Source of the DNA: Alphaproteobacteria bacterium
GTDB lineage: Bacteria > Pseudomonadota > Alphaproteobacteria > Bin95
Direction of reading: 5' to 3'
NCBI GenBank assembly: GCA_965205265.1
Contig: CBDBGH010000003.1
Span: 2,880,001-2,944,000, forward strand
DNA: 64,000 bases
This document shows positions 1 through 64,000 of this stretch, piece after piece. The translations under genes were made by a program, and so were the position numbers. How positions within the stretch are numbered: the first letter of the stretch is position 1; each line of letters begins with the position of its first letter. Below the pieces are notes generated by a model. That model was given only the letters and a program-made list of their open reading frames with translations. It was not told the DNA's origin and searched no databases.

Positions 1-1548
1 GAAATCGTGGACCGCGACGAGCCGATCGCCCGCGAGGTCTGGGACCGCGACGAGGCGGCCCGCTTCTTCGAGGGCGAAGGCGAGCACTACAAGGCCGAGA
101 TCATCCGCTCGATCCCGTCGGAAGAGCCGATCACGCTCTACCGGCAGGGCGGCTTCCTGGACCTTTGCCGGGGGCCGCACCTGCCTTCCACGGGACGGCT
201 CGGCAAGGCGTTCAAGCTGATGAGCGTGGCCGGCGCCTACTGGCGCGGCGACCACCGCAACGAGATGCTGCAGCGCATTTACGGCACGGCCTGGCGCACC
301 GAGAAGGAGCTCAGGGCCTATCTGGAACGGCTCGAGGAGGCCGAACGGCGCGACCATCGCCGCCTCGGGCGCGAGATGGGGCTCTTCCACCTCCAGGAGG
401 AGGCCGCGGGCTCCGTCTTCTGGATGCCCAAGGGCTGGACGCTGTTCCGCGTCTGCGAGGACTACATGCGCATGCGCCTCGACGCGAACGGCTATGTCGA
501 GGTGAAGACGCCGCAGCTCCTCGACCGGGCGCTCTGGGAGGCGTCCGGCCACTGGGAGAAGTTCCGCGAGCACATGTTCGTGGCCGAGGCGGCGGAGGAC
601 CGGCTGTTCGCCCTCAAGCCGATGAACTGCCCCGGCCACGTGCAGATATTCAAGCAGGGCATCAAGAGCTACCGCGACCTGCCGCTGCGCATGGCGGAGT
701 TCGGCGCCTGCCACCGCAACGAGCCCTCGGGCGCGCTGCACGGCATCATGCGGGTGCGCGCCTTCACCCAGGACGACGCCCATATCTTCGCCACCGAGGA
801 CCAGGTAACGGCGGAGACGGAGCGCTTCTGCGCGCTGCTCACCAGCATCTACGCGGATTTCGGCTTCGAGGACGTGCTGGTGAAATTCTCCGACCGCCCG
901 GAGGTGCGCGCGGGCGAAGACGAGGTCTGGGACAAGGCCGAGACCGCGCTGCTGGACGCCGTCAATGCCGCCGGGCTCGAAGTCGAGCTCAATCCCGGCG
1001 AGGGCGCATTCTACGGCCCCAAGCTCGAATTCGTGCTGCGCGACGCCATCGGCCGGGACTGGCAGTGCGGCACCTTCCAGGTCGATTTCGTGCTGCCCGA
1101 GCGGCTGAACGCCACCTATGTGGACGAGAGCGGCGAGCGGCGCCGGCCGGTCATGCTGCACCGGGCCATTCTCGGCTCCTTCGAGCGCTTCATCGGCGTG
1201 CTCATCGAGCATTATGCCGGGCGGTTCCCGCTCTGGCTAGCGCCGGTGCAGGCGGTGGTGGCCACGATCACGAGCGACGCCGACGACTATGCGCGCGCAG
1301 TGTTCGCCCGGCTGAGGGAAGCCGGGCTTCGCGCCGAACTCGACCTGCGCAACGAAAAAATCGGCTACAAGGTCCGCGAACATTCGGTCGCGAAGGTGCC
1401 GGTCATGCTTGTCGTCGGGCGCCGCGAGGCCGAGCAGGGAACGGTCGCGCTGCGCCGGCTCGGTTCGCAGCAGCAAGAAATGCTTGCAGTCGGCGACTCG
1501 ATACATACCCTGTCCGAAGAAGCGGCGGTCCCGAGCCGGGGCCGCTAG
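1..1548 (+). CDS. thrS: Threonyl-tRNA synthetase, 5'-truncated by the window edge
   Basis: [29 protein letters not shown] and [11 protein letters not shown] motifs; upstream of infC. Confidence 0.98.
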
Positions 1549-1575
1549 CGGGAACGAGCGAGAAGGAGACGGTCC

Positions 1576-2112
1576 ATAGCTCGATACACGTCTACAGTGC
1601 CGCCCAAGAAGGAAGGGCCGCGCGTGAATGAGGACATCGAAGCGCGGTCGGTCCGCTTGGTCGGCGCCGACGGCAGCATGCTCGGTGTTGTGGAGATCGA
1701 CGAAGCGCTGGGAGCGGCCGAGGCCGCGGGCCTCGATCTGGTGGAGTTCTCGCCCAATGCGGAGCCGCCGGTTTGCAAGGTCCTCGATTACGGGCGTTTC
1801 AAATACGAAGCGCAGAAAAAGAAGAACGAGGCGCGCAAGAAGCAGAAGACCATCGAGGTCAAGGAAATCAAGATGCGCCCCGGGATCGAGCAGCATGACT
1901 ACGACACCAAGATGCGCTCGGTCCGGCGGTTCCTCGACGAAGGCGACAAGGTGAAGGTGACCCTGCGCTTCCGCGGACGGGAGCTGGCCCATCAGGAAGT
2001 CGGCCGCGCCGTCCTGCAACGGGTGCAGAACGAGCTCGGCGACCTGGTCAAGGTCGAGCAGTTCCCCAAGATGGAAGGGCGGCAGATGGTCATGGTGATG
2101 TCGCCGCGTTAA
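1576..2112 (+). CDS. infC: Translation initiation factor IF-3, probable non-canonical ATA start
   Basis: IF3 sequence (PPVCKVLDYG, VKEIKMRP); AAGGAG Shine-Dalgarno at ~1563 precedes an in-frame ATA at 1576. Confidence 0.95.
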   Translation: MARYTSTVPPKKEGPRVNEDIEARSVRLVGADGSMLGVVEIDEALGAAEAAGLDLVEFSPNAEPPVCKVLDYGRFKYEAQKKKNEARKKQKTIEVKEIKMRPGIEQHDYDTKMRSVRRFLDEGDKVKVTLRFRGRELAHQEVGRAVLQRVQNELGDLVKVEQFPKMEGRQMVMVMSPR

Positions 2113-2170
2113 CCCTTCGCCGGTATCGGCAATCGTCGGCGGGTGCGACGGCATAGCCGCCGCGCCGGCC

Positions 2171-2199
2171 TTGCGCCCCGCTTCGGGGCCGGCTATACC
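2171..2199 (+). promoter_or_regulatory. Putative sigma70 promoter for rpmI-rplT
   Basis: TTGCGC-17 bp-TATACC upstream of rpmI. Confidence 0.5.
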
Positions 2200-2282
2200 G
2201 CGCGCCTTCGGAACGGATGGTCCGGCGCGTATGAGGGCATGCCCGGCCGTCCTGAATCCGCCTTTGCTCCAGGGACAGGAAA

Positions 2283-2480
2283 ATGCCCAAGCTCAAGACG
2301 AAGAGCAGCACGAAGGGCCGGTTCAAGAAAACCGGCTCCGGCAAGGTGCTGATGAACCACGCCTACAAGCGCCACTGCCTCGCCAACAAGTCGAAGCGGA
2401 TGAAGCGCCAGGCGCGCGGAACCACGGCGATGTCGAAGCCGGACGCGAAGATCGTGCTCCGCTTCATGCCATACGCCTGA
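2283..2480 (+). CDS. rpmI: 50S ribosomal protein L35
   Basis: [21 protein letters not shown]; canonical position after infC. Confidence 0.97.
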
Positions 2481-2498
2481 GCGGGGGGATCGCAAGCC

Positions 2499-2855
2499 AT
2501 GTCCCGCATCAAGGGCGGCGCCGGTAACCGCCGCCGGCACAAGAAGGTTCTGGCCCAGGCGAAAGGCTATCGCGGCCGGGCAAAGAACAATTTCCGCATC
2601 GCTATCGAGCGCGTCGAGCGTGGGCTGCAATACGCCTACCGGGACCGGCGGACCCGCAAGCGCAACTTCCGCTCGCTCTGGATCCAGCGCATCAACGCCG
2701 CCGCCCGCGAGCACGGGCTCACCTATTCCGCCTTCATGGACGGCATCGCCAAGGCGGGCATCGAGGTGGACCGCAAGGTGCTCGCCGACCTCGCCGTTCG
2801 CGAACCGGAGTCCTTCAAGGCGCTTGTGGAGCAGGCGCGGGCCGCGCGCGCCTGA
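2499..2855 (+). CDS. rplT: 50S ribosomal protein L20
   Basis: [27 protein letters not shown]. Confidence 0.98.
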
Positions 2856-2883
2856 AGGCGTGTCCCGGGAAAGAGGGTCTTCC

Positions 2884-3960
2884 ATGTCGGACGAATTGAC
2901 GGCGCTCCGGGACGAGCTGGAGGGCGCCGTGCAGGCGGCCGACAGCCTGGAGGCGCTGGAGGATGTGCGGGTGCGCGCGCTCGGCCGGCGCGGCTCCGTC
3001 ACCGGGCTGATGAAAAGCCTCGGCCGGGCCGCGCCCGAGGAACGGCGCGAGCGGGGCCAGGCCCTCAACCTGCTGAAACAGGCCGTCTCGGACGCCATCG
3101 ACGCCCGCAAGGCGGCGCTGGCGGAGGCGGAGCTGGAGCGCCGCCTCGCGTCGGAGCGCATCGACATCACGCTCCCCGTCCGGCCCGCGCCGGAAGGCAG
3201 CCTGCACCCGATTTCGCAGACCATCGACGAGATCACCCAGATATTCGGCGAGATGGGCTTCCGCTGGGCCGAAGGGCCGGACATCGAGGACGACTGGTAC
3301 AATTTCACCGCCCTCAACATTCCGCCCGAGCATCCCGCGCGCCAGGAAATGGACACCTTCTATCTCGCCGGCGAAGCCGGGTCGCGGCCGGTGCTGCGCA
3401 CCCATACGAGCCCTGTGCAGATACGCACCATGCAGGCCGCGCCGCCGCCGCTCCGGGTCATCGTTCCCGGACGCACCTACCGCTCCGACCACGACGCCAC
3501 CCACTCGCCCATGTTCCACCAGGTCGAGGGGCTGGCGATCGGCAGGTCGATCCATATGGGCCATCTCAAGGGCTGCCTGATCGAATTCTGCCGCGCCTTT
3601 TTCGGGGTGGCCGACCTGCCGGTGCGCTTCCGGCCGAGCCATTTCCCCTTCACGGAGCCCTCGGCGGAGGTCGATATCGGCTGCACGCGCGAGGGCGGGC
3701 AGCTGCGCATCGGCGCGGGCGGCGACTGGCTGGAGATCCTCGGCTCCGGCATGGTGCACCCGAAGGTGATCGCCAATTGCGGCCTCGACCCGGAAGAGTG
3801 GCAGGGCTTCGCCTTCGGCATGGGGATCGAGCGGATCGCCATGCTGAAATACGGTATCCCGGACCTGCGCACGATGTATGACTCGGACCTGCGGTGGCTG
3901 CGCCATTACGGCTTCCGGCCGCTGGACATGCCGGGCCTGATCGCGGAGGCGGCGGCGTGA
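2884..3960 (+). CDS. pheS: Phenylalanyl-tRNA synthetase alpha subunit
   Basis: [39 protein letters not shown]; ATG at 2884. Confidence 0.98.
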
Positions 3961-6374
3961 AGTTCACCTTCTCCTGGCTGAAGGACCATCTCGACACCGA
4001 GGCCACGCTCGACGAGGTCTGCGAGGCGCTGACCATGCTGGGCCTCGAGGTGGACAGCGTCGAGGACCGCGCGCGCGACCTGGTTGCCTTCACGACGGCG
4101 CGCGTGCTCTCCGCCGAGCCGCATCCGCAGGCGGACCGCTTGCGGGTCTGCCTGGTGGATACGGGCACGGAGGAGGTGCAGGTCGTCTGCGGCGCGCCGA
4201 ATGCGCATACCGGCATGATGGGCGTGTTCGCGCCCTCCGGAAGCTGGATTCCGGGCACCGGGATCAGGCTGAAGAAGACGGCGATTCGCGGCGTCGAGAG
4301 CAACGGCATGCTGCTTTCCGAGCGCGAGCTTGGCGTCTCGGACGAGCATGAGGGCATCGTCGAGCTGCCGGCCGACACCCTGCTCGGGGCGCCTTATGCG
4401 CGGGTTGCGGGGCTCGACGACCCGGTGATCGAAATCGGCCTCACCCCCAATCGCGGCGACTGCGCCGGCATTCGCGGCATCGCGCGCGACCTCGCCGCAA
4501 GGGGCCTCGGCGCGCTCAAGGGCGTGCCCGGCTGGGGCGAGACCGTGCCGGGCGCCTTCGAGAGCCCGGTCGCCGTGCGCCTCGAACTCGGCGACCGGGC
4601 CGAGGCCTGCCCGCTCTTCGCCGGGCGCTATGTCCGGGGGGTGAGCAACGGCCCGTCGCCGAAATGGGTCCAGGACCGGCTGCGCGCGGTGGGTCTTCGC
4701 CCGATCTCCGCGCTGGTCGATATCACCAACTATTTCACTCTGGACATGGGCCGCCCGCTGCATGTCTTCGATGCGGACAAGCTCGAGGGCGACGTGGTGG
4801 TGCGCATGGGCCGGGACGGCGAGGAGATCGACGCGCTGGACGGCCGACGCTACGCGGCCGACGCGGACATGACGCTCATATGCGACGAGGCGAAGGGCAA
4901 CGCCTTTGGCGGCATCATGGGCGGCGAGGCGACGGGCTGCACGGAAGAGACGGTCAATGTCTTCCTCGAAAGCGCGCTGTTCGATCCCGTCCGCACCGCC
5001 GCCACGGGCCGCAGGATCGGCGTGCAGAGCGATGCGCGCTACCGCTTCGAGCGCGGCGTCGATCCGACTTCGGCCGTGGCCGGCATGGAAGCCGCCACGC
5101 GCATGATCCTCGACTTCTGCGGCGGCAAGGCGAGCCATCCGGTCGTGGCCGGCGGCGAGCCGGACTGGCGGCGGCGCTACCGCTTCCGCCCGGAGCGGGT
5201 CGAAAGCCTGGGCGGCGTTGCCGTGCCGGCGGCGCGGAGCGTCGAAATCCTGCGCGCGCTCGGCTTCGGGGTCGAGGAAGGGGACGGCGAAATGTCGGTC
5301 TCTCCGCCGCCCTGGCGGCCGGACATTCTGGGCGAGGCCGACCTTGTGGAGGAAGTGCTCCGGGTCCACGGCTTCGAGCACATCCCAGTGGCCGACTTCC
5401 CGGCCCCGACCGTGCTGCCGGCCCCGGCGCTCACCCGCGCGGCGGCGCGCGCGGCGAAGCTGCGCCGAGCGCTCGCGGCGGCCGGCATGGCGGAGGCTGT
5501 CACTTTCTCCTTCATGCCGGCAGGCCGGGCGGCGCTGTTCGGCGGCGGGGACGCCCGGCTCCGGCTCGACAACCCGATCAGCGCCGATCTCGACTGCATG
5601 CGTCCTTCCATCCTGCCGAACCTGGTCGACGCCGCCCGGCGCAACGCCGATGGCGGGCGGGCGGCAGGCGCGCTGTTCGAGGTAGGCCCTGTGTTCCGTC
5701 CCGAGGCCGCGGCCATCGAGCCCGAAGGGCAGCTCCAGGCCGCCGCCGGCGTCAGGTGGGGCGCCACGCCCCGCCACTGGAGCGAGCGCCCGCGCCCCGT
5801 GGACGCGCTCGACGCCAAGGCGGATACGCTCGCCGCGCTGGCGGCGCTCGAGGCGCCCATGGACAAGCTGCGCACGACCGCGGACGCGCCTGCCTGGTTT
5901 CATCCCGGCCGCTCGGGCGCGCTCAGGCTGGGTGCGGTTGCGCTGGCTTTTTTCGGCGAGCTGCATCCCCGCGTGCTGGCGGCCTTCGATGCCACCGGCC
6001 CTCTGGCAGCCTTCGAGGCCTTCCCGGATGCCGTACCTGTGCCGAGGGCAAGAGCCGGCGGCAAGCTCCGCCCGGCCCTCAACCGCTCGGCCTTCCAGCC
6101 GGTCGAGCGCGATTTCGCCTTCGTCGTCGCAGAGGAGGTCGAGGCCGACAGCGTGTTGCGCGCCGTGCGCAACGCCGACAAGGCGCTGATCGCGGACGCG
6201 GCGGTGTTCGACGTCTATCGCGGCAAGGGCATTGAGCAGGGGCGCAAGTCGCTCGCCGTCGCCGTCACCCTCCAGCCGCAGGACGCCACCCTGACCGACG
6301 CCGACCTCGAAGCCGCGTCCGCCCGCATCGTCGCCGCCGTCGCAAAGGCCACGGGGGCCATGCTGCGGGGTTGA
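3957..6374 (+). CDS. pheT: Phenylalanyl-tRNA synthetase beta subunit
   Basis: GTG start overlapping the pheS stop (GTGA); VCGAPN, TPNRGDC, RFERGVD; C-terminal FDX-ACB domain. Confidence 0.98.
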
Positions 6375-6378
6375 CGGG

Positions 6379-7176
6379 CTAACGTCCCGCGAGTTGGAGC
6401 CAGAACCAGAAAAGGGCGAAAAGCACCGGCTGGTGCAGCAAGTAGTAAACGAGGCTGTGGCGGCCGATGAAGCGAACGGCGCTTCCGGACCACCCCTCAA
6501 GTTTTGGCACTGCCAGAACTTGCAGCCAGCCAGCCCGATGGCACATCTTCGCGGCGCCAACGCCCAGAAGCGCCGGCGCGAGCCAGGGAAACACAGGGCG
6601 GAAATCGCTTGCCGCGGGCGCGACGCTCCCGAGGCCGAGCCAACTCAGCGCCGATGCGTTCAACCGCTCGATCGCTACAAGTTCATCGACCGCGAAGACC
6701 GCAGCCGCGCCTGCCACGGCCAACCACCACGGAGCCCGGAGAAAGGCGAGCCCGGCGATGCTGGCAATCGCGATCATGTGCAGGATGCCGAAGAAGATAT
6801 AGGTCTCCGGCGTCACGAACCGGGTCACGGCGGTGATCGCCAGCGCAGCAAGCACGATGATGACGAGGCGCCGCCTCCACGGTCTCCACCGAATTCCGCC
6901 GCTATGCGCGAGATAAAGGCTGGCGCCGGTAAGAAAGAGAAAACTGCCGGCGACGATCGTGGCAAGCGCCCACCAATGGAGCTGCTCCGAGTAACCGCGT
7001 TCTTCCAAGCCGAAAAACTCGAGGTCGTAAGCGAAATGGAAGACCGTCATGCCGAGGAGAGCCGCGCCCCGGAGGAAATCCACGATTGCGATGCGGGGAA
7101 CCGCGCCCGGCGGGGAGGCCGGCGGGTTCGCGGTTTTTCTTTCCGCCCGGTGCTTCCTCACCCGTCTTCGCGCCAT
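6379..7176 (-). CDS. DUF1624 / heparan-alpha-glucosaminide N-acetyltransferase-like membrane protein
   Basis: RIAIVDFLRGAALLGMTVFH, FFGILH and GRHSLVYYLLHQP motifs; multiple hydrophobic helices. Confidence 0.8.
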   Translation of the reverse strand: MARRRVRKHRAERKTANPPASPPGAVPRIAIVDFLRGAALLGMTVFHFAYDLEFFGLEERGYSEQLHWWALATIVAGSFLFLTGASLYLAHSGGIRWRPWRRRLVIIVLAALAITAVTRFVTPETYIFFGILHMIAIASIAGLAFLRAPWWLAVAGAAAVFAVDELVAIERLNASALSWLGLGSVAPAASDFRPVFPWLAPALLGVGAAKMCHRAGWLQVLAVPKLEGWSGSAVRFIGRHSLVYYLLHQPVLFALFWFWLQLAGR

Positions 7177-7300
7177 GCGGGCAGGTTCCTTCGCTATCGG
7201 CAACGATAAGGTTCTACGAGAAGCCAATATACGATAATGCGACGTTTGACCGGATTGAACCGGACCCTCCAACCGCCTCCCTTAACCCGGACGGCCGCTT

Positions 7301-7566
7301 GAGCGCAATTTCGCCTTCGTCGCCGCCGAGGAGGTCGAGGCCGACAGCGTGTTGCGCGCCGTGCGCAATGCCGACAAGGCGCTGATCGCGGACGCAGCGG
7401 TGTTCGACGTCCATCGCGGCAAGGGCATCGAGCAGGGGCGCAAGTCGCTCGCCGTCGCCGTCACCCTCCAGCCGCAGGACGCCACCCTGACCGACGCCGA
7501 CCTCGAAGCCGCGTCCGCCCGCATCGTCGCCGCCGTCGCAAAGGCGACCGGGGCTGTGCTCAGGGG
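7301..7566 (+). pseudogene. pheT: Duplicated 3' end of pheT (direct repeat of ~6105-6370)
   Basis: Near-identical to the pheT end with scattered substitutions; no proper start and no stop at the equivalent position. Confidence 0.9.
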
Positions 7567-7603
7567 GGCGAGCGGCCGATTCCGCCCGGCAGCGGCGGCG
7601 CGG

Positions 7604-8821
7604 TCAGGCGCCGAGTTCGCGCTTCAGGTTGCGGTCCACCGCGTCGAGGAAGCCCGTGGTGCTGAGCCAGCCCTGGTCCGGGCCGGCCAGCAGGGCCAGG
7701 TCCTTGGTCATCTCGCCGCCTTCCACCGTCCCGATGCAGACCCGCTCCAGGGTGCGGGCGAACGCCGAGACCTCGGGCGTTTCGTCGAACTGGCCGCGAT
7801 AGTCGAGGCCGCGCGTCCAGGCGAAGATCGAGGCGATGGAGTTGGTCGAGGTCTCGTTGCCCTGCTGGTGCTGGCGATAGTGGCGGGTGACGGTGCCGTG
7901 CGCGGCCTCCGCCTCGATGGTCTTGCCGTCCGGCGTCATCAGCACGGAGGTCATGAGGCCGAGCGAGCCGAAGCCCTGGGCCACCGTGTCGGACTGCACA
8001 TCGCCGTCATAGTTCTTGCACGCCCAGACATAGCCGCCCTCCAGCTTCATCGCCTGCGCCACCATGTCGTCGATCAGCCGGTGCTCGTACCAGAGCCCGG
8101 CGGCCTCGAAACGGACCTTGAACTCGTTCTCGAACACCTCCGCGAACAGATCCCGGAAGCGCCCGTCATAGGCCTTCAGGATCGTGTTCTTGGTGGACAT
8201 GAAGCAGGGATAGTTACGCATCAGCGCATAGTTGAAGCAGGAGCGCGCAAAGCCCCGGATCGACTCGTCGAGATTGTACATCGACATGGCGATGCCGCCG
8301 CCGGGGAAGTCGAACACTTCGCGCTCGATGGCCTCGCCGCCGTCCTCCGGCTCGAAGCGGATGGTGAGCTTGCCCTTGCCCGGCACGACGAAATCGGTCG
8401 CGCGGTACTGGTCGCCGTAAGCATGGCGGCCGATGATGATCGGCTTCGCCCAGCCCGGTACCAGGCGCGGCACGTTCGAGCAGATGATCGGCTCGCGGAA
8501 GACGGTGCCGTTGATGATGTTCCGGATGGTGCCGTTGGGCGAGCGCCACATGGCCTTCAGGCCGAATTCCTCGACCCGGTCCTCGTCCGGCGTGATCGTC
8601 GCGCATTTGACGCCGACGCCGTATTTCTTGATCGCATTGGCGGAGTCGATCGTGATCTGGTCGTCGGTCTCGTCGCGCTTCTGGATCGACAGGTCGTAAT
8701 ATTTCAGGTCGATATCGAGATAGGGCAGGATCAGCTTTTCCTTGATGAACTCCCAGATGATCCGCGTCATCTCATCGCCGTCGAGCTCGACGACGGGGGT
8801 TGCAACCTTGATCTTGCTCAT
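7604..8821 (-). CDS. icd: NADP-dependent isocitrate dehydrogenase (subfamily II)
   Basis: [38 protein letters not shown]. Confidence 0.97.
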
Positions 8822-8947
8822 ATGCGTGCCGCTCCCGGCGTGCTTGTCGGCCGCCGAAGGCTTGGCCGTACCGTGTTGAAAGGAAGGGCCGCAACATAGG
8901 CCCGCGCCAGCGGGCGCGCAAGCGGCGCGGCGGCCGGCGGCCCGTCC

Positions 8948-10168
8948 CTATGGTGTCGCAGCGGGGCGGAAGCGGATCGGCATGGAAACGGCGCCGCGCA
9001 GGCTGACGCCGTCGCGCCAGTCGAGCCGGTCCGCCGCGATTTCGACCTCCCGCATCGCCGCCAGCAGGCGCGGGAAGGCCAGCGCCGCCTCCAGCCTTGC
9101 CAGCGGCGCGCCGACACAGAAATGGATGCCGAAGCCGAACGCGATCTGCCGGCCGTGCCGGCGGGCGATATCGAAGCGGTCCGGGTCCGCGAACGCTTCC
9201 GGGTCGCGGTTGGCGGCGTTCAGCATCAGGAAGACGCGCGCGCCGGCCCGGATGTGCGCGCCCCGGATTTCCATGTCCTCCGTCGCGACCCGGGAGACGG
9301 CCGGGGCGGGCGAGTCGAAGCGCAGCATCTCCTCCACCGCCGCCTCCGCGCGCTCCGGCTCGCGGCGCAGCAGGTCCTGCTGGTCCGGATGGCGGATGAG
9401 GCGCATCAGGCCGTTGGCGAGCAGGCCGGTGGTCGTCTCGTGGCCGGCGAAGAGCAGCAGGATGCAGTTCGCCACAAGGTCGTCGTCGGAGAGGCCGGGG
9501 CTTGCGGCAAGCTCGGAAATGAGGTCGCCGGCCGGGCGGCGGCGGCGTTCGTTCAGCAGCTCGCGGAAGGTTCCGTCGAGGCCGGCGACGGCAGCCTCGG
9601 CGCGGCGATGCTTGTCGGAGGCGGTCTGCGAGGAGCCGACGAAGAGCGCCAGGTCGTGGCTCCAGCGCTGGAAGTCGTCGAGGCGCTCCAGCGGCGCGCC
9701 CAGAATCTCCATGATGACGCCGGCCGGCAGCGGATAGGCGAAGTCGGCGACGAAATCCATCGACCCGCCGTCCAGCGCCGGCGCCAGCAGGGCGTCGATC
9801 CGCCGCGCGATCCGGGGCGCCATCGCGCCGAGCGCGGCGGTGGTGAAGCGGCCGTTCAGATGGGCGCGGATGCGGGTGTGCTCGGGCGGGTCGAGGAAGA
9901 CGGCCCAGCGTCCGAGCGCCCCTTCGCTCCGCTGCAACTGCCGCCGGCGCGCGGGATCGAGCCCCTGGAAATAGGCCGCCATGCGCTCGGCCGAGAGCCG
10001 CCGGTCGCGCTGCGCGGCCAGGCAGTCGTCATAGCGCGTCAGCAGCCAGGCCCGCAGCCGCCCGCTCCAGGCGACGGGAGCCTCGGCGCGCAGCCGCGCG
10101 AGCGCGGGATAGGGATCGGCGATGGTCGCCGGGTCGGTCGGGTCGTAAATCCCGTCGGTGGCCGTCAT
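8948..10168 (-). CDS. Cytochrome P450
   Basis: AGHETT I-helix, EEMLR (ExxR), FGFGIHFCVG heme motif. Confidence 0.95.
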   Translation of the reverse strand: MTATDGIYDPTDPATIADPYPALARLRAEAPVAWSGRLRAWLLTRYDDCLAAQRDRRLSAERMAAYFQGLDPARRRQLQRSEGALGRWAVFLDPPEHTRIRAHLNGRFTTAALGAMAPRIARRIDALLAPALDGGSMDFVADFAYPLPAGVIMEILGAPLERLDDFQRWSHDLALFVGSSQTASDKHRRAEAAVAGLDGTFRELLNERRRRPAGDLISELAASPGLSDDDLVANCILLLFAGHETTTGLLANGLMRLIRHPDQQDLLRREPERAEAAVEEMLRFDSPAPAVSRVATEDMEIRGAHIRAGARVFLMLNAANRDPEAFADPDRFDIARRHGRQIAFGFGIHFCVGAPLARLEAALAFPRLLAAMREVEIAADRLDWRDGVSLRGAVSMPIRFRPAATP

Positions 10169-10228
10169 GAGCCGTCCATTCGATTCCGCCGGGCCGAACC
10201 GGGCTCCGGAGGGCCCGCCGGGCAGGGC

Positions 10229-10323
10229 TGGCGGAGGAGAGTGGGAGTCGAACCCACCTGGCAGCGATGCGCCGCCGCAGCGGTTTTGAAGACCGAGCCG
10301 GCCACCGGACCGGATTCCCCTCC
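10229..10323 (-). tRNA. selC: tRNA-Sec (anticodon UCA)
   Basis: 95-nt t[11 protein letters not shown]...CTTCAAA...GGTTCGACTCC...CTCCGCCA with TCA anticodon, long variable arm and encoded CCA. Confidence 0.93.
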
Positions 10324-10359
10324 GTGAGCGCGATTAGTGGCAAGTCCGGGCGGGGCCGG

Positions 10360-11355
10360 TCAAGCGGCGAAGAGCGGGCGCAGCCCCGCCTTCTCCTCCG
10401 GGCCGCACCAGGCGCCTTCCAGCGCGGCCGCGGCCAGCTTGCGAATCTCGGCGCGGCTGAAGCCGAACACGTCCATGAGCACGGCGTATTCCCCGGCGAG
10501 GCTGTTGTGGAACATGCCTGGGTCGTCGGTGTTGACCGTGATGTCGAGCCCGCGCTCCCAGTAGCGGCGCACCGGGTGGTCCTCGATCCGTCCGATGACG
10601 CCGGTGGCGAGATTGGAGAGCGGGCAGAGCTCCAGCACAACGCCCGTCTCGGCCAGCAGATCGACGACCGCCTCGTCCTCCTCGGCGCGCAGCGCATGGC
10701 CGACCCGGTCCACCCCGAGCGCCTCGACCGCGCCGCGAACGCTTTCCGCCCCGGCCGCCTCGCCCGCATGGGCGCTCGTTCGCAGACCCGCCTTGCGCGC
10801 CGCCGCATAGACCGGCGCGAAGGGTTCGGGCGGATGGAGATGCTCCGAGCCGCCGATGCCGATGCCGAGAATGCCGGCATCGTCCGCAACCTCGACGACC
10901 TCCGCCAGCGTGACGGCCGCATTGTCGGGCCCGAGGTCGCGGACGAGATCGGCAATCAGGTAGAGCGTTACGCCGGGAACCCGGTCGAAGCCGCTGCGGA
11001 TGGCTTCCGCGAGGCGGGCGGGCGTCAGGCCCCGGTCCGCGAACCGGCCGGGGGAGAAGAACAACTCCGCATAGCGGATGTTCTGGCGCGCGAGGTCCGC
11101 CGCGACGGCTTCGGCAATGAAGGTGAAATCGTCATAGGTCCTGAGAAAGCCGTTCTTCCAGATCCAGCTGTCGATGAAGGCCGGGAAATCGGGATAGGTC
11201 AGGCGTTCCCTCAGCGCCTCCACGGTCGGCACGGCCGGGTCCCCGCCGGCGGCCCCGATCAGTTCGAACAGCGCCGGCAGCGGAATGGCGCCTTCCAGAT
11301 GCAGGTGCAGTTCGGCTTTCGGCAGGCCGGCGAGCCAGTCGTCGCGTTCCGTCAT
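10360..11355 (-). CDS. add: Adenosine/adenine deaminase family protein
   Basis: PKAELHLHLEG, HAGE, CPLSN, NTDDP. Confidence 0.9.
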   Translation of the reverse strand: MTERDDWLAGLPKAELHLHLEGAIPLPALFELIGAAGGDPAVPTVEALRERLTYPDFPAFIDSWIWKNGFLRTYDDFTFIAEAVAADLARQNIRYAELFFSPGRFADRGLTPARLAEAIRSGFDRVPGVTLYLIADLVRDLGPDNAAVTLAEVVEVADDAGILGIGIGGSEHLHPPEPFAPVYAAARKAGLRTSAHAGEAAGAESVRGAVEALGVDRVGHALRAEEDEAVVDLLAETGVVLELCPLSNLATGVIGRIEDHPVRRYWERGLDITVNTDDPGMFHNSLAGEYAVLMDVFGFSRAEIRKLAAAALEGAWCGPEEKAGLRPLFAA

Positions 11356-11375
11356 TCAACCGCTCCCCCGGACGA

Positions 11376-11576
11376 CTAGCCCGGACTGTCCGGGTTGATC
11401 GCCAGAAACGCTGCCGCCAGCGCCAGGAACGCCGCGAGCGCGAGCGCGAGCCGCTTGCGCTGCCATGCCGTGTCGGTGCCCGGGCGCTTCTTCGCGCGCA
11501 CGAGCTTCACCGCGGCGTCCACCGCGATTCCGAGCGCAATCAGGACGGCGAGCGCGAGGATCTGGTGAAACGCCAT
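11376..11576 (-). CDS. Small two-helix membrane protein (66 aa), hypothetical
   Basis: MAFHQILALAVLIALGIA...LALALAAFLALAAAFLAI; fills the gap between two co-oriented genes. Confidence 0.6.
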   Translation of the reverse strand: MAFHQILALAVLIALGIAVDAAVKLVRAKKRPGTDTAWQRKRLALALAAFLALAAAFLAINPDSPG

Positions 11577-11584
11577 CGCCCCGC

Positions 11585-12712
11585 TCAGCCATCGGCCCCG
11601 AACACATCGCGCGTATGCGCGCCGAGCGTCGGCGCCCGGCTGCGGACCGGCGGCCGCTCGCCGTCCAGGCTCACCGGCAGGCCGGGCAGCGGATAGCCGG
11701 TTTCCGGCTCGGTCAGCATGGCGCCGAGCGCCGCCGTCTGCGGGTCGTCGGCCGCCTCGCTCACCTTGTTGATCGGTGCATGGGGCACGCCCGCGGCCTC
11801 CAGCGCCGCCTGCCAGACGGCCCGCGGCCGGGTCAGCAGCGCGAGCTGGATGAGCGGGATCAGCGCCGCCCGGTTGGCCGTCCGGTCCCTCACCGTGGCG
11901 AAGCGGGCGTCCCTGCCCCATTCGGGCCGGCCCAGCACCGCGCAAAGCCGCCGGTAGAGCCGGTCGTTGCCGGCCGCGACCATGACCGGGTCGGTCGCCG
12001 TCTCGAACACCTGGTAGGGCGTCAGCATCGCGTTGCCATTGCCCTGGCGCTCCGGCTCGCGCCCGGTGAACAGATAGTCGGAAAGCGGCTGATAGACCCA
12101 GCCGAGCCCGGTTTCGAAGAGCGAGACATCGACCCGGCCGCCCCTGCCGGTCCGCTCCCGCCGGCGGAGCGCGGCAAGGATGCCGATAACGGCCCACATC
12201 GCGGTGCCCGGATCGACGATCGAGACGCCGGCGCGCATGGGCGGCCCCTCCACCGGCCCGTTCATAGCCATAACGCCGGCATAGGCATGCGCCAGCGGCT
12301 CGTAGCCGGGTTTCGAGGCGAGCGGCCCCGCCCGGCCGAACGCGCCGACCTCGCAATAGACGAGGCGCGGATTGCGCGCCTTCAGCGCCGCAAAGCCGAT
12401 GCCGAGCGAGTCCGCGAGGCCGGGGCGCAGATTGTGGACGAGCACATCCGCCCGTTCGACAAGCGCGAGGAAACGCCGGAGCGCCGCTTCCTCCTTGAAG
12501 TCCACGACCGCGGAGCGCTTGTTGCGGTTGAGGATGTGGAAGGCGAGCGGATGGCGTTCGCCGTCCTTCTCGACGAACCAGAACCGGGCGTCGTCGCCGC
12601 CCGGCTTCTCGATCTTGATGACGTCGGCGCCGAGGTCGGCGAGGATCGCGCCCGCATAGGGGCCGGCAATGTTCTGGCCGATCTCGATGACGGTGAGGCC
12701 GGAAAGCGGCAT
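11585..12712 (-). CDS. Class III CoA-transferase (CaiB/BaiF family)
   Basis: IAGPYAGAILADLGADVIKIE, NRNKRS. Confidence 0.92.
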   Translation of the reverse strand: MPLSGLTVIEIGQNIAGPYAGAILADLGADVIKIEKPGGDDARFWFVEKDGERHPLAFHILNRNKRSAVVDFKEEAALRRFLALVERADVLVHNLRPGLADSLGIGFAALKARNPRLVYCEVGAFGRAGPLASKPGYEPLAHAYAGVMAMNGPVEGPPMRAGVSIVDPGTAMWAVIGILAALRRRERTGRGGRVDVSLFETGLGWVYQPLSDYLFTGREPERQGNGNAMLTPYQVFETATDPVMVAAGNDRLYRRLCAVLGRPEWGRDARFATVRDRTANRAALIPLIQLALLTRPRAVWQAALEAAGVPHAPINKVSEAADDPQTAALGAMLTEPETGYPLPGLPVSLDGERPPVRSRAPTLGAHTRDVFGADG

Positions 12713-12816
12713 GGGCGGCGGCGCTCCTGCTTGGGCCCGCCGGCGGACGGGGCGGAAAGCCTTGACCCCGGCGGCGGGTATCGATTCGATGGCGCGGAAC
12801 TTAGCAGGGGCGCTAC

Positions 12817-14070
12817 ATGGAGCCTAGAAAACTGGCCGCAAGCCTTTTCGACCAGCTCGCCGAGGCCACCCATGACGGCGTCGGCATCACGCGGGCGAGC
12901 TATGGCGAGGGCGAGGCGTTCGCGCATGGCGCGGTGGCGCGCGCGGCCCGGTCGCTCGGCCTCGAAGTCGAGACCGATCCCGCCTGCAACACCTATATGA
13001 CGCTGCCGGGGACCGACCGCGCCGCCGCGCCTGTCATCATCGGCTCGCATCTCGATTCGGTGGCCGAAGGCGGCAATTTCGACGGCGCCGCGGGCGTTGT
13101 CGCCGGGCTCGCGGCGATCGCCTCGCTGCAGCAAAGCAGGACCGCGCCCGGCCGCGATATCCGCGTCATGGGCATCCGCGCCGAGGAGAGCGCCTGGTTC
13201 GGCACCTCCTATATCGGCAGCCGCGCGGCGCTCGGCGCCCTGCCGCCGGGCGCGGTGGAGACCGCGCGGCGGGCCGACACCGGACGCACGCTCGCCGAGC
13301 ACATGCGGGAAGCCGGCGGCGACCCGGAGGCGCTCGACCCGCCCTTCCTCGAGGCCGCCCGCCTGCATGCCTTCCTGGAGGTGCATATCGAGCAGGGGCC
13401 GGTGCTGGTCGAGCAGGGCCTGCCGGTCGGCGTCGTCACCGGCATACGCGGCAACCGCCGCCTGCCGGCCGCGCGCTGCCTCGGCGCCTACAGCCATTGC
13501 GGCGGCATGCCGAGGCGCTCGCGCCAGGATGCCGTAATGGCCGTCACGGACCTGATCGCCCGGCTCGACGGGCTCTGGGACGAGCGCGAGGCGGGCGGCG
13601 AGGACTTCGCCTTCACCGTCGGCAAGCTCTCCACCGACCCGGAGCGCCACGCCATGACCATCGTGCCGGGCGAATGCCGCTTCTCGCTGGACATGCGCTC
13701 GCTCGACGGCGCGTTCCTCGACGGCCTGGAAGGCTGGGTTGCAGAAGCGGCGCGGGAGATCGAAGCCCGCCGGGGCGTCACTTTCGAACTGGGCACGACC
13801 ACGCGCGCCGCCCCCGGCGTACTGGACGAGTCCATCCGCGCCGGGCTGCTGGATTGCGCGCGGAGACTGGACATTCCGCACAACGAGATGGCGAGCGGGG
13901 CCAGCCACGACTCCGCCGCCTTCGCCGCCGCCGGGGTGCCGACCGCCATGCTGTTCGTGCGCAACCCGAACGGCAGCCACAATCCCGACGAGGCGATGGA
14001 GCTCGACGACTTCATGGCCGCCGTGAACATACTGACCCGCTGGCTCGCCACCGAAGGAACGCGCGCATGA
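12817..14070 (+). CDS. Zn-dependent amidohydrolase, M20 family (N-carbamoyl-L-amino acid / allantoate hydrolase-like)
   Basis: GSHLDSV, GGNFDG, AEE, EVHIEQGP, SGASHDS, SHNPDE. Confidence 0.9.
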   Translation: MEPRKLAASLFDQLAEATHDGVGITRASYGEGEAFAHGAVARAARSLGLEVETDPACNTYMTLPGTDRAAAPVIIGSHLDSVAEGGNFDGAAGVVAGLAAIASLQQSRTAPGRDIRVMGIRAEESAWFGTSYIGSRAALGALPPGAVETARRADTGRTLAEHMREAGGDPEALDPPFLEAARLHAFLEVHIEQGPVLVEQGLPVGVVTGIRGNRRLPAARCLGAYSHCGGMPRRSRQDAVMAVTDLIARLDGLWDEREAGGEDFAFTVGKLSTDPERHAMTIVPGECRFSLDMRSLDGAFLDGLEGWVAEAAREIEARRGVTFELGTTTRAAPGVLDESIRAGLLDCARRLDIPHNEMASGASHDSAAFAAAGVPTAMLFVRNPNGSHNPDEAMELDDFMAAVNILTRWLATEGTRA

Positions 14071-15020
14071 CCCGCATCGCCATTCTCGACGACTACCAGG
14101 GCATCGCCATGCAGATGGCCGACTGGGACAGCCTGCCGGACGGCTGCCGGGTCGAGGTCTTCCACGACCATGCGGCCGATGTCGCGGTGGTGGCCGACCG
14201 GCTCAGGGACTTCGAGGTCGTGTGCATCATGCGCGAGCGCACACCCTTCCGGCGCGACCTCATCTCCCGCCTGCCGAAGCTCAAGCTGCTGGTGACGACG
14301 GGCATGCGCAACGCCGCGGTCGATGTGGCGGCGGCGCAGGAGCAGGGCGTCACTGTCTGCGGCACCGCCGGCAGCGCGCACACCACGCCCGAGCTCACCT
14401 GGGGTCTGATCCTGGCGCTGCAGCGGCATATCCCGGCCGAGGACCGGGCGATGAAGGCGGGCGCCTGGCAGACGACCGTCGGGCGCGGGCTCGCGGGCTC
14501 CACGCTCGGCCTGCTGGGTCTCGGGCGGCTGGGTTCCGAGGTCGCGCAGGTCGGCCGGGCGTTCCGGATGAACCTGATCGCCTGGAGCGAGAACCTGACG
14601 GCGGAACGCGCGGCCGAGCACGGCGCGGCGCGCGTCGACAAGGACGAGCTCTTCCGGCAGTCGGACGTGCTGTCGATCCACACGCTGCTGAGCCAGCGCA
14701 CGCGGGGGCTGGTCGGCGCGCGCGAGCTCGCCCTGATGAAGCCCTCGGCCGTGCTGGTGAACACCTCGCGCGGCCCCATCGTGGACGAAGCGGCGCTGGT
14801 GGACGCGCTCCGCAACCGCACCATCGCGGGCGCCGGCCTCGATGTGTACGACACCGAGCCGCTGCCGCGCGGCCACCCGCTGAGCAGCCTCGACAACGCC
14901 GTGCTGACGCCGCATCTGGGCTATGTGACCTGGGACACCTTCGCAGTCATGTATCCGCAGACGCTCGAATGCGTGCAGGCCTGGCTCGCCGGCAACCCGG
15001 TGCGCATCATCTCCGGCTGA
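14067..15020 (+). CDS. D-2-hydroxyacid dehydrogenase family protein
   Basis: GLGRLG, NTSRGPIVDE, DVYDTEP, TPHLGY; ATGA overlap with the upstream gene. Confidence 0.92.
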   Translation: MTRIAILDDYQGIAMQMADWDSLPDGCRVEVFHDHAADVAVVADRLRDFEVVCIMRERTPFRRDLISRLPKLKLLVTTGMRNAAVDVAAAQEQGVTVCGTAGSAHTTPELTWGLILALQRHIPAEDRAMKAGAWQTTVGRGLAGSTLGLLGLGRLGSEVAQVGRAFRMNLIAWSENLTAERAAEHGAARVDKDELFRQSDVLSIHTLLSQRTRGLVGARELALMKPSAVLVNTSRGPIVDEAALVDALRNRTIAGAGLDVYDTEPLPRGHPLSSLDNAVLTPHLGYVTWDTFAVMYPQTLECVQAWLAGNPVRIISG

Positions 15021-15189
15021 GGGCGGCTTCGCCTCCGGGACGCCGTGGGTTGCAATCCCGGCTGCCGTGCTATGGTGCCGTCCCCGGCATGACAGCCGAA
15101 GCGCTATTGCAGCGATGACCGGCCGGCGGTCCGGCGCGGTCTCGCAGCGTTCAGGCGTTCATGTCCGGTCTCGAACCGGGAGGACAGTA

Positions 15190-16836
15190 ATGAGATCGAA
15201 AATGCGACTTTCACTTCGCAACCTGGCGGTCGGAGCGGCGGCAGCCATATTGCTCGCCGGCACCGTCTCGGCCCCGGCGCGAGCTGGAGGCACGCTGCGG
15301 GTCGGCATGACCGCTGCGGACATTCCCCTCTCCTGGGGCCAGCCCGACCAGGGCTTCGAGGGCTTCCGCTTCATGGGGCTGATGCTCTATGACGGGCTCA
15401 TCAACTGGGACATGAGTTCCGCCGACAAGGCATCCGGCCTCATTCCGGGGCTCGCGGAAAGCTGGGAGGTGAACGAGGCCGACAAGACCAAGTGGACCTT
15501 CAAGCTGCGCAAGGGCGTGAAGTTCCATGACGGCTCGGACTTCGACGCCGACGCGGTGCTCTGGAATTTCGACCGGCTGTTCGACAAGGACTCGCCGCAA
15601 TACAGCGCGCGGATGGCGTCGCTGGTGAACTTCCGCATCCCGTCCCTCGTCTATGATGCTGACACCAACGCGAAGGGCTGGAAGAAGATCGACTCGCACA
15701 CGGTCGAGTTCACCACCAAGTCGCCGGACAGCTTCTTCCCCTACCAGATCTGTTACATCCTGATATCGAGCCCGGCGCAGTTCGAGGCCACCGGCAGCGA
15801 CTGGAACAAGTTCGCCCAGAACCCGTCCGGCACGGGCCCGTGGAAGCTGACCCAGATCGTGCCGCGCGAGCGCGCCGAGTTCGTGCCCTTCGAGGAGCAC
15901 TGGGACGAGACGCGCCAGCCGAAGCTGGACAAAGTGGTCACGATCCCGATCCCGGACCCGAACGCGCGCACCGCCGCGCTGCTTTCGGGACAGGTGGACT
16001 GGATCGAGGCGCCGGCGCCGGATGCGATCCCGAGGCTGGAAGAACGCGGCATGGTGATCTCCTCCAACCTCTACCCGCATGTGTGGTCCTGGCATCTGAG
16101 CCGCGTCGAAGGCTCGCCCTGGAACGACATCCGGGTGCGCAAGGCGGCCAACCTCGCCATCGACCGCGACGGCATCGTCTCGCTGCTCGGCGGCTACGCC
16201 GTGAAGGCGAGCGGGCATGTGTCGCCGGCCGATCCCTGGTACGGCTCGCCCAGCTTCAAGCTCGAATACAACCCGGATGCGGCGAAGGCCCTGCTGGCGG
16301 AAGCCGGCTTCGGGCCCGACAATCCGGTCAAGGTGAAGATGATGATTTCGGCCAGCGGCTCCGGGCAAATGCTGCCCCTGCCGATGAACGAATACATGCA
16401 GCAGAACCTTGCGGAGGTCGGCATCGAGGTCGAGTTCGAGGTCATGGAGTGGCAGAGCCTGCTGGACCGCTGGCGCGCGGGCGCCAAGGCCGAGCAGGCC
16501 CAGGGCGCCAATGGCATCAATGTCAGCTACACCACGCAGGACCCCTATAGCAGCTTCACGCGCTTCCTGCGCTGCGACCTGCATGCGCCGGCCGGCGTGA
16601 ACTGGGGCTACCACTGCGACGCGGAGATGGACGAGCTGCTGAAGAACGCCTCGCTCGCCTTCGACCCCGCGGAACGCGACGGCTGGCTCGCCAAGGTGCA
16701 CACGCGCGAGGTGGACAACGCGCTCTTCCTCTGGGTGGTCCATGACGTGGCGCCGCGGGCGATGACGAAGCAGGTCAAGGGCTTCATCCAGGCCCGCAAC
16801 TGGTTCCAGTCGCTCACCCCGGTCACCATGGAATAG
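15190..16836 (+). CDS. ABC transporter substrate-binding protein (peptide/nickel family 5)
   Basis: Signal peptide; LAESWEV, LRKGVKFHDG, GTGPW. Confidence 0.92.
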   Translation: MRSKMRLSLRNLAVGAAAAILLAGTVSAPARAGGTLRVGMTAADIPLSWGQPDQGFEGFRFMGLMLYDGLINWDMSSADKASGLIPGLAESWEVNEADKTKWTFKLRKGVKFHDGSDFDADAVLWNFDRLFDKDSPQYSARMASLVNFRIPSLVYDADTNAKGWKKIDSHTVEFTTKSPDSFFPYQICYILISSPAQFEATGSDWNKFAQNPSGTGPWKLTQIVPRERAEFVPFEEHWDETRQPKLDKVVTIPIPDPNARTAALLSGQVDWIEAPAPDAIPRLEERGMVISSNLYPHVWSWHLSRVEGSPWNDIRVRKAANLAIDRDGIVSLLGGYAVKASGHVSPADPWYGSPSFKLEYNPDAAKALLAEAGFGPDNPVKVKMMISASGSGQMLPLPMNEYMQQNLAEVGIEVEFEVMEWQSLLDRWRAGAKAEQAQGANGINVSYTTQDPYSSFTRFLRCDLHAPAGVNWGYHCDAEMDELLKNASLAFDPAERDGWLAKVHTREVDNALFLWVVHDVAPRAMTKQVKGFIQARNWFQSLTPVTME

Positions 16837-16850
16837 GCCGGACCCGCGCG

Positions 16851-16884
16851 CGGAGCGGGCGGCCCGGAACGGCCGCCCGCTCCG
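16851..16884 (+). terminator. Intercistronic hairpin after the substrate-binding gene (mRNA stabiliser or partial terminator)
   Basis: Perfect 14-bp stem CGGAGCGGGCGGCC / GGCCGCCCGCTCCG with a 6-nt loop. Confidence 0.6.
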
Positions 16885-16900
16885 GCGCCTGCCCGACCCC

Positions 16901-17854
16901 ATGCTCGAATACATCATCCGCCGCGTCCTCTACGTCATCCCGATCGGGCTCGGGGTGACGGTGCTCGTCTTCGCCCTGGTGCACATGTCGCCGGGCGATC
17001 CGCTGAGCGCCGTCGTGCCGCCGGACGCGCCGGAAGAGATGGTGCAGGACCTGCGCAAGGCCTACGGCTTCGACAAGCCGCTGCCGATCCAGTACGTGAC
17101 CTGGCTCGGACGGGTGGTGACGGGCGATCTCGGGGTCTCGGTCGCGCGCGGCCGCGAGGTCGTGGACGAGCTTCGCATCGCGGTGCCCAACACCTTCATC
17201 CTGGCGGCGGGGGGAACGCTGCTCGGATTCACCCTGGGCGCGATATTCGGCGGCATCGCCGGCTATTTCCAGGGACGCTGGATCGACAAGCTCGCCACCG
17301 CTATCGCCATCACGGGCGTCAGCGTGCCCCACTACTGGCTGGGCCTCGTCCTGGTCATCATCTTCTCGGTCGAGATGAACGTGCTGCCGTCCATCGGCAT
17401 GGGGCCGGGAGGTTCCACCGCCTGGGCCTGGGACGCTGAGCATATGCGCCACCTGGTGCTGCCCGTCGTCACGCTCGCCGTCATCCCGATGGGCCTGATT
17501 ACCCGGACGGTGCGCGCCACCGTCGCCGAAATCCTCAACCAGGAGTTCGTTCAGGCGCTGCACGCCAAGGGCCTGTTCCAGCGCCAGGTGCTCATGCATG
17601 TGGTGCGCAACGCCGCGCCGACGACGCTGGCGGTGATGGGCCTCCAGCTCGGCTACCTGCTCGGCGGCTCCATCCTGGTCGAGACCGTCTTCCAGTGGCC
17701 CGGAACCGGCTCGCTCCTCAACAGCGCGATCTTCGAGCGCGACCTGCCGCTGCTGCAGGGCACCATTCTCGTGCTGGCCATGTTCTTCGTTCTGCTGAAC
17801 CTGCTGGTGGACATCCTGCAATCGGCCATCGACCCCCGGATGTCGCGCCAATGA
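16901..17854 (+). CDS. ABC transporter permease (DppB-like)
   Basis: PGDPL, GDLGVS, VETVFQWPG, DPR C-terminus. Confidence 0.92.
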   Translation: MLEYIIRRVLYVIPIGLGVTVLVFALVHMSPGDPLSAVVPPDAPEEMVQDLRKAYGFDKPLPIQYVTWLGRVVTGDLGVSVARGREVVDELRIAVPNTFILAAGGTLLGFTLGAIFGGIAGYFQGRWIDKLATAIAITGVSVPHYWLGLVLVIIFSVEMNVLPSIGMGPGGSTAWAWDAEHMRHLVLPVVTLAVIPMGLITRTVRATVAEILNQEFVQALHAKGLFQRQVLMHVVRNAAPTTLAVMGLQLGYLLGGSILVETVFQWPGTGSLLNSAIFERDLPLLQGTILVLAMFFVLLNLLVDILQSAIDPRMSRQ

Positions 17855-18759
17855 CGAACGCCCGGGCCCTCGACCGCAAGCAGCAGGCGGCCGTCGATGC
17901 AGCCCAGGTGGCGGTGCAGTCGCGCGGCTACTGGGCCACGGTGGGAGGGCGCATCCGCGACGACAAGGTGACGATGGTCTGCGGATTCGTCGTGCTGCTC
18001 ATCATCTTCTCCGCGGTGTTCGCGGACCTGATCGCGCTCGCCGACCCCTACAAGGCGAGCATGCTCAAGCGCCTCGCCGAGATCGGCGCGCCCGGATACC
18101 CGCTGGGCGCGGACGAGATGGGCCGGGACATGATGACCCGCCTGCTCTACGGCGGGCGGCTCTCGCTGTTCATGGGCATCAGCCCCATCGTCATCGCGCT
18201 CGCCATCGGCGGCACGCTCGGCCTCGTCGCGGGCTTCCTCGGAGGCCGGGTGAACATGCTCATCATGCGCCTGATGGACGTGTTCTACGCCTTCCCCTCC
18301 GTGCTGCTGGCGGTCGCGATCTCGGGCGCGCTCGGCGCCGGCATCGGCAATGCCATCGTGTCGCTGACGCTCGTGTTCATCCCGCCCATCACGCGCGTGA
18401 CGGAGAGCGTCACCACCCAGGTCCGCTCGCTGGACTATGTGGAGGCGGCGCGCGCCAGCGGCGCCGGCAGCCTCACCATCATCCGGGTGCATGTGCTGAG
18501 CAATGTGCTGGGCCCGGTGTTCATCTATGCGACAAGCCTCATCAGCGTCAGCATCATCCTCGCCTCGGGGCTCAGCTTCCTCGGCCTCGGCACCGAGCCG
18601 CCGGAGCCGGAATGGGGCCTCATGCTCAACACGCTCAGGCAGTCGATCTACGTCAATCCCTGGGTCGCGGCCCTGCCCGGCGTGATGATCTTCTTCACCT
18701 CGCTGTCCTTCAACCTGCTTAGCGACGGGCTCCGCAGCGCCATGGACGTAAGGCTGTGA
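17851..18759 (+). CDS. ABC transporter permease (DppC-like)
   Basis: LGADEMGRD, YVEAARASGA (EAA motif), LSFLGLG. Confidence 0.92.
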   Translation: MTNARALDRKQQAAVDAAQVAVQSRGYWATVGGRIRDDKVTMVCGFVVLLIIFSAVFADLIALADPYKASMLKRLAEIGAPGYPLGADEMGRDMMTRLLYGGRLSLFMGISPIVIALAIGGTLGLVAGFLGGRVNMLIMRLMDVFYAFPSVLLAVAISGALGAGIGNAIVSLTLVFIPPITRVTESVTTQVRSLDYVEAARASGAGSLTIIRVHVLSNVLGPVFIYATSLISVSIILASGLSFLGLGTEPPEPEWGLMLNTLRQSIYVNPWVAALPGVMIFFTSLSFNLLSDGLRSAMDVRL

Positions 18760-19796
18760 CGCAGGTTCCGGATGCGAATGGCGGCGCGCTGCTGGAGGTC
18801 CGGGAGCTGCGCAAATATTTCCCCGTCCGGGGCGGCATCCTCAACCGCGCCATCGGCTGGGTGCAGGCGGTGGACGATATCGGTTTCGACGTGCTGCCCG
18901 GCGAAGTGCTCGGCATCGTCGGCGAGTCGGGCTGCGGCAAGTCCACGACGGCCCGCCTGCTCATGCATCTCATCCGCGCCGATGCGGGCCGGATCGTCTT
19001 CGACGGCGAGCCCGTCCGTCCCGACGACGCGGCCGGGCTGCGCGAACTGCGCCGCCGGATGCAGATGGTGTTCCAGGACTCCTATTCCTCGCTCAACCCC
19101 CGGCTGCCGATCGAGGACACGATCATGTTCGGGCCGAAGGTCCACGGCGTGTCCGCCGGGGAGGCCCGCGAGCGGGCGCGCGAACTGTTCGCGCTGGTGG
19201 GGCTCGATCCGGCGCAGTTCATCCGCCGCTATCCGCACGAGCTGTCGGGCGGCCAGCGCCAGCGGGTCAATATCGCCCGCGCGCTTGCGCTCGAACCCCG
19301 GCTGCTCATCCTCGACGAGGCGGTCTCTGCGCTCGACAAGTCGGTGGAGGCGCAGGTGCTGAACCTGCTGCTGACGCTCCGGCGCGAGCTCGGCCTCACC
19401 TATATCTTCATCTCGCACGACCTCAATGTCGTGCAGTACATGAGCGACCGGGTGCTGGTGATGTATCTCGGCAAGGTGGTGGAGATCGGCCCGACGGCCG
19501 ATATCTACGACCGCATGCAGCACCCCTATACGGAGGCGCTGCTCTCCGCCATGCCGTCGATGGACCCCGACCGGCGGACGGAGACGCCGCCGCTGGTCGG
19601 CGACCCGCCCAACCCCATCGACCCGCCGCCTGGATGCCGCTTCCATACGCGCTGCCGCTTCGCCGAGGATGTCTGCAGCCGCGCCGAACCCCGGCTCGGG
19701 CCGGCGGCCGGAAAGGACGCGGCGGGCGGTGCCGGCCATCTCGTCGCCTGCCACATGCGCAGCGCCGGCTCCGGCCACAGTCAGGCGCCGGCCTGA
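18756..19796 (+). CDS. ABC transporter ATP-binding protein (DppF-like)
   Basis: GESGCGKST, LSGGQRQR, GCRFHTRC. Confidence 0.93.
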   Translation: MTQVPDANGGALLEVRELRKYFPVRGGILNRAIGWVQAVDDIGFDVLPGEVLGIVGESGCGKSTTARLLMHLIRADAGRIVFDGEPVRPDDAAGLRELRRRMQMVFQDSYSSLNPRLPIEDTIMFGPKVHGVSAGEARERARELFALVGLDPAQFIRRYPHELSGGQRQRVNIARALALEPRLLILDEAVSALDKSVEAQVLNLLLTLRRELGLTYIFISHDLNVVQYMSDRVLVMYLGKVVEIGPTADIYDRMQHPYTEALLSAMPSMDPDRRTETPPLVGDPPNPIDPPPGCRFHTRCRFAEDVCSRAEPRLGPAAGKDAAGGAGHLVACHMRSAGSGHSQAPA

Positions 19797-19798
19797 GC

Positions 19799-20773
19799 AT
19801 GGCGGCTCCGGCAACGGCCCCGGTCCTCCGCGCGGAGGATGTCACGGTCCGCTTCACCGGGCGGGACGCCACGGTGAATGCGGTGAACGGCGTCTCCTTC
19901 ACGCTCGACCCCGGCGAGGTGCTCTGCATTCTCGGCGAGTCCGGTTCCGGCAAGAGCGTCACCTTGCGCGCCCTGATGCGCCTGCTTCCACCCCGCCGGA
20001 CCGCGCTTTCGGGCCGGATCGAGCTTGCGGGACAGGATGTGATGGCGATGAGCCACCGCGCGCTCGCAGACCTGCGCGGCACGGAGGTCGGCATGATCTT
20101 CCAGGAGCCGATGGTGGCCTTCGACCCCGTTTATACCGTCGGCAGGCAGATCACCGAGACGATCGTCCGCCATGAGGGGGCGAGCCGCGAGGAGGCCCGG
20201 CGGCGCGCGATCGACCTACTGGACCGGGTGCGCATCCCCTCGCCCGAGCGGCGGCTGCGCGCCTATCCGCACGAGCTGTCCGGCGGCATGCGCCAGCGGG
20301 CGATGATCGCGCTCGCGCTCTGCTGCAATCCGAGCCTGCTGCTGGCCGACGAGCCGACCACCGCGCTCGACGCGACGGTGCAGATCCAGATCCTGCTGCT
20401 GCTCCGGGAATTGCAGCGCGAACTCGGCATGGCCGTCATCTTCGTCACCCACGATGTGGGCGTGGCGGTCGAGATCGCGGACCGGATCGCGGTGATGTAC
20501 GGCGGGAAGTTCATGGAGACGGGGCCGGTGCGCGAGATCATGGGCAATCCCCGCCACCCCTATACGCAGGGGCTGCTCTCCTCGACCGTCCACGGCTCGC
20601 TGCGCGGCCAGACGCTGGAGGCCATTCCGGGCTCGCCGCCGGACATGACGCGGCTGCCGCCCGGCTGCGCCTTCGCGCCCCGCTGCCGCTTCGCCGAGCC
20701 CGCCTGCGAGACCCCGCCGCCGGCGACCCAGCTCTCTCCCCAGCACATGGTCCGCTGCATCCGCGCGGCGTAA
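19799..20773 (+). CDS. ABC transporter ATP-binding protein (DppD-like)
   Basis: [24 protein letters not shown]. Confidence 0.93.
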
Positions 20774-20789
20774 GCCCGCGGCCCGCCCC

Positions 20790-22217
20790 TCAACCCGCGT
20801 GTATCGGCGGGCGGCGGTGGGCCCAGGGGGCGGCCTCTTCCAGCGCCGAGGCGATGCGGAACAGCGCCGCCTCGCCGCCGTAAGGAGCGACGAACTGGAC
20901 GCCGATGGGCAGGCCGTCCCGGTTCCAGTGCAGCGGAACGGAGGCGGCCGGATTGCCGGATGCGTTGAACACCGAGGTGAAGGCGATGGTGCGCATGACG
21001 TCCCGCCATTGCGCCCCGGCGTCTTCGCGCGAGGGCGAGAGCAGCCCGAGCGGCATGGGAGGGACGGGCATGGTCGGCGTGACGAGCAGGTCGAAATCGA
21101 GGAAGAAGCGCGCCACGAGGCGGCCCAGCGCATGGATGCCGTTCAGCGCGCGCACATAGTCGGCCCCCGTGCTACGGTCGCGCCGCGCCATGGCGAGGTT
21201 GTTCTTCTCCACATCCTCTTCGGTCGCCGGGCGGCCGAGAACCTGCTCGACCAGCTCCACCGTCTCGCGCGCATTGGCGTAGATGATCTGCATGTCGGCA
21301 TCGAGCAGCTCGCGGGGAATGGGAAGGCTCGCCTCCTCCACCTCGAGGCCGAGGCCCCGGCAGAGTTCCGCCGCTCTATCGACGGCCTCCAGGCAGTCGG
21401 GATGCGTCTCGACGCCGAACCAGGCCTCGCGAAGGATGGCGGCCTTCATGCCGGCCACCTCCCTGCCCAGCTCCTCCGCGAACGGCCGCTCCGGCGGCTC
21501 GGCCCAGTAGGGCGCGCCGACATCGGGTCCTGCGGTGCAATCCAGAAGCAGGGCGCTGTCCCGCACGCTCCTCGAAATCGCATGCACGGTTGCAAGACCG
21601 GACCAGCCCTCGCCGACAAGCGGTCCCATGGGATTGCGCCCGCGCGTCGGCTTCAGCCCGAACAGCCCGGTGCAGGAGGCCGGCACGCGGATCGAGCCGC
21701 CGCCGTCGGAGGCGTTCGCCATCGGGAGGACGCCCGCCGCCACCATGCTGGAGGCGCCGCCCGACGAGCCGCCGGAGGTGAGCTCCGGGTTCCAGGGGTT
21801 GCGCGTCTGGCCGTGAAGCGCGGACTCCGTGGTCGTGGAGAGCCCGAATTCCGGCGAGGCCGTCCGCCCGAAAATGCTGAGGCCGGCCGCCTTGTAGCGG
21901 CTGACCATCTCGCCGTCCTGGCCGGCGACGGTTCCCGCGAGCGCGCGGCAGCCATTGCTCTGCTTCTGCCCCCCATAGTCCTGGTAAAGGTCCTTCAGGA
22001 GGAACGGGACGCCGTGAAACGGCCCTTGGGGCAGACCCTCGCGGACGCGCTGCCTCGCATGGTCGTACCAGGGATAGACGAGCGCGTTGAGCCGGGGATT
22101 GACGCGCTCCGCCCGCTCGACCGCCTCCTCCAGAACCTCCAGGGCGGAAAGCTCTCCCCGCCCGACCAGACGGGCGAGTTCGGTCGCATCGAGATCGGCA
22201 TAACCCTGAATCGCCAT
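20790..22217 (-). CDS. Amidase signature family protein
   Basis: GGSSGG, SDGGGSIRVPAS, GLKPTRGR. Confidence 0.93.
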   Translation of the reverse strand: MAIQGYADLDATELARLVGRGELSALEVLEEAVERAERVNPRLNALVYPWYDHARQRVREGLPQGPFHGVPFLLKDLYQDYGGQKQSNGCRALAGTVAGQDGEMVSRYKAAGLSIFGRTASPEFGLSTTTESALHGQTRNPWNPELTSGGSSGGASSMVAAGVLPMANASDGGGSIRVPASCTGLFGLKPTRGRNPMGPLVGEGWSGLATVHAISRSVRDSALLLDCTAGPDVGAPYWAEPPERPFAEELGREVAGMKAAILREAWFGVETHPDCLEAVDRAAELCRGLGLEVEEASLPIPRELLDADMQIIYANARETVELVEQVLGRPATEEDVEKNNLAMARRDRSTGADYVRALNGIHALGRLVARFFLDFDLLVTPTMPVPPMPLGLLSPSREDAGAQWRDVMRTIAFTSVFNASGNPAASVPLHWNRDGLPIGVQFVAPYGGEAALFRIASALEEAAPWAHRRPPIHAG

Positions 22218-22286
22218 CGAAACCTCCCGCGAAAGTCGGCGAGGACCGCACTATAGTGCTGTCGCCGTCGAAGGGAGGCAGGTCTT

Positions 22287-22931
22287 ATGGGGCTCAGGGG
22301 GCAGGTCGTGCCGGTCACGCCGTTCCAGCAGAACTGCTCGATCGTATGGTCGGAGGCGACCATGACGGGCGCGGTGATCGACCCGGGCGGCGACCTGCCG
22401 CGCATCCGGGCCGCCGTCGAGCAGGCGGGAGTGGCGGTCGAGAAGATCCTGCTGACCCACGGTCATGTCGATCACGCCGCCGGCGCCGGAACGCTCGCCG
22501 CCGAGCTTGGCGTGCCCATCGAAGGCCCGCATGAGGCCGACCGCTTCCTGATCGAGGGCCTGCCGGAACAGGCGGAGCAGTTCGGCTTCGGGCCCGCCAT
22601 CGCTTTCGAGCCCGCGCGCTGGCTCGACGAGGGCGACGAAGTGACGGTCTCCGACCTTGTGCTGGAGGTGCGCCACTGTCCCGGCCACACGCCGGGCCAT
22701 GTGATCTTCTTCCACCGGCCGTCCAACCTCGCCGTGGTGGGCGACGTGCTGTTCCAGGGGTCCATCGGGCGGACCGACCTGCCGGGCGGCGACCATGCGG
22801 CGCTCATCCACTCGATCCGCACCAGGCTCTGGCCGCTCGGCTCCGACATAACCTTCCTGCCGGGCCACGGGCCCATGTCCACCTTCGCCGCCGAACGGGC
22901 CGCAAACCCCTTCGTCGGCGACGGCGTTTAG
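22287..22931 (+). CDS. MBL-fold metallohydrolase (YcbL/glyoxalase II-like)
   Basis: THGHVDH, PGHTPGH, GDVLF, PGHGP. Confidence 0.9.
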   Translation: MGLRGQVVPVTPFQQNCSIVWSEATMTGAVIDPGGDLPRIRAAVEQAGVAVEKILLTHGHVDHAAGAGTLAAELGVPIEGPHEADRFLIEGLPEQAEQFGFGPAIAFEPARWLDEGDEVTVSDLVLEVRHCPGHTPGHVIFFHRPSNLAVVGDVLFQGSIGRTDLPGGDHAALIHSIRTRLWPLGSDITFLPGHGPMSTFAAERAANPFVGDGV

Positions 22932-23000
22932 CGCCCCGTTCCGACGCTCACGCGCCGTTGTCCGAGTCTCTGCATCCCGTCATGGCCGGCCGTCCCAAGT

Positions 23001-23444
23001 CGTCATGGCCGGACTTGTTCCATTGCTGTCCGGTTTAGATTTTATGGACAGGACGTATGGCTCGAATTCAACCGGGTTTCGAGGGGTTCGGCGGGATCGG
23101 GACCCGGATCGACGCCCGGCGTCCCGACCCTCACATCGTCATACCCGCCCCATATCGTCATACCCGGACTTGTTCCGGGTATCTCTCTCAAGCGGCTCAG
23201 CCGGGCGGCCGTGTGGATACCCGGAACAAGTCCGGGTATGACGGAGAAGCCTGTCCTGAGCTTGTCGAAGGAGGGCGTTGGGGCCTCACGGGCAAGGGGC
23301 GGATCGCAGACGCAGTGCGCTCCCGACACCCCGTTCGGCTCCCCCCGATGGCTAAACCGGACAGCCGTGGACTTGTTCCGGCCATCCGCTTCCGCCGCCG
23401 CGAGCGCCCCGAGAGAGATGCCCGGAACAAGTCCGGGCATGACG
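23001..23444. repeat. Cluster of REP-like palindromic repeats (GTCATRCCCGGACTTGTTCCGGGYATC family)
   Basis: One intact unit at ~23156-23242 and one split unit at 23001-23020 plus 23370-23444; the same family recurs at 46139. Confidence 0.85.
23021..23369. mobile_element. MITE-like non-autonomous element inserted in a REP-like palindrome
   Basis: 18-bp terminal inverted repeats (CATTGCTGTCCGGTTTAG / CTAAACCGGACAGCCGTG, 2 mismatches) flanked by the 9-bp direct repeat GACTTGTTC at 23012-23020 and 23370-23378. Confidence 0.75.
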
Positions 23445-23500
23445 GGGGGATGACGTTCGGGCGTGACGGAGGAGCAGCCGGGGCCTCGGGAAACGGGCTG

Positions 23501-24022
23501 CTACTCCTCCAGCTTGAGCCCCGGAATTCCGAGTTTTCCGGTGCGCTCGATCTTGGCCACGATGCGCGCATCGTGGCGGAACCACTGGCCGGACGGCTTG
23601 TCCGGATTGGCCTTGGCCCATTCCTTGACGAACCAGTTGCCGCGCGCCCATTTGCCGTCCGGGTCCGCCGATTTCTTGAACTGCACGGCGAACATCGGCA
23701 GCTTCGGGTTCTCGATCAGCAGCCCGTCCACGATGGTCTTCTTGCCGCAGAAGGGCACGAGGTCGGCCTGCGTGCCGGCGAAGGGATCGAAGTTCTTGGC
23801 CGCCGGGATGAGCCGGCCTTCCTCGGTGAGCAGGCCGAGCTGGCGCTTGCCGCCGCCGCAATTCTCCGGGCAGTCGCCGGTGAGCACGCAGGCGATATCG
23901 ACGACGGTCACGGTCAGCCGCGCCTTCTCCTCATATTCGATGCCCCATTCCTCGGCGGCGAAGGCGGGCGCGGCGATCAGCAGAAGGCCGGCAAGAGCGG
24001 ACAGGATACGCATGGCGCTCAC
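23501..24022 (-). CDS. Secreted hypothetical protein with DxxC...CxxxC motif
   Basis: Signal peptide ending AFA; DIACVLTGDCPENCGGG; 4-bp overlap with the upstream gene. Confidence 0.8.
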   Translation of the reverse strand: MSAMRILSALAGLLLIAAPAFAAEEWGIEYEEKARLTVTVVDIACVLTGDCPENCGGGKRQLGLLTEEGRLIPAAKNFDPFAGTQADLVPFCGKKTIVDGLLIENPKLPMFAVQFKKSADPDGKWARGNWFVKEWAKANPDKPSGQWFRHDARIVAKIERTGKLGIPGLKLEE

Positions 24023-24435
24023 TCCCCGAACGGCATGATGCCGTATTCTTCGTGGGTCAGGTTGACGACGCCGCCGTCTTCGGCGACCTCGGTCACGATC
24101 AGGTAGTTGACGCCGTCGCGCCTGTAGAGGTCGCCGTCCACCGTGACCCGGTGGGACTGGATGTCGATGACGCGCGGATTGTCCACCGGGTCCTCGTCCT
24201 CGATGCGGAGCACCATATAGACCGTCCCGTCATCGCCCTTGATGGAGACCGGGATGCCGCCCACCGCGCACCAGACGGCGCACTGATGATGCGCCGTGCC
24301 CTCGGCGAACATGATCTCGGTGACATAGCACCATGTGTCGATGACCTCGCCCGCGATGCGGACGCGCTCCGGCGCCGCCGCCTGCGCCCCGGAAACGCAG
24401 GCGAGCGCCAGAATTCCCGCCAGCAGTGCCCTCAT
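24019..24435 (-). CDS. Secreted hypothetical protein with DxxCY...HxxCAxxC motif
   Basis: Signal peptide ending AQA; DTWCY...HHQCAVWCAVGGIP. Confidence 0.8.
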   Translation of the reverse strand: MRALLAGILALACVSGAQAAAPERVRIAGEVIDTWCYVTEIMFAEGTAHHQCAVWCAVGGIPVSIKGDDGTVYMVLRIEDEDPVDNPRVIDIQSHRVTVDGDLYRRDGVNYLIVTEVAEDGGVVNLTHEEYGIMPFGE

Positions 24436-24809
24436 TCAACCGCACTCCTCAGATAAGCGATAACGGCCGCGCGCTGCCCGGCTTTCCTGAAGCCCGGAAA
24501 CGCCATGCGCGTGCCCTTTGCGAACGCTCTCGGCTTGGTCAGCCAGGCGTCCAGGTTTTCCTCGGTCCAGGTCTTGCCCTTGTGCCTGCTGAGCCCCTTG
24601 GAATATTTGAAGCCCGGCGCCGAGGCGATGGGCCGGCCGACCACGCCCCAGAGGTTCGGGCCGACCTTCTTCTTGCCGGTCTCGTCGAGGCGGTGGCAGG
24701 TCGTGCATTTCTTCTTGAAGAGCTTCGCCCCGTCGCTGGCGTCCGCAGCGGCCGGCGCAGCCATGCCGGCAAGCAGCCCCGCCGCCAGGACCAGTCCCAG
24801 AATTCGCAT
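24432..24809 (-). CDS. Cytochrome c, class I (c2-like)
   Basis: Signal peptide, CTTCH heme motif, GPNLWGV, GTRM distal Met. Confidence 0.93.
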   Translation of the reverse strand: MRILGLVLAAGLLAGMAAPAAADASDGAKLFKKKCTTCHRLDETGKKKVGPNLWGVVGRPIASAPGFKYSKGLSRHKGKTWTEENLDAWLTKPRAFAKGTRMAFPGFRKAGQRAAVIAYLRSAVE

Positions 24810-24960
24810 GAACCGGCCCCCTTTCCTCCCTCGGCGCCCGGCGTCAAATTACAGTCCGGAGAGGCCCGGCACCAGCATTCCGGCCGGCCGGCTCTTCACT
24901 TTTCCGTGTGCAACCGCGCCGCTTTTCCGTTACACTGAAATTTCGGTCATGGCGACCGTG

Positions 24961-24980
24961 ACCTACAAGATGTTGTAGGT
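24961..24980. promoter_or_regulatory. NrdR box
   Basis: Palindrome ACCTACAA-GATG-TTGTAGGT resembling the NrdR consensus, ~40 bp upstream of nrdA. Confidence 0.75.
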
Positions 24981-25022
24981 AATGGGGAAAAACTGCGTAC
25001 CGGTTGTGTGTGGAGGCAAGGT

Positions 25023-26903
25023 ATGGACGGCGCAGGCGCATTGGAGCTCCGAGACCGCGCGACGGACAACGCGGCGCCGCTGCTGCGCGGCCTCACCGCC
25101 CATGAGGTCTATCAGAACGAGCGCGGAATCCGCGTCGCGCTCGACCGCAGCCGCGACGGTCTGCTGACGAAATTCGGCAGGGAGACGCTGGAAGACCGCT
25201 ACCTGATGCCGGGCGAATCCTACCAGGACCTGTTCGCCCGCGTCGCCGGGCATTTCGCCGACGACAGCGCGCATGCCCAGCGTCTCTACGACTACATTTC
25301 CCGGCTCTGGTTCATGCCGGCGACGCCCGTGCTGTCCAACGGCGGCACCAGGCGCGGCCTGCCGATCTCCTGCTTCCTGAACGAGGCCGACGACAGCCTG
25401 GAGGGCATTGTCGGGCTCTGGACGGAGAATGTGTGGCTGGCGGCGCGCGGCGGCGGCATCGGCAGCTATTGGGGGAACCTCCGCTCCATCGGCGAAAAGG
25501 TCGGGCAGAACGGGCGCACCTCCGGCGTCATCCCCTTCGTGCGCGTCATGGATTCGCTGACGCTGGCCATCAGCCAGGGCAGCCTCCGGCGCGGCTCGGC
25601 GGCGGTTTACATGCAGGCGAGCCACCCGGAGATCGAGGAGTTCGTGGAGCTGCGCCGGCCGACCGGCGGCGACCCCAACCGCAAGGCGCTCAACCTGCAT
25701 CACGGCGTGCTGGTGCCCGACGCCTTCATGCGCGCCGTCGAGGCGGACGAGGAATGGGCGCTCATCAGCCCGCGCGACCACAGCGTGCAGAACCGCATCC
25801 GCGCCCGCGACCTCTGGATCCGCATCCTGACGGCGCGGATCGAGACCGGCGAGCCCTATCTCATCTTCATCGACCATGTGAACCGCGCCCGGCCGGAGCA
25901 CCACAAGCTGGCGGGCCTCGAGGTGAAGACCTCGAACCTCTGTTCCGAAATCGTGCTGCCGACCGGCCCGGACCATCGTGGCGGCGAGCGCACGGCCGTG
26001 TGCTGCCTCTCCTCGCTCAACCTCGAGCGCTACCTCGAATGGGAGAAGGCGCCGGGTTTCATCGAGGACGTGATGCGCTTCCTCGACAATGTGCTTGAGG
26101 ACTTCATCGAGAACGCGCCGGAGAGCATGAGCACGGCCGCTTATGCGGCGATGCGCGAGCGCTCGGTGGGGCTCGGCGTCATGGGCTTCCACAGCTTCCT
26201 GCAAAGCATGGACGTGCCGTTCGAATCCGTCATGGCGTCGGTCTGGAACCGGCGCATCTTCGCCCGCATCCGGGCGGATACCGGCGCGGCGTCGAAGCGG
26301 CTGGCGGACGAGCGCGGCCCCTGTCCGGACGCCGCCGATTTCGGCATGGCCGAGCGCTTCTCCAACAAGACCGCGATTGCGCCCACCGCCTCCATCTCGA
26401 TTATCTGCGGCGGCGCCTCGCCCGGCATCGAGCCGCTGGCGGCCAACGCCTATACCCACAAGACGCTCTCCGGCTCCTTCGCCGTGCGCAACCGCTATCT
26501 GGAGGCGGTGCTGGAGGAAGCCGGCCGCAATGACGAGGAGACCTGGTCCTCGATCACGGTCAATGAGGGCTCGGTGCAGCATCTCGACTTCCTGACCGAA
26601 GACCAGAAGGCTGTGTTCAAGACGGCGTTCGAGCTCGACCAGCGCTGGATCGTGGACCTCGCCGCCGAGCGCGCGCCGATGGTGGACCAAGCCCAGTCGG
26701 TCAATCTCTTCCTGCCGGCGGACATCCACAAGCGCGACCTGCACGGCCTGCACCACATGGCATGGAAGCGCGGCCTGAAGAGCCTCTATTACTGCCGCTC
26801 GAAATCGCTCCAGCGCGCCGAGGCGGTGGGCGGCAAGCGCGTGGCGCGGCAGGACGAGGCGCCGCTCCGGGTCGATTACGAAGAGTGCCTCGCATGCCAG
26901 TGA
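25023..26903 (+). CDS. nrdA: Class I ribonucleotide reductase alpha subunit (short, no evident ATP cone)
   Basis: PATPVL, SCF, SNLCSEI, APTASIS, LYYCRS tyrosine pair, C-terminal CLAC. Confidence 0.93.
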   Translation: MDGAGALELRDRATDNAAPLLRGLTAHEVYQNERGIRVALDRSRDGLLTKFGRETLEDRYLMPGESYQDLFARVAGHFADDSAHAQRLYDYISRLWFMPATPVLSNGGTRRGLPISCFLNEADDSLEGIVGLWTENVWLAARGGGIGSYWGNLRSIGEKVGQNGRTSGVIPFVRVMDSLTLAISQGSLRRGSAAVYMQASHPEIEEFVELRRPTGGDPNRKALNLHHGVLVPDAFMRAVEADEEWALISPRDHSVQNRIRARDLWIRILTARIETGEPYLIFIDHVNRARPEHHKLAGLEVKTSNLCSEIVLPTGPDHRGGERTAVCCLSSLNLERYLEWEKAPGFIEDVMRFLDNVLEDFIENAPESMSTAAYAAMRERSVGLGVMGFHSFLQSMDVPFESVMASVWNRRIFARIRADTGAASKRLADERGPCPDAADFGMAERFSNKTAIAPTASISIICGGASPGIEPLAANAYTHKTLSGSFAVRNRYLEAVLEEAGRNDEETWSSITVNEGSVQHLDFLTEDQKAVFKTAFELDQRWIVDLAAERAPMVDQAQSVNLFLPADIHKRDLHGLHHMAWKRGLKSLYYCRSKSLQRAEAVGGKRVARQDEAPLRVDYEECLACQ

Positions 26904-27640
26904 GCGGCGGGCCGCTTTCCGGAAAGACCGCCCTCGTCACCGGCGCCAGCCGCAATATCGGACGCGAAATCTGCCTGCGGCTCGCGCGCGAGGGCGCGCA
27001 TGTCTGCGTCAACACCCGCCGGGCGGCCGATGCCGCGCGCGCGGTGGTGGCGGAAGTCGAGGCGGCGGGCGGCTCCGCCTCGCTGCACATGGCGGACGTG
27101 ACCGACGAGGCGGCGGTCACGGCGATGGCGGCGGCGGCGGGCCCGGTCGATATCCTGGTCAACAACGCCGCTATCCGCCGCCATGTCCCCTTCCTCGACT
27201 CGACGCTCGCCGACTGGCGCGAGGCGCAGGCGGTCGTCCTCGAAGGGGCCTATCTCTGCGCCCGCGCCGTGCTGGCGTCCATGCAGGCGAAGGGCTGGGG
27301 GCGGATCGTCAATATGGGCGGCGTCTCGGCGCATATGGGCATGGCGGAGCGCGCCCATGTCAGTGCCGCCAAGGCGGGACTGATCGGCTTCACCAAGGGG
27401 CTCGCCAAGGAGTTCGGCCTTGCCGGCATCACCGTCAATTGCGTGGTGCCGGGCGTGATCGACACGGTGCGCGACCCCGGCGGGCTCAGCCCCGGGCAGG
27501 CGAGCGCCGTGCCCATTGCCGTCGGCCGTCAGGGCCGCCCGGAGGAAGTCGCCGAAACGGTCGTGCATCTCTGCCGCCCGGAAAGCGCCTACATCACCGG
27601 CGCCACCATCCATGTGAACGGGGGCGCCTACCTGCCCTGA
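26900..27640 (+). CDS. Short-chain dehydrogenase/reductase (FabG-like)
   Basis: TGASRNIG, NNAA; active site VSAAK lacks the usual Tyr. Confidence 0.85.
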   Translation: MSGGPLSGKTALVTGASRNIGREICLRLAREGAHVCVNTRRAADAARAVVAEVEAAGGSASLHMADVTDEAAVTAMAAAAGPVDILVNNAAIRRHVPFLDSTLADWREAQAVVLEGAYLCARAVLASMQAKGWGRIVNMGGVSAHMGMAERAHVSAAKAGLIGFTKGLAKEFGLAGITVNCVVPGVIDTVRDPGGLSPGQASAVPIAVGRQGRPEEVAETVVHLCRPESAYITGATIHVNGGAYLP

Positions 27641-27681
27641 GCGCGTCCCGGCCGATGACAGCGGCGCATCGCAGGGGTAGC

Positions 27682-28428
27682 ATGGCGGAAAGCCTGAGGG
27701 CGGGAGGCCGCGTCATGGCGTATCTCTTCGAGACCAGCACCGGCCGGATGGGGTCGCGCTTCATGAGCCTGCAGGTTCCTCCCGACTGCTTCCGGGACAT
27801 GGCGCGGATCGACTGGAGCGAGTGTTTCAAGCGGGTCTTTATCGACCCCGTGACGGGATCGATTTCGTTCATGGCGCCCTCGGCGTCGCATGAGAACCGG
27901 TCATCCAGTTCGGACCTTGTCATGATGTCGCTCGACCGCAAGGGCTTTCCCGTCCACGGCTTGGGATCGACGCGCTTCCGCGGCCCCGGCGACAGGGAGG
28001 CCGAACCCGATGCGTGCTATTACGTCGGCATAAAGGTCGGGTGTTATCTCGCTGCGGTCGAGGAAGGCAATGAGGCGCTGGACCGGTTCGCCCGCGAAAC
28101 GCCGCCCGACCTGGTGCTGGAAGTCGAGCGCAGCCATGCCGACCGCGGCAAGCCGTCCTTCTACCGGGATCTGGGCGTCACCGAAATGTGGCGGCTCGAT
28201 ATGTCCGAAAACGACCGCGACGAAGTGGCGTTTCTGGACCTGCAGGCGCCGGGCGGCCCCGCTCCGGCAGGCTCCAGCATCGTGCTTCCCGGCGCAACGC
28301 CGGCGTTCATTCTCGAAGCGCTCGGGCTTGCGGCGCGGCGGCGCTACGAAGAGCTGGACGCCCTGCTCGACCGGTTGCTGGCGGATATGAGGCAGGCGGG
28401 GCCGGCGAACCGCATTATCGAGTCGTAG
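27682..28428 (+). CDS. Uma2/DUF820 family putative PD-(D/E)xK nuclease
   Basis: MAPSASHE, EPDACYY, PPDLVLEVE, YRDLGVTEMW. Confidence 0.8.
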   Translation: MAESLRAGGRVMAYLFETSTGRMGSRFMSLQVPPDCFRDMARIDWSECFKRVFIDPVTGSISFMAPSASHENRSSSSDLVMMSLDRKGFPVHGLGSTRFRGPGDREAEPDACYYVGIKVGCYLAAVEEGNEALDRFARETPPDLVLEVERSHADRGKPSFYRDLGVTEMWRLDMSENDRDEVAFLDLQAPGGPAPAGSSIVLPGATPAFILEALGLAARRRYEELDALLDRLLADMRQAGPANRIIES

Positions 28429-28464
28429 GGCCGCGTCTCATCGAGTGAATTGAAGGCAACGCCG

Positions 28465-29658
28465 ATGGCGAAGCGGCCGGACCTTCGCCCCGGCGAGTTC
28501 GTGCCGCTCATCGCGTTGCTGATGTCTCTCGTCGCGCTCGCGATAGATGCGATGCTGCCCGCTCTTCCCGCCATCGGCCGGGACCTCGGGGCGGCGTGCC
28601 CGAACGATGTCCAGTTCGTGGTAACGGCCTCCTTCCTGGGGCTCGGCCTCGGGCAGATGATCTTCGGCCCGCTCTCCGACAGCATGGGGCGCAGGCCGGC
28701 CATCAATGCCGGTCTCGCGCTGTTCGCGGTCGGATGCTTCATGAGCCTCTTCGCGCCGGACTTCGAGACGATGCTTGCGGGCCGCGTGCTGCAGGGCTTC
28801 GGGGCGGCGGGGCCGCGGGTCGTGGTCATGGCCCTGGTGCGCGACCGGTACGAGGGCGGCCCGATGGCGCGCATCCTTTCCTTCGCGATGGCCGTTTTCA
28901 TACTCGTCCCGGCCCTCGCCCCGGCGCTCGGACAGGCGGTCCAGTGGCTCGGCGGCTGGCGCGCGATCTTCGCCGCCTTCCTCGCGGTCGCCGGGGTCGC
29001 CTTCGCATGGTTCTGGCTTCGCCAGCCGGAAACGCTGCCGCCCGCGCGCCGCCGGCCGTTTTCCCCGAGGGCCATCGGCGGGGGCGTGCTCGAAGTGCTG
29101 AGGATCCGGGCGTCTCTCGGCTATACGCTGGCCACCGGCTTCGTGTTCGCGGCGTTCGTCACCTATCTGAGCTCTGCCCAGCAAATCTTCCAGGAGGCCT
29201 ACACGACCGGCGCGCTCTTCCCGCTCTATTTCGCCGTGCTCGCGCTCGCCATCGGGGCCGCCTCCCTCGCAAACGGCCGCCTCGTGATGACATACGGCAT
29301 GCAGCGGCTCGTCAGGGCGGCGACGATGGCGATGGCGCTCGTCTCGGCAGCCGGGTGGGCGGCGGCGTTCGCCTTCGGGGGGCTTCCGCCGCTCTGGCTG
29401 TTCATCGCCTGCCTGTTCACCGTGTTTCTCTGCATCGGCCTTCTCTTCGGAAATCTCATTGCTCTTGCAATGGAGCCCCTCGGCCATATCGCCGGCGTCG
29501 GCTCGGCCGTGGTCACGTCCCTTTCCACCTTCATCTCGATACCGCTCGGCGCGGCGGTGGCGCTCGGTTTCGACGGCACGATCTATCCGCTGACCGCCGC
29601 CTTCGCCGTGTTCGGGGCGGCGGCCTGGACCGCAATCCGCTGGGCCGGGAGGACCTGA
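28465..29658 (+). CDS. MFS drug efflux transporter (Bcr/CflA family)
   Basis: AIDAMLPALP, GPLSDSMGRRP, about 12 TM helices. Confidence 0.9.
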   Translation: MAKRPDLRPGEFVPLIALLMSLVALAIDAMLPALPAIGRDLGAACPNDVQFVVTASFLGLGLGQMIFGPLSDSMGRRPAINAGLALFAVGCFMSLFAPDFETMLAGRVLQGFGAAGPRVVVMALVRDRYEGGPMARILSFAMAVFILVPALAPALGQAVQWLGGWRAIFAAFLAVAGVAFAWFWLRQPETLPPARRRPFSPRAIGGGVLEVLRIRASLGYTLATGFVFAAFVTYLSSAQQIFQEAYTTGALFPLYFAVLALAIGAASLANGRLVMTYGMQRLVRAATMAMALVSAAGWAAAFAFGGLPPLWLFIACLFTVFLCIGLLFGNLIALAMEPLGHIAGVGSAVVTSLSTFISIPLGAAVALGFDGTIYPLTAAFAVFGAAAWTAIRWAGRT

Positions 29659-29668
29659 GCCAGAGGGC

Positions 29669-30880
29669 CTATCCCGGCCGCGACAGGCGGTACCAGGCCC
29701 AGGCGAGGAGCTGGAGGGCGAGCAGGCCGCCGAAAGCCGTCCGGTAGGCCTCTTCCGGATAGCGGCCCTCCTCCGCCTCCCAGAAGTCCAGCACGCCGCC
29801 GATGGCGTACTGGATGGCGAAGGCGCCGAGAAAGACCAGCAGGTTGAGCGCGGTATTAGCGCGGCCCGCCAGCACGGAGCCGAAATAGGCCGAGAGATAG
29901 GCATAGGAGAGAATGGTCATCTGGCCGGTCATGGCGAACACGGCCCAGAACGCCGTGGCGGGCGGCCAGAGGCCGAGCACGATGGCGAGCAGCGAGGCGA
30001 GGAAAACCGCCACGATAACCTCGACCACCGCCATCAGGGAGATGCCGCGCCGGTTCGCCCAGTCGCCGAGCGCGCCCGCAAGCAGGATGCCGGCGATGAA
30101 GGCGGCCGCCATCAGGAAGAGCGTCGCGGCGGTCTGCTCCGGGTCGAGGCCGCCCACATCGCGCAGCCAGGGCGCGGCCCAGAGCGTCTGGAGCGCGATA
30201 TGCGCGCCGCAGGTCCCCGCGATGACGGGCGCGAGGCTCCAGAAGGTGCGGTCCCGATAGACATGCGCGATGCCGGCGATCTGCGCCCGGAAGCCGCCGG
30301 CGCTCAGCATGTCCGGCTTCTCGCGCGGCGCCAGCAGGAAGATCGCCGAGGCCGCAAGCGCGACCGCCCCGCCGAGCCCCGCGAACACCGCCCGCCAGCC
30401 CCAGGCCGCCACGGCCATATGCGCAGGCTCCGTCGCCGCCAGCACGCCGAAGCCGCCGAATACCATGACGAGCGCGTTGAACAGTGGCACGCGCTCAGGC
30501 GGCGCCCACAGCACCACCGCCTTGAAGGACGCCATCAGCCCGCCGGCGAAGCCGAGCCCGATCAGGAGGCGCGCGCCCACCAGCATGTCCGCCGACCCAC
30601 CGGCCGCGAACAGGACGGAGCCGAGCGCCGAGACCATGAGCAGGCAGGCCTGCACCCGGCGCGGGCCGAAGCGGTCCAGCAGCACGCCGAGCGGCAGCTG
30701 GAAGGCGCCGAAACCGAACAGGTAGGCGGCGGTAATCAGCCCGAGCCCCTCGGCCGTCACGCCGACATCGCGCTCCAGGTCCGCCACCACCACGGCGTTC
30801 ACCGCGCGCAGCAGGTAGGACATGAAGTAGCCGAGGCCGAAGGGGGCTACGACCGCGGCCCAGAGGCGCCAGGGGCTCAT
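29669..30880 (-). CDS. MFS transporter
   Basis: GVLLDRFGPRR motif A; many TM helices. Confidence 0.88.
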   Translation of the reverse strand: MSPWRLWAAVVAPFGLGYFMSYLLRAVNAVVVADLERDVGVTAEGLGLITAAYLFGFGAFQLPLGVLLDRFGPRRVQACLLMVSALGSVLFAAGGSADMLVGARLLIGLGFAGGLMASFKAVVLWAPPERVPLFNALVMVFGGFGVLAATEPAHMAVAAWGWRAVFAGLGGAVALAASAIFLLAPREKPDMLSAGGFRAQIAGIAHVYRDRTFWSLAPVIAGTCGAHIALQTLWAAPWLRDVGGLDPEQTAATLFLMAAAFIAGILLAGALGDWANRRGISLMAVVEVIVAVFLASLLAIVLGLWPPATAFWAVFAMTGQMTILSYAYLSAYFGSVLAGRANTALNLLVFLGAFAIQYAIGGVLDFWEAEEGRYPEEAYRTAFGGLLALQLLAWAWYRLSRPG

Positions 30881-30890
30881 GGACGCTCCC

Positions 30891-31667
30891 TCACATCGCG
30901 GCGATGCCGCCGTCCACGAAGAGCTCCGAGCCGGTGGTGAAGCTGCTCTCGTCGGAGGCGAGGTAGAGGATGGCGTAGGCGACCTCCTCCGCCTGCCCGA
31001 CGCGCCCGATGGGCACCTGGCGGGCGAGCTTCCTCAGCGCCTCTTCCGCCCCGAACCGCTCCTTGTGGCGGTCGAGGATCGGGGTGTCGATGAAGGTCGG
31101 ATGCACGGAGTTGCAGCGGATCGGCAGGCCCTGCCGGGCGCAATGCAGCGCGACCGACTTGGAGAGGTGGCGCACGCCCGCCTTGGCGGAGTTGTAGGCG
31201 GCCATGTTGTGCCCGGCGATGACGCCCGCGATCGAGGAGATGTTGACGATGGCGCCCGCGCCGCCGGTCTCCCGGCAATGGTCTGCAATGGCGGGGATGG
31301 CGTGCTTGCAGCCGAGGAACACGCCGTCGAGGTCTATGGCGTGCACCAGCCGCCACTCCTCCAGCTCGATCTCGGTGACGGGCTTGGTGAGGCCGATGCC
31401 GGCGCTCTGCACCAGGATGTTGAGCCCGCCGAAGCGCTCGACGGTCTCCGCCACGGCCGCCTCCCAGGCCGCCTCGTCGGTCACGTCGTGGCGGATGAAG
31501 GCCGCATCGGCCCCGAGCTCCGCCGCGAGCGCGCGTCCCCTCGCCTCGTCGATATCGGTGATCGCAACCCGCCCGCCCTCGCGCAGGAACATCGCCGCCG
31601 TCGCCGCCCCCAGCCCCGAGGCGCCCCCGGTAATCAGCGCAATCTTGCCTTCGATCCGTCCGGTCAT
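30891..31667 (-). CDS. Short-chain dehydrogenase/reductase
   Basis: TGGASGLG, YNSAK, NSVHP. Confidence 0.9.
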   Translation of the reverse strand: MTGRIEGKIALITGGASGLGAATAAMFLREGGRVAITDIDEARGRALAAELGADAAFIRHDVTDEAAWEAAVAETVERFGGLNILVQSAGIGLTKPVTEIELEEWRLVHAIDLDGVFLGCKHAIPAIADHCRETGGAGAIVNISSIAGVIAGHNMAAYNSAKAGVRHLSKSVALHCARQGLPIRCNSVHPTFIDTPILDRHKERFGAEEALRKLARQVPIGRVGQAEEVAYAILYLASDESSFTTGSELFVDGGIAAM

Positions 31668-31681
31668 GCCGGGTCCTCCCC

Positions 31682-36706
<5,025 letters not shown>

Positions 36707-36710
36707 GGTC

Positions 36711-37442
36711 TCACTTCGACTTTCGGGCGGCGCGCAGGTGGAGGCGGTCGGCCCAACGGTAGAATTTCGCCGCGATGTGCTCCACCGCGGTCCGCTCGAC
36801 CTTCGGCCGCGTCCGGATGGTGGACGGCACCCCGGCGTGCCGGACGATGCCCGGATCGACGGCCCGGAAGGCCAGCCCGTTCTGCCACCATTCCGCATAG
36901 AGCCAGTCTATCGGCGCGCGGATGCGCCAGCAGTAGTGGAGCAGCGCCTCGGCCGCCTCCAGCCGGATGAGGTAGCCGTGGGCGCCGGCGTGGCGGCGGC
37001 GAAACCGGACGAGCCACCGGCAACCGTCCAGCACGGCGTAAACGCGGTCTATGGGGTATCGCTTCTTCGGCGCGAGGTGGACGATGTCCCATTCGTCTTC
37101 CGCCTTCATGATTTCCTCGACGATGACGGCGAACCCGTCCTCCAGCCGTGCATCGTCCTCCAGAATGAGGGCATGGGGCATCCGGTCCTCGACCATGCGT
37201 TGCCAGAGGGCGTAGTGCGACAGGAAGCAGCCGATCTCGCCGGGCGAGAGTTCGCGGCCCCGTATAGTGCGCCACCACGCGGCCTGCATACGGTGCCGGT
37301 ACGCGCTCTCGTCCAGCCTGTCCCCGTCCACGGCGTCGAAGAATTCGAAGTCGAACCCGACGAGCTCTCTCTGCATTGCGGCGCGCCGCTCTGCCTCCCG
37401 TGCGAGAGAAATGACGAAGATCGGCGGGAAGGCGTTCGGCAT
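36711..37442 (-). CDS. Glycosyltransferase family 25 (LPS biosynthesis-like)
   Basis: FVISL, FFDAVDG, GEIGCFLSH, LILEDD. Confidence 0.9.
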   Translation of the reverse strand: MPNAFPPIFVISLAREAERRAAMQRELVGFDFEFFDAVDGDRLDESAYRHRMQAAWWRTIRGRELSPGEIGCFLSHYALWQRMVEDRMPHALILEDDARLEDGFAVIVEEIMKAEDEWDIVHLAPKKRYPIDRVYAVLDGCRWLVRFRRRHAGAHGYLIRLEAAEALLHYCWRIRAPIDWLYAEWWQNGLAFRAVDPGIVRHAGVPSTIRTRPKVERTAVEHIAAKFYRWADRLHLRAARKSK

Positions 37443-37794
37443 GACGGACCCCACAAGGCCCGTCGCTGGTGCCGGGCCGTTGCAAACCGACATGGGAATC
37501 CATGAGGCCCCGCCTATTCACCCTGACTCGGGGAGCTACCCCTCGTCCGGAACAGGTTGTTCTATTCAGCGGGCGACCCGGCGTATGCCGAGAGCCCATG
37601 TCGGTTTGCGGAAGTCAGTCTGCGTTCTGAAAAAGATCGGTGCAAGACAGTCATGGCGGCGGACATCGACAGCCGGCCCGGAGGACATGGAGCGGGTCGT
37701 CGGCCCGACAGAGGCGCAGCGCGGCTTGACCCGCGGGCGCTCCGGGCGGATAAGGGCCCCCGTTGCAGCGAGGCGATGGAGCGCGAGCGAGGCC

Positions 37795-38091
37795 ATGCGA
37801 GCATGCATCTTCAGCCCGACCCGCACGGCGATGCAGCAGGGCCGGGGGCGGACCGGCATGTGGGTGGTCGAATTCGAGCAGGAATCGGCCCGCCAGGTGG
37901 ACCCGCTCATGGGCTGGACCGGCTCCCGCGATACCCGCCAGCAGGTGCGGCTGGAATTCGCGACGCAGGAGGCGGCAGTCGCCTATTGCAAGAAGCGCGG
38001 CCTCGAATACACCCTGCGCGCCCCGCAGCAGCGCCGCGTGAGACCGAAGGCCTATGCGGACAATTTCCGCTGGCACCGGGTCTCCGGGTAA
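37795..38091 (+). CDS. ETC complex I subunit conserved-region protein (NDUFS4-like)
   Basis: TAMQQG, DPLMGWTGS, YADNF. Confidence 0.88.
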   Translation: MRACIFSPTRTAMQQGRGRTGMWVVEFEQESARQVDPLMGWTGSRDTRQQVRLEFATQEAAVAYCKKRGLEYTLRAPQQRRVRPKAYADNFRWHRVSG

Positions 38092-38101
38092 GCGGACATG
38101 C

Positions 38102-38178
38102 GCGCCCTTAGCTCAGCTGGATAGAGCAGCGGACTTCTAATCCGCAGGTCGGAGGTTCGAGTCCTCCAGGGCGCGCCA
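38102..38178 (+). tRNA. tRNA-Arg (anticodon UCU)
   Basis: GCGCCCTTAGCTCAGCTGGATAGAGC...CTTCTAA...GGTTCGAGTCC...GCCA, 77 nt. Confidence 0.96.
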
Positions 38179-38212
38179 GACCGCCCGTCGCGGCGGCGGG
38201 GCCGCGTTCCCG

Positions 38213-39217
38213 CTACGGCGCCACCACGATCTTGCCGAAGACCTCGCGGTCTTCCAGCATGCGCACGCCTTCGGCGGCGTCCTCCAGCGGCAGTTCGACA
38301 TCGATGGGCGGATCGAGCCGGCCGGCGGCGATGTCCGCCATCATTTCCTTCAGGCCTTCCACAGTCCAGCTGTTGGAGCCGAGGATCTGGAGCTCGAAGG
38401 TCCAGATGTAGCGGATGTCGGTCTTGGGGTCGAAGCCCGCCGTCGCCCCGCAGGTCAGCATCCGGCCGCCGCGCTTGAGCGCCTTCATCGAGGGTACCCA
38501 GGTGTCGCCGCCGGTGAAATTGACCACCACATCGACGCCGCGCTCATAGGAGCGCCGGAAGGGCTTGCCGTAGCGCTTCCAGATCTCGCGCTCGAATTGG
38601 GTCTCGACATAGTTCAGCCCCTCGTCGGCGCCGAGCGCCAGCAGGCGGTCGATCTTCTCCTGGCTGCTGGCGGCGGCGATGACATGCGCGCCGACCGCCT
38701 TGGCGAGCAGCACGCAGGCATTGCCGACGCCGCCCGAGGCGCCGAGGATCAGCACCGTCTCGCCCGCCTTCACATGCCCGTTCTCGAACATCATCCGGTG
38801 CGCCGTGCCGTAAGCGACCGGCAGCGACGCCGCCTGGGCGAAGCTCACCCCTTCCGGAATCGGCACGAGCTGTCCTGCCGAGCAAAGCGTCTTCTCCGCA
38901 AGCCCGCCGTCGAGCATTTCGCCCATCAGGCCCCGCTCGGGCCAGATCGGGTCCACCAGCACCCGGTCGCCGACGGACCAGCCCTCGACACCGTCGCCGA
39001 GGGCCTCGATCTCGCCGGCGAGGTCGAGGCCGGGCACGACCGGAATCGGCACCTTGATGCCCGGCATGCCGCGCCGGGTGAAGACATCGTGGTAGTTGAG
39101 CGAGCAGGCCCCGACCCGGATGACGACCTCGCCCGGCCCCGGCTCCGGCTCCGGCCAGTCGCTCCGGAAGCGGAGCTTGTCCTGCCCGCCATGGCCTTCG
39201 AGAACGAGTGCGCGCAT
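38213..39217 (-). CDS. MDR-family (quinone oxidoreductase / Zn-ADH-like) dehydrogenase
   Basis: SLNYHD, GASGGVG, FGKIV. Confidence 0.88.
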   Translation of the reverse strand: MRALVLEGHGGQDKLRFRSDWPEPEPGPGEVVIRVGACSLNYHDVFTRRGMPGIKVPIPVVPGLDLAGEIEALGDGVEGWSVGDRVLVDPIWPERGLMGEMLDGGLAEKTLCSAGQLVPIPEGVSFAQAASLPVAYGTAHRMMFENGHVKAGETVLILGASGGVGNACVLLAKAVGAHVIAAASSQEKIDRLLALGADEGLNYVETQFEREIWKRYGKPFRRSYERGVDVVVNFTGGDTWVPSMKALKRGGRMLTCGATAGFDPKTDIRYIWTFELQILGSNSWTVEGLKEMMADIAAGRLDPPIDVELPLEDAAEGVRMLEDREVFGKIVVAP

Positions 39218-39231
39218 GTGGCCCCTCCCTG

Positions 39232-40497
39232 CTATTCGGCGGCGGCGGTATCGGTAACGTTCGCCGCGTTCGGCGCGGCGGCCGCTTCCTTGGCCGCCAT
39301 CTTCGCCTTGAGCTGCTCGGGCGTGAGACGCACGATGTCCTCGTTCTGGTGCGCATAGCGCCGCGCGCCCTCGACCGAGAGCGCTTCCAGCTCGATCTCG
39401 CCGGCAAGCACACCCGCTTTCCAGGCGGCATGCTCCTCCTCCATCGCATGGAACTCCGGCATGACCTCGCGGGCGAACAGCTCCAGCGAGGCGCAGATGT
39501 CCTCATGCGTGTTCTGGCCGGCCTGGTTCAGCAGGATCACCTGGTCCACATTGGCGGCGGCGAAGGCGCGCAGCTTGCCCCGGATGGTTTCCGGGGAGCC
39601 GATCAGGCCCGCGGTCAGCGCCTGCTGCGCCTTCTCCGTGTGGCGCCAGTCCTGGTAGAGCTTCCAGAGGTCGGTCTCGCCGGGGGCGGAGATGCCGTGC
39701 CGCCCGTAGTGGCTCAGGCAGAAGATGAAGAAGGTCCACCCGGCGGCCTTCTCGACGGCTTCCTCGTCCGTCTCGCAGCACATGAAGCCCGAGACCATGG
39801 CGATGTTCGGATTGACCGGGTAGTCGCAGATCCGGTCGAGATGGCGGGTGAGGTTCGTGTAGTAGCGGTTGACCCACGCCTTCGCGGCCTCGGGCGAGAC
39901 GAACTGGAAGCCGAGCGCCCCCATGCCCCAGCGGCCGGCGTCCTCTATGGTATCGATATTGGAGCAGGCGACCCAGAGCGGCGGGTGCGGCTTCTGCAGC
40001 GGCTTCGGCACGACATTGCGCTTCGGGTAGCTGTAGAACTCGCCGCTGAACTCGAAGGCGGTCTCGGTAAACAGCGGGATCGTCGCCTTCACGCCCTCGA
40101 TCCAGCGGTCGCGCTTGGAGCGCACCTGCACGCCGAAGGGATGCAGCTCCACCGGCCCCTGCGCCTCGCCGAGGCCGAGCTCCACCCGCCCGCCGGAGAG
40201 CAGGTCGAGGGTCGAGACCTTCTCGGCCACGCGGACCGGGTGGTTGGTGGTAAGCTGGATGACGCCGTGGCCGAGGCGGATATTGCGGGTGCGCTGGCTG
40301 GCCGCGCCGAGGAAGACTTCCGGCGCGGAGGAGTGCGAATACTCCTCGAGGAAATGGTGCTCGACCTCCCACGCATAGTCGTAGCCGAGCCCGTCGGCGA
40401 GCTCGATCTGGGCCAGCGATTCCTCCAGCAGCAGCCGTTCGCTGTCCGGCCCCCAGGGCCGCGGAAGCTGGTGTTCGTAAAAAATGCCGAATTTCAT
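39232..40497 (-). CDS. Luciferase-like flavin-dependent monooxygenase (LLM)
   Basis: EVEHHF, HPVRVAE, LDLLSGGRVELG, PKPLQKPHPPLW. Confidence 0.9.
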   Translation of the reverse strand: MKFGIFYEHQLPRPWGPDSERLLLEESLAQIELADGLGYDYAWEVEHHFLEEYSHSSAPEVFLGAASQRTRNIRLGHGVIQLTTNHPVRVAEKVSTLDLLSGGRVELGLGEAQGPVELHPFGVQVRSKRDRWIEGVKATIPLFTETAFEFSGEFYSYPKRNVVPKPLQKPHPPLWVACSNIDTIEDAGRWGMGALGFQFVSPEAAKAWVNRYYTNLTRHLDRICDYPVNPNIAMVSGFMCCETDEEAVEKAAGWTFFIFCLSHYGRHGISAPGETDLWKLYQDWRHTEKAQQALTAGLIGSPETIRGKLRAFAAANVDQVILLNQAGQNTHEDICASLELFAREVMPEFHAMEEEHAAWKAGVLAGEIELEALSVEGARRYAHQNEDIVRLTPEQLKAKMAAKEAAAAPNAANVTDTAAAE

Positions 40498-40564
40498 GCG
40501 GTGGATTTCTCCGGAAACCGTCCCCGCCGAATCCTAGCACGAACCGGCCGCCGGGCGGGCCGGG

Positions 40565-43500
40565 TCACTCCGCCGCTGCGGGCGCGGGCGCTTCGAGGCG
40601 TGTGCGGCGGCGCTCCTCCAGCGGGGCGAGGATCAGGCCGAGCAGCGGCGGGATGATGGTCAAGGTCAGCACCGCCGAGAGCGACAGCCCGCCCAGCACC
40701 ACCGAACCCAGCCCCCGGTAGAGCTCCGAGCCCGCGCCGGGGAACAGCACCAGCGGGGCCATGCCGAATATGCTCGTCAAGGTGGACATGTAGATCGGGC
40801 GCAGCCGGTCTTTCGTCGCCTCCCGGATCGCGTCGGACGGCGCCATGTTGCCCTCCCGGATATGGAACAGCGCCTGGTGGACCAGCAGGATGGCGTTGTT
40901 GACGACGATGCCGACCAGGATGATGAAGCCGAGCAATGTCAGCATGTCGAGCGGCTGGAAGGCGAACAGGTTCAGCACGGCCAGGCCGAGCACGCCGCCG
41001 GCCGTCGCCAGCGGCACCGAGATCATGATGACCAGCGGATAGACGAAGCTCTCGAACAGCACCGCCATGACCAGGAACACGATGGCGACCGCGATCAGCA
41101 GGTCGAGCACGATGTGGTTCCAGGTGATCGTGAGCTGGTCGGCCGCGCCGGAGAGCCGGAGCTTCACCCCGGGCGGCAGGCCGCCGTCCCGGAGCGGCGC
41201 GATCACCTCGGCGCGCACGAGGTCCATCGCCTCCTCCAGCGGCATTTGCGCACGCGGCCGGATCTGCAGCGTGACCGTGCGCACCCGCTCCTTGTGCCGG
41301 ATTTCGGTCGGCCCGCTGGTCACTTCTATGTTGGCGAGCGAGGAGGCTGGCAGGATGACGCCGTTCCGCGTCACCACAGGCAGGAAGTCGATGCCCTGCG
41401 TGGAGGCGACATTGTCGGTCGGCCCCTTGAGGACGAGATTGGTGCGCCGCCCGTCTATGGTCACCCGCGCCACCCGGAGCCCGTCATTGAAGGCGTCGAT
41501 GGTGTCCGCCAGTTCGCGCGCCGAGACGCCGTTGTCCGCGAGCCGGAGCCGGTCCGGCAGCACGCGCACTTCCGGCGCGCCGAGTTCGAGGCCGGGGATC
41601 GGGCGGAGCTGGTTGCCCTCGCCGCGCGGCAGCGCCTGCGCCGTCATGCCGGTCGCCCGTCCCGCCACCGCCATCACGGTTTCGAGGTCGGGTCCGGAAA
41701 TGTCGAGGTCGATCGACCGCTTGCCGCCTATGCCGCGCCCGAAGATCGACGCCACGGTGAAGAAGCCGAAGGTGCCGGGCTCGCGCAGCGAGGCCCCTTG
41801 CAGCACCGGCACCAGTTCTTCCGGCCTTGTGGGGTCGGTGGAGGACGCGCCGACGAAGGTGTAGGACGGCAGCGCCACGAAGAAGAAATTGGCGATCTTG
41901 GGCGGCCCGCCGGGCTCGGACTCGGGGCCGGTTTCGCTTGCCCAGAGCGCGCGCGTGGAGTCTTCGATCTCCCGGGCGATTTCGCTGTTCGTCCTGAGGT
42001 TGTAGCCCGGCGGCGGCAGCACCCGGCCGAGCACGAAATTGCGGCTGCCGTCGGGCAGGTAGTCGAGCTTCGGCGTCAGCCACCAGGCCACCGCGACCGC
42101 AAGCCCGACAATGGCCGCGACGGAAACCAGGGCGGCCTTGCGGTTCCGCACCACCGCGCCGGCATAGGCGAGCGTCGCCCGGGCGTAGCGCCGGGCAAGA
42201 CCGTCCAGCACCGGCACCTCGAAGCGCCCGCCGGTCCACACGCGCGTGGCCAGCAGGCGGCGCGAGAGCGCCGGGATGACCGTGATCGCGACGATGAGCG
42301 AGAGCATGACCGACACCGAGATCGCGACCGCGATGTCGCGGAACAGCTGCCCGACTTCGAGGTCCATGGCGAGGATCGGCACGAAGACCAGCACCGTCGT
42401 CAGCGCCGAGACAAGGATCGCCCCCCAGACCTGGCTGGCGCCGCGCAGCGCTGCCTCGCGCGGCGGCATGCCGCGCTCCCGCAGGCGGTAGATGTTCTCC
42501 AGCACCACGATGGCGGCGTCCACCACCATGCCGACCGCAAAGGCGATGCCGGCGAGCGACACGACGTTCAGCGAGCGGCCGAGCATGGCCATGGCGACGA
42601 AGGAGCCCACCACCGAGACCGGGATCGCCAGCGAGACGATCAGCGTCGGCCGCCAGGAGCGCAGGAACAGCAGCAGCATGATCGCGGCCAGCGCGCCGCC
42701 GACGACGATGTTCTGCCGCACCAGATCGATGGCGGAGACGATGTAGTCGGTCTCGTCATAGACCTGCTCCATGACGAGGCCCTCGCCGGGCAGCACGGTT
42801 TCGTTCAGTTCGGCGACGGCCGCGCGCACGCCTTCCATGGTCTCGATGACATTGGCGCCCGCCTCGCGCTTGGCGTTCATCACCACCGCGCTCTTGCCGA
42901 GGCGGCGGATGCGCGCGCGCGGCTCCGAATAGCCGTAGGAGACCTCGGCGATGTCGCCGACCGTCACGCGCCCGATCCGCCCGGTGGCGCTGTCGGCCGC
43001 CGTGCGCAGCACGACCGCGCGCACCGCTTCCGGCGTGTCCAGATCGCCCTCGGCGCGCACGAGGTAGCGCCGCTTGCCTTCCTCCACGTCGCCCGCGGAG
43101 ACCGAGGCGTTGGCGGCGCGCAGCCTCCGGGTGATTTCCGTCACGGTCAGGCCGAATTGCGCCATCCGCTCCGGCTGCACGGTGATATGCAGCTCGCGCC
43201 GGACGCCGCCGAAGGCGTCGGTCCGGGAAACGCCCTCCACCCGCTCCACCCGGTCCTGGATCACCTCCTCGACGAAATCGCCATAGGTGTGGACCGGCCG
43301 CGAATTGCCCTCGACGGTCTGGATCGCGAACCAGGCGATGGCATTGTCTTCCGCGCTCGCCGTCCTGAGCGTCGGGCGGTCGGCTTCGTCCGGATAGCCG
43401 GACACGCGGTCGAGCCGGTTGGCGACCAGCAGCAGCGCGCGGTTCATATCGGTGCCGATGGCGAAGGTGAGCGTCACCCGCGCGCGCCCGTTTTCCGACC

Positions 43501-43747
43501 GGCTCTCCACCTCCTCCAGGCCCTCGACGCCTTTCAGCATCTCCTCCTGGCGGTTGACGATCTCGCGCTCGACCTCCGCCGGGGCGGCGCCCGGCCAGAG
43601 CGTCTGGACGGTGATGATCGGCTTGCGCACGTCCGGCGTCAGCTGGATCGGGATCGTCTCCAGCGCCACCAGCCCGAACAGCACAACCATCAGCACCGCC
43701 GCGATCACCGCGATGGGGCGGTCTATGGCGAAGCGGACGAGGTTCAT
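40565..43747 (-). CDS. RND efflux transporter permease (AcrB family)
   Basis: 1060 aa; GMVVDAAIVVLENI, GIVVNNAILLV, RLRPIYMS. Confidence 0.94.
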   Translation of the reverse strand: MNLVRFAIDRPIAVIAAVLMVVLFGLVALETIPIQLTPDVRKPIITVQTLWPGAAPAEVEREIVNRQEEMLKGVEGLEEVESRSENGRARVTLTFAIGTDMNRALLLVANRLDRVSGYPDEADRPTLRTASAEDNAIAWFAIQTVEGNSRPVHTYGDFVEEVIQDRVERVEGVSRTDAFGGVRRELHITVQPERMAQFGLTVTEITRRLRAANASVSAGDVEEGKRRYLVRAEGDLDTPEAVRAVVLRTAADSATGRIGRVTVGDIAEVSYGYSEPRARIRRLGKSAVVMNAKREAGANVIETMEGVRAAVAELNETVLPGEGLVMEQVYDETDYIVSAIDLVRQNIVVGGALAAIMLLLFLRSWRPTLIVSLAIPVSVVGSFVAMAMLGRSLNVVSLAGIAFAVGMVVDAAIVVLENIYRLRERGMPPREAALRGASQVWGAILVSALTTVLVFVPILAMDLEVGQLFRDIAVAISVSVMLSLIVAITVIPALSRRLLATRVWTGGRFEVPVLDGLARRYARATLAYAGAVVRNRKAALVSVAAIVGLAVAVAWWLTPKLDYLPDGSRNFVLGRVLPPPGYNLRTNSEIAREIEDSTRALWASETGPESEPGGPPKIANFFFVALPSYTFVGASSTDPTRPEELVPVLQGASLREPGTFGFFTVASIFGRGIGGKRSIDLDISGPDLETVMAVAGRATGMTAQALPRGEGNQLRPIPGLELGAPEVRVLPDRLRLADNGVSARELADTIDAFNDGLRVARVTIDGRRTNLVLKGPTDNVASTQGIDFLPVVTRNGVILPASSLANIEVTSGPTEIRHKERVRTVTLQIRPRAQMPLEEAMDLVRAEVIAPLRDGGLPPGVKLRLSGAADQLTITWNHIVLDLLIAVAIVFLVMAVLFESFVYPLVIMISVPLATAGGVLGLAVLNLFAFQPLDMLTLLGFIILVGIVVNNAILLVHQALFHIREGNMAPSDAIREATKDRLRPIYMSTLTSIFGMAPLVLFPGAGSELYRGLGSVVLGGLSLSAVLTLTIIPPLLGLILAPLEERRRTRLEAPAPAAAE

Positions 43748-44949
43748 CCCGCTTTCGCCTTCTGCGGACCCTCGCCGGGTGTGCCGGACTTGCCGGACTT
43801 GCCGGGCTCGGCGGTCTTCGCGCCGGGCACGAGCACCGGCTGGCCGGGGCGCAGCCGCTCATTGCCGCGCACGATGGCGAGGTCGCCCTCCGCCAGCCCG
43901 TCCAGAACCTCGAAACGCGTTCCCGAGGCGCGGCCGAGGCGCACCCGGCGCCGGTCCGCCTTGCCGCCCTTCGCGACGAACACAAACGCCTGCTGCCCCT
44001 GGCGCACGATGGCGTCCTTGTGGACCGTGAGCGCCGGAGCCGCCCCGCCGACCGGCAGCACCACCGTGGCGGCCGCATTGGCGGCCAGCGGCACCGCCGT
44101 CCGCCCGAATTCCGGCGTGAAGCGCACGAGACGGGTGCGCGTCATCGCGTTCTCGTCCGGCACCACGGCCCGCACCCGCGCGCGGTGCTTCGTGCCGTCG
44201 GGCAGCAGCACCGCAACCTCAACACCCGGCGCGAGCCCCCCTATGCGCGCCGCCGGCACGTCCGCCTCGATCTCCAGCTTGCGGTCATTGACCAGCACCA
44301 GCACCGCGCCGCCTTCCTTCAGATAGGAGCCGATCTCCGTGTGAAGCGCCGTCACCACGCCGTCATAGGGTGCGCGGACCGTGCCCCGCGCCAGGTTCAT
44401 CTCCGCAAGCCCCAGACCGGCCCTCGCCTGCACAAGCTGCGCGCGCGCCGCATCCTGCTCCGAGCGCAGCCAGGCCCGCTCCTGCTCCTTGTCCTGCAGG
44501 CGCGCCTTGCTGAAGGCCGCCGAGCGGCGAAGCTTCTCATAGCGCGCAATCTCCTGCTCCACCCGCTCCAGACGGGCCCCGGCGGCAACGGCCCGCGCGG
44601 CAACGGCGTCCGCCGTGGCAGCGCGGGCGGCGCGCTCGGAGGCAAGTTTCTCGATGTCGAGCACCGCCAGAACATCGCCCGCCGCCACCCGGTCGCCCAC
44701 CTGCACGCGCATCTCGGTCACCGCACCTTCGGTTTGCGCCGCGACAGCGCCCCGCATCCGCGACACAAGCCTGCCGAACACCGGCGCCGTCTCCGCCAGC
44801 GGTTGCAGGACCACCTTGTCCACCCGCACCGGCGAAGGCCGCTGGGCCTCCGCCCCGGCAGGCCACAGCGCCAAAAACGCCAACACCGCCAAACCGGCGA
44901 GCGAAAAAACAAAGTGCAGCAGGGGAAACCGCGCCGCGATGATTGCCAT
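43744..44949 (-). CDS. RND periplasmic adaptor (membrane fusion protein)
   Basis: Lipoyl halves VQVGDRVAAGD and RAPYDGVV flanking a coiled coil; start uncertain. Confidence 0.88.
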   Translation of the reverse strand: MAIIAARFPLLHFVFSLAGLAVLAFLALWPAGAEAQRPSPVRVDKVVLQPLAETAPVFGRLVSRMRGAVAAQTEGAVTEMRVQVGDRVAAGDVLAVLDIEKLASERAARAATADAVAARAVAAGARLERVEQEIARYEKLRRSAAFSKARLQDKEQERAWLRSEQDAARAQLVQARAGLGLAEMNLARGTVRAPYDGVVTALHTEIGSYLKEGGAVLVLVNDRKLEIEADVPAARIGGLAPGVEVAVLLPDGTKHRARVRAVVPDENAMTRTRLVRFTPEFGRTAVPLAANAAATVVLPVGGAAPALTVHKDAIVRQGQQAFVFVAKGGKADRRRVRLGRASGTRFEVLDGLAEGDLAIVRGNERLRPGQPVLVPGAKTAEPGKSGKSGTPGEGPQKAKAG

Positions 44950-45100
44950 GGGCAGCTCTCTTGCCGCCGCAACACCGACGGACAGCGGCCCAAATTGGGG
45001 ACGAGCCGGGCGGAAGTCAACGGGACGGGCCCCGCCGCCGGGCGATCCGGCTATGATGGCGGGATCGGGAACCGCGTGCCGCCGGGAGGCCGGATTCGAC

Positions 45101-46030
45101 ATGACCGCGCTGCTCTTCGTCCACGAGGCCGCCGCGGGCCATGACACCGGCCCCGGTCATCCCGAGCGCGCCGCGCGGGCCCGCGCGGTCGCCGCCGCGC
45201 TGGAGGCGCCGGATTTCAGCGGCCTCGAGCGCCGCGCGCCGCCGGAGGTCGGGCGGGAGGCTCTGGAGCGCGTCCATTCCCCGGATTATGTGGACCTCGT
45301 GCTCGGCAACATGCCGGAGCGCGGCCATGTGCGCTTCGATGCCGACACCGTCGCCTCGCCCGGAACGAAGGAGGCCGCGCTGAGGGCCGCGGGCGCCGCA
45401 ATGGCCGCGGTGGATGCGCTCATGGCAGGCGAGGCGGAGACCGCCTTCTGCGCCATGCGCCCGCCCGGCCACCATGCCGAACCCGCCCGCGCCATGGGGT
45501 TCTGCTTCTTCAACAGCATCGCGGTCGGCGCCGCCCATGCCCGTGCGGTCCACAGCCTCGGCCGGGTCGCCGTGGTCGATTTCGACGTCCATCACGGCAA
45601 CGGCACCCAGGCGGTCTTCTGGGACGAGCCGAATGTGCTGTTCGCCTCGACGCACCAGATGCCGCTCTATCCCGGCACGGGCGCGGAGCGGGAATGCGGC
45701 GCGCACGGCCAGGTCGTCAACGCGCCCCTGCCGCCGGGCGCGGACGGCAGGGCGTTCCGCCGGCGCTTCGAGGAGCGCGTGCTGCCGGCGGTGGAGGCGT
45801 TCCGCCCGGAATTGATCCTGGTCTCGGCCGGCTTCGACGCCCATCGCGCCGACCCGCTGGCGCAGCTCGAACTCGACGCCGCCGATTTCTCCTGGGCCAC
45901 GAGACGGCTGCTCGCCGCCGCCCGGCGCCACGCCGGCGGCCGGCTCGCGGCCGTGCTCGAAGGCGGCTACGACCTGGATGCGCTGGAGGAGTGCGTCGGC
46001 GCGCATGTCAGGGCGCTTGCGGGAGCCTGA
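45101..46030 (+). CDS. Histone deacetylase family / acetylpolyamine amidohydrolase-like protein
   Basis: HPE, RPPGHHA, GFCFFN, DFDVHHGNGTQ, SAGFDAH, LEGGY. Confidence 0.93.
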   Translation: MTALLFVHEAAAGHDTGPGHPERAARARAVAAALEAPDFSGLERRAPPEVGREALERVHSPDYVDLVLGNMPERGHVRFDADTVASPGTKEAALRAAGAAMAAVDALMAGEAETAFCAMRPPGHHAEPARAMGFCFFNSIAVGAAHARAVHSLGRVAVVDFDVHHGNGTQAVFWDEPNVLFASTHQMPLYPGTGAERECGAHGQVVNAPLPPGADGRAFRRRFEERVLPAVEAFRPELILVSAGFDAHRADPLAQLELDAADFSWATRRLLAAARRHAGGRLAAVLEGGYDLDALEECVGAHVRALAGA

Positions 46031-46138
46031 TGCTCCGGGCCGACCGATAACGATAATATGTGGGGCTTATATGGATAGGTTGACAACAGGTTTGGGAGGC
46101 TTCGCACCTTCTCTCCGGCGTCCAACCCGCCCCCATAT

Positions 46139-46226
46139 CGTCATACCCGGACTTGTTCCGGGTATCCATGCGGCCGTCCGGCGGCAGCGGTGGAGAGAGA
46201 TACCCGGAACAAGTCCGGGTATGACG
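46139..46226. repeat. REP-like palindromic unit (same family as 23156-23242)
   Basis: CGTCATACCCGGACTTGTTCCGGGTATC ... GATACCCGGAACAAGTCCGGGTATGACG. Confidence 0.88.
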
Positions 46227-46350
46227 GAGGGGACGTGACGGAGGGGGCGTTGAGGTATGACGGAAGAAATGTCGTCGGTCTCCCCCGTCAACCTATCTTT
46301 GCAATCTCCTAATACGTTCATAAAATTCTGTTCTGATTCCTGAATATATA

Positions 46351-46378
46351 TTGACAACTTGAAAATATATGCTATAAC
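46351..46378 (+). promoter_or_regulatory. Putative sigma70 promoter heading repeated element copy 1
   Basis: TTGACA-16 bp-TATAAC with extended TG, inside an AT-rich patch. Confidence 0.6.
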
Positions 46379-46870
46379 GGACTACAAGAAAGAAGCGGCA
46401 TCCGCGGGTCCGCTTCGTTTTCGCCGTTCGCGCCGGCGCGAAAAAAGCCCCCGATTCGGCCAATGGGCGAAGTGCACCCTGCGTCCGTCTCGCGCACGCG
46501 GGCGCGCCCGGGCAATCAGGCGCGCGAACCGCGCCGCCGCGAAACGCGCGCCCACGGGCGCGGGCGCCGGCGCGCAGGATACGCGCGAATTAGGGTTCCG
46601 CCGCTCCGGCAAGCCGGGCGGCAGGAAGGACGGAACGAAATGGAACGAAACGGTATGGTGGAACGGCATGCAGGATGCGGAGGGACAGGGCCGGCGGCCG
46701 TGCGGCCCGAAAAGCCCTTGCCGGATCGAGAGAGGGCCCACCCCGGCTCTCCCTTGGCCAAGCGAAGGAGGGGGAGTCGCGGAAGGACCGGCCTCATGCC
46801 CGAACGGGCAATTGCTTATGCGTCATACGCATGCAAAACATGACATCCCATGACACGCTGCAAACTCCCG

Positions 46871-46997
46871 GCGTCGTCCCGGACGGCGCGGAGCGTCGAT
46901 CCGGGACCTCGTGCAACAGGGCGATCCTTCGTCCGGAGACCCGGCTCGGCGCTGGCGCGCCGTCCCCCGCTTTCGCGAGGGCAAGCCGGGATGACGC
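46871..46997. repeat. Second REP-like family unit nested in element copy 1
   Basis: Terminal inverted repeat GCGTCGTCCCGG / CCGGGATGACGC with internal hairpins. Confidence 0.6.
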
Positions 46998-47261
46998 AAG
47001 AGGGGTGCGGGCTTCCGGCTGCAAGACAACGCCGCGAAATCCCGCCCCATGCCCGAAAGGGCTGTCGCCTATGCATCGCCCGCATGGAGATCATGACATC
47101 GCATGACAGGCCCGGCATGTCCCGGCATCCGGCTGCGCGCTCGTCCGTTTCGGGCCGCGACTGGCCGTATCCGGCAGACATATCGACGGATAACCGTTGT
47201 TCCCCGATGCGTCCGTTATCCGTTATCGTAATGCCTATTCGATCCTAGGCCGGAGAGAACG

Positions 47262-48371
47262 ATGCCGCAGGACACAGCAGGCCCCGGCGGACACGCCGAA
47301 AGGCCGAAATGGTTCGGTTATCTGCAACTTGCCGTCATTCTCGGCGCGATCGCCGTTGCGCTCTATTTCGCCCGGGCTCCGGAGCGGGTCGAGCGCATCG
47401 ACAGGTCGGCGCTGGAGACGCAGGAAAGGCGGCCTGTCGTCAGCGTCGTCCGGCCGACGCCCACGGAGCAGGCGCTGACGCTTCGCCTGACCGGCTCCGT
47501 CGTGCTGAAGGAAAAGGCGACGGTGGTATCGGAGGTCGTCGGGCGCGTCGTCTGGGTCTCGCCGAAATTCGAGCCGGGCGGGTCTATAGAGGCCAATGAG
47601 GTGTTCATCCGGATCGACCCCGAGGAATACGAACTCAGGGTTGAAGAAGCGAGGCTGGCAGTAGCGGAACTCGAACATGACATGAGCGGGAAGGAAGCCC
47701 GGGGCGAAGACGCGGCGGGCCTGGCCCTGAAGCTGGAAAAGGCGCGCGTGGCGCTTCGGCTGGCGGAGTTGCAGCTTCGCAGGACGAACATTTCCTTTCC
47801 CTTCGATGCCCGCGTGATTTCATCGAGCGTCGAGGTCGGCGAGCTTGCCGGCCCGGCGGAGACGGTCGGCAAGACCGCATCGCTGGGCCGCGTCTATCGG
47901 CCCGGCTCCATCCGCGTGGCGGCCCCGATCGAGCAGCGGGACCTCAGGCATCTCGCCCCGGTGGTCGGGCGGACCGCCGAAGTCCGCACCAGGACGGGCA
48001 TCTTCAGGGCGAAAGTCGCAGCCGTCTCCTCCGTCGTGGCGGCCAAAAGCCGGCTCGCCTCGCTTTTCCTCAATTTTTCGGACGACCTGCCTGCCAGTTC
48101 CCTGCCTCTCCCCCGCACCTTCGCCGAGATCGTCATTGCCGGGCCGGAACACAGCGGCGTCTATGTGTTGCCGGACGCGGCCGCGCAGGCCAGCGACCGG
48201 GTCTGGGTCGTCAGGAACGGCGCGCTCAACTCGGTCGAGCCGCGGATTCTGGGCAGGATCGACGGCGGATGGGTGGTGGAAGCCTTCGATGCGGGCGACG
48301 GCGTCGTTCTCGGCACCCTGCCGGGAGCCCGCGAGGGCCTTGCCGTGACCGCCGCGAAACCGCAGGCATAG
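47262..48371 (+). CDS. RND periplasmic adaptor (membrane fusion protein)
   Basis: N-terminal TM helix, SEVVGRVVWV, SFPFDARV; upstream of an RND gene. Confidence 0.85.
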   Translation: MPQDTAGPGGHAERPKWFGYLQLAVILGAIAVALYFARAPERVERIDRSALETQERRPVVSVVRPTPTEQALTLRLTGSVVLKEKATVVSEVVGRVVWVSPKFEPGGSIEANEVFIRIDPEEYELRVEEARLAVAELEHDMSGKEARGEDAAGLALKLEKARVALRLAELQLRRTNISFPFDARVISSSVEVGELAGPAETVGKTASLGRVYRPGSIRVAAPIEQRDLRHLAPVVGRTAEVRTRTGIFRAKVAAVSSVVAAKSRLASLFLNFSDDLPASSLPLPRTFAEIVIAGPEHSGVYVLPDAAAQASDRVWVVRNGALNSVEPRILGRIDGGWVVEAFDAGDGVVLGTLPGAREGLAVTAAKPQA

Positions 48372-48381
48372 GGGGCGCGGC

Positions 48382-51300
48382 ATGAGCAACAACGACGCGG
48401 GCGGAGGCGCCGGCAGGACCGGAACGCCTGCGCCGCGCGGCCCGATCGCCTAGTTTGCGGCGAACCCCGTCGCCGCCAATCTTCTGATGGTCTTCCTGAT
48501 CGCCGCCGGTGCGATCGCCGGCTCGCAGCTCGTGGTCCAGAACTACCCGGAATTCGACGCGCGCCGTATTGCCGTCAAGATCCCGTCGCCCGGCGCATCG
48601 CCGAGGGAAGTGCAGGAGGACGTGGTCCGCCGGGTCGAGGAAGCGATTGTCGGCATATCCGGCGTCAGCCGGGTGGTCAGCACGGCGAAGGAAGGCCTCG
48701 GCCTGATCGACGTGGAACTCGAGACCTTTGCCGATGACGAGGCGGTCCTGACCGATGTCGAAAGCGCCATCGACACCATAGAGAACTTTCCGCCTCCGAC
48801 CGCGGAACGGCCGAAGGTCTCCCTTCTCAGATGGCGGAACGATGTCGTGACGGTTGCGGTTTCGTCCGCCTCGGCGACGGAAGCGGGCCTTCGGCTCGCG
48901 GCGGAGAATTTGCGCGACTCGCTGCTGGCCCTGCCCAAGGTCTCCCATATCGAGTTCCAGGGCGGGCGCGACCGGGAGATCGCGATAGAGCTGAGCGAGG
49001 AGGACCTGCGGCGAAACCGGCTCCAGATAGCCGACATCAGGCGGGCGATCCGGCGCGCTTCGCTCAATCTGACCTTCGGAGAGTTGCGGACCGATGCAGG
49101 CGGCGTCGTGCTCCAGGTCGTGGCGAAGCGGAAATACAGCAGGGAATTCAAGGACATACCGCTTATCACCCGACTCGATGGAACGGTGGTGACGCTGGGC
49201 GATGTCGCCAGGATTCGCGATGGATTCGTCGATGAAAATGTCCTGACCGAGCTTGACGGCACGCCGGCCGTATTTCTGCGGATAAGCGCCACGGGCAGGC
49301 AATCGACCAAGGAGGTCCGGAACATTGTCGTCGGGTTTCTCGAGAGCTACAGCCCGCCCGGGCATGTTTCGGTCGAAGTCTGGGACGACAAGGTCGATCT
49401 GACGGTCGAGCGGCTGACGCTGATTCTGGGGAACGCCGTGATCGGCGCGGTCCTGGTGTTCATCTGCCTGGTCGCGGTGTTCGACCTTCGGCTGGCGTTC
49501 TGGACCGCCTTCGGCATTCCCCTGGCCTTTGTCGGATCGCTGATTTTCTTCACGCCGGCCGACCTGACGCTGAACATGGGCACCCTGTTCGCGTTCTTCC
49601 TGATGGTCGGCATCGTGGTGGACGACGCCGTTGTCGTGGGCGAGAGCATCGCGACGGAAAGGAGCCGCGGCGGGACGGCGCTCGGCGCTGCGATTGCCGG
49701 GGCGCGGGCCGTTGCAGGGCCGCTGGTTGTCGGCGCGGCCACCACGATGATCGCGCTGGTCCCCCTGCTGTTCATCAACGAAGGCACCTGGCAGATGGTC
49801 CGGGTCATCCCCTGGGTGGCGCTGTTCGTGCTGGCGGTCTCGCTGGTGGAGGCGTTCTTCATCCTGCCGGCGCATCTCTCGCATGACAGGCCCTGGAGCG
49901 CGCCGCCGCTGAGCGGCTGGCAAGGGGCGGTGCGCGGCTGGCTCGACGGCGTTCGCGACAGCGTGGTGGCCGCCACCGTTTCCTGGTCGGTGCGCCATGT
50001 CTGGACGGCGCTCGGCATCGGCATCCTCATTGTGGTCTGCGCGGTGCTGCTTCTGCGCTACCACGAGGTGCGGGTCCTGTTCGCGGAGGCGCGGGCGAGC
50101 GTTTCCAACACGGTGCAGGTGGAGCTGCGCCTGCCGGCCGGCTCGCCCTTCGAGGCGACGCTTGCCGCCGCCGAGCGTTTCAGGGATGCCGCCGAGGGCG
50201 TGAACGAGGACCTGGAAGGCACGTCGGTCAAGTCGGTCAGCATCGCGGTCGGCAAGATCCTGTCCACCCGGCCCGGTGACGCCGAACTGTCGGGCGACCA
50301 CCTGGCGACAGTAAGGGTCCACCTTTACCGCCGCCCGGTCCGCATAGCGCAGCCGAGCGAGGTGGAACGCGCCTTGCGGGCCCGCGTCGGCGACGTTTCG
50401 AGCCTCGAACATGTGGAATATGTGACCAGCAGGAGCAAGCTCAGGCCGAATCTCGCCTATTCGATACGCCATGACGACCCGGAGGTGCTGCAGGACGCAG
50501 CGCGGAAACTGCGTTCCGCCCTCGCCTCGATACACGGCGTTTACGGGGTTTACGACAATCTCTCGCCCGGCAAGCGGCAGCTCGAGATAGAACTGACGCC
50601 GGCCGGCAAGGCGGCCGGGCTGTCGCCGGCGCTGCTGGGCGCGCAATTGCGTGCCCGGCTTCACGGCGCCGAAGCGCAGCGCATCCAGCGCGGCCGCGAG
50701 GAAATCGAGGTCGTTGTCAGATATCCCGCGGAACGCCGCCGCAGCCTGAAGGAACTGGCCGGGATGCGCATAGACCGGCCCGGCGGGGGCGAGGTGCCGC
50801 TCTCCCTGGTCGCAACGCTCACCGAAAGGCAGGAACTGGCCGAGCTGACGCGGATCGACGGCAAGCCGGCCGTCATCGTGGAGGCGAAGGCGGACGCCGC
50901 GGTCATCACGCCGATCCAGGCCCGCCGGCTGATAGAGGAAGGCGTCGCGCAGGAGCTGCGCGCCGCGCATCCCGGCATCGCGGTAGAGCGGGACGGCGGG
51001 GCGCGGAACGAGCGGCGGGTGATGGAAACGCTGGCCATGCTGGTGCCGCTTGCGCTGATCGCGATGTATGCGGTCATGGCGGCGTTCCTGCGCAGCTACT
51101 GGAAGCCGCTGGTCGCCGCGGCAGGAATCCCGGCCGCCTTCGCCGGCGCGGTGCTGATGCATTGGATACTCGGCTGGGACTTCAGCTTCATGTCGGTGTT
51201 CGGGATCGTCGCCGTGTCGGGCGTGGTCGTGAACGATGCGCTGGTGCTGCTCGACCGCTACAACATCATCCGCCGGGAGAACGACGCCCTGCCGGCGATC

Positions 51301-51522
51301 GCCGCCGCGGCGGCCGCCACGCGCCACCGCTTCCGCGCCGTGCTGCTCACCAGCCTGACGACGGTGCTGGGCCTCTCGCCCCTGCTCTACGAGCGCAGCG
51401 ACGCCCTGCTCTTCCTGGTGCCGTTCGTCGCCAGCATGTTGGGCGGGCTCGTGCTGGCGGGCATGTTCGTCCTGTTCCTCCTGCCGGCGATGGTGATGAT
51501 CGCCGACGGCAGGCACGAATAG
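48382..51522 (+). pseudogene. RND efflux permease with an in-frame TAG at codon 24 (or an N-truncated product starting at 48487)
   Basis: ATG 48382 ...GPIA-TAG(48451)-FAANPVAANLLM...; the remaining 1011 aa are intact with GIVVDDAVVVGE. Confidence 0.7.
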
Positions 51523-51545
51523 GCCGGCCGACGGCGAAACGCGGT

Positions 51546-51574
51546 TTGACAGCCGGCGGGCCGGGCCCTAGTTT
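51546..51574 (+). promoter_or_regulatory. Putative sigma70 promoter for rpmG
   Basis: TTGACA-17 bp-TAGTTT. Confidence 0.6.
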
Positions 51575-51609
51575 GCCCGCCGTTCCAGTTTGCAGCGGAG
51601 GCGCATGCG

Positions 51610-51777
51610 ATGGCCAAGCCGGCAACCGTCATGGTGAAGCTCGTCAGCACGGCCGACACGGGCTATTTCTACGTCACCAAGAAGAACCCGCGGACCAAGA
51701 CCGAGAAACTCGAGATCCGCAAATTCGACCCCATCGCGCGCAAGCATGTCGTCTTCAAGGAACAGAAGATGAAATAG
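51610..51777 (+). CDS. rpmG: 50S ribosomal protein L33 (55 aa, absent from the ORF track)
   Basis: [55 protein letters not shown]. Confidence 0.96.
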
Positions 51778-51832
51778 CGGCGGCAGCCGCTTCGCCTGCT
51801 GCGGGCGCGGGCCGGCTATCGGACGGGATTTC

Positions 51833-53002
51833 ATGGAAACCGGCGAGGTCGCGGCCGTTTGCCGGAATTGCGGCCGTCCCGCCGCCGCCCCTGTTCCGAC
51901 ACGCTGCCCGTCCTGCCGTTCCCCCCGCTTCGCCGCCCATCCCGAGATCGCCCGCGTGGGCATCGCGCATCTCGACTGCGACGCCTTCTACGCCGCCATC
52001 GAGAAGCGGGACGACCCGGACCTCGCCGACCGCCCGGTGGTGATCGGCGGCGGGCGGCGCGGCGTCGTCGCCGCCGCCTGCTATGTCGCGCGGCGTTTCG
52101 GCGTGCGCTCGGCCATGGCCATGTACAAGGCGCTCGAAGCCTGCCCCCATGCGGTCGTGCTGAGGCCCGACATGGCGAAATACCGCAAGGTGGGGCGCGA
52201 GGTTCGGGGCCTGATGCGCGAAGCCACGCCGCTGGTCGAGCCGATCTCCATCGACGAGGCGTTTCTGGACCTCGGCGCGCATGCCCTGCCGGCCGCTGCC
52301 GCCGTCCGCCTTGTCCGGCGGATCGAGGACGAGATCGGCATCACGGTCTCGGTCGGACTCGCCGCCAACAAGTTCCTCGCCAAGATCGCCTCGGACCTCG
52401 ACAAGCCGCGCGGCTTCGCCGTGATCGGTCCCGAGGAAGCGCCGGCGTTCCTGGCGGCGAAGCCGGTCACGATCATCCCGGGCGTCGGCGCCGCGATGGC
52501 CCGGCGGCTCCGGGCCGAGGGCGTGCTCGCGGTCGCCGACCTGCGCCGCTGGACGGAAGCGGAGATGACGGCCCGGTTCGGCACGTTCGGGCGCCGCCTC
52601 TACTCGTTCGCCCGCTGCCGCGACGACCGGCCCGTCCAGCCGGTGAGCGAGACCCGCAGCATTTCCGCCGAAACCACCTTCGAGAACGACCGCAGCGGCT
52701 ATGACGACCTCGCCCGCGCCCTGCCGCCGCTGGCCCGGACCGTCGCGACCCGCCTCGACACCGCCGGCCTTGCCGCCGGCTCCGTCGTGCTGAAGCTCAA
52801 GACGGCAGACTTCCGCACCCATACCCGCAGCCATGCGCTCGCCTTCGCCACCCAGCGCGCGGACCGCCTGCTGGAAGAGGCGGAGCGGCTACTCCGGCCC
52901 GAAGCGGACGGCCGCGCCTTCCGCCTGATCGGGCTCGGCGCGGCCGACCTCGCGCCGCCGGATGCCGCCGACCCGCCGGAACTCTTCGCCGGCGCACGCT
53001 GA
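51833..53002 (+). CDS. dinB: DNA polymerase IV (Y family)
   Basis: HLDCDAFYAAIE, SIDEAFLD, KIASDLDKPRG; N-terminal CxxC..CxxC. Confidence 0.94.
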   Translation: METGEVAAVCRNCGRPAAAPVPTRCPSCRSPRFAAHPEIARVGIAHLDCDAFYAAIEKRDDPDLADRPVVIGGGRRGVVAAACYVARRFGVRSAMAMYKALEACPHAVVLRPDMAKYRKVGREVRGLMREATPLVEPISIDEAFLDLGAHALPAAAAVRLVRRIEDEIGITVSVGLAANKFLAKIASDLDKPRGFAVIGPEEAPAFLAAKPVTIIPGVGAAMARRLRAEGVLAVADLRRWTEAEMTARFGTFGRRLYSFARCRDDRPVQPVSETRSISAETTFENDRSGYDDLARALPPLARTVATRLDTAGLAAGSVVLKLKTADFRTHTRSHALAFATQRADRLLEEAERLLRPEADGRAFRLIGLGAADLAPPDAADPPELFAGAR

Positions 53003-53101
53003 TGGCGAATTGCGCCTTCCGGGCAACGGCCTTGCCGTCCGCGCCCATCCGGTGTTCCCTTGCCCGAAACCGACGATGACAAGGGAAGGGAACCCCGACC
53101 G

Positions 53102-53869
53102 ATGGACCTGCGTCTGGCCGGAAAGACCGTGCTTATCACCGGCGCCTCGAAAGGCATCGGGCTCGCCTGCGCCGAACTCTTCGCGGAGGAAGGCTGCGAC
53201 CTGCATCTGGTGGCGCGCACCGTCGCCGACCTCGAACGGGCGCGCGACGCCATCCGCGGCCGGCACAATGTCGCCGTCACGATCCATCCGCTCGACCTTT
53301 CCGACGGCGGCAATGTCAAGCGCCTGGTCGCGGAGACCGGCGAGGGGCTGGACATCGTCGTCAACAATGCAGGCGCCATTCCCGGCGGCCCGATCCACAT
53401 GATCGACGAGGAGCGCTGGCGCGAGGCCTGGGACCTCAAGGTGTTCGGCTACATCAACATGTGCCGGGAGCTCTATCCGGTCTTCCAGGCGAAGGGAGCG
53501 GGCGTGATCGTCAATGTCGTGGGCACCGGCGGCGAGCGGCCGAGCGCGGGCTATATCGCGGGCGCAGGGGGCAATGCCGGCCTCATCGCGTTTACCCGCG
53601 CGCTCGGCGGCAAGAGCCCCGATGACGGTTTTCGCATTGTCGGCGTCAATCCGGGCCCGATCCTGACCGAGCGCCTGACCACCATCATGCGCGCGCAGGC
53701 GCTGGACAGGTTCGGCGACGAGGAGCGCTGGGAAGAATGCATGCCGACCGCCCCGCCGCCGGGCGAGCCGGAGGACTGCGCCGACCTCGTGGTCTTCCTC
53801 GCCTCGGAGCGAGCGAAGCATATTTCCGGTACTGTCGTCACCATCGACGGCGGCGCCGTCTCCCGCTAG
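53102..53869 (+). CDS. Short-chain dehydrogenase/reductase
   Basis: TGASKGIG, NNAG. Confidence 0.88.
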   Translation: MDLRLAGKTVLITGASKGIGLACAELFAEEGCDLHLVARTVADLERARDAIRGRHNVAVTIHPLDLSDGGNVKRLVAETGEGLDIVVNNAGAIPGGPIHMIDEERWREAWDLKVFGYINMCRELYPVFQAKGAGVIVNVVGTGGERPSAGYIAGAGGNAGLIAFTRALGGKSPDDGFRIVGVNPGPILTERLTTIMRAQALDRFGDEERWEECMPTAPPPGEPEDCADLVVFLASERAKHISGTVVTIDGGAVSR

Positions 53870-53884
53870 GAGCCCCATGACGCC

Positions 53885-54499
53885 ATGAGCAGCACTCTCG
53901 AGTTCTTCTTCGACGTCTCCAGTCCCTGGACCTATCTCGCCTTCCACCGTATCGAGGATTTTTGCGCCGAGCTCGGGCTGGACCTTGTCTGGAAGCCGTT
54001 CCTGGTGGGCGGCGTGTTCAACAAGGTCAATCCGAGCGTCTATCAGCGCCGCGAGAACCCCGTCCCGCCCAAGGACGCCTATTATCGCAAGGACATGGAC
54101 GACTGGGCGCGCTACGAGGGCATCGTCATCGGCAAGCCGACGGTCTTCCCGGTCAACTCGGTCAAGGCCATGCGCGGCTGCTTCCACGCCATCGAAGAAG
54201 GCCGGGTGTCCGCCTTCGCGCGCGGCTGCTTCGAGGCCTATTGGCGCGACGACCGCGATATCGGCCAGGAGGACGTGCTGGCGGAAGTCGTGGAATCCTC
54301 CGGACTCGACAAGCAGCGCTTCTTCGCCGCCATCGCCGATCCGGGGATCAAGCAAAAGCTGTTCGACACGACCGACGAGCTGATCGAGCGGGGCGGTTTC
54401 GGCTCGCCCACTTTCTTCCTCGACGGCGACGACATGTATTTCGGCAATGACCGCTTGGAGCTGATCCGCGCGGCAGTGGAAAGGAAACGCAATGGCTGA
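53885..54499 (+). CDS. 2-hydroxychromene-2-carboxylate isomerase / GST-kappa (DsbA-like) family
   Basis: FFFDVSSPWTY, GGFGSPTF, FGNDRL. Confidence 0.88.
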   Translation: MSSTLEFFFDVSSPWTYLAFHRIEDFCAELGLDLVWKPFLVGGVFNKVNPSVYQRRENPVPPKDAYYRKDMDDWARYEGIVIGKPTVFPVNSVKAMRGCFHAIEEGRVSAFARGCFEAYWRDDRDIGQEDVLAEVVESSGLDKQRFFAAIADPGIKQKLFDTTDELIERGGFGSPTFFLDGDDMYFGNDRLELIRAAVERKRNG

Positions 54500-55775
54500 A
54501 CCTCTGGTCACCGCCGAGGAAACGGCGCTGCGCGAGACCGCGCGCCGCGTGCTGCCCGCCGGCAGCTTCGGCAATGTGCCGTTCGAGACCGTCATCCGCT
54601 CCGGGCAAGGCAGCCATGTCTGGGATGTCTCGGGCAATGAATATATCGACTACCTGCTCGGCTCCGGGCCGATGCTGGCGGGGCACTGCCATCCGGAGGT
54701 CGTCGAGGCGGTAATGGAGCAGGTCGGGCGCGGCACGACCTTCTTCGCCAACAACGAGCACGGCATCCGGCTTGCCGAGGCCGTGATCGAGCGCGTCGCC
54801 TGCGCTGAAAAGGTGCGCTTCGTCTCCAGCGGCACGGAAGCCACGTTCTACGCCATGCGGATCGCGCGCGCCTTTCGCGGCCGCGACAAGATCCTGAAAT
54901 TCGAGGGCGGCTTCCACGGCATGAACGACTATGCGCTCATGTCGATGGCGCCGAAGCGGCCCGGCAACTTCCCGCAGGCGGCGCCGGACAGCGCCGGCAT
55001 TCCCGCAGCCGTTCGCGACGAGGTGCTGATCGCGCCTTTCAACGACGCCGAAACGGCCGTGCAGCTTATCCGCGACCATGCCGACGAACTGGCCGCCGCC
55101 ATCGTCGAGCCGTTCCAGCGGCTGATCCCGCCGAAGCCCGGCTTCCTCGAAGCGCTCCGCGAGGTCACGGAGGAAACCGGCGTCGTGCTGATCTTCGACG
55201 AGGTGGTGACCGGCTTCCGGTTCGCGCGGGGCGGGGCGCAGGAGCGCTACGGCGTCACGCCCGACATGTGCTCGCTCGGCAAGGTGGTGGGCGGCGGCTA
55301 TCCGCTGGCGGCCGTCGCCGGGCGCGACGACATCATGGCGCATTTCGACGCCGGGCGCGTGGACGGCGACCGCTTTGCGCAGCAGATCGGCACGCTCAGC
55401 GGCAATCCGGTCGCGGCCGTCGCCGGCCTCAAGACGCTGGAGGTCCTGGGCCGGCCCGGGGTCTATGAGCGCCACGAGCAGATCGGCCGGGCCCTGATCG
55501 ACGGGCTGGGAACGCTGCTCGAGGAGAGCGGCCACGAGGGGCAGGTGCTGGGCTCGCCGCCCATGTTCGATGTCATCTTCGCCGGCGGCGAGGTCGCCGA
55601 CTACCGCGCCACCATGCGCGCCGACGCGGCCAGGACCAAGGCCTTCAACGCCGGGCTGCGCGCCAGGGGCATCTTCAAGGGCGAGAGCAAATTCTACCTC
55701 TCGGTGGTGCACAGCGACGAGGACATCGCCAACACGCTCGACGCCGCGCGCGAGTCGCTCAAGGAGCTGTCCTGA
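54492..55775 (+). CDS. Class III PLP aminotransferase (glutamate-1-semialdehyde aminomutase-like)
   Basis: [33 protein letters not shown]. Confidence 0.88.
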
Positions 55776-57414
55776 CCTCCCGCGCCCTGATCCGGGCCCA
55801 GTCGTCGCGGAGCCCGATCGTGCGGTTGAAGCCGCCGTCGGGGTCGGCGGCGAAATAGCCGAGGCGCTCGAACTGCACCGGCCTGCCGGGCTCCAGGCCG
55901 GCCACGCCGGGCTCGAGGCGGCAATCCTCCAGCACCTCCAGCGAGTCGGGGTTCAGGTCTTCGAGGCCCGCCGGCTCGTCAGAGGCGAAGAGCGGACCGT
56001 AGAGCCGGACCGGGGCGCGCTCGGCATGGGCGGCGGAGACCCAGTGGATCGTCGCCTTCACCTTGCGCCCGTCCGGCGCGTTGCCGCCGCGCGTCTCCGG
56101 ATCGTAGCGGCAGCGTAACTCGACGATCTCGCCGTCCTCGTCCTTCACCGCTTCCAGGCAGGTGAGGAAAAAGGCGTAGCGCAGCCGCACCTCCCGGCCG
56201 GGCGCGAGGCGGAAGAACTTCCGGGGCGGGTCTTCCATGAAGTCGTCGCGCTCGATCCAGAGCTCGCGCGAGAACGGGACCTTGCGGCTGCCCGCATCCG
56301 GGTCGCCCGGATTGTTGGCGGCCTCCAGCCACTCCGTCTCGCCCTCGGGGTAGTTTTCGATCGTGACCCTGAGCGGCCTCAGCACGGCCATGCGCCGCTC
56401 GGCGGTGCGGTTCAGCCGTTCGCGCACGCAATGGTCGAGCAGCGCCGCCTCCACGCGGCCGGCGCTCTTCGAGATCGCGAGCCGGGAGACGAAGTCGCGC
56501 ACGGCCTCCGCCGGCACGCCCCGCCGGCGAAGGCCGCGCAGGGTCGGCATGCGCGGGTCGTCCCAGCCCGCCACATGGCCTTCTTCGACGAGGCGGGTCA
56601 GTACGCGCTTGGAGAGGATCGTCCCGGTCATGTCGAGCCGCGCGAACTCGTACTGGCGCGGGCGCGACGCGGCCGGCACGCGCTCCAGCAGCCAGTCGTA
56701 GAGCGGGCGGTGGTCGGCGAACTCCAGCGTGCAGAGCGAGTGCGTCACGCCCTCGATGGCGTCCGACTGGCCGTGCGCATAGTCGTAGGTCGGGTAGATG
56801 CGCCAGGCCTCGCCCGTGCGCGGATGCGCATGGTCTAGGATGCGGTAGAGCACCGGATCGCGCATATTGATATTGCCCGAGCCCATGTCGATGCGCGCGC
56901 GCAGCACACAGGCGCCGGGAGGAAACGCGCCGGCGCGCATCCGGCGCAGCAGGTCGAGGCTCTCGGCCGCCGGCCGGTCGCGCCAGGGGCCGGGCCGGCC
57001 AGGCTCCGTCAAGGTGCCGCGCGTCGCCCGGATTTCCTCCGCCGACTGCTCATCCACATAGGCATGGCCCGTCTCGACCAGATGCTCCGCCCACTCGTAG
57101 AGCGTCTCGAAATAGTCGGAGGCATGGACCGGCTCGCCCGCCCACTCGAAGCCGAGCCAGCGCACGTCCTCCTGGATGGCATCGATATAGGCCTGCTCCT
57201 CTTTCGCCGGGTTGGTGTCGTCGAAGCGCAGGTTGCAATGCCCGCCGAACTCCGCCGCCACGCCGAAATTGAGGCAGATCGACTTGGCGTGGCCGATATG
57301 CAGGAAGCCGTTGGGCTCCGGCGGGAAGCGGGTGACGACCGACGCGGCCCGGCCCTCCGCAAGGTCGGCGCGGATGCGGCTGCGGATGAAGTCCCCGCCC
57401 GTGGGCGCGTCCAT
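55759..57414 (-). CDS. glnS: Glutaminyl-tRNA synthetase
   Basis: [56 protein letters not shown]. Confidence 0.95.
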
Positions 57415-57431
57415 GGAACCGGCGCTCCCTC

Positions 57432-58265
57432 TCAGAACGGCGATGTGCCGCGCGTCACGGTGCGGTGCAGCACCCGGGCTTCGCGGGCGCGCTCCTCGGC
57501 GCGGTGCAGCAGGCAGCGATTGTCCCACATCAGCAGGTCGCCCGGCTGCCACGGATGGCGATAGACGAAACGGTCCTCCGTGCTGTGCGCCTCGATCTCC
57601 TCCAGCAGCGCCTCGCCCTCCTTCCTGTCCATGCCGAGAATGTGCGAGGCGTGGTTGCCGATGAAGAACGCCTCCAAGCCGCTCTCGGGGTGGCGCCGCA
57701 CCAGCGGGTGCGCGACCGGCGGATAAACCGACGCCTCCTCCGGACTCGCTTCGCGCTCGCCGGATTTCCGGCAGGAACGCACCCAGTCATGCACCACCTT
57801 CATCCCCCGGAACGCCTCCCGCCGTTCCGGCGAATACGCCTCGAAGGCGCGGTTCATGTTGGCGAACTCGGTCTGTCCGCCTTGCGCCGGCACCTTCACG
57901 GCATAGAGGAAGGTCGCGCAGGACGGCACCGTCCGGTAGGACTTGTCCGAGTGCCAGCGCAGGTTCCCCTTCGCCGCCGCCTCGGGTCTCGGCCGCCCGT
58001 CGGCATCCAGGTTCGAGACCGTGTGGACGAGCGAGACGTCACCGCCCTTGTTGCGCTGGATATGCACGTCGAGCGGGCCGAACTGGAGCGTCGCCGCCAA
58101 TTGCGCCGGCTTGTCCAGCTCCTGGTCCCGGAAGCACAGGACATGGCGGTCCAGGAAGGCTTCGTTGAGCGCGGCCCGGTCGCCGTCGCCGAGAGGTTCG
58201 CGCAGATCGACGCCCCGGACCTCGGCTGCCAGCACATCGGAAAGCGGTTGGATGGCGACTGTCAT
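57432..58265 (-). CDS. TauD/TfdA family Fe(II)/2-oxoglutarate dioxygenase
   Basis: [27 protein letters not shown]. Confidence 0.92.
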
Positions 58266-58333
58266 GGGCTCCAATCTAGCCGAGCGCCGGGCAGAGCGGT
58301 AGCGCCCTGGATCGCCGCCTCGGCGCCGAAAGC

Positions 58334-58360
58334 AAAACGCCGGGCCCTGGGGCCCGGCGT
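58334..58360 (-). terminator. Intrinsic terminator after ibpA
   Basis: GC-rich hairpin ACGCCGGGCC...GGCCCGGCGT followed by a short T run on the minus strand. Confidence 0.6.
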
Positions 58361-58394
58361 CCGGTTGCGTGAATGTAGAGGGCGGTGTCGGCAA

Positions 58395-58844
58395 TCAGGC
58401 CGCTTCGAGGGTCTGCGGCGCGCCGGAGCCGATCTCGATCCGGCGCGGCTTCAGCGCCTCGGGCACCTCACTCACCAGCTCGACGGCGAGCATGCCGTTC
58501 TCCAGCTTCGCGCCGGCGGCCTTCACATGCTCGGCGAGGCGGAAGGTGCGCCGGAACTGCCGGGTCGCGATGCCGCGATGCAGGAAGACGCGGCTGTCGT
58601 CCTGGCTCCGGACCTTGCCGGCGATCACGAGCTCGTCGCCCTTCGCCTCGATCGCAAGGTCCTCTTCGCCGAAGCCGGCCACCGCCATCTCGATGCGGTA
58701 GGTGTGCTCGCCGGTCTTGACGATGTTGCAGGGCGGATAGTGCTCCGCCGTCGCGTCGGCGTTCATGACGCGGTCGAAGTTCTTCATCAGCCGTTCGAAG
58801 CCGATGGTGGACCGCAGGAGAGGGGAGAAATCGAATGCCGTCAT
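58395..58844 (-). CDS. ibpA: Small heat shock protein (Hsp20, IbpA-like)
   Basis: FDFSPLLRSTIGFERL, YPPCNI, AVAGF, LENGML, PEALKPRRIEI. Confidence 0.94.
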   Translation of the reverse strand: MTAFDFSPLLRSTIGFERLMKNFDRVMNADATAEHYPPCNIVKTGEHTYRIEMAVAGFGEEDLAIEAKGDELVIAGKVRSQDDSRVFLHRGIATRQFRRTFRLAEHVKAAGAKLENGMLAVELVSEVPEALKPRRIEIGSGAPQTLEAA

Positions 58845-58945
58845 CGGTCATCCTCCTTGAGAAGCGATTGTCGATGTCTCTGGGCCCGCCGCTCATCGGC
58901 CGGACCCGCCGTCCTCCGCTCCCGTCATCCGGCGAGCCTCGGACA
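58842..58945 (-). ncRNA. ROSE-like RNA thermometer in the ibpA 5' UTR
   Basis: UCGCU motif placed to pair with the AGGA Shine-Dalgarno (AATCGCTTCTCAAGGAGGAT), preceded by GC hairpins. Confidence 0.7.
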
Positions 58946-58951
58946 ACCCCC

Positions 58952-58979
58952 AGATGGGGAGGCGCAGCGGCGATTCAAG
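58952..58979 (-). promoter_or_regulatory. Sigma32 (RpoH) promoter of ibpA
   Basis: CTTGAA-14 bp-CCCCATCT on the minus strand. Confidence 0.8.
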
Positions 58980-59059
58980 ACCCCGGAGCGATTCTTTCGA
59001 CACCAGCCGCATGGCCGACGCCCGCAGCCCGTCTCTCCGGCGCGCGGAGACCGGCTTGG

Positions 59060-59580
59060 TTGTCATGGCGTGTCATGTTTTGTCATGCGGCGTCCCGCGT
59101 CTCCCCGCGATGCGTCATGAAATGTCATGATCCGCATGCCCATGACGCATAAGCGATGGTCGTTTCGGGCATGACGCCATCCTTTCGGGCAGGAACTGCG
59201 GGTATTCCGTCCGGTTTCCCCGGCTTCGCGTCGTCGGCATGGGCCTTTCCTTTCGATCCGTCTTCGTTCCAGCCTGTCCGCCGCCGGCCGGCCAGCGGCG
59301 GGACCCTGATTCGCGCGTATCCTGCGCGGGCGCCTGTGCGCGGGTAGGCGCGCGTTTCGCGGCGGCGCGAATCGTGCGCCTGATTGCCCGCGCGCGCCCG
59401 CGTGTGAGCCAACCGCAGGACGCACCTGTCCTGTCAGTTTCACAGGGGCTTTTTTTCGCGCCGGCGCGAAACGGGCAAGCAAACGGCTCCCAGGACGCCG
59501 CTTCCTTCCCTGCGCCCTATCTAGTGTCTGATTTTTATGATGTCAATCTACAATTAGAATTTTTTCTGATTTAATGAACA
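59060..59580 (-). repeat. Uncharacterised dispersed non-coding element, copy 2
   Basis: Homologous to 46315-46855; TTGACA(59546-59541)-17 bp-TAGATA, palindrome at 59455-59470, 61-bp module at 59113-59173, three extra CATGACA at 59061-59087. Confidence 0.8.
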
Positions 59581-59634
59581 AACACCAAGCTTTCGCCGCT
59601 GGCGAGACCTGCTCCCTTCCGGCCTCGCATTGCC

Positions 59635-60921
59635 CTACTTCCCGATGCAGAACTCCCGGAAGATCGCGTCCAGCAGGTCTTCCACATCGACGCGGCCGGT
59701 GACGCGGCCAAGCGCGCGGACGGCGAGGCGGAGGTCTTCGGCGGCGAGGTCGGTCTGGGGCGCGGCGGCGAAGCGGTCGAGCGCCTCGGCTGACTGCCTG
59801 AGCGCGTGGACATGCCGGGCGCGGAGCGCGCCGGGCGGGCCGGCGACGCGCGAGCGCACGGCGTCCGCTATGGCGCCGCGCAGCGCCTCCAGCCCCTCTC
59901 CCGTCCGGGCGGAGACGGCGAGGCCGGGGCCCGGCGCCGCGCCGAGATCGGCCTTGGTGCGGACGGCGAGGCCCGGCATGTCCGGCGGCGGCGGGGCGTC
60001 GGGGGCGGTCAGCAGCAGGCAGAGATCGGCCGATTCCGCCTCGGCGCGCGCCCGGCGCATGCCCTCCCGCTCGATGGGGTCCTGGCTCTCATGCAGGCCC
60101 GCCATGTCGATCAGACGCACCAGATAGCCTTCCATGACCAGCCGCGCCTCCAGCACGTCGCGCGTCGTGCCGGCCGACGGCGAGGTAATGGCGACCTCGC
60201 GCGCGGCGAGCGCGTTCAGGAGGCTCGACTTGCCGGCATTGGGCGCGCCCGCCAGCGCCACCCGGAAGCCGTCGCGCACGACCTCGCCGCGCGCGCCGGC
60301 GGCCAGCGCCTCGGCCATTTCCGCGCGCGTCTCCGCTACCGTGTCCGCGACATGCGCCTCCAGCCCGTCCGGCAGCTCCTCGTCGCTGAAGTCGATGGCG
60401 GCCTCGATATGGGCAAGCGCCCCGACCAGCCGTTCCCGCCAGCCGTCGAACTGCCGCGCCAGCCCGCCGCCGAGTGCATGGAGCGCCTGCCGGCGCTGGC
60501 CCTCGGTCTCGGCGTCGATGAGCTCGGCAAGGCCCTCCACCGCCGTCAGGTCCATGCGCCCGGCCTCGAAGGCGCGCCGGGTGAATTCGCCGGGCTCCGC
60601 CGGGCGCAGGCCGTCCAGCCGCATCAGCGCCGCCTGCACCGCATCCATCACGACGGGCGCGCCGTGGAGATGCAATTCGGCGGCGTCCTCGCCGGTGAAG
60701 CTCGCCGGACCCGGAAACCAGAGCGCGAGGCCCCGGTCCAGCAGTTCGCCGGTCTCCGGGTCGCGGACGGCGCGCAGCACCGCCCGGCGCGGCTCCGGCA
60801 GCGGCCCCGCCAGCGCCGCGAGCGCCCGCCCCGCTTCCGGCCCGGAGAGGCGCAGCACGGCGATGCCGGCGCGGCCCGGCGCCGTCGCCTCGGCGAAGAT
60901 CGTGTCCGGCAGGTCCCTCAG
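59635..60921 (-). CDS. mnmE: tRNA modification GTPase MnmE, probable CTG start
   Basis: [46 protein letters not shown]-terminus. Confidence 0.95.
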
Positions 60922-61238
60922 GCGTCGGGGTCGAGCATGAGCCGGGAGACCCGGCCGCCGCCCTTCAGGTGGGTTTCGAGGATCTCGTCGATATCCGCCT
61001 CGTTCTCGTAGCGGTACCAGATGCCCTCGGGATAGATGACCATGGTCGGCCCGAGCTCGCAGCGGTCGAGGCAGCCGGCAATGTTGATCCGCGTATTCGG
61101 CAGCGACCGGGCGCGCGCCTTCATGTAGGCGCGCAGCTTCTCCGAGCCCTTCTCACTGCAGCAGCCGCGCGGATGGCCGGGCGGACGGGTATTGGTGCAA
61201 CAGAACACATGCGCGTCGTAATAGAGCGCGTCCGCCAT
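60918..61238 (-). CDS. Thioredoxin-like [2Fe-2S] ferredoxin
   Basis: [28 protein letters not shown]. Confidence 0.9.
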
Positions 61239-61286
61239 GATTTCCTTCCTCGCATCCGGGAGAGCGCCAGTTTACCCTCGCTGCCC

Positions 61287-63293
<2,007 letters not shown>

Positions 63294-63305
63294 GAGGAGG
63301 AGGCC

Positions 63306-64000
63306 ATGCACGACCTGTTGTTGAAGGGCGGACGGGTGATCGATCCCGGCGGCGGGGTGGACCGCGTGGCCGACGTCGCTTTCGCCGAAGGCCGGGTCGC
63401 GGAGATCGGGCCCGATCTCCCGGCGGAGGAAGCCCGCGAGGTGCGCGATGTGAGCAGCCGCATCGTCACGCCCGGCCTCATCGACCTGCACACGCATGTC
63501 TATTGGGGCGGCACCTCCATCGGCGTCGATCCGGAGGCGATCGCCAGGCAGGGCGCCACGACGACGCTGGTCGATGCCGGGACCGCCGGGCCGGCCAATC
63601 TGGCGGGCTTCCGGCGCCATGTGATCGAGCCCGCAAGGCCGCGCGTGCTGCCGTTCCTAAACGTCTCCTTTCCGGGGATATTCGCCTTCAGCGAAGCGGT
63701 GATGGTCGGAGAATGCCAGGACATGCGCCTGCTCGATGCTCGCGAATGCGTGCGCGTGGCGCGCGAGCACGCGGACCTGGTGGTGGGCATCAAGGTGAGG
63801 GTCGGCCTCGGCGCCGGCGGGTCGAGCGGCATCGCCCCGCTCGACATCGCGCTCGAGGTGGCCGAGGAGCTCGGGCTGCCGGTCATGGCGCATCTGGACT
63901 TCCCGCCGCCCAGCCGCCGCGAGGTGATGGACCGGCTGCGCCCCGGCGACGTGCTGACGCACTGTTTCCGGTCCTTCCCGAACAGCCCGGCGGGGGCCGA
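63306..64000 (+). CDS. Amidohydrolase/deacetylase (dihydroorotase-like), 3'-truncated by the window edge
   Basis: LLLKGGRVIDP, PGLIDLHTH, DAGTAG, LRPGDVLTHCF. Confidence 0.88.
   Translation, partial: MHDLLLKGGRVIDPGGGVDRVADVAFAEGRVAEIGPDLPAEEAREVRDVSSRIVTPGLIDLHTHVYWGGTSIGVDPEAIARQGATTTLVDAGTAGPANLAGFRRHVIEPARPRVLPFLNVSFPGIFAFSEAVMVGECQDMRLLDARECVRVAREHADLVVGIKVRVGLGAGGSSGIAPLDIALEVAEELGLPVMAHLDFPPPSRREVMDRLRPGDVLTHCFRSFPNSPAGA

What the first reader, a model, noticed from the sequence alone, without database searches (positions are those of the whole stretch)
46315..59580. Unannotated promoter-headed non-coding element present twice in inverted orientation (46315-47110 on +, 59060-59580 on -)
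Seen: the two largest gene-free gaps are homologous and share one order of parts. (a) An AT-rich patch beginning GTTCAT. (b) TTGACA plus a -10-like box (TATAAC in copy 1, TAGATA in copy 2). (c) A 5' hairpin kept despite sequence change (GAAGCGG/CCGCTTC vs AAGCGGC/GCCGTTT). (d) The perfect palindrome TTCGCGCCGGCGCGAA followed by A-run-GCCCC. (e) A conserved core CGGGCAATCAGGCGC...CGCCGCCGCGAAACGCGCGCC...CGCGCAGGATACGCGCGAATYAGGGTYCCGCCGCT. (f) A variable linker. (g) A CATGAC-repeat module. The flanking genes are unrelated and no transposase or integrase is in the window. I do not recognise it as a known RNA or IS family. Inference: a multi-copy family of long transcribed structured RNAs, or a non-autonomous mobile unit with its own promoter and protein-binding array. 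This is the best candidate here for an undescribed system.
Basis: partly seen in the sequence, partly recalled or inferred. Interest (0 to 1): 0.85.

Follow-up and report, generated by a model that had tools for sequence, protein, structure and literature searches.

The report
Dispersed small-terminase cassettes with phased repeats
The two look-alike stretches are gene-less members of a family of about 70 small cassettes scattered around this bacterium's chromosome; intact members carry one of two unrelated phage-type DNA-packaging helper genes, one of which appears to have been taken out of the host's own domesticated phage-particle gene cluster, so the cassettes may mark where chromosomal DNA is loaded into virus-like particles.

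Summary
Each has a promoter-like head, a ~200-nt leader, a ribosome site with a variable gene slot, and CATGAC repeats phased at one helical turn. The window copies have lost their gene. Intact copies carry cargo A (SF6-type small terminase, 7 copies) or cargo B (9 copies). The scan found this family before elsewhere in this genome; some notes reported no large terminase. That is wrong: an intact one, missed by five Pfam models, lies in a LexA-boxed podovirus-like particle cluster, which the scan noted separately. New here: cargo B is the gene that sits just before terL in that cluster in repeat-free relatives; the slot is empty in 13 of 14 assessable genus genomes. Distant relatives' cassettes have LexA boxes. 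Best reading (0.42): dispersed terS-plus-pac-like modules steering a gene-transfer-agent-like particle. Against: arrays occur in genomes where this terL was not found, and the route to new sites is unknown. A structured-RNA family is weakly supported.

The parts
46316..46378 (+). Copy 1 head: GTTC, AT-rich tract with a second TTC about 20 bp on, TTGACA (46351-46356), -10-like TATAAC (46373-46378)
   Evidence: head conserved across copies; a head profile hits elements in 73 of 84 genome hits; not called by the strict scan
46392..46416 (+). Copy 1 5' hairpin of the leader
   Evidence: some compensatory changes across 53 non-redundant copies
46417..46602 (+). Copy 1 GC-rich leader, including the palindrome (46427-46442) and the near-invariant core (from 46509)
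   Evidence: Profile hit C3:2926392-2926602; alignment; no covariation in the centre
46603..46795 (+). Copy 1 gene slot: 3' hairpin, GAAC-rich tract, ribosome-site-like purines and a decayed, non-conserved reading frame with a REP-like insertion
   Evidence: 67-aa frame unlike cargo A or B; no tblastn hit to either cargo here
46796..46855 (+). Copy 1 tail module I: ATGCCCGAA ... TATGC ... CATGC ... CATGAC x2 at 10-bp period
46856..47048 (+). REP-like palindromic insertion between the two tail modules
   Evidence: Sequence; multi-copy coverage; the REP label is recalled, not tested
47049..47108 (+). Copy 1 tail module II: CATGAC x2 (47092, 47102)
59518..59579 (-). Copy 2 head: GTTC (59579), TTGACA (59546-59541), TAGATA (59523-59518)
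   Evidence: same head at the same mnmE-ibpA site in G014, G005, G007; not called by the strict scan
59297..59503 (-). Copy 2 leader: 5' hairpin, palindrome (59470-59455), core (from 59390)
   Evidence: Profile hit C3:2939504-2939297
59173..59296 (-). Copy 2 gene slot: 3' hairpin, one-mismatch LexA-like box GAAC-N7-GATC (59269-59255), ribosome site, short decayed frame (41 aa)
59061..59172 (-). Copy 2 tail: ATGCCCGAA module then five CATGAC units with spacings 10, 32, 10, 10
46062..46300 (+). Adjacent but separate MITE-like repeat with an internal palindromic repeat; not part of the cassette
   Evidence: 15 genome hits of 200 nt or more; inner palindrome 207 hits

Best explanation
The window's two stretches are cargo-deleted members of a DNA cassette family (head - leader - gene slot - phased CATGAC array) that acts as a dispersed 'small terminase plus pac-like site' module. 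SHOWN: architecture and copy number; two unrelated cargo genes; cargo A is an SF6/SPP1-type small terminase with the HTH domain; cargo B descends from the gene that lies directly before terL in the host's single-copy podovirus-like particle cluster; that slot is empty in cassette-bearing genomes; both cargos and the cluster are under purifying selection; the cluster has LexA boxes. INFERRED: the pre-terL gene is a small terminase (position, size, helical hairpin); cargo A's HTH binds the 10-bp-phased array; the cassette-made proteins recruit the resident large terminase (or that of a visiting phage) so that packaging starts at the ~70 arrays; gene-less copies such as the two here are served in trans; transferred fragments recombine into relatives and copies exchange parts by ectopic recombination. 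NOT EXPLAINED: how a cassette first enters a new site.
For: Cargo A: PF03592 E 4e-13, HTH aligns to solved small terminases 4zc3, 2cmp, 3zqp; 7 intact plus 5 truncated copies, all 54-77 nt behind a leader; 30 of 30 PF03592 loci fetched from the genus have the leader, 23 of 30 show the array, 6 of the 7 without end at a contig edge. Cargo B: phrog_31793; in 23 class-wide loci examined the next gene is a terminase by Pfam in 12, by PHROG in 3 of 3 further tested, and looks the same by eye in 21; profile match to B 94%, E 8e-8. G000 has an intact terL, E 9e-190, also 14 of 16 other genus genomes, inside a portal-capsid-tail-terL cluster. The slot holds the gene in repeat-free G013 and 7 of 7 sister-genus genomes but is empty in the 13 other assessable genus genomes. 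25 of 25 non-slot B loci examined (of 90 matches, 30 fetched) have the leader; cassette B plus the G013 gene form one clade, 99/98. dN/dS 0.13-0.19 (A), 0.24-0.48 (B), 0.19 (capsid), 0.46 (terL). CATGAC spacings peak at 10, 20/21, 32/33, 42/43, 52/53; control hexamers do not. Perfect GAAC-N7-GAAC boxes at the cluster in 14 of 15 genus genomes and at 7 of 10 array loci of distant genomes. Precedents: LexA-controlled SaPI terS (PMC3152322, passages), PICI terS directing host-DNA packaging (PMC12597102, passages), T4 pac at the 3' end of the terS gene (PMC10893049, passages).
Against: 3 of 5 distant array-rich genomes gave no hit to this terL; only 1 of those 3 had another terL by one model; completeness not given. 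G003 keeps terL with an empty slot yet has no B and almost no arrays; G011 has arrays but no B; G008 and G014 have arrays but no A hit, so neither cargo is needed in every genome, and the cluster may persist without any small terminase. The slot loss is probably one ancestral event, so the 13 genomes are not independent. Cargo A belongs to a different phage lineage than the T7-like terL. Cargo B has no HTH, and lacks the third helix seen in the class-wide family. Heads in G000 lack the LexA box, so co-induction with the cluster is not evident. No particles, binding or transcription were shown. No phage carrying the leader was found.
Confidence: 0.42

Rival explanations
1. Selfish DNA cassettes that need no particle: the terminase-derived ring protein binds the phased arrays, pairs two arrays and promotes recombination or copying with host enzymes. 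Cargo B is a passenger captured once.
For: Arrays and cargo A occur where this terL was not found; copies are mosaic, with identity between sister copies ending at different points; G007's two neighbouring copies share a near-identical head from TTTGTTC on (by eye); no target duplication; T4 small terminase and its pac site support pac-pac recombination (PMC10893049, passages).
Against: Does not explain why the second captured gene is also from the pre-terL slot, is kept under purifying selection and vanished from the cluster. No nuclease or recombinase travels with any copy examined.
Confidence: 0.3
2. Host-domesticated regulatory or chromosome-organising modules: portable promoters (SOS-controlled in the ancestor) plus binding arrays for a terminase-derived nucleoid protein.
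For: Heads are conserved although neutral DNA should lose them; copy 2's site is shared by four genomes; both window copies point into the downstream gene; LexA boxes in distant relatives.
Against: The copy-1 site is empty in 6 genomes with the same flanking genes, and different subtypes lie 5' of the efflux gene in others; plasmid contigs and three genus genomes lack arrays; no replichore bias, 29 versus 38.
Confidence: 0.16
3. A family of long structured non-coding RNAs.
For: Promoter-like head; compensatory changes in the 5' hairpin (6, 6, 0, 12 of 52 rows at four pairs) and at two pairs of the 3' hairpin (12 and 14); one contig of a related strain in a metatranscriptome covers 58395-59319.
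Against: Mean folding z -1.1 and -0.55, not clearly above the opposite strand; invariant centre without covariation; the leader precedes protein genes and is absent from 9 of 9 distant cargo-A loci; RNA contigs cannot show strand or level, and DNA may be present.
Confidence: 0.1

Closest known systems
SaPI/PICI operon I small terminase with its pac site (phage satellites; lateral transduction)
   Same: A stand-alone small terminase gene without its own large terminase or capsid; PF03592-type in cargo A; LexA control of terS in SaPI (PMC3152322, passages) mirrors LexA boxes on distant cassettes; PICI terS can direct host-DNA packaging (PMC12597102, passages).
   Different: No integrase, replication genes or att sites in the cassettes; 0.5-1.5 kb instead of about 15 kb (size recalled); about 70 copies per chromosome; two unrelated terS-type cargos in one scaffold; array at the 3' end of the gene.
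SF6/SPP1 G1P small terminase (PF03592) and phage T4 gp16 with its pac site
   Same: HTH sequence match; T4 pac lies at the 3' end of the terS gene and supports recombination (PMC10893049, passages).
   Different: Not in a phage genome, not next to terL; long acidic C-terminal extension; binding to CATGAC arrays untested.
RcGTA-type gene transfer agents
   Same: Single-copy, chromosomal phage structural cluster kept under purifying selection; small gene next to terL is the small terminase in RcGTA (PMC7947584, passages).
   Different: The cluster here is podovirus-like with a T7-like terL; RcGTA packs DNA with no discrete start sites and its terS lacks a specific DNA-binding domain (PMC7947584, passages), whereas here terS-type genes are dispersed with candidate sites.
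MITEs and REP/REPIN-type dispersed repeats (recalled)
   Same: High copy number, intergenic, lineage-restricted, presence/absence at orthologous sites.
   Different: No terminal inverted repeats or target duplications found; carries promoter and genes; no RAYT/Y1 transposase hit in G000.

Membership tests
Rfam RNA families | Match at gathering threshold | tested here: not met
   only two tRNAs in the window
Structured ncRNA (new motif) | Covariation across the conserved body | tested here: not met
   changes only in two flanking hairpins; invariant centre is uninformative; weak z-scores
Structured ncRNA (new motif) | Discrete transcript | tested here: inconclusive
   contigs only, related strains, no strand or start information
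PICI/SaPI satellite | Integrase, replication module and att sites | tested here: not met
   Whole cassettes read hold one gene slot only; flanks are host genes
PICI/SaPI satellite | Own small terminase gene | tested here: met
   Cargo A PF03592, in 7 of 67 copies; absent from the two window copies
PICI/SaPI satellite | LexA control of terS | tested here: inconclusive
   Perfect boxes at 7 of 10 distant array loci and 3 of 9 distant cargo-A loci; G000 heads lack them, 20 of 67 one-mismatch boxes near the ribosome site versus 6 by shuffle
PICI/SaPI satellite | Packaging by a helper's large terminase and capsid | not testable with these tools
   A candidate helper cluster exists; packaging needs experiment
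Small terminase (cargo A) | Terminase_2 HTH domain | tested here: met
Small terminase (cargo B family, phrog_31793) | Small helical gene directly upstream of terL | tested here: met
   for the native gene; cassette copies are away from terL
Small terminase (cargo B family, phrog_31793) | Sequence or fold match to a characterised small terminase | tested here: inconclusive
   Helical hairpin model; only generic hairpin matches; Atlas lead at chance level
Small terminase (either cargo) | Ring formation, pac binding, terL stimulation | not testable with these tools
   Needs biochemistry
MITE | Target-site duplication and sharp ends | tested here: not met
   5 of 34 copies share 6 nt or more between flanks, 4.8 by shuffle; ragged left ends
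IS91/REPIN (HUH-mobilised) | Intact Y2 or Y1 transposase in the genome | tested here: not met
   Only broken Y2 fragments; no Y1 hit; one genome, two models only
Gene transfer agent (resident cluster) | Conserved single-copy head, portal, tail and terL genes under purifying selection | tested here: met
   (dN/dS on three genomes only)
Gene transfer agent (resident cluster) | Particles that carry and transfer host DNA | not testable with these tools
   No particle data

The most novel reading that the evidence does not exclude
A gene-transfer-agent-like podoviral particle has outsourced its DNA-selection step: its small terminase left the cluster and, with a second unrelated small terminase, now rides on about 70 chromosomal cassettes whose phased arrays act as built-in packaging starts. 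The cassettes would be minimal satellites of a domesticated phage that spread by biasing what the particle carries.
Probability: 0.3. Interest if true: 0.92.

Novelty: categorically new. Interest (0 to 1): 0.78.

Why it matters
Gene transfer agents are described as packaging host DNA with no discrete start sites (PMC7947584, passages). A chromosome seeded with dozens of terS-plus-site cassettes would be a route to targeted transfer, and a one-gene satellite of a domesticated phage. The link found here makes this directly testable: sequence DNase-protected DNA after DNA damage and look for steps at the arrays. It also assigns a likely small-terminase role to an unnamed family (phrog_31793) found in 28 of 301 genomes of the class. 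Even on the rival readings the family fits no repeat class that I could test.

Tried and rejected
Pfam searches for a large terminase or capsid in G000 (PF03237, PF03354, PF17289, PF04466, PF05876, PF05065) all came back empty. They were false negatives, as a family-specific profile showed. Mu-like prophage terL loci in G016 and G006 carry neither leader nor cargo. IMG/VR: 0 hits for the leader motif, 3 distant terS loci for cargo A, none for cargo B. Complex prediction of cargo B with terL gave no answer (score 0.00); it is not used as evidence. Fold searches of the pre-terL protein found no match at E 0.001 or better and only generic hairpins; the Atlas gave leads under 0.9 only. IS91 origin was considered because of GTTC at the left end and rejected: only broken transposase pieces exist. 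No target duplication, no replichore bias. TGGAGTGGGCCC as a right end: present after only 11 of 85 arrays. The cluster's lead promoter is not hit by the cassette head profile, so the head is not shown to derive from it. Literature searches (listings only, except the passages cited) found no description of the cassettes or of this cluster; the library lacks most subscription papers, and no supplements were opened, so a mention in a supplementary table cannot be excluded.
Full report
1. Observation. Both stretches and all listed parts are present at the stated coordinates. Flanks are a histone-deacetylase-family gene and an efflux adaptor for copy 1, mnmE and an Hsp20 gene for copy 2. Rfam finds nothing there. 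A strict sigma-70 scan calls neither promoter; weak conservation of the last -10 base is common in Alphaproteobacteria (recalled).

2. It is a large family. An iterated profile of the ~200-nt leader gives 77 hits on the main contig, 68 full-length, 67 distinct. A DNA search matched 14 of 16 other genus genomes (one, G003, only at E 4e-4), 0 of 8 other family genomes and 1 of 16 class genomes weakly. The scan had found this family before in other windows of this genome.

3. Anatomy. Head: GTTC and a second TTC about 20 bp apart, then TTGAC and a -10-like box; a head profile hits elements in 73 of 84 cases. Leader: 5' hairpin, near-invariant GC core, 3' hairpin. Then ribosome site, ATG and a variable slot (output was partly cut). 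Tail: CATGAC units; a pair follows in 61 of 67 copies, and 80 of 91 arrays have a same-strand leader within 3 kb. Spacings peak at 10 (136), 20 (43), 21 (23), 32/33 (15/19), 42/43 (17/24), 52/53 (11/17); three control hexamers lack this pattern. That is one face of the DNA helix, which points to a protein-binding array (inference). The pattern CATGAC-N4-CATGAC occurs 38-379 times in 14 genus genomes, 0-2 times in G001, G003, G013 and in all 20 other family genomes, with reversed controls at 0-1.

4. RNA reading. Folding z-scores on 40 of 53 non-redundant copies average -1.1 (5' part) and -0.55 (core), against -0.5 and -0.9 for the opposite strand. Compensatory changes occur at pairs of the 5' and 3' hairpins and one inner pair; the best-conserved helix is invariant and so uninformative. 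One metatranscriptome contig of a related strain covers 58395-59319, which does not show transcription. I read the leader as a 5' untranslated region with two hairpins.

5. Cargo A. Seven copies encode about 300 aa with an N-terminal Terminase_2 domain (E 4e-13; PHROG small terminase; HTH match to 4zc3, 2cmp, 3zqp). All 12 loci hit in G000 lie just behind a leader. PF03592 is found in 12 of 17 genus genomes, in several copies; 30 of 30 fetched loci have the leader and 23 the array. Nine more distant loci (Rhodospirillaceae or unnamed alphaproteobacterial MAGs by their record titles) have cargo A with no leader hit, but with GAAC-N7-GAA before the ribosome site, perfect in 3; one follows mnmE like copy 2. 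In five such genomes the array pattern occurs 76-90 times, and 7 of 10 array loci examined have a perfect GAAC-N7-GAAC over the promoter. This is the alphaproteobacterial LexA repeat (PMC3323433, passages), confirmed at both lexA genes of G000. So the ancestor was probably SOS-controlled and the leader was added later (inference). G000 heads lack the box.

6. Cargo B and the missing terminase. Nine copies encode about 198 aa with a weak phrog_31793 hit. That family is single-copy in 27 other genomes of 300 sampled (the tally includes unpublished G064, not used further). In 23 loci examined the next gene is a large terminase: 12 by Pfam, 3 of 3 more by PHROG phrog_38, 21 by eye. Profile comparison with B gives 94%, E 8e-8. 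A profile of these terminases finds an intact gene in G000 (C3:3818362-3819780, E 9e-190), in 14 of 16 other genus genomes, 10 of 10 of sister genus g2 and 0 of 10 of g3. Five Pfam terminase models and one capsid model had missed it, which contradicts earlier notes of 'no large terminase'. It lies in a cluster with repressor, portal, major head, two tail proteins, internal virion protein and a holin-like gene. Perfect LexA boxes sit at its lead or portal promoter in 14 of 15 genomes. The scan noted this cluster separately.

7. The link. In repeat-free G013 the gene overlapping the terL start is the closest non-cassette relative of B. The slot is also filled in 7 of 7 g2 genomes examined, but empty in the 13 other assessable genus genomes (42-165 bp; 513 bp with an unrelated frame in G011; G007 not assessable). 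Of 90 matches, 30 were fetched: all 25 non-slot loci have the leader, none of the 5 slot loci does; cassette B and the G013 gene form one clade (99/98; bootstrap not settled, no root test). dN/dS is 0.13-0.19 for A, 0.24-0.48 for B, 0.19 for the capsid and 0.46 for terL, the last two on three genomes. I did not see this link in the short earlier notes returned.

8. Mobility. The deacetylase-efflux gap is 140-190 bp and empty in 6 genomes; it is filled in G000 and G007; four more genomes have an element or its tail 5' of the efflux gene, one with cargo B, though their left neighbour was not within the fetched 1.5 kb (15 loci of 13 genomes). The mnmE-cassette-ibpA arrangement is shared by 4 of 15 loci; two more have elements with other left neighbours. 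G007's two copies share a near-identical head from TTTGTTC (by eye), so the head is copied with the body. Sister copies lose identity at different points on the left. There are no target duplications, no intact HUH transposase by two models and no strand bias. This fits DNA-level exchange by recombination; first entry into a site is unexplained.

9. Mechanism and doubts. Best reading (0.42): dispersed terS-plus-pac-like modules serving the resident particle or visiting phages, like a stripped SaPI operon I (PMC3152322 and PMC12597102, passages); T4 offers a pac site at the 3' end of terS with recombination activity (PMC10893049, passages). Against: 3 of 5 distant array-rich genomes lack this terL hit and 2 of them gave no PF17289 hit either; G003 keeps terL with no B and no arrays; G011 lacks B, G008 and G014 lack an A hit; the slot loss is likely a single event; B has no HTH and its small-terminase role rests on position, size and a helical-hairpin model. 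Rivals: particle-independent selfish cassette (0.30), domesticated regulatory module (0.16), RNA family (0.10).

10. Verdict. Real, multi-copy and, in six searches of an incomplete library (PMC9254644 and PMC7947584 read as passages), undescribed. It fails the tests for PICI, MITE, IS91/REPIN and Rfam membership while resembling a satellite packaging module. The two window copies are ordinary decayed members; the interest lies in the family and its tie to the particle cluster. Interest 0.78.

Noticed in passing
G000:C3:3817760-3828023 (L192, L193): Single-copy podovirus-like particle cluster (repressor, portal, capsid, tail tubes, holin-like gene, T7-like terL) with two perfect LexA boxes; terL-type and pre-terL genes are conserved across many alphaproteobacteria. 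Invisible to six Pfam models tried. Noted before by the scan.
   Followed up: yes
window 46062-46300: MITE-like repeat (15 long copies) with an inner palindromic repeat (207 hits); it often sits inside or next to cassette tails.
   Followed up: partly
G000:C3:4281564 (-): N-terminal piece of an IS91-type transposase is fused directly to a cargo-A-type tail.
   Followed up: partly
L149 and L150, ends of the terS-like ORFs: Distant orphan small-terminase genes end in different 10-bp-phased repeats, suggesting the terS-plus-phased-tail layout is wider than this family and that protein and repeat may co-vary (two cases, by eye).
   Followed up: no
G000:C3 about 4.65-5.40 Mb: No cassettes, a second lexA, slightly lower GC, preceded by a 21-kb exact duplicate of the contig start; possible misassembly or contamination.
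   Followed up: no
L243-L253 (G336-G340): LexA-headed, CATGAC-tailed cassettes of distant genomes share another conserved motif (A-run followed by a GTCTGTC-like element) in place of the GC leader.
   Followed up: no
L212:1501-1780 (G010): A short 92-aa cargo B, the length of the native pre-terL gene, behind a partial leader; a possible early capture form.
   Followed up: partly
L055, L056 (G016, G006): Mu-like prophages with their own small and large terminase genes (family labels recalled), unrelated to the cassettes.
   Followed up: partly
window 10233-10323 (-) and 38102-38175 (+): Selenocysteine tRNA and a second tRNA.
   Followed up: no
G016:C4:521564-525068: The terL gene is split into two distant pieces in this genome, so the cluster may be decaying in some members.
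   Followed up: no
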